Assembly: GCA_948442365.1 (NCBI GenBank)
Contig: CAOJRU010000004.1
Span: forward strand, 4,304 to 68,303
DNA length: 64,000 nucleotides
Source: an uncultured Clostridium sp.
Lineage (GTDB): Bacteria > Bacillota > Clostridia > TANB77 > CAG-508
Direction of reading: 5' to 3'
The position numbers and the translations under genes were made by a program. The notes beneath the pieces were generated by a model, which worked only from the letters and a program-made list of their open reading frames with translations, did not search any database and was not told the origin of the DNA. Shown piece after piece: positions 1 through 64,000 of this stretch; the stretch's first letter is position 1, and every line of letters starts with the position of its first letter.

Positions 1-2243
1 ATACAAACGGTTGGTACTCCATTTAATTTTATGGTATTGTCTCCAAATTCTTCCAAACTAAATCCTGCTTGTTCAAACATTTCCATATTTTCTCTTGCTA
101 TATCCATTTCTTTATGGGATAATGTCATAACATCTGGCAATAATAACATTTGAGAGTCTTTGTTTTTCTCACTGTAATAATTTTTCTTTACTTTTTCGTA
201 CATAATTCTTTCATGGGCAGCATGTTGATCTAATATGTACATTTCTTTGTCTATTTCTAATATAATGTAAGTTTTAAATACAATTCCAACAAATTTATAA
301 GTTGGTTTTTGGAATTCTTCCGTTTCTTCAAATACTGATATATTATCTTTTATAATATCTACTGCACTGGTCCTTTTCTGTTCTTCTCTCTCTTTTTCTT
401 CTATTTCTCTTTCTTTCTCAATTGGCAATCTTCCAAACATTTTAGCATACATTTCATTGAAGTCTTTGGAAACTACTTCTGGATTATCATTTAAGTCTTG
501 CATCTTTTGTTTGATTTCTTCAAATTCTTTTTGAATTTCTGGATCTTCTATATTTTCTATGATTTCTTCTGCTTTTTCTTCCGTTGGTTCTTTCGTATTT
601 TCCTGTTTGCACACTTCTTCATTTTCTGGCTGTTTTTCTTGTTTGTCTGTAACTTTTTCCTCTTCATTTCCGTTCTCTACTTGTTCTTCCTGTTCTTTTT
701 CTTCTGTTACTTGTTCTGCTACTACAACCTCATAATTTTTTTCATTTATGGTTTCTTCTGGTTGATTTTCGTTTTCTTGCTCTTCTTGTTTTTCTTCTGC
801 TATTTCTTTTATTATCTCTTCTTCCTTTTGTTTTTCATCTATGCTGTGATTTGCTATTTTTGCTTCTTCTTTTTCTTCTAACTTATATTCTGTTTTTGTA
901 TCTTCCAAACTGACTACTGGCGTTATATTTTTCTTTTCTAAATCTTTTACAATTTTTTCTTTCATTTCTCTTAATTGTTTTAAAACATCGGATGTATCAA
1001 TTGGTGCTCCAATCTCTTTTAGTTTTGGTGTTTCTGTTTCTTCTTTTTGACTTTGAAAAATTTCCTCCACATGATTGGTTTTTAAGCTACTTTCTTCTTC
1101 TGTATACTTTTCAATCTTCTTTTCATTTTGCTTTCTAAATCCAAATAAACCACTACTATTATTTGAGTTTTCTTTTTTGGCTTCTCTAATACTTTTTAAT
1201 CTTTCTTCGAAACTTACTTCTCTAGGCGTTGTTGCCGTATTTACTACCAATTCACTTTTTAGCAAAGTATCTTTTATGGCATGATAAATAGATTGGAATA
1301 TTTTGTTTTCTTCTTCAAAACGTACCTCCAATTTTGCTGGATGAACATTAACATCTACTTTGGCTGGATTCATTTCGATGTTTAAAATAACAAATCCAAA
1401 TTTTCCAATTGGTATCAACCCTTTATAAGCTTGCTCTGTGGCAGCTGTTAAAGTTTTGTCTTTGATGTATCTTTTATTCACAAAAAATAATTGATTGGAA
1501 CGATTGGATCTGGCTATTTCTGGCTTTCCAATAACGCCTGAAATCGTAATATCTTCATATTGATAATTTAGTTCCATAATACCATTGGCTACATCTTTTC
1601 CGTAAATACTGTAGATAACACTTTTTAAGTCTCCATTCCCATTGGTTTGAATGACTGTTTTTCCTGTATTAATTAGCTTTATACTAATTGCTGGATTCAC
1701 TAACGCTATTCTTGTGATGACATCTTCTATATATCCTGATTCTGTATAATCTTTTTTTAAGAATTTATATCTAACTGGTGTATTGAAAAATAAATTTCTA
1801 ACGGTAATAGAAGTTCCTGTCTGACATCCTACTTCTTCTTGCTCTAATATGTCTCCCCCTTCTACTACAATTCGATAACCTGTTTCTTGTTCTTGTGTTT
1901 TGGATATCATTTCTACATTACTAATGGCTGCAATACTTGCTAAGGCTTCTCCTCGAAATCCCATAGTGGTTACTAAGTCCAAGTCATCAGCTGTTCTAAT
2001 TTTACTGGTAGCATGTCTTTCAAAGGCAATTTCTAGGTCATCTTGCGCGATTCCTTTTCCATTGTCTATTACTTTTATGTAAGATATTCCTCCATTTTTG
2101 ATCTCTACTGTTATATTGGTTGCTCCTGCATCAATTGAGTTTTCTACCATTTCTTTTATGACAGATGCTGGTCGTTCTATTACTTCTCCTGCTGCTATCT
2201 TGTTAATTGTTAATTCGTCTAATAATACTATGTTTCCCATTTT
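1..2243 (-). CDS. mutL: DNA mismatch repair protein MutL, truncated by the left window edge (C-terminus runs off)
   Basis: Minus-strand ATG at 2243 gives MGNIVLLDELTINKIAAGEVIERPASVIKEMVENSIDAGA, a GHKL ATPase N-terminus. Minus-strand translation of about 180-300 gives YKFVGIVFKTYIILEIDKEMYILDQHAAHERIMYEKV, containing the MutL C-terminal QHAAHER motif. An E/K-rich low-complexity linker is encoded at about 330-1000. No stop occurs before the edge, so it is absent from the ORF track. Confidence 0.9.
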
Positions 2244-2495
2244 TTCTTTTCATTCCTTCCTATACATGCTAGGTTTCTTTTTTCTTTCTTTGGTTTTTAT
2301 TATATCATTACTCTTTTTATTTTGTATAGGCTTTTATGAAATTTTTTTGTTTATTAACTTACTATTTCATTACTATTCACAGTTAAAATAAATACTAACA
2401 AAAATTATGATAAGACAGACAGGACCTTTCAGCCCTGCCTGTCTTTGATACATTCATATCTTCGTTGTTTCTCTGCCTTTTCTAGTTACAATTGC

Positions 2496-3053
2496 TTATT
2501 TATCTTTTACCTTAAACTCAAACAATGGTTCATCCCATTCATAGTCGTCCTTTAACACTTCATATGCTATGAAAAAAGCAATGATTGCTATAATGGACCA
2601 AGCTCCCCACCAAAAGAATGGTTTATTATAGGGATAAATACTTATTCCCTCTGGGTGCTGAACGGAATCATGTCCTCCTGTTAAGCCTTTTCTTTGCCTT
2701 TCCAAGCCAAACAGCTGATTAGTAAGGTTCTCTTTTGAGAGGGTTTGTAATTCCTCTCTACTTCTCAATAAATTTTTGTACCAGATTCCGATATCGTTAC
2801 TAGGATCCTTCCAAAAAATAGAGATTTGTCCTTCTGTTAATTGCTTCTTTTCCAGTACTATAATTGCAGCAGTTAATTCTTCTTCTGCTGTTTCAATCGT
2901 GCCTGCCTCGACATAGTTCTGAAGATGTCCTTTTACTTTTACAGTAAAGTCATTTGCAGCTACCAACCGGATAAGTGCCCAAACACAAAATGATGCAACT
3001 GAAAAAATTAATAACGTGGTGATAAGTTTTCCTTTTGTTATTTTTGTAATCAT
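2496..3053 (-). CDS. hypothetical membrane protein (N-terminal and C-terminal hydrophobic segments)
   Basis: 185-aa ORF from the track. TM-like stretches LITTLLIFSVASFCVWALI and FFWWGAWSIIAIIAFFIAY. No recognisable family. Confidence 0.5.
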   Translation of the reverse strand: MITKITKGKLITTLLIFSVASFCVWALIRLVAANDFTVKVKGHLQNYVEAGTIETAEEELTAAIIVLEKKQLTEGQISIFWKDPSNDIGIWYKNLLRSREELQTLSKENLTNQLFGLERQRKGLTGGHDSVQHPEGISIYPYNKPFFWWGAWSIIAIIAFFIAYEVLKDDYEWDEPLFEFKVKDK

Positions 3054-3326
3054 AAAATACCTCCTATTTTAAGACATTCGGCAGAGAGATACTCGATACA
3101 TACTCTTATTATATCATACATTCACATAATTTTCAATTTTTCCTTCTATCTATAAAATCTTTTTTACATAATATCTTAACACTCAACATTTTATTATTAA
3201 GTATCTCAATATAAAACTAAATACTATTATCCCAAAAGAAGGACACATCTTTTACAACGTGTCCTTCTTCCCCCTCCCTAAAAAAGCAGAGGGGAAAAAC
3301 GCATCATTCTACTTTTATCTCAACAA

Positions 3327-3503
3327 TTACCTTGTATTCCCTATGGACTGTTCACTATTTGTTCCATAAAATATTTTTATGTTGGGACAGACCTCTTTGG
3401 GACAGACCTCTTTTAGTACGCAAGGCTTTTTTTCTCTTGCCTCTTTTATAGCTGCTACTCCGTTTTTCAATGTTTCTCCTGTGTAAATGCGTTCTTGTTT
3501 CAT
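3327..3503 (-). CDS. small hypothetical protein (58 aa) with a duplicated KEVCP motif; absent from the ORF track because it is under 60 aa
   Basis: ATG at 3503 has GGAGG 8 nt upstream. Translation is MKQERIYTGETLKNGVAAIKEAREKKPCVLKEVCPKEVCPNIKIFYGTNSEQSIGNTR. A tandem 15-bp DNA repeat (gggacagacctcttt x2) encodes KEVCP twice. Confidence 0.4.
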   Translation of the reverse strand: MKQERIYTGETLKNGVAAIKEAREKKPCVLKEVCPKEVCPNIKIFYGTNSEQSIGNTR

Positions 3504-3719
3504 ATTTATTCCTCCTTGAAACTTCTTTACTGACTATTTAGTATCTATATTCATTGTACCAAATTCCTACTAAAAAATCAACTTATGTAGATTGTTTGCT
3601 ATTTTTTACTAAGCAAAAAATATTTGAAGTAATTCCAAAATAAATATACTTTTTCCAAAACATAAACGGAACCAACTTTAAGTTTGATTCCGTTGTTCTT
3701 TATCTTAAAACTTACGTTT

Positions 3720-4376
3720 TTATTCCTCTTCTTTTTTCTTCTCTGCTAACTTTTTCTCAAAACAAGAAGTAATTGCAATTAGGGACAATACGTACACTGC
3801 CAATACCAATGGAATCGTTATTCTTCCAATTGGTATTCTTGCAATTGCCATAATACTTAATAAAGTAGCTTGTGCTGCTATTAGTAAAGCAACTGTTTCT
3901 AACAAAGTTTTCATCATACCTAATTTATAATAGCGAATTGTCATATATACTAATATAATAATCGTTGCGATAGCAAAAGGCATAATATAGGGTCTTACAA
4001 TATCTCTTCCTCTTGTATGAGGAATATTGGTTATTTGTATACTATCTGTTGTTAGTTCTAATCCATATTTTTCATTCACTTTATGAATCAAATTACCTTT
4101 TTGTTCTTCTGTCATTTCTTTTGCCAAAATACTAACGGTATCTTCAAACACTTCTACTTTTTGAATCACCACCGCTTGGTTTGGTAACACTTCATCTGTT
4201 ATTTGTTTGATATCTGCTATTTGAAAATCTTTTTCTAAATATAATTGTATACTTTTTGCTTCTTGATATCTTAAATCAAAATTCAAACCGATTGTAAAGG
4301 TAACAATCATTCCTGCTATAATTATCATTACTATCAAAATTGCTAATATTTTTGTTTTTTTGTTTATTTCTTTCAT
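3720..4376 (-). CDS. secF: protein-export membrane protein SecF-like
   Basis: 218 aa with an N-terminal TM, a periplasmic-type domain, then multiple C-terminal TMs. It lies immediately downstream of the SecD-like gene with a 3-bp gap. Similarity is divergent. Confidence 0.55.
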   Translation of the reverse strand: MKEINKKTKILAILIVMIIIAGMIVTFTIGLNFDLRYQEAKSIQLYLEKDFQIADIKQITDEVLPNQAVVIQKVEVFEDTVSILAKEMTEEQKGNLIHKVNEKYGLELTTDSIQITNIPHTRGRDIVRPYIMPFAIATIIILVYMTIRYYKLGMMKTLLETVALLIAAQATLLSIMAIARIPIGRITIPLVLAVYVLSLIAITSCFEKKLAEKKKEEE

Positions 4377-4378
4377 CT

Positions 4379-5770
4379 TTACTTTTCCTTTCTTGTTTCT
4401 ATTTTTAATAAACTATTGGTTACGGCTATGTTATAAAAAACCATTAAAACAATTCCCCAGAACATTGCCATACCAAAGCTACTAATTGGTGTCCATCTAA
4501 TAAAGCAGAAAGTAATTACCATGATGACGATTGGTATTATTTTGATAAAAAAATTTTTATACACTTCTTTTCTATCTTCCTTTTGTGCTAATAATTTATT
4601 TACTAAAATATAATTTAATACGAAAACCACTACCATTCCGAAGAAACCTTCTAGTGCTATCACAACATTTGTATAACGAACTATTATCATATATAGAGAC
4701 ACGAAACCGATATAACCAATAGCACCTAATGCACCGAATGCTTTATATCTTACTATCCATACCATTAATCCTATCACTACAACCGCTAATACAATATAAA
4801 TAGCTAATTCCATTTCATTTTCTGTTATATCAGATAATATATATTGATTACTATTGACATCATATTTTACAGGTATGTTTCCTGTACCTAAAACAGTTGC
4901 CATACTAGAAGCTTGGTCAATATAGCCTTGCAAAGTATCTTTATCGTTTGAAGCAGAACCAATGGATAATTGTAATTTTCCTGTTCTTACTGGTTCTTCA
5001 AAGCTTGTTGACATGATTTCTTCATCATCAATATTCATGGTTACCTTTTTTTCATTTGTTGCTTCTGTATTGCTTTCAGTGGTATTTTCTTCTGAACTTG
5101 TATTTTCTGTTTTTCTATATTGATTACTAATTTCTTCTAATTTTTTACTACCATCTTTATTAAATTCGATATCTAAATATACCGTCGTTCCGTTATTGGC
5201 ACTTGTACTATTATTTCCTGAACCATACATAACTTTTGCTTGTTTAATATCTTGATTATTTAATAAAATCTCTTTTGTTTCACTATCAATAATTTCAAAT
5301 TTACCTACTGTACTTAAATTACTAACTACATGGTCTGTTTCTTCATTTTCTGGCAATTCTATTACGATATCGCCTGTTTCTTCTTCTAATTTTATAATGT
5401 AGTTACTAACACCCAATTTTTGTAATCTTTTCTCAATTACTCTTTGAGAAGCTTTATAATTTTCAATATTTTTCACTTCTTCGCTATTTTTTGCTTTTTC
5501 TTCTTTTATATATCCTTTTTCAGCAATCTCTTCATCTGTTAAGTTAGCACTATCTTCTACCTTATTTCCTTCTGCATCCTTTATGGTTGTTTCTGTTTCT
5601 GTATTTACTTTTAATCGAATATTTCTACTTCCTTTTAAATCCATAGCCAAATCATATTGTTTTACTTGGTTTTCCATTCTATTTTGTACTGGTATATAAA
5701 CCCCCAAAAATGCAATCATGGTAACTGCTATGATAGCTAATGTAATAGTTAATATTTTAATTTTTTTCAT
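4379..5770 (-). CDS. secD: protein-export membrane protein SecD-like
   Basis: 463 aa with an N-terminal TM and a large extracytoplasmic domain (AMDLKGSRNIRLKV resembles the SecD LDLKGG region). A C-terminal 6-TM bundle is typical of SecD. Confidence 0.6.
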   Translation of the reverse strand: MKKIKILTITLAIIAVTMIAFLGVYIPVQNRMENQVKQYDLAMDLKGSRNIRLKVNTETETTIKDAEGNKVEDSANLTDEEIAEKGYIKEEKAKNSEEVKNIENYKASQRVIEKRLQKLGVSNYIIKLEEETGDIVIELPENEETDHVVSNLSTVGKFEIIDSETKEILLNNQDIKQAKVMYGSGNNSTSANNGTTVYLDIEFNKDGSKKLEEISNQYRKTENTSSEENTTESNTEATNEKKVTMNIDDEEIMSTSFEEPVRTGKLQLSIGSASNDKDTLQGYIDQASSMATVLGTGNIPVKYDVNSNQYILSDITENEMELAIYIVLAVVVIGLMVWIVRYKAFGALGAIGYIGFVSLYMIIVRYTNVVIALEGFFGMVVVFVLNYILVNKLLAQKEDRKEVYKNFFIKIIPIVIMVITFCFIRWTPISSFGMAMFWGIVLMVFYNIAVTNSLLKIETRKEK

Positions 5771-5788
5771 TTTTTCCTACTCCTCCAT

Positions 5789-6376
5789 TTATAATAATTT
5801 GGTATCATTGATTACTAATTCAAACCATATTTTTAAATACTTTGCTGCATATTTACTCATCATCGTTCGATCCATAAAAATCTCAAAATAGTCTAATACA
5901 GGACATATTTGGGTATCAATAGTTAAATTTAGTATTACTTTTCTGTCTTTACTATCAATTTTCAATTCCGCATTAGATACGGCATAATTTACTCTATCAT
6001 GAATATCAAAAGTAGATAAATTCATATTGGAAACTCTGTTTCTATGCACATCTGATTTATCGGCTAAAATGAGAGCTGCTGAAATATCACTTACTGCTGT
6101 TCCTGTCTGTTCATCATGATTTCCAATCGCCATCATAATTTCTGTTCTTTCTTCTACTGGCATACCCATATCTTTTAAAATATGATAGGCTAGTATGGCT
6201 CCACTATGGGCATGGTCTGTACGATTGACACAATTCCCAATGTCATGTAAATACCCTGCAATTCTAGCAAGTTCAATGGTTCTTTCTGGATAGCCTAATG
6301 TGTCTAAAATTTCTCCTGCCCTTTGTGAAACAATAGAAATATGTCTATGACTATGTTCTGTGTAGCCGAAGACCAT
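5789..6376 (-). CDS. HD-domain phosphohydrolase; the 5' end is probably disrupted by a frameshift, with a possible true start at 6445
   Basis: HD motif residues in GYTEHSHRHISIV...YLHDIGN. An upstream out-of-frame ORF (start 6445) encodes MITLQDVIENKEVEALIQGAQKQLDGL and overlaps the annotated ATG at 6376. Confidence 0.6.
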   Translation of the reverse strand: MVFGYTEHSHRHISIVSQRAGEILDTLGYPERTIELARIAGYLHDIGNCVNRTDHAHSGAILAYHILKDMGMPVEERTEIMMAIGNHDEQTGTAVSDISAALILADKSDVHRNRVSNMNLSTFDIHDRVNYAVSNAELKIDSKDRKVILNLTIDTQICPVLDYFEIFMDRTMMSKYAAKYLKIWFELVINDTKLL

Positions 6377-6704
6377 CTAATTGTTTTTGTGCTCCTTGAA
6401 TTAAGGCTTCTACCTCTTTATTTTCTATTACGTCTTGTAAGGTTATCATTTTATTTTGCCTCCTATTTTTTGTCTTTCTCAATTTTATCTTAAAATATAA
6501 AAAATATCAACTATTTTTATAATAAATTTGTGTAAATTAATACTATTTTTATTAATTTGCACAAATTTATTCGTATTCATACATAAGAACAAAAAGGGCA
6601 TCCTAAATTTTTTGACTTTTTAGCTAACTTACATGCCCCATTTTTGTTCGCTCGCGAAAATTTTTTAAATTTCTTCTGTTCCATGTATCTTTTTGTATTT
6701 TAAT

Positions 6705-7313
6705 TTATTCTCCTATTGCAGAAATGGTAAAATTGTATTGTTTGATTTTTTGTCCATCTTTCGTATCTTGTATATCTTCTATTTTGTTTGTTTGGTATTC
6801 CCACCTCCAATGTATGATAATTCTTTTATTGTTGGTCATTTCTCCTTTTAATTCTTCTTCCATATCTTCCAACTTAGTATATTTTCTATCTTTTCCTTCT
6901 ATTTGAAAGTTTAAATTTTGTGGTTTGTCATTTTGACTTTTAAATTTGATTTGATAATTAATTTTCTGATTCGTTTGTAAAACTATTTCAAAGGTTCCTT
7001 CTGTTCCTGGTGCTATTTTCTCGCGAACCTGTGTATTTTGATTAATCGTATCGACTAAATAAATATCTTTAAAGTCAATATTTTTATACGATACCTCAAA
7101 TCGATAGGATGGATACGGTTGATGGTTTTGATTTTTTTGATTTTTTGATAGAAGTGTATTTTTCTTTTCTCTTCTTCCAGAAGAAAACCATTTGAAAAAA
7201 ATAAGTTCTTCTTGAAATTTATCATTTGGATATTTTTGGTTTAGAAATAAAAAAATGACTATCATTATGATTAGAATCACTAATAAAAATGTTTTTCTTT
7301 TTCGTTTTTTCAT
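6705..7313 (-). CDS. secreted or membrane-anchored protein, paralog of 8109..8696 (possibly TasA/camelysin-like, tentative)
   Basis: 202 aa with an N-terminal hydrophobic anchor. AAGGAGG lies 10 nt upstream of the ATG. Motifs KIAPGTEGTFEIV and IIIHWRWEYQ are shared with the 8109..8696 product (KIAPGTRGSFNIMV, TIHWKWDYE). Confidence 0.6.
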   Translation of the reverse strand: MKKRKRKTFLLVILIIMIVIFLFLNQKYPNDKFQEELIFFKWFSSGRREKKNTLLSKNQKNQNHQPYPSYRFEVSYKNIDFKDIYLVDTINQNTQVREKIAPGTEGTFEIVLQTNQKINYQIKFKSQNDKPQNLNFQIEGKDRKYTKLEDMEEELKGEMTNNKRIIIHWRWEYQTNKIEDIQDTKDGQKIKQYNFTISAIGE

Positions 7314-7328
7314 ATTGCTTGTGCCTCC

Positions 7329-7841
7329 TTACCTTTTTAATTGTTCAGAATGCACTTTTATTTGAACTTCTTGTAAAATGTCTTTTGTTGGTATACCTTT
7401 GGTTTTATCATAAATAATTTGTAATTGATAGCAGTCCTCTTGTATCTTTTCTTTCTCTAATTTCATATTACCTGTTTGGTTATTTTCTATCGGAATTTCT
7501 TGATTGTCTTTATATAATTTAAAAGAAATGGCTTCTTCCGTTTGTGCTATAATTTCAATATTGTATTGTAAATCAATTTGGGTGACTTCTCCATTTTCTC
7601 TATAATTTTTTACTTTAAAATCATAATATTCCTTCTGTTTCTTGCCATTTATTTCAACTACTGGATTGTTTTCTACGGTTAATATAGGTTCTGCTATTTT
7701 ACTACTTGCTTCTATATTGGTATTACTGTATTCTTTTCCCATACTGTATCCCGAAAAGAATAATACTAATACCATGATACTTACTAAAATAAGTGTTATT
7801 TCTCTTCTTTTTATTTTTAGTGGGATTTTTACTTTTCTCAT
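7329..7841 (-). CDS. hypothetical membrane-anchored or secreted protein
   Basis: 170 aa. GGGAGG RBS. N-terminal TM. Flanked by the two paralogous secreted-protein genes. Confidence 0.5.
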   Translation of the reverse strand: MRKVKIPLKIKRREITLILVSIMVLVLFFSGYSMGKEYSNTNIEASSKIAEPILTVENNPVVEINGKKQKEYYDFKVKNYRENGEVTQIDLQYNIEIIAQTEEAISFKLYKDNQEIPIENNQTGNMKLEKEKIQEDCYQLQIIYDKTKGIPTKDILQEVQIKVHSEQLKR

Positions 7842-7902
7842 TTATGCCTCCCTTTTGCTATTATTGTTACGTTTTAATTTACATGGCAAGGACAAGTAAT
7901 TT

Positions 7903-7985
7903 TCAAGTTTCGACTTTTGCAAGTAAAGATTATAAAATAGAAAAATTATATATTATAACCTCCACTTGCAAAAGCCGAAACCTGA
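7903..7985. repeat. intergenic hairpin repeat, family A copy 1 (22-bp arms, ~39-nt loop)
   Basis: tcaagtttcgacttttgcaagt ... acttgcaaaagccgaaacctga, 20 of 22 complementary. The loop contains aaattatatattataacctcc. A second copy lies at 13257..13329. Confidence 0.6.
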
Positions 7986-8108
7986 ATGTCCTTACTTTTC
8001 ATTGACAAATAAAATAAAAATATAATATAGAATAAAGGTGTACTTTTACCATATAAATCAATACTATTTCTTTACATTTTCAATCTTCTATTCTTCCTAA
8101 TGATTTTC

Positions 8109-8696
8109 CTATGTTTGTGGTACTACTTGTGTACCTGAAACAATTACCTTGAAAGTATAAGTAGCAATATCTTTTGCATTTTGTGTATCAATTTTGTCAT
8201 TTTCTGCTATTTCTGTTTCATTGTTTCCTGTTTCGTAATCCCATTTCCAATGAATTGTTAAAGTTTTGATTTTGTTTTCATCATTGGCATGAATCGTTCC
8301 TGATAAATTATTTTGTAACTCATTTACCGAACTGTATTCTTGCCCGTCATAGACAAATTTTAAGTTGGTTGGTTTGGTACTTTCTTCTGTAAATTCAATA
8401 CAATAATTAATCCCTACATCCGATCCTGTTCCGTCTACCATAATGTTAAAACTTCCCCTTGTGCCTGGTGCTATTTTATTATTTACTAATGTTTCATTAT
8501 TACAAGTAGAAGCTAATTGAATGGTTTGCACTTGTTCTTGTTGTCCATTAACTTTAAAACTCCATGTTGCTACTTCCGCTATTCCATCTCCTCTTACTTC
8601 TGATACATATTTAGAATAACTTTGACCTCCTATAAAGGATACAATAACACAAGATAAAATAGCTATTATGGCTATTATTTTTTTCTTTTTGCTCAA
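8109..8696 (-). CDS. secreted protein, paralog of 6705..7313 (TasA/camelysin-like, tentative)
   Basis: The track ORF extends to 8831, but AGGAGG lies 8 nt before the in-frame TTG at 8696. The product starts (M)SKKKKIIAIIAILSCVIVSFIGGQSYSKYVSEV, a signal peptide with a GGxSY motif reminiscent of SipW-cognate signals. It shares KIAPGT and IHWKWDYE motifs with 6705..7313. Confidence 0.5.
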   Translation of the reverse strand: MSKKKKIIAIIAILSCVIVSFIGGQSYSKYVSEVRGDGIAEVATWSFKVNGQQEQVQTIQLASTCNNETLVNNKIAPGTRGSFNIMVDGTGSDVGINYCIEFTEESTKPTNLKFVYDGQEYSSVNELQNNLSGTIHANDENKIKTLTIHWKWDYETGNNETEIAENDKIDTQNAKDIATYTFKVIVSGTQVVPQT

Positions 8697-8993
8697 TAAG
8701 CATGCCTCCTTTCTTTTTAAATTTTTCGTTTGGATTTTTTTCGATAAAATTTTCGAATTAAAATTTCTTTGAATGAATATAGAAATTTGAAAATGTATCC
8801 ACATTATAATCCCATTTTTTGGAATTGTCAATTATTTTTCATCGCAAGTTTCGACATTTTTTGAGATTTGTAAAAATAAAAATTTAACTCTTGACTTTTC
8901 CAATTTTTTACAATATAATGTTTAATATTTTCTATCTTTTATTTCTTATATTTCCCCTTAAAATTATATATAAACTGAAAGGAGGCATGTTTA

Positions 8994-9443
8994 TTGCACA
9001 AAAAAACAAAAATTTTTATCGCTTTATTTTTTATCTTTATTTTTAGTATCTTTTCTCAAACTGCTTCAGCTAAATATGTAATAGAAGATATCCAACTGGT
9101 AGCCAAAATAGATATTGACCGCTGCCAACCTAATATTCAACTTATGGATATTACTTCTTCGAATACTAATTATTCAACCTATGCCAATCAAAATCATTTA
9201 ATCACTGGACATCTCAAAATAATAGAAAAAAATATTACTCGAAATGATTTATCCATAGATAATATAAAAGTTATCGTTAATAATGATTTGGTTACTCCTG
9301 AATTTAAAAGCTTTTTTCTAGTTTCTGAAAATGCTATTGAAAAATTATACGAATTTTCTTTTACACATACAACCAGTAATGGTTCTTTAACTCTGATGAT
9401 TCCTGAAGGGGTTGTAGAGGATAAATCACGGTTTAATCAATGA
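8994..9443 (+). CDS. secreted protein, N-terminal part (signal peptide); probably the 5' piece of a frameshifted gene that continues in 9418..10347
   Basis: Signal peptide MHKKTKIFIALFFIFIFSIFSQTASA. It ends at a TGA at 9441. The +1 frame is open from 9418 to 10347 with no RBS or credible start. Confidence 0.5.
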   Translation: MHKKTKIFIALFFIFIFSIFSQTASAKYVIEDIQLVAKIDIDRCQPNIQLMDITSSNTNYSTYANQNHLITGHLKIIEKNITRNDLSIDNIKVIVNNDLVTPEFKSFFLVSENAIEKLYEFSFTHTTSNGSLTLMIPEGVVEDKSRFNQ

Positions 9444-10347
9444 GAAAAAAACTTTTACAACCAATCTAATCATTGATAATATTCCTCCAAATGGCTCATG
9501 GAAAGAAACTTCTATTGCTGATGGTAAATCCAAAGCAGAAATAACTTGTAACGAAGCTATACGACCTATTGTTGGTTGGAATATCTCTAACAATCATCAA
9601 TTGCTATCAAAAGAATTTCCTAATTCCGTATCTTATCCTTTACCAATTATGGATTTTGCTGAAAATTCTTCAGAAGTCATGGTTAACATTCAAAATGCAA
9701 CTTATGTTTCTCTTTACTATGGTGCTTATGACGAATACACCAATAAAACAACCATTGTTTCTGGCGGGAAAATATCAGATTTTAATACTGTTTCCTCTAA
9801 TACCATTTGCAAAACAGAAGCTATTTACATCAGAACCGTTGGTCTTTCTTTAGCCAATTGTCTACAAGCAAGAGCTTATCTTCATACTTATTGGGGAGAA
9901 GGCGCTCGTTCTTTTTGTCTATATTCAGAACTTCCCTATTATCATGGTTACAATCCTACTAATACTTCTAATTGGTGGAATGTTAATTATGAAAATGGTC
10001 TTAACTATTTAAAGAATTTTTATACACAATTAGGAGGAATTGGCGTAAATAGACCAAATAAGACTTCTTCTATTTATAAACCTATTCCCCCTGATATTGC
10101 CAAACAATACTTGTATGGCATCTCTGGTATTCAATTTAAATTAAAAAATTCTCCTGATTTATCTGTTGTTTATCAATCTTATGTAAAAGATGTTGGTTGG
10201 TTACCTGTTTCTTCTGACGGGGAAGAAAACTTGTATCAACATGATAAGCCTATTTCTTCCCTTCGTATTAATTTTGTTCCTAAGACAGAAAAACAATATT
10301 TAATAGATTTCTGGAATCGTGATATTGGAACCAATCATCTTGATTAA
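9418..10347 (+). pseudogene. 3' continuation of the secreted-protein gene in the +1 frame (frameshifted or pseudogenised)
   Basis: The frame is open from 9418. No Shine-Dalgarno precedes the TTG at 9601 or the ATG at 9649. It overlaps the end of 8994..9443 by 26 nt. Confidence 0.4.
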
Positions 10348-10348
10348 T

Positions 10349-10714
10349 CTATTTTTTGTTTACACCAATAATTCCACCCAAAATTCCAAATATCATTCCA
10401 ACAACTATCATAACGATACTTTGTATTTCTAATCCAAATTCCCAATTTAAAATACTAGAAATTAGATAGATTGTAAAAATATATAGTCCCCCTATTAATG
10501 CTCCATTTACTAAACCATTCTTTTTAATTTTTAGGTTTCCAATAGAACTTCCTATTAGGATACTAATAGCGGTTATGACTATAATGACAGGATTTATGAT
10601 GGTTTCACTTATTTCTGTGTAAGTAAGCATAGTTGCAAATATTAGTAATAAGATAAAGGTTGTAAGTAAAGATATTCCTACTCCTTTGGCAATATTGTTG
10701 ATGGTTTTTTCCAT
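10349..10714 (-). CDS. small integral membrane protein (3-4 TM)
   Basis: 121 aa, hydrophobic throughout, with Gly-rich TM segments. Confidence 0.5.
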   Translation of the reverse strand: MEKTINNIAKGVGISLLTTFILLLIFATMLTYTEISETIINPVIIVITAISILIGSSIGNLKIKKNGLVNGALIGGLYIFTIYLISSILNWEFGLEIQSIVMIVVGMIFGILGGIIGVNKK

Positions 10715-10895
10715 TTTTTCTCTCCTTTTTGCTTTTTGTTTAATTTATATGTGATATAAAAAAAAATAGAACTTTTCGATTAAGTTCTATTTTTAGTTTT
10801 TCCTAAATTATTAATATTTTTCTAATCCTTATTCTATGTTGTTTTATCATTTCTTCCAAAAATAAAAACGATAGCTCCGCTATCGTCCTTATTTT

Positions 10896-10970
10896 TGGCT
10901 GGGCTGGCTAGATTCGAACTAGCGCATGGTAGAGTCAAAGTCTACTGCCTTACCGCTTGGCTACAGCCCA
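10896..10970 (-). tRNA. tRNA-Gln (anticodon TTG)
   Basis: The reverse complement folds as a cloverleaf: GGGCTGT acceptor, anticodon loop CTTTGAC, T-arm GTTCGAATC, 3' CCA encoded. Confidence 0.8.
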
Positions 10971-10988
10971 ATATTAGCTTATATAAAA

Positions 10989-11066
10989 TGGGGTGGAAGA
11001 TGGGACTCGAACCCACGATCTCCAGTGCCACAAACTGGCGCGTTAACCAGCTACGCCACATCCACC
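10989..11066 (-). tRNA. tRNA-His (anticodon GTG) with an extra 5' G(-1)
   Basis: The reverse complement is GGTGGATGTGGCGTAGCTGGTTAACGCGCCAGTTTGTGGCACTGG...GGTTCGAGTCCCATCTTCCACCCCA. Anticodon loop TTGTGGC. G-1 pairs with the discriminator C, which is typical of tRNA-His. Confidence 0.8.
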
Positions 11067-11280
11067 ATTAATGTGTCTTTTCTTATTCATAATAAACACA
11101 TTAATTATTTTACCCTATCTCTACCCCATTTGTCAACTACTTTCTAAAAATATTTACTTCTTTTTAAATTATTTCTCCTTATTATTCATCCTACGTTTTT
11201 TCTTAACTAATAATTTAAAACCATAAACTTTAACTCTATGTTCAAAAAGAACTGTCCATCATGTACAATCAAAATAGCTC

Positions 11281-12069
11281 TTATTGTCCCATTGTACTTG
11301 GATCTATTCCATATTGTTTATACATCCAGGTCATATAATCAAAAGGTTCTAATGTTTCTGGTAATCCACAATCTGCTCCAAATGTTTCTACTTTAAGAGA
11401 TGTGATTTTAGGAGGATTAACTGGTGTACTAACTTCTGTATTTCCACTTTCTTCTGCATTATCTGCTGCTTTTACTTCTACTTCTTCTATTTTATGCACA
11501 ATGTCTAAACCTTCAATTACTTTACCAAATGCTGTATAATATCCATTTAATGACGTATTCGCTTTTGTCATAATAAAGAATTGTGAGCTTCCAGAATTAT
11601 ATGATTCTTTTGCCAATGTTGGAGAATATGAGGTATAATCACTTCTTGCCATTCCTAAAATTCCTTCTTCGAATTTTAATTTGTTCTTCGTTACACCATT
11701 CGCTATAAATTCACCTTTTATGGTATATTCTGTTTCGTCTCCATCGTCTTTTAAATCTGCTGTTGTAGCTGAACCTTGTCCTGTTCCCTCTTTATCTCCA
11801 CCTTGAATCATAAAGTCTTTTACAATTCTATGGAAAGTTAGTCCATCATAAAATCCTCTGTTAGCAAGTGTAGTAAAGTTTGCTACTGTTTGTGGTGCTA
11901 ATTCTGGATATAACTCTATTTTTATGGTTCCAAAATTTTCTACCTCCATTGTGGCTACTGGATTTTTTACCTCCATCGTCTCTTTTTTATAATATCCATA
12001 TCCTAATCCTGCTATTAATACTATTACCAAAATTAACGCAATTATCCATATTATATTTTTTGTTTTCAT
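11281..12069 (-). CDS. ppiB: peptidyl-prolyl cis-trans isomerase, cyclophilin type, with an N-terminal membrane anchor
   Basis: Cyclophilin signature HRIVKDFMIQGGD ... ILGMAR ... SQFFI. N-terminal TM IIWIIALILVIVLIAGL. Confidence 0.85.
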   Translation of the reverse strand: MKTKNIIWIIALILVIVLIAGLGYGYYKKETMEVKNPVATMEVENFGTIKIELYPELAPQTVANFTTLANRGFYDGLTFHRIVKDFMIQGGDKEGTGQGSATTADLKDDGDETEYTIKGEFIANGVTKNKLKFEEGILGMARSDYTSYSPTLAKESYNSGSSQFFIMTKANTSLNGYYTAFGKVIEGLDIVHKIEEVEVKAADNAEESGNTEVSTPVNPPKITSLKVETFGADCGLPETLEPFDYMTWMYKQYGIDPSTMGQ

Positions 12070-12135
12070 TTTCTCATTTCTCCTTTTCTTTTTATGGTAT
12101 CTACAACTTTTGGTTGGCTACCTATATTATCTAAT

Positions 12136-13203
12136 TTAGAATACAAATTGGTCTTGCATTCTTTTTAACGATTGTTTAATGGTTCTTGCCCTTACTTCTC
12201 CAATTCCGTCTACATCATCTAGACTTTCTATATCAGCATCCAATATGTGCTGGAAAGATTTAAAGGAATCAATTAAATTTTCTACAATGTTAGATGGCAT
12301 TCTTGGTATCTTATTTAAAATACGATACCCCTTTGTATAAACCCCCACTTCATCATAATTATCAAAATTTTCATAACCTAGTAATTTTGCAATTATATTT
12401 TCATTGGATAACTCTTCATATTCTAATACTCTTAATTTTTCTAGTATCTTTTCTGGCATTTGCTTTCTTCTCGTTGCTACTATATAATCTTTTATGATGT
12501 ATAATTCCTCTTTTTCCAGTCCTCCAATTAATTCTTCTAATTGCATTTCTACCAATCTTCCATCACTACCTAATTCATAGATTTGTCGCTGGATTTCTTC
12601 TACAATTCGCATTACCATTTCTGCTCTTTGAATGGCTACTAACACATTTTCCAATGTTACAATATCATTAAATTCGTATTCATTTAGTAAGCTTAGTTTA
12701 TTATCAAATACTTTTTTATATTTTTCTAATGTTTGTATCGCTTGATTTGCCTTATTCAATACAACATCGGTATCTTCTAATATATATCTATCATTCCCTT
12801 TAAATACCGTTATGATACTTCTTCTTTGTGAAATACTAATAACTAATTCTCCTGTTTGTTTGGCTGTCCTTTCTGCTGTTCTATGTCTTGTCCCTGTTTC
12901 TAAGGTTAGTATTTCTCTTGCTGGAATTAATTGTGCATTGGCATATAAAATTTTCTTTAAGTCTCCACTTAGTACAATCGCTCCATCCATTTTGGCTAAT
13001 TCATATAACTTAGCTGATGTATAATCTTCATTTATCGTAAATCCGCCATCTACAATCTCTTTTAATATTTGACTATTGTCTGTTATTAATAACAAAGCAC
13101 CTGTCTTTGCTCTTAATATGTTTTCTAGCCCATCTCTAATTGGTGTTCCTGGAGCAATTAATTTTAGAATTTCTGTAATATTGTCTTCTTTTCCTTTTAT
13201 CAA
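12136..13203 (-). CDS. disA: DNA integrity scanning protein DisA (diadenylate cyclase)
   Basis: N-terminal DAC domain (DGAIVLSGD ... TGTRHRTAERTAKQTG), a linker, and a C-terminal HhH region (DGIGEVRARTIKQSL). Confidence 0.9.
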   Translation of the reverse strand: MIKGKEDNITEILKLIAPGTPIRDGLENILRAKTGALLLITDNSQILKEIVDGGFTINEDYTSAKLYELAKMDGAIVLSGDLKKILYANAQLIPAREILTLETGTRHRTAERTAKQTGELVISISQRRSIITVFKGNDRYILEDTDVVLNKANQAIQTLEKYKKVFDNKLSLLNEYEFNDIVTLENVLVAIQRAEMVMRIVEEIQRQIYELGSDGRLVEMQLEELIGGLEKEELYIIKDYIVATRRKQMPEKILEKLRVLEYEELSNENIIAKLLGYENFDNYDEVGVYTKGYRILNKIPRMPSNIVENLIDSFKSFQHILDADIESLDDVDGIGEVRARTIKQSLKRMQDQFVF

Positions 13204-13256
13204 AATTACTCTCTCCTTCTTTTTCCCTCTCTTCTAAATTATTACCTTATTTATTT

Positions 13257-13329
13257 TCAAGTTTCGACTTTTTGTAAGTGTAAAAAAATTATATATTACA
13301 ACCTACACTTACAAAAAGCCGAAATTTGA
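13257..13329. repeat. intergenic hairpin repeat, family A copy 2, in the radA-disA spacer
   Basis: tcaagtttcgactttttgtaagtgt ... acacttacaaaaagccgaaatttga, 23 of 25 complementary. The loop aaaaaaattatatattacaacct resembles the copy 1 loop. Confidence 0.6.
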
Positions 13330-13335
13330 ATTTTT

Positions 13336-14704
13336 TTATCCTATTGCTTTTTTGATTGCTTCCTTTACATTTCCAACGCCTATTATATCTAATTTATATT
13401 TATCTTTCAAGTCTTTTTTGTTACTTTCTGGAATAATACAAGATTTAAAGCCTAAACGTTCCGCTTCTTTTAGTCTTTTTTCGATTAAATTAATTCTTCT
13501 AACTTCCCCTGTCAAGCCAACTTCTCCCATAATTACCATATCTTTTGGAATAGGACTATTTTTAAAGCTAGAAGTTGTTGCCATAATAATTCCTAAATCA
13601 ATAGAAGGCTCATTAATTTTTAATCCACCAGCTACATTTAAGTAAACATCTTGTGTTCCTAACATAAGTCCTGCCTTTTTTTCCAAGACAGCAATTAGTA
13701 AAGATAATCTATTAAAATCAATTCCATTGGCTGTTCTTTTCGCATAACCAAAAGCAGTTTGTGCCGTCAAAGCCTGCAATTCCACTAAAATTGGTCTTGT
13801 CCCTTCCATACTAGAAACAATGCAAGAACCGGATGGATTATCTTCTCGTTCTGAAATCAAAACATCAGATGGATTTGTAATTTCGCACATTCCCTCTTCT
13901 CTCATCTCAAACATGCCAATTTCATTTGTAGAACCAAATCTATTTTTTACACCTCTTAAAATTCGATAAGAAAAATATCTTTCTCCTTCTAGATACAGAA
14001 CCGTATCTACCATATGTTCTAACACTCGTGGACCTGCAATATTGCCTTCTTTGGTAACATGTCCAATAATAATGGTAGTAATGGCCCTAGATTTGCAAAC
14101 TCTCATAACTTGAGAAGTAATTTCTCTTACTTGACTCACACTTCCAGCTGCTGCTGATAATTCTTCTGAATACATTGTTTGAATGGAATCAATAATAACT
14201 AATTTAGGGTTATTATCTATAATTGCTTGATTTACAATATCAATATCGGTTTCCCCTAAAAATAAAATATCCTCATTATTGATATGCAATCGATCTGCTC
14301 TCATTTTTATCTGTTCGGCTGATTCTTCTCCTGAAACATATAAGACTTTTCCTTCTCCTTTTACTTTATCACAAATTTGAAGAATTAAGGTAGACTTTCC
14401 AATTCCTGGTTCTCCTCCGCAACAAAACAAGTGAACCTTTTACTAATCCGCCACCTAACACATTATCCAATTCTCCAAATCCAGTGGAAGTTCTTATGGT
14501 TTCCTTTGCCTCATAAGAATTTAACTTTTGTGGTATATTGCTTCTAACATCTTTTGACTTTAAACTGCTATTTTTGCTTTCTACTATTTTTTGTTCAAAA
14601 AAACTGTTCCAATTATTACAAGCTGGACACTTACCTAGCCATTTACTTGACTCATTTCCACATTCATTACATACAAAAATTGTTTTACTTTTTGCCATGT
14701 CCAT
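13336..14704 (-). CDS. radA: DNA repair protein RadA/Sms, split by a single-base frameshift near 14433
   Basis: ORF 14369..14704 encodes the zinc-ribbon N-terminus (FVCNECGNESSKWLGKCPACNNWNSF ... ELDNVLGGGLVKGSLVL). ORF 13336..14430 resumes one frame over with CCGGEPGIGKSTL (Walker A) and the Lon-like C-terminal domain. Removing one T from the T-run restores GSLV-CGGEPGIGKST. Confidence 0.85.
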
Positions 14705-15059
14705 TGGGGATGGTTCTTTATGGACATTGTATTCCTTGTTAGAACCACGTTCGTTACAGGTGTTACCTGTAATGCAATATGTTTTTCCTTTTCAATCCCA
14801 TATTTTGGAACGTTTCCCCTCCTCCTTTCGTTACTTTTTTGTTTAATTACTCTTTCTACTTAAACCTATCTTTCTTGGTTATTCTATTTACCTCTACTCT
14901 ATTAAAACAAAAAAAGTATAGCATAATTTGGTTTAATTTGCTATACTTTTTAATTAATTCACTGAAAAATTACAATCTCTTGATTTTTTTATCCTATTTT
15001 TTCGTGTTATCTATTTAAAATGCTACAGCTAGCAATCCCAGCTGGACATCAAACAGATA

Positions 15060-15386
15060 TTATTTGCTTCTAAAAGAAACTTCTTGGAATAAGAAATCAT
15101 GTACTTTTTCCCAAGTAATTTCTTGGTGTAAAAATTCGTTGATTTCATCTTCTACTTTTTGTTGATATGGCGTTAATTCAACTTTTATTTCTCTGTTCCA
15201 ATCTATATCTTGTAACCAAAATGCTTTGAATTTGTTCCATAATCCTACTTTAGCTGGCAAGTTTCCTCCTGCTTGTCTAATGGTTCCTGCATTTTCTTGT
15301 ACTGGCTCAGCATTTCCTTCTAATCCGTTTAATTCTACTCCTCCAAATACTCCTGATACTTTGTTTACTTCTCCTAAATCTGCCAT
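15060..15386 (-). CDS. hypothetical protein with a Gly-rich N-terminal region and a charged C-terminal region
   Basis: 108-aa ORF MADLGEVNKVSGVFGGVELNGLEGNAEPVQENAGTIRQAGGNLPAKVGLW... No family recognised. Confidence 0.4.
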   Translation of the reverse strand: MADLGEVNKVSGVFGGVELNGLEGNAEPVQENAGTIRQAGGNLPAKVGLWNKFKAFWLQDIDWNREIKVELTPYQQKVEDEINEFLHQEITWEKVHDFLFQEVSFRSK

Positions 15387-15583
15387 TTTCTATTTCCTCC
15401 TTCGTGATTTATACCTATTATTGTTTTAGTTATACTATATATCTTTAGAATTAGCAAGTGATTTAGCAGATTTTAATATTAAATGTTTGTTACACATTTA
15501 TTACACTTTTATTACATTTTTATATTTAATCTCATTCCTTCTAAATGAAATCTGATATTACCAAAATTCTAATTATATTTTTT

Positions 15584-16876
15584 TCAATCTTCTACTACTA
15601 TATGTTCTACATCATAGCTAATACATTTGCTGCTTATGATTTGATTTTCTAAGTTCTCCTTACTTTTTACACATGCCAAAATATAATTTTTTGTGTGTCC
15701 TTGATAAAATCCATTTTTTTCTTCTTCCCACAATATTTCAACTTCTTTTCCTACATATTTTTTATGATAGACTTCTTGATTGTTGTTCGATAATTCAATA
15801 AGTCTTTGACTTCTTTCTTCTTTTACTTTTCCGTCGATTTGTCCTTTCATTTGTGCTGCTTTGGTTCCTTTTCTTGGAGAATATTTAAATACATGCATTT
15901 TATAAAATTTGATTTCTTCCAAAAATTTATAAGTTTTTTCAAATTCTTCCTTACTTTCTTGCGGAAATCCAACAATGATGTCAGTTGTTAATATAACGTC
16001 TTTATAGACCTGTCTTAGTCTTTCTACTATTTCTTTAAACTCTTTTATGGTATATCTTCGGTTCATTCTTCTTAAGGTTTCATCACATCCACTTTGTAGG
16101 GATAAATGAAAATGATGGCATATTTTTTCTAACTTTGATAATCTTTCTACAAATTCTTTTGTTATCAATAATGGCTCAATGGAACCTAATCGAATTCTTT
16201 GTATTCCCTCTACTTGGTTGATTTCTTCTAATAAATCGATTAATTGATATTCTTCTTTGAAATCTTTTCCATAGGAAGCAATATGAATTCCTGTAATGAC
16301 TACTTCTTTGATTCCTTTTTGTGCTATTTTTTCGATTTCTCCTATTATTTTCTCTGGTTCTCTACTTCTTACCCTCCCTCTCGCATAGGGAATGATACAA
16401 TAAGAACAAAATCGATCACAACCATCTTGTACCTTGATAACCGCTCTTGTTTTTTCTGTATAAGTAGTTTCTCCTAATTCTACATATTCTTTTTGCATCA
16501 TAACATCTTCTATTTCGTGACATTTTTTCTTTTCTTTTAAGTATCTTTCTACTACTTCTACTATTTCTTTTTTTTCATTATTTCCTAATATTAGATCCAG
16601 TTCTTTTACCTTTTGTATTTCCTCTTTGGCTACTTGTACATAACATCCACATGCTACTACAATAGCTTCCTGATTTTGCTCTTTGACTCTTCTTAACATT
16701 TGCCTGGATTTTCGATCTGACATATTGGTTACTGTACAAGTATTTACAATATAAATATCAGCTTTTTGGGTAGATTCTACTATTTCATATTCCTTTTGTA
16801 TAAATTGCTGTATCATGGCATTTGTCTCATATTGGTTCACTTTACAACCTAGTGTAATAAATGCTACTTTTTTCAC
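15584..16876 (-). CDS. mtaB: radical-SAM methylthiotransferase, MtaB/MiaB-like (tRNA t6A37 methylthiotransferase family)
   Basis: N-terminal MTTase domain (FITLGCKVNQYE ... CTVT), radical SAM CxxxCxxC (CDRFCSYC) and a TRAM-like C-terminus. 430 aa. Confidence 0.8.
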   Translation of the reverse strand: MKKVAFITLGCKVNQYETNAMIQQFIQKEYEIVESTQKADIYIVNTCTVTNMSDRKSRQMLRRVKEQNQEAIVVACGCYVQVAKEEIQKVKELDLILGNNEKKEIVEVVERYLKEKKKCHEIEDVMMQKEYVELGETTYTEKTRAVIKVQDGCDRFCSYCIIPYARGRVRSREPEKIIGEIEKIAQKGIKEVVITGIHIASYGKDFKEEYQLIDLLEEINQVEGIQRIRLGSIEPLLITKEFVERLSKLEKICHHFHLSLQSGCDETLRRMNRRYTIKEFKEIVERLRQVYKDVILTTDIIVGFPQESKEEFEKTYKFLEEIKFYKMHVFKYSPRKGTKAAQMKGQIDGKVKEERSQRLIELSNNNQEVYHKKYVGKEVEILWEEEKNGFYQGHTKNYILACVKSKENLENQIISSKCISYDVEHIVVED

Positions 16877-16984
16877 TTTATTATCCTTCCTTTCTTAAGA
16901 TACAAATCTGGTTGAAAAAGAGCATCTTGAAAGATGCCCCTTTACTATCTTCATTCTATTGGTTATTACTAATTTAAGATGTAT

Positions 16985-17992
16985 TTATTTTCCTTTTCCT
17001 TCTAGTGCATCTAAGTTGTCTAATGCTTTTCCAGTTCCTAATGCTACACAAGATACGGTATCTTGTGCGATCATGACATTAATTCCCATTCTTTCTTGTA
17101 ATAGCTTGTCTAATCCATCTACTAAACAACCTCCACCTGTCATATAAATTCCTTTGTCACTGATATCTGCTGCTAATTCTGGTGGCGTTTTTTCTAGTAC
17201 AGAATGGACGGCATCTACTATCATCATGGCTGGCTCCATTAAAGCTTCTAACATCTCGCTTGAACGAATATTGATTGTCTTTGGAAGTCCTGTTATTAAA
17301 TCTCTTCCTCTAATATCCATGTCGATGTCTTGTATTTTAGGGAATACACATCCTATATTTACTTTCAAGTCTTCTGCTGTTCTTTCTCCTATCATAATAT
17401 TGTGCTTTCTTTTGATATATTTTACAATCGCTTCATCAAATTTATCTCCTGCTACTTTAAGAGAAGTGTTGACAACAGATCCTCCCAAAGATATTACCGC
17501 AATGTCTGTTGTTCCCCCTCCAATATCAACTACCATATTTCCACATGGTTTTGAAATATCGATTCCAGCTCCAATGGCTGCTGCAATTGGTTCTTCAATT
17601 AAATATACTTTTCTAGCACCTGCTTGAGAAGCCGCATCAATAACTGCTTTTTTCTCTACTTCTGTTACTTGTGAAGGAATACATATCATAATTCTAGGAG
17701 CAAAAAGAAATTTTCCGCAAACTTTATTAATAAAATGTTTTAACATTTTTTCTGTTACGGTATAGTCAGATATTACACCATCTCTCAATGGTCTGGTTGC
17801 TACAATATTTCCGGGTGTTCTTCCAAGCATTCTTCTTGCTTCTTGTCCTACAGCTAATACTTCTCCTGTATTATTATCAACTGCTACAACAGATGGCTCT
17901 CTTAATACAATTCCTTTTCCTTTTACATAAGCAATTACTGTTGCTGTTCCTAAATCGATTCCTATATCTTGTCCAAACCCCAATTTAAACAT
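16985..17992 (-). CDS. mreB: rod shape-determining protein MreB/Mbl (actin homologue)
   Basis: GIDLGTATVIAYV ... VVDIGGGTTDIAVISLGG ... MTGGG actin-fold motifs. 335 aa. Confidence 0.9.
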   Translation of the reverse strand: MFKLGFGQDIGIDLGTATVIAYVKGKGIVLREPSVVAVDNNTGEVLAVGQEARRMLGRTPGNIVATRPLRDGVISDYTVTEKMLKHFINKVCGKFLFAPRIMICIPSQVTEVEKKAVIDAASQAGARKVYLIEEPIAAAIGAGIDISKPCGNMVVDIGGGTTDIAVISLGGSVVNTSLKVAGDKFDEAIVKYIKRKHNIMIGERTAEDLKVNIGCVFPKIQDIDMDIRGRDLITGLPKTINIRSSEMLEALMEPAMMIVDAVHSVLEKTPPELAADISDKGIYMTGGGCLVDGLDKLLQERMGINVMIAQDTVSCVALGTGKALDNLDALEGKGK

Positions 17993-18312
17993 TGCTTCTC
18001 TTCCCTTCTTGTTTACATTTCTTTTTTATTACAAATTTGTTACAATTATATTACAAGCTTTTTAATTTATCAAGACTTTTCATTGAATTTTTTTATTTTT
18101 TATATTATAATATTTAAAAATAGTACGTTTTGGTTGTTTCAAAGTTCACTTTCACCTCTTGGGATAGGACAATTTGCCTTTTCTTATGACTTCTTGATTG
18201 GAACGAGAAAGAGAAATGGTTAGTAAGAAAATGAAGAATGTTCAAGGCAAAAGCAATGTTTTATCTATGAAAGAATCAAAACTTAATTTAAACGTATGGA
18301 CAGGAGGTAATT

Positions 18313-18780
18313 ATGAGTCATTTTCAAATCATTTCTAAAAACGAAAGTGATACCAAAAATTTTGCAAAATCGCTAGCTTCGCATTTAACAAAACAAGATA
18401 TTCTTGTTCTTACTGGTGATTTAGGTTCTGGAAAAACAAAATTCACAGAAGGTATTTTAAGTTATTTTGGTTTAGAAAATGAAATTTCCAGCCCAACATT
18501 TACCATCGTAAATGAATATAAAAAAGATGCTATTACAATTTATCATTTTGATGTATACCGTCTAGAAGATTCTTCTGAATTCTATGAAATTGGTGGAGAA
18601 GAATATTTGGGAAATGGCATTTGCTTAATTGAATGGGGAGAATTAATTGAAGATGCGCTACCAAAACAATATGTTCATATTACTTTTGAAAAAGATGATT
18701 TCGATGAAAATGTTAGAATTCTAAACATAGATACTACTATACAAAAATGGGAGGATTATTTTGAAAATATTAAGTATTGA
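18313..18780 (+). CDS. tsaE: tRNA threonylcarbamoyladenosine biosynthesis protein TsaE (YjeE ATPase)
   Basis: P-loop LTGDLGSGKTKFTEGI and SPTFTIVNEY, 155 aa. It overlaps the downstream tsaB start by 20 nt. Confidence 0.85.
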   Translation: MSHFQIISKNESDTKNFAKSLASHLTKQDILVLTGDLGSGKTKFTEGILSYFGLENEISSPTFTIVNEYKKDAITIYHFDVYRLEDSSEFYEIGGEEYLGNGICLIEWGELIEDALPKQYVHITFEKDDFDENVRILNIDTTIQKWEDYFENIKY

Positions 18781-19885
18781 TACAGCAAGTCAAATTTGTG
18801 GCGTTTCCCTTCTAGAAAATTCCAATTTAATTGGTAATTTCGATCAAGATACAGGAAGAACACACTCTGAGAACTTAATGCCTATGATTGAACAAGCTCT
18901 TAAACAATGTGATTTAACTTTAAAAGATATAGATTTATTAGTTTGTGACAAGGGACCTGGATCTTTTACTGGTATTCGTATTGGAATAGCAACTGTAAAA
19001 GCTTTTCATGATAGCTTATCCATTCCTTGTGTTGGTGTTAGTTCTTTAGAAGCCTTAGCCTATGCTATTAAAAAAGAAGGATTTATTGTAACTCTTTTAG
19101 ATTGTAAAAATAATAATTGTTATTTTGCCTTATATGAATTTAAAAATTCTCAGTACACTGAAATTATTATGCCTTCTACTGATACCATTGAAAATTCTCT
19201 AAAAATCTGTCTACAAAATATATCCCATGATTCTTCTATTACCTTTGTTGGCGATGGTTCTATCATTTACAAAGAATTTATTGCTAGTCAATGTAAAAAC
19301 TGCTATTTTGCTACTTCTGAAAATAATGTATTGAATTCTTATTATTTGGGATTAGCTGGTTTGGATAAATTTAGAAAAAAGGAAGGCAAAGAGGTCTTGC
19401 CTTTATATTTAAAAAAACCGCAGGCCCAGAGGCAATTGGAAGAAAAATTTAAAAATATTACGATTGCTACCATGACACAAGAAGACTTAAATCAAATCTC
19501 TAATACTTTACTTTCTCATTTCGATGAATTTTGGAGCTACGATCTACTAAAAGAGGAATTAAATGCTAAGAATTCTAATTATCTAGTTGCTAAATTCAAT
19601 AACGAAGTGGTTGGATTTGCTGGTATTAAAATCATGGTTGAGGAAGCTGATATTATGAATATTGTCGTTCGAAAAGATTTTAGAAATCAGGGAATTGGTG
19701 GCTTATTACTAAAAAACTTGATTGACTTATCAAAAAAACAAAATTTAACTTCTGTTACTTTAGAAGTTATGGAAGAAAATTATCCTGCTATTCATTTATA
19801 TAAAAACTTCGGTTTTGAACAAATTGGGCTTCGAAAAAACTATTATAAAGATAAAAATGGACTTATTATGAAAAAAGTTATCTAA
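18761..19885 (+). CDS. tsaB: TsaB (YeaZ)-RimI fusion: t6A tRNA modification protein fused to a ribosomal-protein-alanine N-acetyltransferase (GNAT)
   Basis: N-terminus ILSIDTASQICGVSLLEN ... GPGSFTGIRIGIATVKAF (TsaB). C-terminus VGFAGIKIMVEEADIMNIVVRKDFRNQGIGGLLL ... YKNFGF (GNAT/RimI). One continuous 374-aa ORF. Confidence 0.8.
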   Translation: MKILSIDTASQICGVSLLENSNLIGNFDQDTGRTHSENLMPMIEQALKQCDLTLKDIDLLVCDKGPGSFTGIRIGIATVKAFHDSLSIPCVGVSSLEALAYAIKKEGFIVTLLDCKNNNCYFALYEFKNSQYTEIIMPSTDTIENSLKICLQNISHDSSITFVGDGSIIYKEFIASQCKNCYFATSENNVLNSYYLGLAGLDKFRKKEGKEVLPLYLKKPQAQRQLEEKFKNITIATMTQEDLNQISNTLLSHFDEFWSYDLLKEELNAKNSNYLVAKFNNEVVGFAGIKIMVEEADIMNIVVRKDFRNQGIGGLLLKNLIDLSKKQNLTSVTLEVMEENYPAIHLYKNFGFEQIGLRKNYYKDKNGLIMKKVI

Positions 19886-19927
19886 CATTTAAACTTGGAC
19901 CCATTGGCAACCATTAAGGAGGATTCA

Positions 19928-20092
19928 ATGAAAAAATTGGTAAGATATGATAATTACTCAAGAAAAGAAATCCATGATATTTTCTCTCCAGATACCACCT
20001 TTACACCTGGTTCTGGATACTGGGGGATTTCTGGGATTATAAAGGTTCCTAATATGTTCCATGACTATATATTTTTAGTAACTTATATCTGA
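19928..20092 (+). CDS. small hypothetical protein (54 aa)
   Basis: ATG at 19928 is preceded by AAGGAGG. The ORF track starts 33 nt earlier at a weaker site. A terminator follows. Confidence 0.4.
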   Translation: MKKLVRYDNYSRKEIHDIFSPDTTFTPGSGYWGISGIIKVPNMFHDYIFLVTYI

Positions 20093-20120
20093 AAATGAAA
20101 TATAAAATAAAAAAGTTTTG

Positions 20121-20156
20121 CTGGAGCAAAAACTTTTTTATTTTTACTATTTTATT
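20121..20156. terminator. bidirectional intrinsic terminator between 19928..20092 (+) and obg (-)
   Basis: aaaaagttttgctggagcaaaaactttttt: GC-containing stem with a 2-nt loop, flanked by an A-run and a T-run. Confidence 0.6.
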
Positions 20157-20251
20157 ACGAATCACAAGGAATTGTCAAAAGCTCCATTTGCAATGGTAGA
20201 CGCTTGACAACTGCTAGCAATGTCCAAAAAGAACCATCCTCAATGGACACG

Positions 20252-21527
<1,276 letters not shown>

Positions 21528-21634
21528 TTCTACTCCTTTTTACCAAATATCATTTTCTTTTCCTTCGTACCTAAAGGTATTATTTATCTGTAAGCTCGCT
21601 AATGCTCTTACCGCTGACGGCATCTCCAAAATCA

Positions 21635-22645
21635 TTATTCAAAATAATCTAATTTCATAGCTTGTTTTACTTTTTTCATGGTTTGTTTGGCTATTTCTTG
21701 TGCTTTTTGGGTTCCTTCTATTAAAATTCTATCTACTTCTTCTGGATGTGCTTCATAGTAGGCCCTTTTTTCTCTGATTGGTCGTAATTCTTCTATTATA
21801 TTGTGTGCTAATTGCTTCTTGCATGCTACACATCCACGCTTCCCTGCCTTACATTCTTCACATACTGTTTTTATTTCTTCTTGATTACTAAATAAATTGT
21901 GATAATACGCTACCATACATATATCAGGATTTCCTAAATCATCTTTTTTTATACGGTTTGGATCGGTTACTGCACTCATTACTTTTTTTGTAATTTCTTC
22001 TTCCGTATCTGATAAATATATAGCATTTCCCAAAGATTTCCCCATTTTTTCGTTTCCATCTAATCCCTTTATTCTTTTTCCATCTGATAATACTGCTTCT
22101 GGCTCAATTAGTACTTCTCCATAAATACTATTAAATTTTCTTACAATTTCTCTACATTGCTCAATTAATGGTAATTGATCCTCTCCTACTGGTATTAATT
22201 TTCCTTCAAATGCTGTTATGTCTGCTGCTTGACTTACTGGATATCCTAAAAATCCATAGGTTACACTTTCTCCAAATATTTCTCTTTTTTGTGCTATTTC
22301 TGTTTTTACCGTTGGATTTCTTTCTAATCGTGCTATTGTTACCAAATTAGAATAAAATACTGTTAATTCCGCTACTTCTGGTATCATGGATTGTATATAA
22401 ATGGTCGTTTTTTTAGGATCAATTCCTACTGATAGATAATCCATTGCTACTTCTTTTACATTTTTTCTTACTTTTTCTGGATTGTTAAAGTTGTCTGTTA
22501 GTGCTTGCACGTCTGCAATTAATATATATGGATCATATTCTCCACTTTCTTGTAATTCTAATCTCTTTTTTAAAGAACCAAAATAGTGACCTATATGTAA
22601 TCTTCCTGTTGGTCTATCGCCTGTCAATATTCTCTTTTTCTCCAT
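21635..22645 (-). CDS. trpS: tryptophan--tRNA ligase
   Basis: ILTGDRPTGRLHIGHY (HIGH) and KMGKS (KMSKS). 336 aa. Confidence 0.9.
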   Translation of the reverse strand: MEKKRILTGDRPTGRLHIGHYFGSLKKRLELQESGEYDPYILIADVQALTDNFNNPEKVRKNVKEVAMDYLSVGIDPKKTTIYIQSMIPEVAELTVFYSNLVTIARLERNPTVKTEIAQKREIFGESVTYGFLGYPVSQAADITAFEGKLIPVGEDQLPLIEQCREIVRKFNSIYGEVLIEPEAVLSDGKRIKGLDGNEKMGKSLGNAIYLSDTEEEITKKVMSAVTDPNRIKKDDLGNPDICMVAYYHNLFSNQEEIKTVCEECKAGKRGCVACKKQLAHNIIEELRPIREKRAYYEAHPEEVDRILIEGTQKAQEIAKQTMKKVKQAMKLDYFE

Positions 22646-22834
22646 GCTTGTTTTCTCTCCTTTATTTAGAAGTTTTCTATGTTTCTTATTTTACCATATT
22701 TTTTTAGTTTTGTATACTATTATAAATTTTAAGCTTCACTTAATTGCAAAGCCATTTTCTGTGGAACGCTTCCTATTATAGAAAGTTCTGAGAACTTTCC
22801 TATAATAGAATAAAAGCTGATATACAAAAGTATA

Positions 22835-23287
22835 TCAACTAATTTTCAATAATTTTTCTTCCATATATTGTTGCCCTAATTCAAGTCTATGTATTCTGGC
22901 ATTAAATATTTTATGTTCTTCTCTATTTATTTCTAACTCTTTTAATATTTCCTTTTGAATTTTTATGCTTTGATCCAATGTTGCTTGTATTTTGTTATCT
23001 CTTTTCTCCAAAAATATAACAATTTCATTTAATTCTTGTGCTATTTCTTTACTTTGTTTTCCTATCTTATTATCTACTTCTACTAATATTTTCTTGCTTT
23101 GTTGTTCCATCTTCTGATCTACTTCTTCTAATATCTTTTTACTTTGTTGTTCCATCTTCTGATCTACTTCTTCTAATATCTTTTTACTTTGTTGTTCCAT
23201 CTTTTGGTCTATTTCTACTCTTATCTCTCGTACTTCTTCTTTTACACCTTTAACTTCTGTAAGAATTGTTTCTAATATTTTTTCCAT
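22835..23287 (-). CDS. coiled-coil protein with three tandem 15-aa repeats (EVDQKMEQQSKKILE)
   Basis: Start chosen at MEKILETIL, with GGAGGTGAGAGA before the ATG. A 45-bp DNA repeat x3 lies at about 23093..23232. Confidence 0.5.
   Translation of the reverse strand: MEKILETILTEVKGVKEEVREIRVEIDQKMEQQSKKILEEVDQKMEQQSKKILEEVDQKMEQQSKKILVEVDNKIGKQSKEIAQELNEIVIFLEKRDNKIQATLDQSIKIQKEILKELEINREEHKIFNARIHRLELGQQYMEEKLLKIS
23093..23232. repeat. 45-bp tandem repeat x3 within the coiled-coil protein gene
   Basis: actttgttgttccatcttctgatctacttcttctaatatcttttt repeated with 1-2 substitutions. Confidence 0.8.
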
Positions 23288-23382
23288 TCTCTCACCTCCA
23301 TTGAAAGAATTATATAACAACAAATTTAGCTTGTCAACCCTATAAGTAAAATTTTATTATAAAATCAATTTATTATCGTATT

Positions 23383-24318
23383 CTATTCTACATTTATTTT
23401 TTTATCAATAATATATTGTGGTCGATTTCTCGTTTCATCATAAATTCTTGCTATATATTCTGAAATAATCCAGATAGACAACAATTGTACTCCACTAAAT
23501 AAGGTTATGGCAACCATAATAGAAGTCCAACCTGCGGTCAAATTATTTAAGTCGAAAGCATAGGAAACCAGCGAATAAATTAAAATTAAAATGGACAAAA
23601 TAATGGTCAAAATCCCTAATCCTCCCACAATTTTTAATGGTTTTGTGGAAAAACTGATAATACCATCTGATGCTAATTTCCACATCTTTCGAAAAGGATA
23701 TTTGGTTTTTCCTGCTTGTCTTTCTTGCCTTTCATATAAATAGGCTTTTTGCTTAAAACCAACCCAACTAAATAACCCTCTTAAAAATTTATTGTGTTCT
23801 GGTAAACTATTAATCACATCAACTACTTTTCGATCGACTAATCTAAAATCACCTGTATCTTTAGGTATTTCTACATCTGATAAAGCATTTAATATGTTGT
23901 AAAACATTTTAGCCGTTAATAACTTGAAGGCGGATTCTCCTTTTCTTATCTTTCTTTGACCATAAATTACTTCATTCCCTTGTTCCCACAATTGTAACAT
24001 TTCTGGCAACAATTCAGGTGGATCTTGTAAATCTGCATCGATAATAATAATCGCCTCTCCTGTTACATAACGAAGTCCTGCTGTTACTGCTGCTTGATGC
24101 CCAAAATTTCTAGTAAAAGATAGGATTTTTACTTTTTCATTCTCTTTTGCTGCTTTTTGTAATATTTCTAATGTTTTATCGTTTGAACCATCATCCACCA
24201 ATATCATTTCATAATCATATTGTTTTAGTTCTTCTATTACTTTCCTAATTCTTAAATAAGAGGTCATTACGACCTCTTCTTCATTGTACATTGGTATAAC
24301 AATTGATATTTTTTTCAT
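23383..24318 (-). CDS. GT2 polyprenyl-phosphate glycosyltransferase (GtrB/CsbB/ArnC-like) with C-terminal TM helices
   Basis: ISIVIPMYNEEE ... ILVDDGSNDKT ... DADLQDPPE. Two C-terminal TMs. Confidence 0.8.
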   Translation of the reverse strand: MKKISIVIPMYNEEEVVMTSYLRIRKVIEELKQYDYEMILVDDGSNDKTLEILQKAAKENEKVKILSFTRNFGHQAAVTAGLRYVTGEAIIIIDADLQDPPELLPEMLQLWEQGNEVIYGQRKIRKGESAFKLLTAKMFYNILNALSDVEIPKDTGDFRLVDRKVVDVINSLPEHNKFLRGLFSWVGFKQKAYLYERQERQAGKTKYPFRKMWKLASDGIISFSTKPLKIVGGLGILTIILSILILIYSLVSYAFDLNNLTAGWTSIMVAITLFSGVQLLSIWIISEYIARIYDETRNRPQYIIDKKINVE

Positions 24319-24330
24319 GCTAACACTTCC

Positions 24331-24825
24331 TTATTCTGTGTCTTTTTTCTTTCTAAAAATAATTAACTTGCTAAATAAGTAGTTTACAATTACTACCATG
24401 ACTTGTGTTACTACTTTTGAGAAAATGTCATTGATATGGAATACTTTTACCATTAAGGCAAATGTACCTACATCACATAAAGCTCCTGATATAATTCTTG
24501 CTAAAAAGAAGGAAGTCATTTCTATCAAAAAAGCTTTTAAGGTATCTGTTTTGCTTTCAAATACAAATAGTTTGTTGGTAATATAGGCAAACAAAACGGA
24601 ACAGAACCAAGACAAACCACTACTAATTACTTCATCTAAATTTAACATTTTAGCAAAAATATAATAGGATACAAAGTTAACAATCATGGCTAATACACCA
24701 AATACTAAATAGTTAATTACTTCTTTATAGCCAAAGTATAATCCTTGTATTGTTTTCCAATTTATCTTTTTTAGATCGATTTGGTTTAATTTTATTTTTT
24801 CTATCTCTTGTCTTTCTTTTTTCAT
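24331..24825 (-). CDS. GtrA-family small membrane protein (candidate flippase for the lipid-linked sugar)
   Basis: 164 aa, 4 TM. GVLAMIVNFVSYYIF ... FAYITNKLFVFES is typical of GtrA. Confidence 0.7.
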   Translation of the reverse strand: MKKERQEIEKIKLNQIDLKKINWKTIQGLYFGYKEVINYLVFGVLAMIVNFVSYYIFAKMLNLDEVISSGLSWFCSVLFAYITNKLFVFESKTDTLKAFLIEMTSFFLARIISGALCDVGTFALMVKVFHINDIFSKVVTQVMVVIVNYLFSKLIIFRKKKDTE

Positions 24826-24930
24826 TTAAAATTCCTTTTCTCTTATCAATTCATATATCGCTCTTAATACCCTATCAGTTTTAAAAAATAGAGAGAAATA
24901 AAATGCTGGCTTATGCATGTACACAAAACA

Positions 24931-25872
24931 TTACATATCAAACAATTCGCCTAATGGTCGTTCTTCATTGATACGTTTAATGGTTTCTGCAAATAAAGGA
25001 GCAATCGATAATACGGTTAAATTATCTATTCTTTTTTCTTCTGGCACTGGAACGGTATTGGTTACTACCATTTCTTTAATCCCTGAATTTTTAATTCTTT
25101 CAATGGCTGGTCCTGATAAAATTCCATGTGTACCTCCAGCATAAATATTTTTGGCTCCAAATTTTTGCAATACTTTTACGGTTTCCATCATAGAACCTGC
25201 TGTTGCTATTTCATCATCAAAGATAATAGCATTTTTGTCTTTTACATCTCCTATGATTGTTCCTGCAATCGCTCTATCATCATTGGCATCTCTTCTTTTA
25301 TCTACTAAAGCAATTGGACAATTAAAGTATTCTGAATATTTATAGGCTTTTTTTGAACTACCTGCATCGGTCGCTACAATTACCATGTCTTCTAATTTTT
25401 TTTCTTTGAAATATTCTTCTAATAAATATTCTGCTGTTAAACGATCACAATTAATATTAAAATAAGCTTGTATTGCTGGATTGTGCAAATCACATGTGAT
25501 GACTCTTGTTGCTCCAGCGGCTTCTAATAGTTGTGCCATTAACTTGGCTGTGATTGGAATACGAGGTTGGTCTTTTTTGTCTGACCTAGAGTATGGATAA
25601 TAGGGTATTACTACATTAACATTTTTGGCAGATGCTCTTTTTACAGCATCTATGGTGATTAATAATTCCATAATTCTTTCATTGACTGGTGGTTGACAAG
25701 TTTGTACAATATAGACGTCTTTTTGTCTTACGGTTTCTAGTATTTGTACAAAGTTGTTGTCATTGGAAAATTTTTGGTGTTTGATTTTCCCCATTTCTAT
25801 TCCTAAACAATCACATATTTCTTTGGTAAATTCTTCAGCAGTTGGACAAGCAAATATTTTAATATTATTCAT
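24931..25872 (-). CDS. prs: ribose-phosphate pyrophosphokinase (PRPP synthetase)
   Basis: 313 aa. PRPP-binding-loop-like DDEIATAGSMMETV. Typical Prs length and architecture. Confidence 0.8.
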   Translation of the reverse strand: MNNIKIFACPTAEEFTKEICDCLGIEMGKIKHQKFSNDNNFVQILETVRQKDVYIVQTCQPPVNERIMELLITIDAVKRASAKNVNVVIPYYPYSRSDKKDQPRIPITAKLMAQLLEAAGATRVITCDLHNPAIQAYFNINCDRLTAEYLLEEYFKEKKLEDMVIVATDAGSSKKAYKYSEYFNCPIALVDKRRDANDDRAIAGTIIGDVKDKNAIIFDDEIATAGSMMETVKVLQKFGAKNIYAGGTHGILSGPAIERIKNSGIKEMVVTNTVPVPEEKRIDNLTVLSIAPLFAETIKRINEERPLGELFDM

Positions 25873-25903
25873 TTTTTTCTACTCCTTTTTTTACATTTTA
25901 TTT

Positions 25904-26683
25904 TTATAATTGTTCTGCAAATCCTTTTTGTAGTTTTTTAAAGATAAAATACCCTATTATTGTTAGTACTACTGAAATTCCTAGTAGAATTCCTAGTACC
26001 TTCATGTCTGGCATTTGTTGATTATAAAAAATATCACGATAACCATTAATAATATGAGTCATAGGATTTAATTGTATAATGGTTTTTAAGGTATCTGGTA
26101 ATTGTTCCAATTTATAGACAATTGGCGTTCCATAAAAAGCTGCTAATAAAACGATTCCTATAATGTGTTCTAAGTCTCTAAAATATACTGTTATCGAAGA
26201 TACCATAAAAGAGATTCCTAATAACAATACATATTGTACCAGTAATACGAATGGGTATAATAACAGATACCAAGATAATCCCATTCCAGAAAAAATAACA
26301 AAGGCTAGAATGATAATTGTTGATATAATAAAATTAACAGCTCCACTGGTTACGACTGAGATTGGTAAAATTTCTCTTGGAAAATATACCTTCTTAATAA
26401 TATCTCCATTTCCAATAATGGTAAATGAGGACTGTGTAATAGCCGTTGTAAAATAGGTCCACGGAATTAATGCTACACATATATAAATAGGATAGGTAGC
26501 ATCTCCGCCTGCTAATAATGCTCCAAAAATAACAGAATAAACAGCTAGCTGTAATAATGGATTTAAGAATGACCACATAACTCCTAAAATGGAATTCTTA
26601 TACCTTCCTCTAATCTCTTTTTTTACATTTGTCTTTAATAATTCTCTGTACTGATAAATTTTTTGAAATATATTCATACTCAT
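25904..26683 (-). CDS. ABC-2 type polysaccharide/teichoic-acid export permease (TagG/Wzm-like)
   Basis: 259 aa, 6 TM, ABC-2 family features. Confidence 0.75.
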   Translation of the reverse strand: MSMNIFQKIYQYRELLKTNVKKEIRGRYKNSILGVMWSFLNPLLQLAVYSVIFGALLAGGDATYPIYICVALIPWTYFTTAITQSSFTIIGNGDIIKKVYFPREILPISVVTSGAVNFIISTIIILAFVIFSGMGLSWYLLLYPFVLLVQYVLLLGISFMVSSITVYFRDLEHIIGIVLLAAFYGTPIVYKLEQLPDTLKTIIQLNPMTHIINGYRDIFYNQQMPDMKVLGILLGISVVLTIIGYFIFKKLQKGFAEQL

Positions 26684-26707
26684 TCTCCTTGTCTAATATT
26701 TCAATCT

Positions 26708-27454
26708 TTATGTTGTTACTTTTAAATATTCGTTTACAACTTCATCTGTATTTCCATCCATTCTTACTTTTCCATCATATAGCCATACTGCTCTATCACA
26801 TAAATTTCTAACAGAATCCATACTATGTGTAACAAAGACCATAGTCTTGCCTTCCTTTTTTAGTTCACGCATTTTGTTAAAACATTTTTCTTGAAAATGC
26901 TGATCTCCTACAGATAGAATCTCATCAATTAATAAAATGTCTGCATCTACATTGATAGCAACAGAAAAGGCTAAACGCATATACATTCCAGAAGAGTAGG
27001 TTCGTACTGGATTATCAATAAAGTCTTTCAATTCTGAAAATTCTATAATTTGTTCTAATCTTTCGTCAATTTCTTTTCTTGTTAATCCAAAAATAGAAGA
27101 ATTGAAATAAATATTCTCTCTGCCAGAAAAGTCTGGATGAAATCCAGCTCCTAATTCTAGCAGTGATGTTAGTTTTCCTTTGGTTTCTATCGTTCCTTGA
27201 TTAGGAAAGATAATTTGTGTCATTAATTTTAAAAGGGTTGACTTTCCACTTCCATTAACACCTATTAAAGCTACGGTTTCTCCCTTTTTTATGTCTAAAT
27301 TAATATCGTTTAAAACTTCTCTTTTTTCTCTTCTTTTATTTCTCGCAAAAAATAACATTCTTTCTTTTAAGGTATTGGCTCTATCGTAATAAATGTTAAA
27401 ACTTTTATAGACATGGTCTACTTTGATAGCAATATGATTATCTGTTTCTTTCAT
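26708..27454 (-). CDS. ABC transporter ATP-binding protein (TagH/Wzt-like)
   Basis: Walker A GVNGSGKST, signature LSGGM, Walker B ILLIDE. Confidence 0.85.
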   Translation of the reverse strand: MKETDNHIAIKVDHVYKSFNIYYDRANTLKERMLFFARNKRREKREVLNDINLDIKKGETVALIGVNGSGKSTLLKLMTQIIFPNQGTIETKGKLTSLLELGAGFHPDFSGRENIYFNSSIFGLTRKEIDERLEQIIEFSELKDFIDNPVRTYSSGMYMRLAFSVAINVDADILLIDEILSVGDQHFQEKCFNKMRELKKEGKTMVFVTHSMDSVRNLCDRAVWLYDGKVRMDGNTDEVVNEYLKVTT

Positions 27455-27531
27455 TTTTTGTCTCCTTTTGCGTTTTTTATTTCATTGTCATTATATCATA
27501 AAATTAATGGTTGTCAAATAATATTATACTT

Positions 27532-28953
27532 TTACTTTTCCATTTTTTTATACTGCCTTATCTCATTCATTAGTAGTGTATTTAAAGCTATTATCATTAT
27601 CATATTAGAAGAATTAAAAAATGTATAACCTACGAAAAAGGATAATAGAAATGAAAAACCAATTCCTAATAAATACATTACATATTGTGACTCTATTTGT
27701 TTTCTATATTTTATCATACTATAGGAACCATACAAGAATATACTAGCAAATGGTATAAAGTACAAAACAAATCCAATGATACCAAAATTAAATAAAAAAG
27801 CTGGTATTTCCATTTCCAATACTAATTCATAAAAATTAGTTATATACCCATTCCCTAACAATATATAAACTAAATTATGTTGGTTTTTTACTAAAACTGC
27901 ATTATAGATAAATTGTTGCATCCTATAATCATTGTTTTTAATTTTCCAGTTATTAGCGATATGATATAATTCTAAAATGGACTTTTTTCTTGCCTCACCC
28001 ATATAGCCTTCTTCTAATATATTATTTTCTATTTTTTCTTTTATGGCTAAGATATCTCCCGTAATATGTGCTTCTTGATTGCTTGCTGTATCAACTATAT
28101 TCTTTTCCATATCTTGTAACTGTTGTCTTCTTTGTAAGGTAGTCGAACCAATGGTAATAATCACTAACAAAATAGTTGCAATTCCAGCAATACCTCCTAC
28201 TACCATTTTAAGATTAATTTTCCCCTTTTTTCTTAATGTAATAATGATTTCAACTATCATATAAGTTACCACAACGATGATAAATCCTAATAAGCCCACT
28301 CTTGTTCCTAACAATACACTTAAGAAAAATCCTTCTAATAATATAATAGGAATTACTATCTTCCTATATTTTTTATCTTTAACATAGTTCATGATAATAA
28401 ATAATGATAATAGTAATATAGAACCTAAACTGTTTCCCGATTCAAACCATCCTTTATATCCCATGCCTTCTATATACGTGCTAGAAGATGTTTTGGTTAC
28501 AATTGCTAGATAGATTGAAATAATATATAGGATATTAGCTATTAATACACTTTTCGCTAAGTTCTCTGTGTTATTACTGTCTCTAAAAATATATAAATAC
28601 AGGCATAAATTTAAAATCATAAAAGAATAGTTTATAATGTATTGTGCTTCATGCCATACGGTACTATAACTACTTCCTGTTAATTCTTGTCTGATTACAT
28701 ATAAATGTAATATACCATATAGAAAATAAATCCCTCCTGTAATTAAGGCTGTTATCTTAAAACTCCTATCTTTTTTAAAAAATAAATATATCATCATGAC
28801 TGCAGGTATGAAAGGTCGTAAAAAGGTAGAAGGTGAAAAGTTGGTATGAAAAGTATTTCTAAAGATAAAACTTACTATGTCTAATATGGGACATAATACA
28901 ATAAATAAGCAAAGTATATTTTCTGTATTTACTGTTTCTTTTATTTTTATCAT
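27532..28953 (-). CDS. polytopic membrane protein, O-antigen ligase/polymerase (Wzy)-like
   Basis: 473 aa, at least 10 TM, with a large loop near the C-terminal third. Confidence 0.45.
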   Translation of the reverse strand: MIKIKETVNTENILCLFIVLCPILDIVSFIFRNTFHTNFSPSTFLRPFIPAVMMIYLFFKKDRSFKITALITGGIYFLYGILHLYVIRQELTGSSYSTVWHEAQYIINYSFMILNLCLYLYIFRDSNNTENLAKSVLIANILYIISIYLAIVTKTSSSTYIEGMGYKGWFESGNSLGSILLLSLFIIMNYVKDKKYRKIVIPIILLEGFFLSVLLGTRVGLLGFIIVVVTYMIVEIIITLRKKGKINLKMVVGGIAGIATILLVIITIGSTTLQRRQQLQDMEKNIVDTASNQEAHITGDILAIKEKIENNILEEGYMGEARKKSILELYHIANNWKIKNNDYRMQQFIYNAVLVKNQHNLVYILLGNGYITNFYELVLEMEIPAFLFNFGIIGFVLYFIPFASIFLYGSYSMIKYRKQIESQYVMYLLGIGFSFLLSFFVGYTFFNSSNMIMIIALNTLLMNEIRQYKKMEK

Positions 28954-28968
28954 GAAAAATCTCCTAAA

Positions 28969-30753
28969 TTATTCTTTTTCTCTAAAATGAATACCTATTA
29001 ATATTGGTAAACACGTAAACATACTATAAATATATCTAAATTCTCCAAATACTGGCGATGCAATGGTAGTCAACCATAAAATAGCCAATGGTACGTATAT
29101 AATTATTAAGTTATATTGCTTTCTATAAATAGCATACATTACCATCATCAATACTATCCAAAAAGTAAATCCTATACTATATAACATAGAATTTAATGGT
29201 AAATCTCTTCTATCTAGTAAGCTATCAAATTTCTCCAAATTTGGTAAGTCTACAATTGGTGTATCTTTTAATTGCAAAGTTGCCTCTTTTTCTTGTGTGG
29301 TTTCAAATACTTCTCTTCCCACTACCCAATGAATGGCTTCTGGATACCAATAACCATAATTGTTACATAAAAAAGACTCTATCGTTGCTCTTGGATATTT
29401 TAAAGCTAACTTTGCATATAATTTTACAAGTCCTATTTTATCCTCTGCAAATGCTTCATTACTAAAGTTATTTTTTACAGGATCGGATATTTTAGGAGTG
29501 TATACTTCTGCTAAATTATCAGTTGGCAAATATTTATAAATTCTCCATTTTTCTTCTTCTGTTAAGGTATCTCCATGTATTTTGGTAATTCTAGCAAATT
29601 GTTGTAATGGTATAGACAAGGCTTCTTTTGATGAACCTGGTTTTATGTGAAATAAAGAAAATACAGGGCCTTTCCAAATCATATAAGTGGCTAACACAAT
29701 ACAAGTGACAACAATTAATTTTTTATAATGTTGTCTTGCTAATACAAATAGACATGGAATGGTTAAAATTACAACATAAAGTCCATTATTTCTAAATAAA
29801 ATGGCTAATATCATACTAATGATTAATAAAATAATATTTCTTTTAGATTTCATAAAGCTTTCTTGATGAATTGCTATTTCTGTCATCATAATCGTGAAAA
29901 TTAGCATAACCGTAGCAAACGGAATATCTTTCCACATCGTAATACTATATAAACCATTAATGGGATAAAAAGCACAAAATAGTAGCGTTAATATTCTAAA
30001 TCTACTATCTACTTCTCTTTTTGCCATATAATAAATAGTAAAAGAAAAAATAGCAGATACCACCATCATTTGTACAATACTATAAATGGCTACTCCCAAA
30101 TTATAATTTCCTAATAACTTTCCTATATTCATGGCTATACTGATAAAAAAGGTATGAAAAACAGGATGATGATTTGTTAAATCATAAATTCCTAGTCCTT
30201 GACACATTTGTTGCATAGAATCTGGTGTGATAACACCTGGATAGTAATTAAGAAAATATGGTACCCATGCTACCAAAATAAGTCCCCATACCCAGAAAAA
30301 GGTTCTTTTGTTATTCGTAAACCACTTATGATTTCCCTTTAAAAATTCTTTTTCTTCTATTTTTACAAATATATTAGCTATCACAGCATATAATAGAATA
30401 ATATAGCCACATTCTTTCAGGATAGATTTCATAAGGGTTATTTGACTCTCTACAATGCCACTTAGATTTAAATAGGTATCTATTGAACTTCCTATTACTT
30501 CAAAAGTAGCTAATAGTATGGCTAATAAAATAGAACAAGCTTTTAATCTCCTATTTTCTATTTTGGCTATTTTATTTAGTAACCAATAAGTTAAAACAAA
30601 AAAGATAACCCAAAAAATAGAATTTCCTGTAAACGAATATCGAATGGCTGTGTTTTTATCCATATTCATGTTCATTGCAAAAGTTACTAAAATAGATAAT
30701 AATATTATTATAATTGGTTTTGTCTTAATCCATAAACACTTCACTTTTTCCAT
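28969..30753 (-). CDS. polytopic membrane protein, paralog of 48795..50585; candidate GT-C glycosyltransferase
   Basis: 594 aa. Shares YKDIPFATVMLIFTIMMTEIA ... FRNNGLYVVILT ... SPVFGEFRYIYSMFTCLP with 48795..50585. Confidence 0.4.
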   Translation of the reverse strand: MEKVKCLWIKTKPIIIILLSILVTFAMNMNMDKNTAIRYSFTGNSIFWVIFFVLTYWLLNKIAKIENRRLKACSILLAILLATFEVIGSSIDTYLNLSGIVESQITLMKSILKECGYIILLYAVIANIFVKIEEKEFLKGNHKWFTNNKRTFFWVWGLILVAWVPYFLNYYPGVITPDSMQQMCQGLGIYDLTNHHPVFHTFFISIAMNIGKLLGNYNLGVAIYSIVQMMVVSAIFSFTIYYMAKREVDSRFRILTLLFCAFYPINGLYSITMWKDIPFATVMLIFTIMMTEIAIHQESFMKSKRNIILLIISMILAILFRNNGLYVVILTIPCLFVLARQHYKKLIVVTCIVLATYMIWKGPVFSLFHIKPGSSKEALSIPLQQFARITKIHGDTLTEEEKWRIYKYLPTDNLAEVYTPKISDPVKNNFSNEAFAEDKIGLVKLYAKLALKYPRATIESFLCNNYGYWYPEAIHWVVGREVFETTQEKEATLQLKDTPIVDLPNLEKFDSLLDRRDLPLNSMLYSIGFTFWIVLMMVMYAIYRKQYNLIIIYVPLAILWLTTIASPVFGEFRYIYSMFTCLPILIGIHFREKE

Positions 30754-30772
30754 GTTTACTACACGCTCCCTC

Positions 30773-31927
30773 TTATTTTAAGTTTTCTTCAAAAAAATTC
30801 TTAAATTGTTCACATTTCTTTTCCCATGTCCATTCTTTTATTTGTTCTAAATTTTCTTTTGATAATTCTTCTATCTGTGCTTTATTCGCTAACAACATAA
30901 TTAATTTATTTTTCAATTCTTCCTTCGTACGTTCTTTTAAAATAAATTCTTTTTGCTTCTCTCCAAAAGCGTCTCTTACAATTCCTACATCGGTAGAAAT
31001 AATGGGAACACCAGAGGCCATAGATTCTAGTACAGGATTTGGCGTTCCTTCATTTTTAGAAGCACAAATATAAACATCTATCGAATTATAATAATCTGGC
31101 ATTTTTTCATGTGGGATATACCCTTCTTTTCTATCTGCAAATTTTAATTCAATTGGATACCCCTCTTGTATTAATTCTTCTAAAGCTGGTTTGATAATTT
31201 TTCTGACTCCTTTTAAATCAGAATCTCCTTCTGAATCTGTAAACTCGCTATTTCCTACCCAGCCAATTTTAAGTTTTCGATTTTGTAAATTTTCTAATTG
31301 AAATCTCTCTAAATTTTTAGGTTTAAATTTTTCTGTATCAACACCATCACTAATCACTACCATCGGTTTTTTTTCTACCTCTAACGCATTATAAATATCT
31401 TTTAAAATCGTAGAAGATACGGTATAATTTTTAGCATATCTAGTAAAAGATTTCGTCGTTTCAAAATTTTCTTCATCTAAGAATTTATGATCGTAGACAG
31501 AAGTTGTAAAAGTCGCTTTGCTATAAAATTTGTCCATAAATTCTTCAAAGGTTAATCCCATATTATGAATATAGCCTCTTGCAAATTCATAGTCTAAACA
31601 GGATAATAGCCCTCTCCATAAGCAATGTACTAAATCATATCTTTCTGCTAATAAAACTAATTTTACTGTATTATCATCAAAAACAGATACTGGAAAAATG
31701 TCAATTTCAAAATCTTTGGCTAAATAAGTTTGAATTTGTTTTGCTATATTGCTAAAAGCCCAACCATCTATATCATAAACTATTGCTATTTTCTTTTTAC
31801 CTGTTTTCTTTTCTGGTATTTCATTGGTATAGGGGAACTTTTCTTCCATATCAAATAATAGTTTCATTTCTTCTTCAAAAGTTACATTTGTCATTTTATA
31901 GGTTAATGGATCTATTTGTTTCTTCAT
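30773..31927 (-). CDS. GT-B fold glycosyltransferase (GT1/GT4 family)
   Basis: C-terminal EGTPNPVLESMASGVPIISTDVG is a GT4-type motif. Confidence 0.7.
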   Translation of the reverse strand: MKKQIDPLTYKMTNVTFEEEMKLLFDMEEKFPYTNEIPEKKTGKKKIAIVYDIDGWAFSNIAKQIQTYLAKDFEIDIFPVSVFDDNTVKLVLLAERYDLVHCLWRGLLSCLDYEFARGYIHNMGLTFEEFMDKFYSKATFTTSVYDHKFLDEENFETTKSFTRYAKNYTVSSTILKDIYNALEVEKKPMVVISDGVDTEKFKPKNLERFQLENLQNRKLKIGWVGNSEFTDSEGDSDLKGVRKIIKPALEELIQEGYPIELKFADRKEGYIPHEKMPDYYNSIDVYICASKNEGTPNPVLESMASGVPIISTDVGIVRDAFGEKQKEFILKERTKEELKNKLIMLLANKAQIEELSKENLEQIKEWTWEKKCEQFKNFFEENLK

Positions 31928-32140
31928 TTACTTCTCCTTATTATCTTTTCTTTTTATTATCTTCCTAATTCTTCCTTTTAGTCTATACATAATGGTTCTT
32001 CTATATTTTTCTACTTCTTTTTTCATTTGTGCCTTTTCTCTACATACCATTCCAATGGTTCCTAATAAAATCTCGTTTTCCTTTTGTAAAATGTAATTTT
32101 TTAATTTTGCTCGTTCTAATTCTAGTTTTATATCTTCCAT
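31928..32140 (-). CDS. small coiled-coil hypothetical protein (70 aa), abutting the downstream GT gene
   Basis: ORF from the track, K/R/E-rich. Its stop abuts the GT1 start. Confidence 0.3.
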   Translation of the reverse strand: MEDIKLELERAKLKNYILQKENEILLGTIGMVCREKAQMKKEVEKYRRTIMYRLKGRIRKIIKRKDNKEK

Positions 32141-32214
32141 TTTTTTCTACTCTCCTATTTCTTTTTGTTTTGTATTATATCATACTTTTACCTCATGTCA
32201 ACCTTTCCCTTTTC

Positions 32215-32482
32215 TTTAAGTTTCAAGTTTTTTTGGTAAGATTAGCTCCCACCTCTTGGCATATAATATGGTTATTTTTCATAAATTCTTCGGTTCCCTT
32301 CATAATTCAAGGAATTCTAATATAATTTTACGGGTCCTTTCCAAGACAAGCTTGAACTCTTACCGTAAAATGATTAAGAATTCCTAATCTTACTCCAGTC
32401 ACATTCATCTTTTATTCAAAATAACCATATTATATGCCAAGAAGTAGAAGCTAATCTTGTGAGAAAAAAACCGAAACTTAAA
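32215..32482. repeat. structured intergenic element, family B copy 1 (about 268 bp; ~64-bp terminal inverted repeats; conserved ~110-nt core hairpin)
   Basis: Outer arms tttaagtttcaagtttttttggtaagattagctcccacctcttggcatataatatggttatttt (left arm) and aaaataaccatattatatgccaagaagtagaagctaatcttgtgagaaaaaaaccgaaacttaaa (right arm). The core aggaattctaatataattttacgg...ccgtaaaatgattaagaattcct is homologous to 47625..47829. Confidence 0.7.
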
Positions 32483-32484
32483 TT

Positions 32485-33969
32485 TTATTTTGCTAAGTAC
32501 TGGTAAAAAATAGAATTGGTATCTGCAATAAAATTATCGTAACATTCATTTCCTTCTTTTACAAATACAGAAGGAAGGCTATCACTTCTGGCTGAAAATT
32601 CCCTTTGTAATACTTTTGCTTCATGTTTAACAGTTCGAACCATTTCTGTAATTGGTGTAACAGCTCCTAGAGATAGTACAATAATAAGTGCTATTGATAT
32701 CTTTTTATTTGCCTTTTCGTTCTGTAATTCTTTCATAATTAATAACATAATATAAAAGGCTAATGGTATACAGGTTCGGTAAGCAAAATCATAACTATTT
32801 CCTAATAAAATAAATGGCATTATAAAAGTAATTCCAATCAATATATTTAAGATTACATCTTTACGATTCTGTTTATAAATAAAAATTAAATATAAGATAA
32901 ACTCAAAAAACAAATAACAAATATATTTTAAAATATTTTCACCATTTACTTCTAATATACTTATTTTTCCCACAGCAGTATTACTTTTCATAAACAGTCC
33001 TATAATTACAATTAGCAATAATGATACTATATTTTCAAACGTACATGCTTTTTTTATCCTATTCATCCATTTCCTTATGAGATTACTTTGTTCTTCTGTT
33101 TTTGGTTTTTTGCATACTAAATATACCATAACTGGTGCTAATGCTACCAATGGAAATGGCGAATATAACAATAACATAGCATAGATTAATCCAATCGACT
33201 TACTATTCTTTTGTTGTAACAATAACATCATTCCTACCCAAAAAGGTATAATTTGATTATATAACCAAAATAATAAGGTAGTATTAGAAGAAGAATTAAA
33301 ATAAGTTGTAGCTAGTTCAATATGTCTTCCTCCTATTATTTGAAGTAAGGATTCTTTGATTGGCAACTTTGAAAAAAGTAAAAATAAAAATATATCTAAT
33401 CCACTATAAAATATTAATATAATGATATTTGTTATCCTTATTTTTTTTAAATATTGACAAATCATTCCAAATGCAATGGTAATTCCTATAACAGCCCATA
33501 AAATTTGAAATAAGTAGCCAATTTGTAATCCTGCTATTTTCCCTACTATCGCAGATGGTAACCAAAATCCCAAATAATAACATAGAGCTTTTCCGTCTTG
33601 TATAACTGGCCAGTTTTTTCCCACTAGATCCATAAAAATAGCATTTCTAAATTTGTGATCCCATGTATTCTGCCAAACAAATCCTCCTATTCCTGCCAAA
33701 ATTACCCAAGCCGTTATCATTCCTAAAATGATGATGACTTTTTTATGATTTTCTAATAAATTTATTGTCATTTTGGGTGCATTTAAACTTGCCTTCCAAA
33801 CAGCTATTGCTAATAATATGGTTACTGGTATACTAATACTATATTTTACATTTCCTAATAAAAACATGGCAATTGAAATAAACAAATAAAAATAAGCTGC
33901 TAAATAAATCCATTTTTCTTTTATTAATTGTCTCAAATTTATATTTTTAAACTTCATAACTTCCTCCAC
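32485..33969 (-). CDS. polytopic membrane protein (494 aa), polysaccharide-locus associated
   Basis: At least 12 TM. Flanked by a 28-bp near-identical direct repeat (32462..32490 and 34022..34050). Confidence 0.5.
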   Translation of the reverse strand: MEEVMKFKNINLRQLIKEKWIYLAAYFYLFISIAMFLLGNVKYSISIPVTILLAIAVWKASLNAPKMTINLLENHKKVIIILGMITAWVILAGIGGFVWQNTWDHKFRNAIFMDLVGKNWPVIQDGKALCYYLGFWLPSAIVGKIAGLQIGYLFQILWAVIGITIAFGMICQYLKKIRITNIIILIFYSGLDIFLFLLFSKLPIKESLLQIIGGRHIELATTYFNSSSNTTLLFWLYNQIIPFWVGMMLLLQQKNSKSIGLIYAMLLLYSPFPLVALAPVMVYLVCKKPKTEEQSNLIRKWMNRIKKACTFENIVSLLLIVIIGLFMKSNTAVGKISILEVNGENILKYICYLFFEFILYLIFIYKQNRKDVILNILIGITFIMPFILLGNSYDFAYRTCIPLAFYIMLLIMKELQNEKANKKISIALIIVLSLGAVTPITEMVRTVKHEAKVLQREFSARSDSLPSVFVKEGNECYDNFIADTNSIFYQYLAK

Positions 33970-34112
33970 TTTTGTATTCTAACATTTATTTTTTTCGTTT
34001 TCAATACCATTTTTACTTTACAAGAAAAAAATCGAAACTTAAATTTTCATTTATTCTTGAAACTAATTTGCTGTTATGTTATCATAATAGCAAATTAGTA
34101 AGGAGATTATCT

Positions 34113-35768
34113 ATGGAATCACAAAAAACAAAGAAAAATTTAATGGTATGTAATCTATTTAAAAATTTATTATTCATTATTTCTGTTACGACTATGACCT
34201 TTTTATTAATCCATATTGAATCAGTTGAACAAAGAATTATTAGTGTTTCTTTGTCCTTTTTCGTAACTTGTTTTCTTACCTTCAAATTTCAAATACGAAA
34301 AAAGATATTTCAGAACTTCACTATAAAATATGCTATTATGGCTCTATTTTTAGCCTTAGCTACTAGCCTTGCTTTTGCCCAAATATTTTATACTTATCAT
34401 ATAGTAGTAGAACCTATGCGAACTTTCTTTTTAAATTCACCTATTCCCAATAATTTAATTATGTTTGGATTAGTTTTACTTTCTTTGTATGCTATTTATA
34501 GCTTTTACTACTATTTTATTAGTAGATTTTTACCAAAAGCCATTTTATTTAGTAAAACATTAGAAAAGCAAGAAAAATATCATTTAATTATTACTACCAT
34601 TGTTTTAGGATTGCTAATTCTTGTTATTTATTCCTATACTTCTGTATTTTATTTGCCAAAAATAAATGGAGAAGTACAAGCTTTTGATGTTATCTATTCT
34701 ACTGACACAGGCGGTCATGGCTTACTAAATGATTACATTGATATTACAGCTATTGAAAATGACATTAGGCAACCTCTTTTTGGAGTATTTTCTTTACCAT
34801 TTGCTATCCTGGCTTATGCTTTTGGTAACTTATTGAATCATTTTGATAATACTTATTTTATTTTAATTGCTATTATCCAAGTATTTTTGATGAATATTAT
34901 TAGCATCTTGTTAAGTCGATTATTGCAATTAGAAAAAAAAGAAAAAACGCTCTTTCTACTATTTTATACCATAACCTATCCTTTTCTTCTATTTGCTTTT
35001 AATTTAGAACAATATGTATTTGGTATGTTTTGGCTATTTTGCTTTTTATATTCCTGTTGGGATCATAAAAAAGGAGATAAATTTTGTTTTATTGCTGCCA
35101 CTGGCTCTTTATTAACCAATGGTATTCTCTTTCCTTTTCTAACAACAGGGAAAAAATTAAAACAATGGATAACAGATTTTGTTACTACTGGATTTGCTTT
35201 TCTAAGTGGATTGGTTATTTCTGGTCAAACTCCAGTTCTATTAAACCTTTTTTCTAGTGGTATCACACATGTGACTAAATATATGATAAGAGATGTTTCC
35301 TTTTTTCATGTGATTTGTCAATATAGTCATTTTGTAAAAAATTGTTTTATAGCACCTTTTCAAACGATAACAGAAGAAAGGCTAGGACACATTTCTTTTC
35401 AGTTAGCACCTGCTACTTCTTTAAGTGTAATTGGTACGATACTTTTCATTTTAGTAATTGTTGGTTTTATCTTAAATAGAAAAAATAAATTTGCTAAATT
35501 ATGCTTCTCTTGGATTGTGTTTTCTATGATTCTTCTTATTGGAATGAGATATGGAACAAGAGAAAATGGACTTATTTTATACTCTTTTTATTTTGGCTGG
35601 GCTTTTGTCAGTTTATTGTTTTTATTATTAAAGAAAGTATTAGATAAAAGACCAAAACTTTTACTTGTTATAGTAACCCTACTAATTGTATTCTTATTAA
35701 TTAGTAATCTAAAAGGATTGCAGGATTTAGTACAATTTGGATTACAACATTATGACCATATTATATAA
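34113..35768 (+). CDS. polytopic membrane protein (551 aa), candidate GT-C-type transferase
   Basis: Start chosen at the ATG at 34113 with AAGGAGA 8 nt upstream, where the track ORF starts at 33972. Many TMs. Loop DYIDITAIENDIRQP is acidic. It sits immediately upstream of the UbiA-like gene on the same strand. Confidence 0.45.
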   Translation: MESQKTKKNLMVCNLFKNLLFIISVTTMTFLLIHIESVEQRIISVSLSFFVTCFLTFKFQIRKKIFQNFTIKYAIMALFLALATSLAFAQIFYTYHIVVEPMRTFFLNSPIPNNLIMFGLVLLSLYAIYSFYYYFISRFLPKAILFSKTLEKQEKYHLIITTIVLGLLILVIYSYTSVFYLPKINGEVQAFDVIYSTDTGGHGLLNDYIDITAIENDIRQPLFGVFSLPFAILAYAFGNLLNHFDNTYFILIAIIQVFLMNIISILLSRLLQLEKKEKTLFLLFYTITYPFLLFAFNLEQYVFGMFWLFCFLYSCWDHKKGDKFCFIAATGSLLTNGILFPFLTTGKKLKQWITDFVTTGFAFLSGLVISGQTPVLLNLFSSGITHVTKYMIRDVSFFHVICQYSHFVKNCFIAPFQTITEERLGHISFQLAPATSLSVIGTILFILVIVGFILNRKNKFAKLCFSWIVFSMILLIGMRYGTRENGLILYSFYFGWAFVSLLFLLLKKVLDKRPKLLLVIVTLLIVFLLISNLKGLQDLVQFGLQHYDHII

Positions 35769-35781
35769 TTAGGAGATTAAA

Positions 35782-36669
35782 ATGGAAAAATTGAAGAACT
35801 ATTTAAAATTAATTAGAATAAAACACTATTTGAAGAACTTTTTAGTATTTGCCCCTTTGTTATTTAGTGGTAACTTTTTTAAAGTAGACTATTTATTAAA
35901 TACGCTATTAGCCTTTATTGCTTTTAGCTTTATTGCTTCTGTTGTTTATATTATTAATGATATTCGAGATGTTGAAAAAGATAAATTACATCCCATTAAA
36001 AAAAATCGCCCTATTGCCTCTGGTAAAGTATCAACAATTGAGGGAATTGTGCTAGCCATTATTTTATTGGTAATCGCTATCAGTATTAACTTATGGATAC
36101 ATGCCTCTTTTTTTGCTTTTATGCTATTATTGGCTTATCTATTTATGAATATTGCTTATAGTTTTGGACTTAAAAATATTCCTATCATTGATATTTTAAT
36201 ATTAAGTATTGGCTTTTTATTAAGGGTATTTTATGGCGCCACGACTTTAGAACTAAATGTTTCTAATTGGCTATATTTAACCATATTATCTATTTCTTTT
36301 TATTTAGGGCTAGGAAAAAGAAGAAATGAAATTGATAAAAGTAAGGATTCCAGAAAAGTATTAGCACAATATAATCGTAATTTTCTTGACAAAAATATGT
36401 ATATGTGTTTAGGCTTAACGATCATGTTTTATTCCCTTTGGTGCGTGGATCCTATTAATAGTTCCCGTTTTAGTGGCATTAATTATTTATTACTTACTGT
36501 ACCTATTGTTATGATAATTTGTATGAAATATAGTTTAGATATTGAAGGCGATTCTTTTGGGGACCCTGTTGATGTTGTATTTTCAGATAAGACTATTCTT
36601 GTTTTAGTTGCTATTTATGCTCTTTTTATCTTTTTACTGTTATATATATTCCCTATTTTTATTCATTAG
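35782..36669 (+). CDS. UbiA-family prenyltransferase, resembling polyprenyl-phosphate 5-phosphoribosyltransferase (DPPR-synthase-like)
   Basis: YIINDIRDVEKDKLHPIKKNRPIASGKVS has the NDxxDxxxD Asp-rich motif followed by HPxK...RPIASG. 8-9 TM. 295 aa. Confidence 0.6.
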   Translation: MEKLKNYLKLIRIKHYLKNFLVFAPLLFSGNFFKVDYLLNTLLAFIAFSFIASVVYIINDIRDVEKDKLHPIKKNRPIASGKVSTIEGIVLAIILLVIAISINLWIHASFFAFMLLLAYLFMNIAYSFGLKNIPIIDILILSIGFLLRVFYGATTLELNVSNWLYLTILSISFYLGLGKRRNEIDKSKDSRKVLAQYNRNFLDKNMYMCLGLTIMFYSLWCVDPINSSRFSGINYLLLTVPIVMIICMKYSLDIEGDSFGDPVDVVFSDKTILVLVAIYALFIFLLLYIFPIFIH

Positions 36670-36687
36670 ATGAAAGGATGATAAAAG

Positions 36688-37257
36688 ATGAATGTTTATG
36701 ATTTTGATAATACCATCTATTTAGGAGATAGTACCTTAGATTTTTACTTTTTCTGCCTCAAAAAGCAACCTTCTATTCTCCTTGCGATACCTATTCAATT
36801 TTATGGATTGATTGGTTATCGATTGCATACATTTTCTAAAACCGAAGGTAAAGAAAAATTTTATAGTTTTCTTCGTAAATTAAAAAATATAGACACTTTA
36901 TTAGAAGATTTTTGGAAGAAAAAAGAAAAAAATATAAAAAATTTTTATTTAACACAAAAACAAAAAAATGATGTTATTATTTCAGCTTCTCCTTATTTTC
37001 TATTAGAGCCTATTTGTAGAAAGTTAGAAATCCAGCATTTAATCGCTTCAAATGTAGATAAGGCTTCTGGAAAATATTTTGGATTAAATTGTTATGGAGA
37101 AGAAAAAGTCAAGCGTTTTCAACAAGAATTTTCTCTTTCTGCTATTGAAAATTTTTATTCAGATTCTTTGTCGGATGCTCCTCTTGCTCGTTATGCTAAA
37201 AAAGCCTTTTTAGTTCATAATAACACCATTATAGATTGGAAAGAAGATACCTTATAA
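36688..37257 (+). CDS. HAD-superfamily phosphatase
   Basis: N-terminal VYDFDNTIY (DxDxT motif I). 189 aa. 18 nt downstream of the UbiA-like gene. Confidence 0.6.
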   Translation: MNVYDFDNTIYLGDSTLDFYFFCLKKQPSILLAIPIQFYGLIGYRLHTFSKTEGKEKFYSFLRKLKNIDTLLEDFWKKKEKNIKNFYLTQKQKNDVIISASPYFLLEPICRKLEIQHLIASNVDKASGKYFGLNCYGEEKVKRFQQEFSLSAIENFYSDSLSDAPLARYAKKAFLVHNNTIIDWKEDTL

Positions 37258-37277
37258 TTTGGTATCTTCTTTCTCAT

Positions 37278-40200
37278 TTAATTATTTTTTTCTATCTGCT
37301 TTTCTTCTAGTTCCTCTTCTTCTATCTCCTCTTTTTCTTCTGGTTCTTCTTTTACTTCATCTTTTGGTTTTTCTATCAATTCTCCTTCTGTTTCTTCTTC
37401 CATCGTATCTGGTAATGAGTCTACTATTGGTAATTCTTCTTGCATTTCTGTTTCTTGTTTTACTTCATTTTTTTCTTCTGGCACTTCCATCATAAATGTT
37501 CTAGTAGTTACTGTTTCAAAAAGCATTTTGTTATTTCTTAATACTATTTTACTGTTTCCTTTGAACATTCCTACCATTTCATTTGGTTGCATATTTGCTT
37601 GTTGTGTCTTATTGGTCGAAGTATTATTATTGTTTGTTAATTTTACTTCAATGTAATATTCTTTGCTTGTATCTAAATCATATACTACTCTATCATAGTA
37701 GTAATTTAATCCACCTTCATGTACTACATGCATTCCCATACTATAACTTCCATCCGTTGCTTTTAATGTCATTTCTGGCAATCCATTTGGAATATTGGCT
37801 ACTCCATCTACCCATTCTGCTATTAAAATATTCCCATGTATATATTCTCTTCCTATTTCATTGAAATCAATATGCATTGTCTTTAAGTCTGTATTAATGT
37901 CTCCTTTGTATTTGCTTCCATCTTTCATCTTAATCTTATTGTCTTCTGCTACTAATTTAATGGCATTGTATTTTCCTATTTGTTTGTTTGGTAATTTAGC
38001 AATTTGTACCGTATTGGTTGAAATATTATTTCCATTTGTTAATTTTACTTCTATCACATATTCTTTGCTACTGTCTAAATTGTCCATTACTCTGTCATAG
38101 GTATAGCTTAATCCTCCATTATGTGCTAGATGCATTCCTGTCCAGAAACTTCCATCGGTTGCTTTAATAATCATTTCTGGTAATTTATTTGGTACATTCG
38201 CTACACCATTAATCCATTCTGCTATTAAAATTTCTCCATAAATGTAATTTCTTCCTACCTCATTTTGAGCTAAATCAATTGTTTTTAAATCTGTATTAAT
38301 ATCGCCTCTATATTCATTTCCTTTGAATACTATCTTATTGTTTTCTATGGTTAAGTTTTTGTCTTTGAACATACCTACATTTCTTGAAGCATTTAAGTTT
38401 GCTCTTTGTTGTTTGTTGGTTCCTATATTTTTATTTCCCGTCAATTTTACTTCTATATAGTATTCTTTTTTGATATCTAAATTATCAATTACTCTGTCAT
38501 AATAATAATTTAATCCGCCTACATGTGCTACATACATTCCCATACTATAACTTCCATCCGTTGCTTTTAATGTCATTTCTGGTAAGCCATTTGGTGTATT
38601 AGCCATTCCATCAACCCATTCTGCTATTAAAATATTTCCATGTAGATATTCTTTTCCTACTTCATTGATTCCTATATACATCGTTTGTAAATCAGTATTA
38701 ATATCCCCTTTATATAAGCTTCCGTCTATCATTTTTATTTTATTATTTTCTGCTATTAATTTTACTTGATCATATTTGCCAATTTCTTTATTTGGCAATT
38801 TAGCTATTTGTGCTTTGCTGTTTCCTTTATTATTGATACCTGCTAATTTTACTTCAATTTCATATTCTTTTGTTACATCTAAATTATCTACAACTCTGTC
38901 ATACGTATAACTTAGTCCTCCATTATGCACTAAATGAATTCCTGTCCAGAAGCTTCCATCCGTTGCTTTGATAATCATTTCTGGTAATCCTTCTGGAACA
39001 TTAGCTACTCCATTTATCCATTCTGCTATTAAAATTTCTCCATAAATATAATGTCTTCCTACTTCATTTTGAGCTAGATTAATTGTCTTTAAGTCTGTGT
39101 TAATGTTTCCTACATATACTGGTTTTATTTTATTATCTTCTAGTAATAGTGTTCTTCCTTTAAAAGTTCCAATTTCTTTATTTGGTAGTAATACGGTTTG
39201 TGTCTTTCTGTTTCCTATATTATCCTCTCCTGTTAAAGTTGCCTCTATATAATATTGTTTTGATAAATCGATTTCATCAATAAACACATCATAATAATAA
39301 TTTAATCCTTGTAAATGGCTAATATACATTGGAATATTTCTTGAGCCATCGGTTGCTTTTAGCACTAATTCTGGTAATGAATTTGGTACATAAGCAACAT
39401 TGTTTTTCCATTCTGCTACTAACATATTTCCACTAATATAATATCTTCCTTGTGCATTTTGGTTCAATTTTATTTCTTTTAAGTCAGTATTAATATCTCC
39501 TATATACCCTCCAGTAGAGAAATAAATTTTATTGTTTTTGGTTTTTATGGTAGTTCCTTTATATTCTCCTACTGTCATATTTGGCATATTTACGTTCTGT
39601 GTCTTATTGGTTGATATATTTTTATCTGTTGTCAATTTGGCTTCTAAATAATATTCTTTATTTGTATCTAAGGTATCTAATATTCTATAATAAGAATAAC
39701 TTAATCCTCCATTATGAGTTACATTGATTCCTTGCACAATACTTCTGTCCGTTGATTTAATTGTCATTTCTGGTATCGTTTTTGGTACACATGCTACCCC
39801 ATTCACCCATTCTGCTATTAAAACTTCTCCTGTTATATAACTTCTTCCATCTGCTTCTTTTCCGATTTGCATCGTTTTTAAATCTGTATTGATGTTTCCG
39901 TAATATTCAGGATTTGGCTCTTGTGAAAGTGTTGCTGGCATATTTTCATAAATTGGAATTACAAATTCAAAATCTCTATTTAATAATAATTTTGCTCTAT
40001 TATAGGCATCATACATTAAACTAGCCTCATTTTTAGCAGCCAATAAGTTTTGCATATATTGATGCCAATATAAACCACTATAACTATCATCCACATCAAA
40101 TTTTTGTAAATATAAGGTATTTTGTCCTACATTAAGATATTTGTCCTTAATAAAAGTTCCTCCGCCTGCAATGGATAATGATCTAGATGTCCAATTTTCT

Positions 40201-40922
40201 CGTAGTGCTCTGGCTAATCCATTCGTTTTTACCTCTGCTGGACTGTTTCCTGTTGCTCCTATACTAAATAGATTATATAACCCTTTATAAACTACGCCAT
40301 TGGTTCCTAAATATTCTTCTCCTGAACTTAAGGTAGAAGTTCCTGAGCTTCCTTGTTCTTGGATCGTTCTAGTTACCAAGTGAAAGGCATTTATATTATT
40401 GTCACGTGCTGCATTGTAAAGAGCAACTATGTTATCCCAATCTTCTGTTAAAAAAGAATTTTGTGCCGCTATATGAATGGCTTTTGTATCTAACGTACCT
40501 GCAGAAGTATCTAATTTTTGAAATTGAAATATATTTTTGGCATCCAAATATAAGCGTGGATCCATTAAGTATTTTATCGCTTCTTCTGACGCACAATACC
40601 ATCCTGTATCATATAATTTAGAACCACAATCTGGGCATCTCCACTCTTCTGAATAATTATTTGGTACTAGGTTTCTTCCATGAACTCTTTCATTTCTAAT
40701 AACCGTTTCCCAATCTAATTTTGTATATAAAACTTTTATCTTTGGATAAATGGTTTGTAATTGTTTTATTTTATCCTTATAACCAGGATATTTTGCCTCA
40801 TCAATCCCATTGATATCTGAGCTAATAGTAGCAGCTTGTACTTTACCTGTGTATAATAAAATAGCCACTAATACAGCCAATAAAAATATTCCGATTTTCA
40901 TAATCTTATGTACAAATTTCAT
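37278..40922 (-). CDS. secreted peptidoglycan hydrolase: N-terminal GH73-like N-acetylglucosaminidase domain, 7 repeats of a ~125-aa module, and an E/K-rich tail
   Basis: Signal peptide MKFVHKIMKIGIFLLAVLVAILLYTGKVQA. Catalytic region with GQNTLYLQKFDV...GLYWHQY (glucosaminidase-like). The repeats share GDINTDLKT...ILIAEW.NGVAN.P...PEM.IKATDGS...H.GGL.Y.YDRV.D.LD..KEY.IEVKLT. The last ~330 aa are identical to 41207..44530. Confidence 0.65.
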   Translation of the reverse strand: MKFVHKIMKIGIFLLAVLVAILLYTGKVQAATISSDINGIDEAKYPGYKDKIKQLQTIYPKIKVLYTKLDWETVIRNERVHGRNLVPNNYSEEWRCPDCGSKLYDTGWYCASEEAIKYLMDPRLYLDAKNIFQFQKLDTSAGTLDTKAIHIAAQNSFLTEDWDNIVALYNAARDNNINAFHLVTRTIQEQGSSGTSTLSSGEEYLGTNGVVYKGLYNLFSIGATGNSPAEVKTNGLARALRENWTSRSLSIAGGGTFIKDKYLNVGQNTLYLQKFDVDDSYSGLYWHQYMQNLLAAKNEASLMYDAYNRAKLLLNRDFEFVIPIYENMPATLSQEPNPEYYGNINTDLKTMQIGKEADGRSYITGEVLIAEWVNGVACVPKTIPEMTIKSTDRSIVQGINVTHNGGLSYSYYRILDTLDTNKEYYLEAKLTTDKNISTNKTQNVNMPNMTVGEYKGTTIKTKNNKIYFSTGGYIGDINTDLKEIKLNQNAQGRYYISGNMLVAEWKNNVAYVPNSLPELVLKATDGSRNIPMYISHLQGLNYYYDVFIDEIDLSKQYYIEATLTGEDNIGNRKTQTVLLPNKEIGTFKGRTLLLEDNKIKPVYVGNINTDLKTINLAQNEVGRHYIYGEILIAEWINGVANVPEGLPEMIIKATDGSFWTGIHLVHNGGLSYTYDRVVDNLDVTKEYEIEVKLAGINNKGNSKAQIAKLPNKEIGKYDQVKLIAENNKIKMIDGSLYKGDINTDLQTMYIGINEVGKEYLHGNILIAEWVDGMANTPNGLPEMTLKATDGSYSMGMYVAHVGGLNYYYDRVIDNLDIKKEYYIEVKLTGNKNIGTNKQQRANLNASRNVGMFKDKNLTIENNKIVFKGNEYRGDINTDLKTIDLAQNEVGRNYIYGEILIAEWINGVANVPNKLPEMIIKATDGSFWTGMHLAHNGGLSYTYDRVMDNLDSSKEYVIEVKLTNGNNISTNTVQIAKLPNKQIGKYNAIKLVAEDNKIKMKDGSKYKGDINTDLKTMHIDFNEIGREYIHGNILIAEWVDGVANIPNGLPEMTLKATDGSYSMGMHVVHEGGLNYYYDRVVYDLDTSKEYYIEVKLTNNNNTSTNKTQQANMQPNEMVGMFKGNSKIVLRNNKMLFETVTTRTFMMEVPEEKNEVKQETEMQEELPIVDSLPDTMEEETEGELIEKPKDEVKEEPEEKEEIEEEELEEKQIEKNN

Positions 40923-41206
40923 CCTTTTTCACTCCTTTTTATTTCTGAGTTAAGTATATCGTATTTTTCTTTTTTTTTCAACAAATTTCTTTGTATTTTT
41001 CCTGTTAATTTTTGGCATGATTTTCTTACCTTGATTTACTTATTTGGCTATAAAAAGGCCCTTCTAAAATTTTCAAATCTATACAAATTTGGGGAAAATC
41101 TAAGTTCTTACCTAGTTAACGATAAAAAGAGAACCCTTCTCATAAAACCCAAAACTTTTTTGGTTTCATAATTAGAATTCTCTTTCTGTTTATGCCTTTT
41201 TCTAGC

Positions 41207-44200
41207 TTATTTACTCTCTTTCATTTTGTCTTTTTCTTCTTGTGTATCGTTTTTTTCTAACTCTTCTATTTCTTCGCTTTCTTTATCTTCTGCTTTTTCT
41301 TCTTTCTCTTCTTTTTTCTCTTCTTCTATTCTTGTATTTTCTATCGAATCTGTTGTTGGTAACTCTTCTAATATTTCAGTTTCTTGCTTTATTTCTTCTT
41401 TTTCTTCTGGTTTTTCTATCATAAATGTTCTAGTAGTTACTGTTTCAAAAAGCATTTTATTATTTCTTAATACTATTTTACTATTTCCTTTAAACATTCC
41501 TACCATTTCATTTGGTTGCATATTTGCTTGTTGTGTCTTATTGGTCGAAGTATTATTATTGTTTGTTAATTTTACTTCAATGTAATATTCTTTGCTTGTA
41601 TCTAAATCATATACTACTCTATCATAGTAGTAATTTAATCCACCTTCATGTACTACATGCATTCCCATACTATAACTTCCATCCGTTGCTTTTAATGTCA
41701 TTTCTGGCAATCCATTTGGAATATTGGCTACTCCATCTACCCATTCTGCTATTAAAATATTCCCATGTATATATTCTCTTCCTATTTCATTGAAATCAAT
41801 ATGCATTGTCTTTAAGTCTGTATTAATGTCTCCTTTGTATTTGCTTCCATCTTTCATCTTAATCTTATTGTCTTCTGCTACTAATTTAATGGCATTGTAT
41901 TTTCCTATTTGTTTGTTTGGTAATTTAGCAATTTGTACCGTATTGGTTGAAATATTATTTCCATTTGTTAATTTTACTTCTATCACATATTCTTTGCTAC
42001 TGTCTAAATTGTCCATTACTCTGTCATAGGTATAGCTTAATCCTCCATTATGTGCTAGATGCATTCCTGTCCAGAAACTTCCATCGGTTGCTTTAATAAT
42101 CATTTCTGGTAATTTATTTGGTACATTCGCTACACCATTAATCCATTCTGCTATTAAAATTTCTCCATAAATGTAATTTCTTCCTACCTCATTTTGAGCT
42201 AAATCAATTGTTTTTAAATCTGTATTAATATCGCCTCTATATTCATTTCCTTTGAATACTATCTTATTGTTTTCTATGGTTAAGTTTTTGTCTTTGAACA
42301 TACCTACATTTCTTGAAGCATTTAAGTTTGCTCTTTGTTCTTTATTGGTTCCTATATTTTTATTTCCTGTTAATTTTACTTCTATATAATATTCTTTTTT
42401 CGTATCTAAATCATAGATTACTCTGTCATAATAATATTTTAGACCTCCTAAATGTGCTACATGCATTCCCATACTGTAACTTCCATCGGTTGCTTTTAAT
42501 GTCATTTCTGGTAAACCACTTGGAATATTGGCTACCCCATCTATCCATTCTGCTATCAAGATATTTCCATGTATATATTCTCTTCCTACTTCATTTACTC
42601 CAATATACATCGTTTGTAAATCGGTATTGATATCTCCCCTATAAATACTTCCATCTATCATTTTTATTTTATTATTTTCTACTACTAATCTTACTTGATC
42701 ATATCTTCCAATTTCCTTATTTGGCAATTTTGCTATTTGTGCTTTGCTGTTTCCTTTATTATTGATACCTGTTAGTTTTACTTCAATTTCATATTCTTTC
42801 GTTGGATCTAAATTATCCATTACTCGATCGTACGTATAACTTAATCCTCCATTGTGTACTACATGCATACCTGTCCAAAAACTTCCATCCGTTGCTTTGA
42901 TAATCATTTCTGGTAATCCTTCTGGGATATTAGCCACTCCATCCATCCATTCTGCTATTAAAATTTCTCCATAGATATAATGTCTTCCCACTTCATTTCT
43001 GGCTAGGTTAATTGTCTTTAAGTCAGTATTAATAGCTCCTATATATGTTGGTTTTATTTTGTTATCTTCTAGTAATAGTGTTCTTCCTTTAAAAGTTCCA
43101 ATTTCCTTATTTGGTAATACTATAGTTTGTGTCTTTTGCTTTCCTATATTATCTTCTCCTACTAACGTTGCTTCTAAATAATATTGTTTTGCTAAATCTA
43201 ATGTATCTATTGCTACATTGTATTGATAATTAATTCCACTATCATACGTAATATTGACTGGTCTATCGATACTGTTATCTGTTGCTTTTAATCTTACCAC
43301 TGGCATTTTCTTTGGTATATTGGCTACTCCATTCACCCATTCTGCAATATATAGATTGCCTGAAATAGTATTTCCTTTTAGTTCTATTTGTTTTAAATCG
43401 GTATTAATATCTCCTACATATTCACCTGTTGAGAAATAAACTTTATTGTTTTTCGTTTTTATCGTAGTTCCCTTATATTCTCCTACTGTCATATTTGGCA
43501 TATTTATTGTCTGTATTTTATTATTTGATACATTATTAGCTGAAGTTAACTTAGCCTCTAAATAATATTCCCTATTAATATCTAAGGTATCTAATATTCT
43601 ATAATAAGAATAACTCAATCCTCCATTAGGAATCACATTCAATCCTTGTATAACTGCTCCATCGGTTGATTTGATTGTCATTTCTGGTGTACCATTTGGA
43701 ATATTGGCTACTCCATTCACCCATTCTGCTATTAGTACCTCTCCTGTTATATAGCTTCTTCCATCTGCTTCTTTTCCTGTTTGCATCGTTTTTAAATCCG
43801 TATTGATATCTCCTACATAGTCTCTTCTAAATAAATCTTTATTGGCAATAATCGCTTTTGCATCTGCTTCTGCCATTTTGTTTAACATAGCATCATTTAA
43901 ATAATGTTCTCTATCATAAGCGTTATTAATAAAAGCATGTTCTACTAATACAGCTGGAATATCCATATGCATTGGCCAACTTATAATACCATAATAATCA
44001 GCAACCGTTCCATCTGGATAGATGTCATTTGGTGTTCCTACTCTTACTTTTGGCTTAAAAGCAAAAGAACTAACTCCCACATTTCTTAAATTTTGTAATA
44101 TATCTTCTCCTAATTTATTAGAATATTCAAAATATCTTCTTTGTTTGGTATTATGTGTCACATATACTTCTGCTCCTGATAACCTACTAGAAGAATCGTT

Positions 44201-44530
44201 TGAATTAATATGAAAACTTACTAATAAATCGGCATTATTTTCTTTGGCTCTTTGTGCTCTTGGATATCTATCTAGTGTTTCCCAATCTTCCTTTGTTAAA
44301 ATCCCCTTAATTCCTGGTGTGGCATCTAATATTTCCTTTACTCTTACTGCTATTTTCCATGTTAAATCTTTTTCCACTAATGTTCCACCTTGTGCTCCTG
44401 GTTCACTTCCCCCATGTCCTGGATCCAGTGCTACTATAATATCATTTGCTGCATAACTGCATGTAGTAACAAGTAAGCATAACCCCATAAAAATCAATGC
44501 TGTCATTATTTTTATTCTTTTTTCTTTCAT
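41207..44530 (-). CDS. secreted N-acetylmuramoyl-L-alanine amidase (Amidase_3) with 7 repeats of the same ~125-aa module and an E/K-rich tail
   Basis: Signal peptide, then IIVALDPGHGGSEPGA...NADLLVSFHINS (Amidase_3 zinc ligand region). The C-terminal ~1 kb of DNA is near-identical to 37440..38400 (offset 3929; identical embedded track ORFs 37583..37864 and 41512..41793). Confidence 0.75.
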   Translation of the reverse strand: MKEKRIKIMTALIFMGLCLLVTTCSYAANDIIVALDPGHGGSEPGAQGGTLVEKDLTWKIAVRVKEILDATPGIKGILTKEDWETLDRYPRAQRAKENNADLLVSFHINSNDSSSRLSGAEVYVTHNTKQRRYFEYSNKLGEDILQNLRNVGVSSFAFKPKVRVGTPNDIYPDGTVADYYGIISWPMHMDIPAVLVEHAFINNAYDREHYLNDAMLNKMAEADAKAIIANKDLFRRDYVGDINTDLKTMQTGKEADGRSYITGEVLIAEWVNGVANIPNGTPEMTIKSTDGAVIQGLNVIPNGGLSYSYYRILDTLDINREYYLEAKLTSANNVSNNKIQTINMPNMTVGEYKGTTIKTKNNKVYFSTGEYVGDINTDLKQIELKGNTISGNLYIAEWVNGVANIPKKMPVVRLKATDNSIDRPVNITYDSGINYQYNVAIDTLDLAKQYYLEATLVGEDNIGKQKTQTIVLPNKEIGTFKGRTLLLEDNKIKPTYIGAINTDLKTINLARNEVGRHYIYGEILIAEWMDGVANIPEGLPEMIIKATDGSFWTGMHVVHNGGLSYTYDRVMDNLDPTKEYEIEVKLTGINNKGNSKAQIAKLPNKEIGRYDQVRLVVENNKIKMIDGSIYRGDINTDLQTMYIGVNEVGREYIHGNILIAEWIDGVANIPSGLPEMTLKATDGSYSMGMHVAHLGGLKYYYDRVIYDLDTKKEYYIEVKLTGNKNIGTNKEQRANLNASRNVGMFKDKNLTIENNKIVFKGNEYRGDINTDLKTIDLAQNEVGRNYIYGEILIAEWINGVANVPNKLPEMIIKATDGSFWTGMHLAHNGGLSYTYDRVMDNLDSSKEYVIEVKLTNGNNISTNTVQIAKLPNKQIGKYNAIKLVAEDNKIKMKDGSKYKGDINTDLKTMHIDFNEIGREYIHGNILIAEWVDGVANIPNGLPEMTLKATDGSYSMGMHVVHEGGLNYYYDRVVYDLDTSKEYYIEVKLTNNNNTSTNKTQQANMQPNEMVGMFKGNSKIVLRNNKMLFETVTTRTFMIEKPEEKEEIKQETEILEELPTTDSIENTRIEEEKKEEKEEKAEDKESEEIEELEKNDTQEEKDKMKESK

Positions 44531-44588
44531 TTTTTACCTTCCTCTCCTCCTTAATTTTACTATAACGATTTTAAAATAACAATACCAA

Positions 44589-45512
44589 TTAATAACATAT
44601 TTTACTTTTAATGGTTCCTGGTATCCATAATCCTATATATAATAATTTATTAAAAAATCCCTTTACATTTTTAAAAGAATGTTTCGTTTTAGTAAGATAG
44701 GTGAATAAAATAAAATGTTTCATTACATATAATCTTTTTGCAAAAGGAACCCCCCTCATATCATGTTCAAAAATCTCTTTAAAATATTCATAATAACCAT
44801 AAGGGTTTTCCTGTAACTGCTTTTTTATATTTTTCGTATAGCCATCTTCTTGATATTCACAAACCATGATTGGCTCATTACTACATACTATCTTATTTTG
44901 CAAATCCATTTTATGATGCATTCTAGCTTCTGTTACAAATTTTTCTTGTCTTTCTAATTCATATTTATATTTTTTTCTTATATCTGCATAAAAAACTAAG
45001 CATTTTTCGCCATCCTCTCCTTCTTTAAAATACAAATTAAACATGGTTGTTATTCTATTCTTAAAATCATTCCCCATGTTTTGTCCTTTGGTATTGTATT
45101 TTAAAAAACAAATGGCATAAATATTTTTTTCTTGGTTGTTTTCATATTCTTTTTTGATTTTCTCAAATGCCTCTGGCATAAAATAATCATCGGAATCACA
45201 TTCTATGATTAAGTCTCCTTCTGCCTTATCCATCACCTCATTAAGTGCCTTCATTTTTCCCTGATTTTCTTGAAAATAATAGTCAATTTTTATTTTCTTC
45301 TCTTGTTGCCATTTTTTTACTAATGCTAAAGTTTGATCGGTAGAACCATCATCTATTATGAGCCATTGAATTTCTACATCTTTTTTTTGGTTTCTTACGA
45401 TACTTTCATATAAATTTGGCAATAATTTAGCTCTGTTATAGGTTGCTGTTACAATGGAAAGGTTTAACATTTTTAAAATTTTCCTCCTTGTATAAAAATT
45501 TCTATTTTTCAA
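44589..45512 (-). CDS. GT2 family glycosyltransferase
   Basis: LSIVTATYNRAKLL ... WLIIDDGSTDQT ... CDSDDY. Confidence 0.75.
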   Translation of the reverse strand: MKNRNFYTRRKILKMLNLSIVTATYNRAKLLPNLYESIVRNQKKDVEIQWLIIDDGSTDQTLALVKKWQQEKKIKIDYYFQENQGKMKALNEVMDKAEGDLIIECDSDDYFMPEAFEKIKKEYENNQEKNIYAICFLKYNTKGQNMGNDFKNRITTMFNLYFKEGEDGEKCLVFYADIRKKYKYELERQEKFVTEARMHHKMDLQNKIVCSNEPIMVCEYQEDGYTKNIKKQLQENPYGYYEYFKEIFEHDMRGVPFAKRLYVMKHFILFTYLTKTKHSFKNVKGFFNKLLYIGLWIPGTIKSKICY

Positions 45513-46623
45513 TGATTTCTACTATTTTTTCTATGAGCTTTTGATTATCATATGGTACTGTTTTATCTTGTTCCTTATTTTTTTCTTTTTTGCTATCTGT
45601 TACTTGTTTCTTCAAAATTTCTTCTAATCCCTTATAAATACCTTCCTCTGTGTTAGGAAAGATTTGTGCTTTTTCATAATTTTCCACTGTTTCCCTTGCT
45701 GCTGTATCGGTTATTAAAATGGATTGATTTAATATTTTTGCTTCTTCTAGTACCATTGGATATCCTTCAAAATAGGTTAACAAACAAAAATAATCACCTT
45801 GTTTCATATAGGGATATGGATTCTCTTTTTTCCCTAATAACTTAAATGTATTTTCCACTTTTTTCTCTTTTATTAACTTTTCTAATCTTGCTTTTTGAGG
45901 ACCTTCTCCAATGATATAAAAGTTATGTTGAAATCCTTTTTGTATTAATTCACTATGTATTCCTATTAGTCTATCTATTGCCTTTTGTTCTACTAATCTT
46001 GCAACTGTTACAAAATTGACCACGTCTTTTGGAAATATAAAATCTATTTTTTGATTTGACTTTTCTATTACTGTATCTTTTTCTATATAGTTATAAATAA
46101 CTTCTAGTTGATGATTGGTTTTATATTTTTGCTGAAATTTTGCTAAATTATCTTTACTTACAAATACCAATTGTGCAAACTTCTGATAAGCTTTCTTATC
46201 TAACTTATTCTTAATTTTTGCCTTCCAACTTTCTCCAAATACTTTTGTAATGTCATTGTGAATCCAAGCTATTTTCTTATTCTTTTCTCCATAAGCTCCT
46301 ATTATTCTAGTCATTGGTCCTTCTAAAAAAGCAATTTCTTTTTCAAATTTTCCGTTTATATATTTTTTATAAATCTTTTTTTGCGTAAGCAATACTTTTA
46401 TCGCCATGCTCCATTTTTTTCTTTGCGATAATTCGTCAAATCTTTTCTCACAAAAATGCACGATCTTAATTTTATGGGATAATTCTTTTTCTAACTCTCC
46501 TTTTGCATAGAGAGTAAATATGGTAATCTCATATCTATTACACAATTGATTGGCGATATCGACTAAGGTTCTTTCTGCCCCTCCTAATGTTAAACTTGTA
46601 ATTCCAAATAAAATTTTTTTCAT
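45502..46623 (-). CDS. GT-B fold glycosyltransferase (GT1/GT4)
   Basis: N-terminal ILFGITSLTLGGAERTLVDIANQL. 373 aa. Confidence 0.65.
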   Translation of the reverse strand: MKKILFGITSLTLGGAERTLVDIANQLCNRYEITIFTLYAKGELEKELSHKIKIVHFCEKRFDELSQRKKWSMAIKVLLTQKKIYKKYINGKFEKEIAFLEGPMTRIIGAYGEKNKKIAWIHNDITKVFGESWKAKIKNKLDKKAYQKFAQLVFVSKDNLAKFQQKYKTNHQLEVIYNYIEKDTVIEKSNQKIDFIFPKDVVNFVTVARLVEQKAIDRLIGIHSELIQKGFQHNFYIIGEGPQKARLEKLIKEKKVENTFKLLGKKENPYPYMKQGDYFCLLTYFEGYPMVLEEAKILNQSILITDTAARETVENYEKAQIFPNTEEGIYKGLEEILKKQVTDSKKEKNKEQDKTVPYDNQKLIEKIVEIIEK

Positions 46624-46638
46624 TCTTCTTAGTCTCCT

Positions 46639-47595
46639 TTATATGATACTAAATATTTTACAATAAATTGGATAGGTAAAAGCATTAACCGTTCTCATAT
46701 AAAAATTTTTTCCACCTTTTCCTTGTTTCAATATTAAATTTTTCTTCCAGTTTGGAAATTTGGTATTTAAGTTTGTCCAATTTTCTTGTAATACTTTCTT
46801 TCTTACTTTTTTGTTTTGTATTTTTACCATTCGAAGTAAAGAACTACAAAGTAAATATCTGCTATAGATATATTCTAGTTGTAATTGATATTCTTCCCAA
46901 ATTCCTTTTTGTTGATAGTATGTAATCACATGCTCTAGCACATCAAAAATTTCTTTGGTTCGTTCATTTTGTACGTTAGCAATGGATCCTTCTCTTTGTA
47001 CATAATGAATACATGGTTTTTTTAAAAAAGAAATTTTAGTAAGATAAGGAATGAGCCTATAGGTAAACTCTACATCTTCATAATAATACCCTTTTGGAAA
47101 TTGAACTTGCGATGTTTCCAAAATTTCTCTCTTAATTAATTTATTCCATGCCACCACTCTTACTTTTTCTATCATTTCTTTTTTATTATGATAGATTTCT
47201 CCTCTGTCTTCTTTTCTTTTATCTGGATATTCCCAATAAAAATCGCATTCTACCATATCACTTTGTTCTTGTTTAGCTAATTGATACATTTCTTCATAAG
47301 TCGTTAATTCCACATAATCATCAGAATCTAAGAATGCAACATATTCTCCTGTAGCATAAGGTATTCCATAGTTTCTAGCGTCAGATAAACCTCCGTTTTC
47401 TTTTTCCAAATACATTATTTTATTGGGATATCTATTTTGGTATTCTTTGGCTATTTCTCCAGAACCATCTTTTGATCCATCATTTACTAAAATAATTGCA
47501 ATCTCTTTTAAAGACTGATTTATTAAACTTTCTAAGCATTTTTCCAAATGATTTTCTACATTATAAATAGGAACAATAATACTTACTTTTGGCAT
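46639..47595 (-). CDS. GT2 family glycosyltransferase
   Basis: VSIIVPIYNVENHLEKCLESLINQ ... ILVNDGSKDGS ... LDSDDY. Confidence 0.8.
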   Translation of the reverse strand: MPKVSIIVPIYNVENHLEKCLESLINQSLKEIAIILVNDGSKDGSGEIAKEYQNRYPNKIMYLEKENGGLSDARNYGIPYATGEYVAFLDSDDYVELTTYEEMYQLAKQEQSDMVECDFYWEYPDKRKEDRGEIYHNKKEMIEKVRVVAWNKLIKREILETSQVQFPKGYYYEDVEFTYRLIPYLTKISFLKKPCIHYVQREGSIANVQNERTKEIFDVLEHVITYYQQKGIWEEYQLQLEYIYSRYLLCSSLLRMVKIQNKKVRKKVLQENWTNLNTKFPNWKKNLILKQGKGGKNFYMRTVNAFTYPIYCKIFSII

Positions 47596-47624
47596 AATCT
47601 CTCCTTTAATTAGTACTTTTCAGT

Positions 47625-47829
47625 TAATACTGTCAACCTAAAATATTATCCTAAAAAGGAAGACAGTTCGTTCAAGCTAATTTTCGTAGAAATTCTAAAT
47701 CCATTTTATGGCACCCTTCCACGTACAAGACGTGAACTCTTTCCATAAAATGAATTAAGAATTTCTATCTCAATTACTTTCAATTCACTGTCTTCCTTTT
47801 TAGGATAATATTTTAGGTTGACAGTATTA
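47625..47829. repeat. structured intergenic element, family B copy 2 (perfect 43-bp terminal inverted repeats; conserved core hairpin)
   Basis: taatactgtcaacctaaaatattatcctaaaaaggaagacagt and its exact reverse complement 120 nt downstream. The core tagaaattctaaatccattttatgg...ccataaaatgaattaagaatttcta is homologous to 32215..32482. Confidence 0.75.
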
Positions 47830-47848
47830 GTTGAATCGTAACATTAAT

Positions 47849-48802
47849 TTATTTCATTTTTAAATATAATTTGACATTAAATCTTAAAAGGAATCTTTTA
47901 ATTCGTTGCTTCCCATTATATGGCTGTATATTTCGATATAATTTTCTTTCTTTTATCTCTTTGATATATTCTTCAAAATCATTTCCTTTTAAGTTTTTTG
48001 CTTTTATAATAACCGTATTGGTATAATATCTTTTAATTCGTTCTTTTGATTGTTTACTAATATCCATCTTATCAATCTTTTTTACTGCGTTATCATAATG
48101 TAATAAAACATCTTTTACCTTTTTTTTATCTTTTTGATAATCTGAATTTCTCACAATACTATTATTCGTTTGTGAATAATAGTATCCATATTCATTGGTA
48201 GAAACCACACTTTGGGCTTGTATTAGTATTAACGGCGTTAAACCAAAATCCTCGTGATAAGTTCCTACTGTATAGCTAAAATGATAATCCATAAAAAATT
48301 CTCTGCGATATAAATAAATACATGCTACCTCTAAAAAAGTATCTTTGGGACACAATTTTTCAAAAGCTTCTTCTCCTGTACATTTTTCAAATATAGGACC
48401 ATCTAATTTTTGAATTTTATTTTCCTTCTCATCGATTGTTTGCATTTTAAATTTTATTAAATCTATGTTCTGTTCCTCATACTTTTCTAAATTTTTGTAT
48501 AAGTTCTTGTCAATATAATCATCTGAATCAATAAAGGATAAATATTTTCCTGTTGCATGCTGAACGCCATAATTTCTAGCATCGGATAATCCTCCATTTT
48601 CTTTCTTCCAGTATTGTATATTGACATTGTTTTGATTGTTTTCTATCCATTGTTTAATAACGGCTTCTGAATGATCGGTTGAGCCATCATTAATAATTAT
48701 GATTTCTAAATCTTTCATTGTCTGATTTTTAATGGATTCTAGACATCTTTCTACATATTTTTCTGTATTATATACTGGCACAATAACACTTATTTTAGGC
48801 AT
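47849..48802 (-). CDS. GT2 family glycosyltransferase
   Basis: ISVIVPVYNTEKYVERCLESIKNQ ... IIINDGSTDHS ... IDSDDY. Confidence 0.8.
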   Translation of the reverse strand: MPKISVIVPVYNTEKYVERCLESIKNQTMKDLEIIIINDGSTDHSEAVIKQWIENNQNNVNIQYWKKENGGLSDARNYGVQHATGKYLSFIDSDDYIDKNLYKNLEKYEEQNIDLIKFKMQTIDEKENKIQKLDGPIFEKCTGEEAFEKLCPKDTFLEVACIYLYRREFFMDYHFSYTVGTYHEDFGLTPLILIQAQSVVSTNEYGYYYSQTNNSIVRNSDYQKDKKKVKDVLLHYDNAVKKIDKMDISKQSKERIKRYYTNTVIIKAKNLKGNDFEEYIKEIKERKLYRNIQPYNGKQRIKRFLLRFNVKLYLKMK

Positions 48803-50585
48803 GTATTTCTCCTTTTTCTTCTTTTAAACTGATTCCTAATAATAATGGTAAACAAGTAAACAAACTATACACATATCTTGGCTCTCCAAATACTGGAGAT
48901 GCTAAAATAGTAATCCACATACATAATACTGGCATATAAATTAAAAGTAAATTATATTTTTTAGTATAAATGCAATATGTCATTCCAAATACCATTATCC
49001 AAAATAAAAATCCTATACTCAAAAACATACTAATAATTGGAATTTTTCTTGTATTTACAAATTCATTTATACGATCTAAAAAACTAAAGTCAACTAATGA
49101 TTGTTGTTGAATTCCGTAATCTTTCCCATTATTATGGAAGTCTTCTTCATTAACGCCTGTATATATTCCCCATCCTAAAGTATTTGGATAGTAATAACCA
49201 AAAGAATTACAAATCCAAGAGGCTATGGTTTGCATTGGATATTTTACTGCTAATTGTAAATAAGTTTTTAGTAAGGTTCTCTTATCTTGTTTAAAAACAT
49301 CATCTGGTGCTTGGTTTTTAATAGGATCGGCAAATACTGGATTGTATAATTCCTCTATATGTTCCATTGGCAAATAGTGAGCAATAGCTTCTTTTTCTTG
49401 TATTGTTAATTCATTTCCTTTATATTTTGTTATTCTTGCAAACTGTTGTAAAACAATCGAAAACGCTTCCTTAGAAGATCCTTTCTCTATCTTACATAAG
49501 TTATAAATAGGACCTACTACAATAAGGCAACTTACAATTCCTGTTAAAAAAATAAGTCCTATTTTTATTTTATATTTTTTAACCATCAGCATAATAATTG
49601 GAAGGGTTAGTATCATAACATACAATCCATTGTTTCTAAAGATAGCTACTAAAAAGCAAGCTAATATGGTTAATAGTATTCTTATTTTATGTTTCATAAA
49701 GTTTTCTATATTAGTTGCTATCTCTGTCATACAGATTGTCAGGGCCAACATGGCTAAAGCAAAAGGGATGTCTTTATACATAGTAATCGTTAAAAAAGAA
49801 ATAGTAGGACATAGTGCATAAAATAAAACACTACCAGCTCTTATTGGCAAAGCTACTTTCTTTTTAGCCATATAATAAATACTATAAGAAAATAGAAAAC
49901 ACGTTGTTAATGTTTGGATTAAAGTGTAAATAAAAGCTCCAAAATTATAACTTCCTGTTACCCAATGTCCAAATTTAATACACAATGTAATAATTGCTGT
50001 ATGAATTGGTGGATGGTGTGTAGTAAACTCCCAATCTCCCATTCCTTGCATAATTTGTACTGTAGAATCAATTAACACATTACCTGGATAATAATATAAT
50101 AGATATGGCAAATATGCCATTAAAAAGATAATGGCTACAACAAAAATTGACTTTTTATTTCCCGTAAAAAATGGATATTCTTTTTTTGATTTCAGTTTTA
50201 ACATCACATTTGGCAAGCTTCTCATCATAATAATGGTAATAGATGTTATTACGACAAAGCACACTTCTGCTTTGCACAAAAGCATTAGTATTTCTTTTTT
50301 CGCAATTCCTATATTTCCAACCAAATATCTTTCTGCTGTATAGCCTGTTATAGCAAAAATAGATGTTATGAATCCAAAAAACATAGAGCAAATAAACAAT
50401 CTCTTACTTCCACTTTCAAATGCTCTCCCTAATAAAATATCAATTACCACCAATAGAATGATCCATTTGAAGTGATTTCCGTCTAGTTCAAAAGATCCTT
50501 GTACTACTTCTACACTCATACACAAAGTTGTGATAATTGCTAGGATAAATCTTACCATTCTTTTGTGCTTTTTTAATTTCCCCAT
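48795..50585 (-). CDS. polytopic membrane protein, paralog of 28969..30753; candidate GT-C glycosyltransferase
   Basis: 596 aa. Conserved blocks with 28969..30753: YKDIPFALAML, FRNNGLYVMILT, ASPVFGEPRYVYSLFTCLP. Confidence 0.4.
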   Translation of the reverse strand: MGKLKKHKRMVRFILAIITTLCMSVEVVQGSFELDGNHFKWIILLVVIDILLGRAFESGSKRLFICSMFFGFITSIFAITGYTAERYLVGNIGIAKKEILMLLCKAEVCFVVITSITIIMMRSLPNVMLKLKSKKEYPFFTGNKKSIFVVAIIFLMAYLPYLLYYYPGNVLIDSTVQIMQGMGDWEFTTHHPPIHTAIITLCIKFGHWVTGSYNFGAFIYTLIQTLTTCFLFSYSIYYMAKKKVALPIRAGSVLFYALCPTISFLTITMYKDIPFALAMLALTICMTEIATNIENFMKHKIRILLTILACFLVAIFRNNGLYVMILTLPIIMLMVKKYKIKIGLIFLTGIVSCLIVVGPIYNLCKIEKGSSKEAFSIVLQQFARITKYKGNELTIQEKEAIAHYLPMEHIEELYNPVFADPIKNQAPDDVFKQDKRTLLKTYLQLAVKYPMQTIASWICNSFGYYYPNTLGWGIYTGVNEEDFHNNGKDYGIQQQSLVDFSFLDRINEFVNTRKIPIISMFLSIGFLFWIMVFGMTYCIYTKKYNLLLIYMPVLCMWITILASPVFGEPRYVYSLFTCLPLLLGISLKEEKGEIHA

Positions 50586-50598
50586 TTTTAATCACCTA

Positions 50599-51537
50599 TT
50601 ATTTTTTTAATTCTTTCAATTTATCCGCATATTCGTTCAGTTTGATTTCAAAATCTTGCTTACTCCTTTTTACCATTGTTTGTAAAATTAAACCTCCAAA
50701 GAAAGATTGAATACTACAAATATAGAAAAATACACTTGCTACAAAAGATGGCATTTTGGGTACTAGACCTGTTTTGGCATAATCAATTAAGACTGGTATC
50801 AAAAATCCTGTTCCAATCACAGTTAATAAAATGGTAATCCAAGTAAAAAATGATAATGGTCTATAATTCTTATATAAAGTTCCAATTGTTTTTAATACTT
50901 TAAATCCATCTGAATACGTATTTAATTTAGACTCGCTACCTTCTGGTCTATCTCTATATTCAATAATTACATTTTCGACTCCCATATTTTTATCTAAGGT
51001 ATGAATTGTCATCTCTGTTTCAATTTCAAATCCTTTGGATAGCACTGGAAAAGTTTTTACGAATTCATAACTAAAAGCACGATACCCTGTCATAACATCT
51101 CTAATATCACTTTTATATATCATATTAATAAGTCTTCTGACTAATACATTTCCTATATTGTGAAAAGGTCTTTTATTTTCTGTAAAATACGTAGAAGATA
51201 ATCGATCTCCAATTACCATATCAGCATCTCTTTCTAATACAGCTGCACACATTTCTTTTGCATATTCTGCTGGATAAGTATCATCTCCATCTGTCATGAT
51301 ATAACACTCAGCATCAATATCACGAAACATGCTCCTGATAACATTTCCTTTTCCTTGTTTTCTTTCATAACGAACAACCGCTCCTGCTTTTTTAGCAATT
51401 TCATCGGTTCCGTCTTTTGAATTATTGTCATATACATAAATGGTTGCTTCTGGCAATTCTCTTTTAAAATCTTCAATTACTTTTTGAACTGTTTTACTTT
51501 CGTTATAACATGGTATTAATACAGCTATTTTATCCAT
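50599..51537 (-). CDS. GT2 polyprenyl-phosphate glycosyltransferase (GtrB/DPM-like), second copy
   Basis: IAVLIPCYNESKTV ... YVYDNNSKDGT ... DGDDTY. Two C-terminal TMs (FFTWITILLTVIGTGFLIPVL ... VFFYICSIQSFFGGLIL). Confidence 0.75.
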   Translation of the reverse strand: MDKIAVLIPCYNESKTVQKVIEDFKRELPEATIYVYDNNSKDGTDEIAKKAGAVVRYERKQGKGNVIRSMFRDIDAECYIMTDGDDTYPAEYAKEMCAAVLERDADMVIGDRLSSTYFTENKRPFHNIGNVLVRRLINMIYKSDIRDVMTGYRAFSYEFVKTFPVLSKGFEIETEMTIHTLDKNMGVENVIIEYRDRPEGSESKLNTYSDGFKVLKTIGTLYKNYRPLSFFTWITILLTVIGTGFLIPVLIDYAKTGLVPKMPSFVASVFFYICSIQSFFGGLILQTMVKRSKQDFEIKLNEYADKLKELKK

Positions 51538-51548
51538 TTTGATTCCTC

Positions 51549-52724
51549 CTATAATTTCACAAATTCTTTTACTAATTTTTCACATTTTTTATCAAACTCT
51601 TTTTTCCAAGCTTGATACAAATTCATAATCTCTTCTTTATTCTTTAGTACTTCTATTATCTTATCTTTTATATATTCCGCATCATCTTCTTTTTCTAAAA
51701 TAACATATTCTCCTAATTTGGTTCCCACAAAATAATCATTGTTATTGCCCAATAAGCAAGGTACTCCCATTTCAAAACTCTCTAAAGGAAACATTGGTGC
51801 ATTTTCCGTAAAAGTTGGATAAATGTTAATATCATTTTGTTGAATTCTTTTCATTAATTCTTCATTGGGAATATAATCATCTATACTTGTTGTTTCTAAG
51901 TTCAAAATCTCTGTAAATTGTTTGGCTCCTGCATTAATAGGAACCACATCTGCTATACTATTTGGTACTAATTTCATAGCACTTAGTGCTGTATAAATAT
52001 TTTTTAATTCTCTTGAATCGGCATTATAAATTCCAATTTTCGTTTTTTTATTTTGATGGTTTGCCATTTTGCCTGCGTTTTCTTTGTGTACATTATTTTG
52101 TAAGTAAAACGATTGAAACCCTACCTTTTTATAAAATTCATACATTGTGCTTCTTACAAAAGCAAAACAATTAATTTTTCCGTGTTTATACAATTGCATT
52201 ACTTCTTTATTCAGATTCCAAGTAAAGTCAGAAAAATATTCATAACAATTTCCATGCCAAATTACTTTGGTTTGTATTTCCGGATTTTTCTTTTTAATCT
52301 CTTCTATTATCGTTGTCCAGCCATCACAAATTTGACTAAAAATAACAGATTTAATAGAATAATCCACTATTGTTTGTCCTATTGCTTGTATTTGTTTTTT
52401 GCCATAAACATGTTCTAATGGTACAATATTTTCAAATAATCCCATAGTAGAAGCTGCTACCCCCAACCAAGTTGGATTATAAAATACAATATAGTCTTTT
52501 TCTTGATACTGTTTTATTTTTTCGATTGCTTCTTCTGCCCTTTTGTTATATTTGCTATTTTGTTCTTTTACTTCCTTACTATGCGTTATTTTATATTTCA
52601 TAGTACTTAACAAGTGATATAGTTTGCGTAATACTTTATATACGAAACTATCTTTTTTGATAAAACTTTTGAAAAAACTTTTAATTTTTTGCAATCTTCT
52701 TTTTCCTTTCTTATTTTTATCCAT
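51549..52724 (-). CDS. GT-B fold glycosyltransferase, divergent GT4-like, paralog of 52717..53700
   Basis: C-terminal YPTFTENAPMFPLESFEMGVPCLLGNNND parallels the GT4 E-x7-E/EAMA-G-P motif. It shares its C-terminal third with 52717..53700. Confidence 0.5.
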   Translation of the reverse strand: MDKNKKGKRRLQKIKSFFKSFIKKDSFVYKVLRKLYHLLSTMKYKITHSKEVKEQNSKYNKRAEEAIEKIKQYQEKDYIVFYNPTWLGVAASTMGLFENIVPLEHVYGKKQIQAIGQTIVDYSIKSVIFSQICDGWTTIIEEIKKKNPEIQTKVIWHGNCYEYFSDFTWNLNKEVMQLYKHGKINCFAFVRSTMYEFYKKVGFQSFYLQNNVHKENAGKMANHQNKKTKIGIYNADSRELKNIYTALSAMKLVPNSIADVVPINAGAKQFTEILNLETTSIDDYIPNEELMKRIQQNDINIYPTFTENAPMFPLESFEMGVPCLLGNNNDYFVGTKLGEYVILEKEDDAEYIKDKIIEVLKNKEEIMNLYQAWKKEFDKKCEKLVKEFVKL

Positions 52725-53700
52725 TGATAAAATCTTCTATTGTTTTTTGTGCTTGTCTATTATATTCTTGTTTCCAATTTTGATATAGTTTTTGTATTTC
52801 TTCTTTATGAGTTAGCATGTTTTTTACCATTTCGGAATTAATAATAGGATTATCTTCTGCTGTAGTTACGACATATCTTTTTAATTCTTCCTTTTCTTCG
52901 AAAAAGTCCATATTATTTCCTATCAAGCAAGGAATTCCTAATTCCATACTAATAAAAAATACTGGATGCACATATTCTGTAAAAGACGTAGCTACCATGA
53001 CATCATTTTTACTTAGTTTTTGTATGAGTTCTTTTTCTTCTATTTTGTCTACTTTATCTGGAGAATTCTCAATTTGCATGGTATTTAAAAAATCCCCCAT
53101 TCTCTCATCTAAGTCATTATAATTAAGATGACAATTATCGATAAACTTAGCCATACATAATTGATTAAAAATGTTTTTGTCCCAAGTATAGTTTAAGGGA
53201 TAAACTCCTAGTTCTATTTTTTCCCTTTGTGAGTCTATTTTGATTTTTTTATTTTCTTCCAACCTATAATTTTCTTTCAAATAGGAACAAGTATAACCTA
53301 ATTTTCTATAAGTTTCATATTGCCCTTTTCTTAAAAAAGCAATATTTTGTATCATTCCCTCTTTTGCTAATTTCAATAATTTGAAAAAATTCTCTCGTTC
53401 ATATTCATAATATAAAAGGCTATCTTGTGTATTGCAAATTACTTTAATTTTTAAATTAGGATATTTTTCTTTACTATCTTTTATTAACTTGTCCCAACCT
53501 ATTTCTAGTCCAGAAAAAATAACTTGTTCGATTCCTTCTTTTGCATATTGTTCTATTATTTTCATGTTGTTATGATGATCAAACTCTGTCCATCCTAAGC
53601 TAATTGCTTGTGAATTCTTAAACATATTCGTAATTATGATATTGTCTTCTGGTTTTTTGTCCCCAAATAATAAGATATATTTTTCTTTTTTGGTATCCAT
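52717..53700 (-). CDS. GT-B fold glycosyltransferase, divergent GT4-like, paralog of 51549..52724
   Basis: SFTEYVHPVFFISMELGIPCLIGNNMDFF ... LYQNWKQEYN, matched to the paralog's LYQAWKKEFD. Confidence 0.5.
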   Translation of the reverse strand: MDTKKEKYILLFGDKKPEDNIIITNMFKNSQAISLGWTEFDHHNNMKIIEQYAKEGIEQVIFSGLEIGWDKLIKDSKEKYPNLKIKVICNTQDSLLYYEYERENFFKLLKLAKEGMIQNIAFLRKGQYETYRKLGYTCSYLKENYRLEENKKIKIDSQREKIELGVYPLNYTWDKNIFNQLCMAKFIDNCHLNYNDLDERMGDFLNTMQIENSPDKVDKIEEKELIQKLSKNDVMVATSFTEYVHPVFFISMELGIPCLIGNNMDFFEEKEELKRYVVTTAEDNPIINSEMVKNMLTHKEEIQKLYQNWKQEYNRQAQKTIEDFING

Positions 53701-53711
53701 TTATTTTCAAA

Positions 53712-55613
53712 TTATCCCTTTCTTAAGATTTTTCTTATTGTGGATTTTACATTTAATAAAGCTTTCATGTATCCTATATTATGATACACAATAAATGCTT
53801 CTTTCCATGTTTCCTCTCTTAATTTATTTCGGCACTTCAAAATATTTAATTTTTCTATGGTAGATAATTTTTTCTCTTTTTCTACATACTCTGCACTCCC
53901 AAAAGTATCATTAAATACCATACTATAATAGGCTTCAATCAATTCTTTACTTGGATTGTTTTTTATGCTTTTTATTAAATCATAGACACATTGTTTGGCT
54001 TCTTCTGCTTGATACGGATGGTATTTCATAGATTCATTAATGATTTTTGCTCCTTCTATCATTCCTTGTTGCAATGGTTTAATATATTGTTTTACAATAG
54101 CCATCTCTTCTGTTTTTGCTTTCCTAATTGCTTCTCCTTGTTGATATTCAATGACACTAGCTGTTCCCGGATTATAAATCCATTCTAGTAAAGTAATCAT
54201 ATCTGATACTTCATTATCTCGTATGTCTTTATCATCAATAAAACTTATTTTATGTGTATTTTCTGGTTGTAAATTGTAAAAATCATATAGTGTCAAATAA
54301 TAGCCATCTATTTTTTTGTTCGTAAATATATGAGCTAAATTATCTTGTATGGTTCCTCTCCATCCGATATCTACTACAAACATTGGCTGTTCGTTATTGG
54401 TAATTCCTTTCCTCTTTTCGAAATATGCTAATAATTCTTGTCGTTTTCTTTTTAAGTCTTGGTTTATTTTTTCTACAAATTCTTGATCTGCACATAATTT
54501 TTGTATTCTAATATCAAACCATGGCTCAATAATATCTTCTTTTGCATTAATTTCATATTTTTCTAAAAAAACTTCATATGGTTTTCTATCAATAGCTAAT
54601 GTTTTAAATAAAGCTTGTACGCTTTGTTTCCTATATTGTGACCACAATCGTAATAATTCTAAGATGGAAAATTCTTTCATAGAAGCTGAAAATGTTGCCA
54701 TTCTACTGACTTCTAAGGTATCACATTCTGGTATTGGTACACCAAATGGATTGTTTTCTTGGATTAATTCGTGTATTTTAATGAATGTTTCTCCTTCTCG
54801 TGTAAAATAATATACTTTTGGTATGTTATTTTTAATCGCATATTCTACAATACTATAGCCAAAAAAATATAATAAAGGTGCTAAATCTACTCCCGTATTA
54901 AATAACTTGTCCTCTTTTTTGATGGATGACAAATCAAATTCAAATTTTCTTCCTTTTTCTGGAATAAAATTAAATTCTGTTTTAGTCATTTTAATGGTTT
55001 CAATTCCTAAGCTTTTCGCCATTTCAATGTCTGAAAATTGATTATCTCCTACATGGATGTGTTCTTTTGGTTTTATTCCTATTTCTTCTTCTGCTTTTTT
55101 GAATAAATTTCCTGTTCTCTTATTTAATAAATAATCGGCTGAACTATATATCTTTTCAAATTTTACTGGTAAGTCTAAAGAATCTAATAATTCTTTTAAT
55201 GCCTCTGCTCCCATATAAAAATCTGATATACAATATTTCTTTAAGTCTTTATATTTTTCAAAGATGGGTAAAATTTCTGGATTGATAAATATTACTTTTT
55301 TTTCTTGTTTTATTTCTTCTCTTAATAATTCTTCTGAAATGTCTTGTATTTCTCCTTTAAAAATTTCCTTTTGTAATTTTTGAAATACTTCTAAAATTCT
55401 ACATTCCTCATCTTTTCCCATTTCTTTATTTTTCTTACATTCTTCTACTTCTATAGCATTTCTTAATTTTAATATTTCATATATATTTTTATAATTTTCT
55501 TTTAATTGATTCTCATATTTTAGTACTATGTATTTTGCTGTATATAGTTTTGTTTCTTCTGGATGACATTTTCTTTTTATGATAGTATCCCATATGTCAA
55601 AACTTATAATCAT
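53712..55613 (-). CDS. large protein with an N-terminal HAD-like domain and a ~400-aa C-terminal domain of unknown function
   Basis: ISFDIWDTII (DxDxT) ... HVGDNQFSDI (motif IV-like). 633 aa. It is the first gene of the minus-strand glycosyltransferase run. Confidence 0.5.
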   Translation of the reverse strand: MIISFDIWDTIIKRKCHPEETKLYTAKYIVLKYENQLKENYKNIYEILKLRNAIEVEECKKNKEMGKDEECRILEVFQKLQKEIFKGEIQDISEELLREEIKQEKKVIFINPEILPIFEKYKDLKKYCISDFYMGAEALKELLDSLDLPVKFEKIYSSADYLLNKRTGNLFKKAEEEIGIKPKEHIHVGDNQFSDIEMAKSLGIETIKMTKTEFNFIPEKGRKFEFDLSSIKKEDKLFNTGVDLAPLLYFFGYSIVEYAIKNNIPKVYYFTREGETFIKIHELIQENNPFGVPIPECDTLEVSRMATFSASMKEFSILELLRLWSQYRKQSVQALFKTLAIDRKPYEVFLEKYEINAKEDIIEPWFDIRIQKLCADQEFVEKINQDLKRKRQELLAYFEKRKGITNNEQPMFVVDIGWRGTIQDNLAHIFTNKKIDGYYLTLYDFYNLQPENTHKISFIDDKDIRDNEVSDMITLLEWIYNPGTASVIEYQQGEAIRKAKTEEMAIVKQYIKPLQQGMIEGAKIINESMKYHPYQAEEAKQCVYDLIKSIKNNPSKELIEAYYSMVFNDTFGSAEYVEKEKKLSTIEKLNILKCRNKLREETWKEAFIVYHNIGYMKALLNVKSTIRKILRKG

Positions 55614-55797
55614 TCTTCTACATCCTCTCTTTTGCCTTTATTCTTTCCCATTCTATCATTTATTTATAATAGAATCAAGTTATATTATAAAAATAAATTA
55701 ATGTTCAGTCTATATTACATCAATAATTATTTAATAGTTGACTTAATAATATATTAATGATATAACATTACTATATTAAAAGAAAGGAGCTAGAAAG

Positions 55798-56394
55798 ATG
55801 GAAGAAAAAAAAGTTACTAAAATAAACTTATCAACATTCTTTTTAATTTTAGCAATCATTTTAATTATTGTAATGGGTATCTTTATATTTAAACTTTATA
55901 CCGAAAAAACTGAACTTACTGAAAACTCCATAAAACAGGAAGAAAAAATGTCTGGCCTTCAAAATAATGTTGATCGTTTAACATCTGAATTAAATGAAAT
56001 ATCTTCTTCAATTAATACAAATAATACAACCAATAATATAAGTAGTACTACAACAAAAACTGAAGAAAAACACTCAAATATCGAACATGATTTATCCTCT
56101 TATATAGGATTATGGGGAAAGTCGTCATCTAATGATTATTTATATGTATATAGTATAAACAATAATGAAATTACGTTTGATTTTGTTTACAATGGAAAAA
56201 ATATTGGTGATCATAATAAAGCAACACTTAATGGAAATACAGCATCCTTTGTTATAAAGGATGGAAATAATTCTTTAAATGGTAAAATAACGTTAGAAAA
56301 CAATCGCATAAATCTTAATATTATGGATTCAACATTTGACAATATAGCCAAAGGCACTATTACATTTTCAGATTATTTAGGACTTCAAAACTAG
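55798..56394 (+). CDS. membrane-anchored hypothetical protein (N-terminal TM; Asn/Thr-rich linker)
   Basis: AGGAGC RBS. TM FFLILAIILIIVMGIFIF. Confidence 0.5.
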   Translation: MEEKKVTKINLSTFFLILAIILIIVMGIFIFKLYTEKTELTENSIKQEEKMSGLQNNVDRLTSELNEISSSINTNNTTNNISSTTTKTEEKHSNIEHDLSSYIGLWGKSSSNDYLYVYSINNNEITFDFVYNGKNIGDHNKATLNGNTASFVIKDGNNSLNGKITLENNRINLNIMDSTFDNIAKGTITFSDYLGLQN

Positions 56395-56485
56395 CGTTAA
56401 AACTATAAAATGACTTTAAAATAATAATAATAATATATCAATTGAATTAGAGAGAATGTATAACATTCTCTCTGTTTTTTAATTA

Positions 56486-57253
56486 CTAATTGATATATTC
56501 CAATACATCATAATAATTATTATCCTTATCAATAGCTATCGCTGAACTATCTGCCCAACCTGAATTTGATAATTCTACTTTTTGCAATCTTATGATATCT
56601 TTCAATTCTTTGATGGCTCCTTGTGTACTTACCTTATCAAGCATATTTTGTAACTTAGAATATTCTACTGTCCCATCTTCCATTAAAAATATAAATGTAA
56701 GTCCCATAAATTGGTGTTCATCAGAAATTGTACAAGCATCCACTACTTTTTTAGTAAAACCATTTATTTTCTGTTTCGTTCCATTTATTTTTGTTTTACT
56801 AATATCTAATCCATATCCTTCGAATACGCTTGTTGCATTTAAAGCTGTCGTTATAGTAGGTACCCCATTTTCAATATGGATTAGAAAGCTTTTACTATCA
56901 TCTGATATGTTTAGACTATAATTTACTGAAGTATTTGTATTTTTAGCACTTGAAGTAAATAATGATGGCATTACCAATTGAGTTGTTTCACTATTTTTAT
57001 TTTCTACGGTTTCATTTGCTTTCATTGATGTGTTATTTGTCTGAGCTTTTTCCATTAAGTTGGTTGTTTCTGGATTTCCTTCCATTACATTTTTATCACT
57101 TATTTTTTGTTTTGCAATAGTGTCTTCTAATTCAGCTATTTTTGTATTATTCTTGTATAATAAAAATCCTCCTATTAACAATATGATTAAAATAATTATT
57201 ATACTAATAACAATCCCTAAACTTACTTTTATTGCCTTTTTTTCTTCTTTCAT
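56486..57253 (-). CDS. membrane-anchored hypothetical protein
   Basis: Start set at MKEEKKAIKV, with GGAGAGGAG before the ATG at 57253. TM GIVISIIIILIILLIGGFLLY. The track ORF extends to 57313. Confidence 0.45.
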   Translation of the reverse strand: MKEEKKAIKVSLGIVISIIIILIILLIGGFLLYKNNTKIAELEDTIAKQKISDKNVMEGNPETTNLMEKAQTNNTSMKANETVENKNSETTQLVMPSLFTSSAKNTNTSVNYSLNISDDSKSFLIHIENGVPTITTALNATSVFEGYGLDISKTKINGTKQKINGFTKKVVDACTISDEHQFMGLTFIFLMEDGTVEYSKLQNMLDKVSTQGAIKELKDIIRLQKVELSNSGWADSSAIAIDKDNNYYDVLEYIN

Positions 57254-57464
57254 ACTCTTTCTCCTCTCCTTTTTATTTGTAAAAATCATATCATAATATA
57301 CCATCTTATTCAATCACTTTGTCAAAATTATGTCATTTTGTTTCCATTTTTTTAAAAAACGGATTAACAAATTTTCATAAATATCTTGTACAGAACCTCC
57401 TACTACTAGGAGAACTTTCGTAAAATATAAAAAACTCACAACTTTTCTTGTGAGTCTTTTATTT

Positions 57465-58970
57465 TTATTTATATTGATTATCAATTTCTTTCAAAATAAC
57501 ATCATGTGCTCCACCTTCTGTAATACTGATATCAGAAACTAAAGTTAATCTTGCTTTTTCGTGGAATTCTGGGATGGTAATACATCCACAGTTACACATG
57601 GTTGATTTAATTTTAGCAACCGTAATTGCTAAATTATCTTTTAAGCTACCAGCATAAGGAATGTAAGAATCTACACCTTCTTCAAAAGAAAGTTTTTTAG
57701 CGCCTCCCATATCGTATCTTTGCCAGTTTCTAGCTCTATTGGAACCTTCTCCCCAATATTCTTTTACAAAAGCATTTCCTTTTTTGATTACTCTTGTTGG
57801 GCTTTCATCAAATCTTGCAAAATATCTTCCCATCATAACAAAATCTGCTCCTAAGGCTAATGCAATGGTAATATGGTAATCATGTACAATTCCACCATCA
57901 ATACATAATGGGATATAAATTCCTGTTTCTTCAAAATATTCATCACGAGCTGCTGCTACGTCAATTAGGGCAGAGGCATTTCCACGTCCAATTCCTTTGG
58001 TTTCACGAGTGATACAAATAGAACCTCCTCCTACTCCAATTTTTATGAAGTCTGCTCCTGCTTTTGCTAAATACATAAATCCTTCTCTATCGACTACGTT
58101 TCCTGCTCCTATTTTGACGTTATCTCCATATCTTTCTCTTACAAAGTCTATCGTATTTTTTTGCCAGATAGAGTAACCATCTGAAGAATCCATACAAATT
58201 AAGTCTACTCCTGCTTCTACTAGGGCTGGTATTCTTTCTTCATAATCTCTTGTATTAATACCTGCTCCTACAATGTATCTTTTATTTTCATCTAGTAAAG
58301 AATTTGGATTATTTTTTCTTTCTTCATAATCTCTTCTAAATACTAAATATTTCAATCTTTCTTCATCGTCTAAGATTGGTAAACAAGCAATTTTATTTTC
58401 CCAAATTAAATCATTAGCTTCTGATAAACTGATTCCTTCATGAGCCCATACTACTTTTTCTTTTGGTGTCATAAATTTGTCAATTGGTTCTTCAAAATTG
58501 TCTCTTGATACTCTATAATCTTTGTCGGTTACTAATCCAATGAATTTTCCTCTAGCCGTTCCATCATCTGTAATAATTACTGTTGAATGCCCTGTTTCTT
58601 CTACTAAATCAATGACTTGTTTTAAGGATGTTCCTGATTTTACATTGGAATCACTTACTACAAATCCTGCTTTGTGTTTTTTTACATGTCTAACCATTCT
58701 CGCCTGTGATTCAATGGATTGTGATCCATAAATGAAGGCAACGCCTCCTTCTCTTGCCAATGCAATTCCCATTTCTTCTCCTGATACTGCTTGCATAATA
58801 GCTGATACCATTGGTACATTAGCATAATATTTTGCCTCTTCCCCTTTTTTGTATTTTACTAATGGTGTTCTTAATGATACATTGGTTGGTATACATCTTT
58901 CATCTGTTAAATTTGGTAATAATAAATATTCATTGAATGTTCTTGAAATATCTCCTACAACTTTTGCCAT
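57465..58970 (-). CDS. guaB: inosine-5'-monophosphate dehydrogenase (IMPDH family, with a CBS pair)
   Basis: Catalytic loop [17 protein letters not shown] and GADFVMMG motifs. 501 aa with a CBS insert. Confidence 0.8.
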
Positions 58971-59162
58971 TTTTTACTCCTTCCTCATTTTTAGTTTTAA
59001 AAAATAAGATGTATGATACATCTCTCTCCTTTTTCTTATTTATCTATTATACTATATGATTTTCATTTTGTAAATAGGTAAACGCAAAAAGAATGCCATT
59101 TTCGACATTCTTTCTCCTATACTTTTATTTTTAATTATTTATGTAGAAATTTCTTAAACATT

Positions 59163-59423
59163 TTATTGTTCTACTGGATAAACGCTTACTTGTTTTTTAT
59201 CTCTACCTTTTCTTTCAAATTTTACAGTTCCATCCACTAATGCATATAGTGTGTCATCACTACCTTTTCCTACATTTGTTCCTGGATGCATTTTGGTTCC
59301 TCTTTGTCTTACTAGGATATTTCCTGCTAAAACAAATTGACCGTCAGCTCTTTTCACACCAAGACGTTTAGATTCACTCTCTCTACCGTTATGGCTGCTA
59401 CCTTGACCTTTTTTATGAGCCAT
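59163..59423 (-). CDS. rpmA: 50S ribosomal protein L27
   Basis: [24 protein letters not shown]... Confidence 0.95.
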
Positions 59424-59479
59424 GCTTTCTCACTCCCTTCGGTTTCTTTGACGTTTATATCATTCGATCTTATTTCTAA

Positions 59480-59851
59480 TTAAGCTTCCGCTTTTTCAGC
59501 AACTTCTTCTTTTTTTGCTGTTGTTTCTGCTTTTTTAGCTGCTGTTTTTATAGCTGTAATTTCCACTTTCGTGTATGGTTGTCTATGTCCTTGTTTTCTT
59601 CTATAATTCTTTTTAGGTTTCATTTTGAAAACAATGATTTTTTTAGCTTTACCATGTGAAACTACGGTTCCTTCTACTTTTACTCCTTTTACATAAGGAT
59701 TTCCAATTTGTACTTTTCCTTCATCCGATACAAAAACTACGTTATCAAATGTGATTTTTTTACCTTCCTCTGCATCTAATTTTTCAAAAAATACAACATC
59801 TCCTTCTGCTACTTTGTATTGTTTTCCACAGCTTTCAATGATTGCGTACAT
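59480..59851 (-). CDS. rplU: 50S ribosomal protein L21 (with an A/K/E-rich C-terminal extension)
   Basis: [25 protein letters not shown] ... [13 protein letters not shown]. Confidence 0.9.
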
Positions 59852-59970
59852 TTAAAATGCACCTCCCTTATTTGTATACTCGCTAATCCTTATTTTTCAG
59901 GCAATTAACTCTTGGTTAATATTTAGGTACCTTGACTAAGCGGATTACAGTTATCAATTCTAACATATTT

Positions 59971-60549
59971 CTACTTATTTGTCAATTGTTTTTCTAAATT
60001 TTCTAATGCCATTTTTCGGTGACTGATAGTATTTTTTTCTTCTTTGCTTATTTCCGCATAGGTTTTTCCATTTTCTAGTTCAAAAATGGGATCAAATCCA
60101 AAACCTGTTTTTCCTCTTGGTTCTTCCGCTATTCTTCCTTCTACTTCTCCTTTACCTATGGTGAATTCTCCTTTTTCATAATAAGCTACGACACACTTTA
60201 CGGTTGCTTTTCTTTCTTCCCTTTTTACATTTTTCATTTTTTCTAAAATAATGTCATTTTTTTGTATATCTGTTGCTTTTTCTCCTAAGAATCTTGCCGT
60301 ATTTACTCCTGGCCAACCATCAAAGGCTTTTATACATAAACCACTGTCATCTGCTATGCATGGCATATTAGTTTTTTGGGCTATCTCTTTTGCTTTTTTC
60401 TTGGCATTTCCTTCAAATGTTTCTTGGTCTTCTTCTACTTCTATTTCACAATTTATGTCTTTTAAACTTAGTAACTCGTAATTTTTTAATATTTGTTTGA
60501 TTTCTTCTAGTTTTCCTTGATTTCTGGTTGCAATGACTATTTTTTTCAT
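59971..60549 (-). CDS. rdgB: non-canonical purine NTP pyrophosphatase (RdgB/HAM1 family)
   Basis: KIVIATRNQGKLEE ... FDGWPGVNTARF ... TGFGFDPIF. Confidence 0.85.
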   Translation of the reverse strand: MKKIVIATRNQGKLEEIKQILKNYELLSLKDINCEIEVEEDQETFEGNAKKKAKEIAQKTNMPCIADDSGLCIKAFDGWPGVNTARFLGEKATDIQKNDIILEKMKNVKREERKATVKCVVAYYEKGEFTIGKGEVEGRIAEEPRGKTGFGFDPIFELENGKTYAEISKEEKNTISHRKMALENLEKQLTNK

Positions 60550-60603
60550 TTTCTTTTATTTCTCCTTTTAAATATAAAAAAGAATAGCTTGATTGCTATT
60601 CTT

Positions 60604-60691
60604 TGGTGCAGATGGCCGGAATCGAACCGGCACGGTTTATTCAACCGCAGGATTTTAAGTCCTGTGCGTCTACCAGTTCCGCCACATCTGC
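60604..60691 (-). tRNA. tRNA-Leu (anticodon TAA), long variable arm
   Basis: The reverse complement is GCAGATGTGGCGGAACTGGTAGACGCACAGGACTTAAAATCCTGCGGTTGAATAAACCGTGCCGGTTCGATTCCGGCCATCTGCACCA. Confidence 0.85.
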
Positions 60692-60841
60692 ATAAAAATT
60701 AAACTGGTAATGTGAAATACAAATGATATTATAATATGTTGATTTTTTTTTGTCAATACATTTTCTTTAAATTTTTAAAATAATTTAAAATCCAGTCGGA
60801 ATATATACATTTACTATATTATTTCCAACTGAATCTTCTTA

Positions 60842-61405
60842 TTAATCATTCGTTCCTGTACCATCAAATGGTATAAATTTATTAACCACACTCTCTGGTT
60901 GAATTTCCTCAGCGCGGAACATCATAAATGACGTATTTATTTTGGTTTCCACTAATTGTTCTACTTCTTCTTGTGTAGCATGTTCTGCTAAAACTAATTC
61001 ACTAACTAAAATTTGTTTTGCATTGTTTAGCATTTTCTTTTCTCCAGTTGATAATCCTTTTTCTTTTTGTTTAAAGCTTAGATTTCTTACCACATCAGCT
61101 ACTTCATAGATGTCTCCGCTTTTCATTTTATCCATATTATCTCTATATCTTTTGTTCCAGTTTTTATCCATTTCTGTTTCATCTTTTTCTAGTATTCCAA
61201 TTACTTTATCGGCTGAACTTTTATCTATTATATTTCTTACTCCTACTGTTTCTGCCTTTGCTGTTGGTATCATTACTTTTACTTCACCTGGCATTTTTAA
61301 TATATAATAAGATTGTTTCTCTCCTAAAATATCTTTTTCTTCTATTGAATCGATTACCCCTGCTCCATGCATTGGGTACACTATTTTGTCTCCTACATTA
61401 AACAT
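60842..61405 (-). CDS. carD: CarD/CdnL-family transcriptional regulator
   Basis: MFNVGDKIVYPMHGAGVIDSIEEKDILGEKQSYYIL (CarD_TRCF RNAP-interaction domain). The ATG at 61405 has AAGGAG 9 nt upstream. Confidence 0.75.
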   Translation of the reverse strand: MFNVGDKIVYPMHGAGVIDSIEEKDILGEKQSYYILKMPGEVKVMIPTAKAETVGVRNIIDKSSADKVIGILEKDETEMDKNWNKRYRDNMDKMKSGDIYEVADVVRNLSFKQKEKGLSTGEKKMLNNAKQILVSELVLAEHATQEEVEQLVETKINTSFMMFRAEEIQPESVVNKFIPFDGTGTND

Positions 61406-61666
61406 GTAAGTCAACTCCTTTCAGCACTTTTGGCAAAAAAAGATAATAAAGTTATATAAAGCATACTAACATTTAATAACTTTACTGGATTTTTTAACCA
61501 TTTCTATTATACAACAAAAAATGATAAAAGTCAAAGCCTTTATCCTTGTTTTTCTCCTTCTATTTTGTGTCTATCCCGCTATTCTCTAAGTATAAATTTT
61601 TTTTATTTTTTTTTATATTCTAGGAAAGTTCGACTAAAAGGAGAAACTTTCCGTAGAAGATAGTTA

Positions 61667-61717
61667 TGCAGATTAACAAATTCTTAAAAACTTTGTTTTT
61701 TAGAATTTGTTAATCCG
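61667..61717. terminator. perfect 14-bp inverted repeat hairpin adjacent to the dut stop, with a T-run on the plus strand
   Basis: gattaacaaattct-(17 nt)-agaatttgttaatc followed by cgcttttttatt. Confidence 0.4.
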
Positions 61718-61722
61718 CTTTT

Positions 61723-62184
61723 TTATTGATTGGTAGAACCAAATCCACCTATCCTTTCTCCTTGTGCCTCATCATCATCTACTATTAGATACTTTTGGAA
61801 AATAGCTTGTCCAATTGCCTCTCCTTTTTTTATGGTTATATCTTCTTCCTTAATATTATAAAAAGCAAACATAAAATGGCCATCATTATCTGGATTCCCA
61901 TAATAGTCTTTGTCTATCACACCTACACTATTTGCCATGATTAATCCTTTTTTCTTTGGATTCGAACTTCTATTATACAACATCATAACTTCGTCTTCTT
62001 GCATATAAGCTTTTAATCCTGTTTTTACTAAAGTAGGATTCATTCCCTTTTTAAAACTTGGTATTACTACGTCTTCTGCTGCTTCTATATCATATCCAGC
62101 TGAATATTTTGTTTTTCTTACTGGTAAATTGATTTGACTTTGTTCAAATCCTTTTGCTATTTCAAAACCTCTTAACTTTTCCAT
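61723..62184 (-). CDS. dut: dUTP diphosphatase
   Basis: AGYDIEAAED ... SVGVIDKDYYGNPDNDGHFMF dUTPase motifs. Start set at MEKLRGF (GGAGG before the ATG at 62184). The track ORF begins 60 nt upstream. Confidence 0.8.
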   Translation of the reverse strand: MEKLRGFEIAKGFEQSQINLPVRKTKYSAGYDIEAAEDVVIPSFKKGMNPTLVKTGLKAYMQEDEVMMLYNRSSNPKKKGLIMANSVGVIDKDYYGNPDNDGHFMFAFYNIKEEDITIKKGEAIGQAIFQKYLIVDDDEAQGERIGGFGSTNQ

Positions 62185-62467
62185 TTTTTCCTCCTTGTTG
62201 TAAGAAAAATATCTTTGCCTTAGCTTCTTAATCTCTCTTACCATATCATTTTCCTTATTTTTTCATAAAACCATTTAATTGTCAATACCTAGAATTTTTA
62301 ATTTAGCTATCTTCCTTGCCTTTGTGTAATTATTTCTAACAACATAATTATACCACCATAAAATAAAGTATGGAATCGCAAAAGGATTAAAACATCATTT
62401 ATTGTTTTAATCCCTTCCGTTTTCATTGACAATCCACATTTAAGTTTTAAGGTATTCTCTCTAAACT

Positions 62468-62908
62468 TTATAAATACAAATTCTGCATATCTTCCAACAA
62501 TTTCTCCTTTATTTCAGATGGCAACAACAAGATATTTCTGACATCCTCTCTCTTTATAATCTCTGGAAGATATTTACCACTATCAGCATATTTAGGATCA
62601 TTGGAAAACTCTGGTCCTTCTCCTGTTCCAAATTTTCCACTTACATACTCGCACAAATAAAAAATTTCTTTTTGTTGGAATTTATCAGAATAAGTTTCAT
62701 ATAACTTTTTGACAATTTTTACATCAATTCCAAATTCTTCTTTTATCTCCCTTATTGTTCCTTCCTCTGGCGTCTCCCCATCTTCTAATCCACCGCCTGG
62801 AAAAGTATAATATTCTTGATAGTCTTTCCTTTTTATAACATCTTTTCGATGCATAAAAGCAAATCCATTTTCCATAGGAATAATTCCTGCTACTCTAGTT
62901 CTATCCAT
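62468..62908 (-). CDS. NUDIX hydrolase
   Basis: Nudix box GGGLEDGETPEEGTIREIKEEFGI. Confidence 0.8.
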   Translation of the reverse strand: MDRTRVAGIIPMENGFAFMHRKDVIKRKDYQEYYTFPGGGLEDGETPEEGTIREIKEEFGIDVKIVKKLYETYSDKFQQKEIFYLCEYVSGKFGTGEGPEFSNDPKYADSGKYLPEIIKREDVRNILLLPSEIKEKLLEDMQNLYL

Positions 62909-62923
62909 ATTATAATCACACTC

Positions 62924-63455
62924 CTATCTCCATATTTCTCCATTGATATATTTAGTTAAAGCCATCATAAAAGCATTTCTTGTTAAATCTATTCTTGTTA
63001 TCTGATTATGCGTTAAAATACTGATACCACCTTTTCCTTTGTTCAATTCTTCCCCATCAAAGATTCTATCCATTACCTTTCCGAAGCTCTGTTTTCTTTA
63101 TTTCTTCCATATATTTTTCTGGTATGGGAAATCCCTGACTGATTCCTATACTTTGAAAACTGATTGAATTTTCTACGATGGCAGCATTGATATCAATATA
63201 GTCACCATAAAAATTTATGATGCCAGCTTCACTTGCAATAAAAAAATCCACTGCCATATCATGCTCTTTAGCATATTGTTTTAAATTCTTAACTCTATTT
63301 TTTGCTCCCAAAAAAATTTCTTTATTAAAAGGCTGAGCTCCAACTTCTGAATCTACCTCTACTCCTTCTATTTCAAATTCCTTAAAATACTTAGCAAAAG
63401 CTTGTCTTGCTCCTTCTATTTTTCCAGGATTCTTGGTTCCTATTAAAATTTTCAT
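62924..63455 (-). CDS. inosine/xanthosine triphosphatase, YjjX-like (Ham1/Maf superfamily), split by a single-base frameshift near 63068
   Basis: ORF 63066..63455 gives MKILIGTKNPGKIEGARQAF ... ELRKGNG then stop. The +1 frame continues VMDRIFDGEELNKGKGGISILTHNQITRIDLTRNAFMMALTKYINGEIWR to a stop at 62924. Confidence 0.7.
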
Positions 63456-63680
63456 TTTTATTCCATTCCTTTCTTAATTACAAATTTGGTCGGAAAAGAA
63501 TTAACTATTGTCAATCCTATCATATACTATTAAAATCTAGTAGTCAAGCCTTTCCTTTTTCGTTTTAATCATTACCCTTCATCCTCATCATTTTTATAAA
63601 AAGTTTATTTTATTTTTTGTTTTATTTTTCTCAATTAGTGGTATAATCTTAATAATGTATAAAAATAGGAGATGATAAAA

Positions 63681-64000
63681 TTTGTCAAATAATACCATAA
63701 AAGAAGAAGTCAATGTTAGTAAATTGTATGGTTTAGAAGCCACCTTATCAAAAGAAGAATTTATCCAAAAATATCAAGTACAAGAAAATGGACTTTCTTC
63801 TAATGAAGCTGAAGAAAGATTACGTAATTTAGGATTAAATGAATTAAAGCAGGCTAAACCCAAAAAATGGTATCACTATTTTTTCGAAAGCTTATTTACT
63901 CCTTTTAACTGTATTTTACTTGGTATTGTTGCTATTTTAATTTATACCGACATCTATTTAGCACCAACACCTAGTTATGCCAATATTATAGTTATTGCCA
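63681..64000 (+). CDS. P-type cation-transporting ATPase, N-terminal fragment (continues beyond the window)
   Basis: TTG start after AGGAGA. (M)SNNTIKEEVNVSKLYGLEATLSKEEFIQKYQVQENGLSSNEAEERLRNLGLNELKQAKPKKWYHYFFESLFTPFNCILL is typical of a MgtA/Ca-ATPase N-terminus. No stop in the window. Confidence 0.7.

Follow-up and report, generated by a model that had tools for sequence, protein, structure and literature searches.

The window, by which we mean the whole 64,000-nt stretch of DNA analysed here, carries a large near-palindrome between two GT2 glycosyltransferase genes (Table 1). The genes belong to a cell-wall polysaccharide cluster with GT1, GT2, DUF6020, O-antigen-ligase-like and ABC-2 genes. 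The palindrome, referred to hereafter as copy 2, occupies the entire gap between the two GT2 genes: the stop codon of the upstream gene (47849-47851) adjoins it, and the ribosome-binding site of the downstream gene (AAGGAGAG, about 47598-47606) begins directly past its other end. An identical downstream GT2 protein is encoded on 14 contigs. Because copy 2 sits in a polysaccharide operon between a stop codon and a ribosome-binding site, it is probably co-transcribed as a hairpin of ~110 bp that the operon tolerates. A promoter and terminator scan of 47300-48100 found no promoter-like or terminator-like site in the core between the arms; a TTGACA-N18-TAATTA arrangement in the outer arm was rejected as a promoter because it fails the consensus rule.

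Table 1. Coordinates of copy 2, its parts and neighbouring genes, and of copy 1, in the window.
Feature	Coordinates	Strand	Remarks
Copy 1	32215..32482	+	full-length member, canonical ends TTTAAGTTTC...CCGAAACTTAAA
Downstream GT2 glycosyltransferase gene	46639..47595	-	PF00535, E = 4.5e-36
Whole inserted element (copy 2)	47607..47848	.	242-bp near-palindrome; limits set by empty site in L226
Left perfect 43-bp arm	47625..47667	.	exact string match
Invertible 119-bp core	47668..47786	.	both orientations among strains
Conserved apex	47688..47766	+	consensus structure over 30 members
Apex P1	47688-47696 / 47758-47766
Apex P2	47701-47711 / 47743-47753
Apex left loop CACCCTTC	47712-47719
Apex P3	47720-47723 / 47731-47734		loop 47724-47730
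Apex right loop AACTCTTT	47735-47742
Right perfect 43-bp arm	47787..47829	.	exact reverse complement of left arm
Upstream GT2 glycosyltransferase gene	47849..48802	-	PF00535, E = 2.3e-35

Exact string matching confirmed the perfect 43-bp inverted repeat of copy 2 that had been described from the sequence alone; the left arm, TAATACTGTCAACCTAAAATATTATCCTAAAAAGGAAGACAGT, and its reverse complement cannot be extended by one base either way. These arms are not the termini of the element, as they had been taken to be, since the empty site of a relative (see below) places the limits of the inserted segment outside them. A repeat finder returned a longer imperfect palindrome at 47614-47840, with arms of 111 nt that are 80% complementary and 5 nt between them. 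The predicted RNA fold of 47596-47848 (253 nt) reached -114.3 kcal/mol on the gene-sense strand and -106.6 on the opposite strand. This stability is far beyond chance, as shuffles of the same segment averaged -42.8 (z = -16.7; 0/200 equally stable).

A covariance model of the family recognised exactly two copies in the window, at 108.9 and 105.8 bits, while the next match scored 22 bits. The ~80-nt centre of copy 1 aligns with that of copy 2, in agreement with the sequence-only reading that the internal cores are homologous. That reading also held the arms of the two copies to be unrelated. The arms of copy 2 indeed fail to align with those of copy 1, but they are not unique, for homologous, diverged arms of the copy 2 type occur in members of the same subfamily (L010, L016, L038 and L049).

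Other repeats and one unusual reading frame were noted elsewhere in the window. Two adjacent paralogous giant ORFs of 1214 and 1107 aa (37278-40922 and 41207-44530) contain ~402-nt tandem repeats, 11 copies over both genes; Pfam detects an Amidase_3 domain at the N-terminus of the second ORF and nothing in the first. Tandem 45-nt repeats at 23027-23251 lie within a 162-aa ORF, likewise without a Pfam match, and the number of units differs from that of the CANPNZ orthologue (L037). A small 32-nt hairpin (TGTCCAT...ATGGACA) occurs at 14698-14729 and 20218-20249 in opposite orientations, 5.5 kb apart and 94% complementary, and this pair brackets radical-SAM, MreB, TsaE and TsaD/RimI genes. The match of the Obg-like ORF called at 20252-21268 to the GTP1_OBG domain is confined to positions 85-155; the N-terminal portion is apparently absent from the ORF or lies in a different frame.

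The repeat family and its mobility

A scan of one genome per species with the pattern TGAACTCTTNCCNTAAAATG matched 63 loci. About 56 of these are true members with a full apex, all belonging to uncultured Clostridia represented by human and animal gut MAGs, with several copies per genome; the nearest named protein match bore the source label Clostridium sp. CAG:343. CANPNZ, which is 93-95% identical to the window, has at least 15 copies. A metagenome scan with a degenerate pattern anchored on the left loop only gave 120 loci and, after filtering, 35 true members, in which the right loop YGAACWYTTTCC was conserved though absent from the search requirement. Copies found by the model outside the pattern had the same loops with small variants (GGCNCCCTTTCA, GAACATTTTCC). 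Together, at least 90 copies were sampled. Members are 242-520 bp long, with hairpins spanning 180-520 nt, and all 56 examined copies are intergenic. No gene recurs beside them, the largest cluster of shared neighbours (6 loci) looking like synteny. Searches of viral contigs, plasmids and phages returned no family matches, and an origin of the element from any of these was rejected on that account.

The consensus apex consists of P1 (9 bp), a 4x4 loop, P2 (12 bp), an 8x8 loop (CACCCTTC / AACTCTTT) and P3, which is variable and closed by CA...TG. Over 30 members it comprises 25 pairs, 10 of which show double changes. About 88% of arm positions are in Watson-Crick pairs, yet arm sequences are unrelated between subfamilies, which bears out the earlier proposal that the arms are free to drift as long as they pair. 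Two candidate functions of the core were discarded. A conserved small ORF or type I toxin was rejected because the 10-codon ORF of copy 2 is not present in other subfamilies, and, as read from the sequence, the spacing or half-sites of the apex misfit a sigma-54, parS or dif-like site. At two CANPFO loci (L061 and L063) several members separate RHS/YD-repeat toxin cassettes from small ORFs downstream; since the flanks are repeated there too, the members may mark cassette boundaries.

Empty sites were found on comparison with relatives, as the sequence-only reading had proposed looking for. The copy 2 locus is filled in the window and empty in L226 (~92% nucleotide identity), where the sequence reads ...ATGAAATAA GGT AAGGAGAAATT ATG..., with 3 nt in place of the 242 in the window. 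Relatives that share 84% or 79% identity with the window in the downstream GT2 protein have the same gene order, with 5-9 nt between the two genes. The lack of the element in all of these means that it was inserted exactly between the stop codon and the next ribosome-binding site. Three further sites carry a member in CANPNZ but not in the window. The CANPNZ member at L037 2865-3126 has a 9-bp duplication, and the window has in its place (22716-22810) an unrelated stretch of ~95 nt with a short hairpin, GAAAGTTCTGAGAACTTTC, so this is not a clean empty site.

Copies of the copy 1 type are homologous over their whole length, with ends TTTAAGTTTCGG...CCGAAACTTAAA. Five clean target duplications of 8-9 bp were found, all flanking copies with TTTAAGTTTCGG ends: GATAGCCTT (L037), TGGAAAAA and TTGTATAA (L034), TAATAAATT (L048) and AAAGTTGAA (L029). 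The ends of copy 2 resemble the canonical ends weakly (TTTAATTAGTAC...) and other subfamilies end differently; at the copy 2 locus neither canonical TTTAAGTTTCGG ends nor a clear target duplication was seen. Within ~1 Mb of fetched DNA, no pair of TTTAAGTTTCGG/CCGAAACTTAAA-type ends 0.55-6 kb apart encloses a transposase, and none of the window ORFs tested has a transposase domain. The sequence-only reading had regarded many copies with conserved terminal inverted repeats and target-site duplications as the mark of a classic MITE, speaking against an RNA; this is largely what the family displays, with the ends conserved in many members.

The TTTAAGTTTCGG...CCGAAACTTAAA ends are shared by many members with a second repeat family. 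Hairpins of this second family (L004 3300-3489, L026 5197-5388, L029 7746-7938 and L034 4748-4936) have similar outer arms and 8-9-bp target duplications, and a centre of ~110 bp that is unrelated and not palindromic. It had no match in Rfam. The window has a 73-bp mini-version of it at 13257-13329, between DisA-like and RadA-like genes. At L004 3159-3300 only the right half of a copy-1-type element is present, up to the apex, directly against a second-family member, in what resembles a nested or truncating insertion.

Conservation and inversion of the centre

To compare rates of change, four orthologous pairs were aligned after the centre (apex plus linkers, 130 nt per pair) had been re-flipped. 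The centre showed 5 changes in 520 positions (1.0% divergence), the arms 73 in 666 (11.0%) and the mostly coding flanks 289 in 2736 (10.6%). The centre thus evolves about ten times more slowly than the flanks (Fisher p = 5e-17), whereas arms and flanks do not differ (p = 0.78), indicating that the arms drift neutrally. The conserved part at orthologous loci is therefore the centre and not the ends, as had been noticed from the window alone. We rejected ascertainment as the cause, since the search pattern fixed only 18 of the 130 positions. A small number of pair-preserving double changes was found in the arms between orthologues (5 observed, 1.6 expected, P = 0.025), which is modest direct evidence that the arms are maintained.

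Two readings of the conserved centre remain: purifying selection on a function that is independent of orientation, and recent replacement or conversion, in either orientation, via the symmetric inner arms. The centres of orthologues are fully identical even at positions that vary across the family, a pattern that might be due to recent replacement or gene conversion and not to selection. At L008 there are 4 changes in ~100 nt of centre despite flanks that are 96% identical to those of L060. Copy 2 as a whole shares 99.5% identity with its L040 counterpart, against 94% for the 4 kb around it; the high identity reaches ~130 nt into the upstream gene, so that a local recombination tract is as likely here as selection. 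Judging from the second family, which has the same ends and a different centre, the centre may be a separable module.

A conserved centre that is separable from the terminal module, in copies that are intergenic and independent of orientation, would also be expected of a REPIN-like replicator. The apex hairpin with its single-stranded flanks would then serve as the module recognised by a dedicated single-copy protein, whether RAYT-like, HUH-type or of another kind, acting on extruded or single-stranded DNA, and the family would be maintained vertically in co-evolution with its host. The roughly 10-fold greater conservation of the centre than of the flanks at species-level divergence fits this proposal, and so does a hairpin shape that is retained while the arm sequence varies, as in REPIN spacers (PMC3337134). 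We nevertheless consider it unlikely. The 8-9-bp target duplications indicate a DDE-type staggered cut and not an HUH mechanism, no gene recurs beside the copies, and a crude HUH/Y1 motif screen of 2,761 ORFs from the fetched loci gave two spurious matches only and no HUH-like ORF. In addition, reading of the apex revealed no GTAG or CGTC tag, the kind of tag that defines REP superfamilies (PMC3733652).

In its CANPNZ orthologue (L040), the flanks and both 43-bp arms of copy 2 are collinear with the window while the 119 bp between the arms are reverse-complemented. The centre was flipped in five of six orthologous comparisons (window/L040, L002/L014, L013/L059, L055/L060 and L008/L060) and unflipped in the sixth, L008/L055. 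Base-by-base alignment of the first three of these pairs showed that only the centre of ~120-130 bp is inverted; the outer imperfect arms stay collinear, which places the exchange in the innermost well-matched repeat. At the copy 2 locus, nine independent contigs with identical flanking proteins, as well as L220, have the orientation of the window, and L214 (the same contig as L040), L215, L216, L221, L223 and L224 have the opposite one. Two of these, L221 and L224, share 97.2-97.7% identity with the window; their element matches in reverse at 204 of 204 positions. At least two inversions, one of them recent, are needed to account for this history. The comparison was between strains, from consensus assemblies, and at least at the consensus level the nine uniform contigs argue against fast switching.

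By reasoning, the flips are not an artefact of assembly: the 43-bp repeat is shorter than the largest k of SPAdes- and MEGAHIT-type assemblies, in which junction k-mers span the repeat and so fix the orientation. Logan contigs (k=31) break in the 43-bp arms (L069, L070, L072, L073, L080-L082, L217-L219, L222 and L225), starting or stopping ~50-60 nt from the flanking genes.

Both orientations at one locus among very close strains, with the core alone flipping, raise the question of whether copy 2 is an inverton in which recombinase action inverts the 119-bp core bounded by the 43-bp repeats and thereby varies expression of the downstream glycosyltransferase genes. One way this could work is through mRNA loops that are CU-rich and anti-SD-like in one orientation and GGA-rich in the other; as read from the sequence, the sense RNA of the flipped state would contain CACCCUUCC and CUCUUUCC, with partial complementarity to the ribosome-binding site. 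Surface-polysaccharide operons are moreover a typical setting of invertons (PMC11892184). We find this explanation quite improbable, as nine independent contigs of the window lineage share one orientation, no recombinase domain was found in the window ORFs tested, the core is without a promoter-like or terminator-like site, and family members adjoin unrelated genes in all arrangements, convergent included. Invertase sites are normally the conserved part, whereas here the repeats adjoining the core differ between subfamilies.

For the 42 copies flanked by called genes on each side, orientation relative to the flanking genes was unbiased (14 ++, 10 --, 12 +- and 6 -+), 18 lying between convergent or divergent genes. 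Selection at the RNA level is expected to favour wobble pairs. On the mRNA-sense strand of the 24 copies between co-directional genes, arm mismatches were 33 G·U and 30 A·C (p = 0.80), along with 161 transversion mismatches. Taken together, the unbiased orientation, the flips and the lack of a wobble preference indicate that arm pairing is a property of the DNA. In Rfam, only tRNAs in the window passed the gathering thresholds, and the best match of the element was to a microRNA model (E = 0.31).

The sequence-only reading had proposed a structured cis-acting RNA, a hairpin of the operon transcript with a selected apex and a closing helix free to covary, serving as an RNase III site, a roadblock or a protein-binding RNA. 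Its very stable predicted hairpin, the double changes in 10 of 25 apex pairs, the conserved unpaired loops and the position of the element between co-directional genes, where it is probably transcribed, agree with such an RNA, but we rate it the least probable of the explanations considered, since the element has no orientation preference relative to transcription, flips would present complementary loop sequences to transcripts, wobble pairs are not in excess, 18 of 42 copies lie between convergent or divergent genes, Rfam offers no match and the classic features of a transposon are present.

Interpretation

Our preferred reading, to which we assign a probability of about 0.6, is that copy 2 is a fixed insertion of a non-autonomous, foldback-type MITE-like repeat whose centre is constrained and flips. 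It belongs to a previously undescribed family dispersed through intergenic regions in a clade of uncultured gut Clostridia with low GC content. The family would move by cut-and-ligate transposition that leaves 8-9-bp target duplications, as the members with TTTAAGTTTCGG ends demonstrate, and a DDE transposase would presumably act in trans. After insertion the arms would drift at the neutral rate and occasionally be re-homogenised, with inversion of the segment between them. The perfect 43-bp arms of copy 2 would then represent the present state of this drift and re-homogenisation and not an RNA helix under selection.

Going by published work on inverted repeats, the likely cause is that the two arms interact at the DNA level, by recombination between them or by polymerase template switching. 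When a polymerase switches template between imperfect inverted repeats, the arms become alike and the spacer is inverted (PMC8604942), and hairpins with apparent compensatory changes can be created and maintained in this way (PMC8794818, PMC13100816). By analogy, template switching may account for both the perfect arms and the flipped centre of copy 2.

The central ~130 bp (stems P1-P3 and the two pyrimidine-rich 8-nt loops GGCACCCTTCCA and TGAACTCTTTCC) appear to be under strong constraint at each locus. Because it is functional in either orientation relative to its neighbours, the centre is most likely to act at the DNA level, perhaps by binding a protein as a duplex or an extruded hairpin; a putative protein-binding role of this kind is the one we favour. 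Long RNA hairpins and their cleavage by RNase III, which the sequence-only reading had stressed, are plausible as consequences of co-transcription rather than as the element's reason to exist; RNase III processing would be a reasonable consequence because the element is probably co-transcribed as a long hairpin.

In an ordinary MITE the ends would be better conserved than the centre; here the opposite holds, and the centre may be an entity of its own. We tentatively extend the preferred reading in this direction, with the odds clearly against the extension: P1-P3 and the loops GGCACCCTTCCA and TGAACTCTTTCC might form a self-contained functional cassette recognised by a putative dedicated protein. 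One version would be a genome-wide set of recombinase-flipped switches that show SD-like (GGA-rich) or anti-SD-like (CU-rich) loops in transcripts; another would be a REPIN-like replicator of inverted architecture, with a conserved tip and free arms. If true, the cassette would explain together the ~10-fold conservation over neighbouring coding DNA, the repeated flips and the differing end scaffolds.

The host clade, uncultured gut Clostridia of low GC content, is poorly known, and the family adds an abundant, undescribed repeat to it. The family also provides a direct, population-level example of an inverted repeat that keeps perfect arms while its spacer flips. Divergence of 1% in the centre, against 11% in arms and flanks, across species suggests a function. 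If a binding protein or recombinase exists, a density of about one site per 30 kb (two in the 64-kb window) would make this a genome-wide system. There is a warning for assembly as well: contigs built at k=31 break within the arms, and strains that are almost identical can have the centre in opposite orientations. Repeats of this kind can break up MAGs and be mistaken for phase variation.

Comparison with known systems

No sequence similarity to catalogued families was found in Rfam or in the viral, plasmid and phage searches. Evolution of inverted repeats and quasipalindromes by template switching predicts homogenised arms and spacer inversion, both of which are seen here (PMC8604942), and substitutions that look compensatory are expected from it as well (PMC8794818). 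It is a mutational process and not an element, and it leaves the conservation of the spacer unexplained.

Invertons are invertible promoters between inverted repeats in gut bacteria (PMC11892184, PMC11602134). Copy 2 resembles them in having a segment of ~120 bp between inverted repeats, in both orientations and beside surface-glycan genes. It differs in having no nearby recombinase and no promoter in the segment, in its uniform orientation over 9 contigs of one lineage, and in being one of at least 90 dispersed copies, in which the interior, and not the repeats, is conserved.

REPINs are paired REP sequences that are mobilised by RAYT transposases and leave no target duplications. Their conserved REP modules lie outside and their variable spacer in the middle, which is the opposite of the arrangement here; moreover, the present family has target duplications, and the crude HUH motif screen of the fetched ORFs found no RAYT. 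The likeness lies in their being hairpin-forming, non-autonomous and long-persisting repeats that combine a conserved module with a remainder of which only the pairing is kept (PMC3337134).

Correia/NEMIS of Neisseria, ERIC/IRU of enterobacteria and RUP of pneumococcus are bacterial MITEs with whole-length hairpins. They are small, non-coding, multicopy and intergenic, vary in presence among strains, have target duplications, and often lie within operons, where they are co-transcribed as long hairpins. The present family is likewise small, non-coding, multicopy and intergenic, with presence/absence differences and target duplications; bacterial MITEs in general have been reviewed (PMC3184786). 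In Correia/NEMIS, ERIC/IRU and RUP, the ends or the whole length are conserved, whereas in the family described here the central 130 bp are conserved ~10-fold above the arms, the arms differ between subfamilies and the centre inverts.
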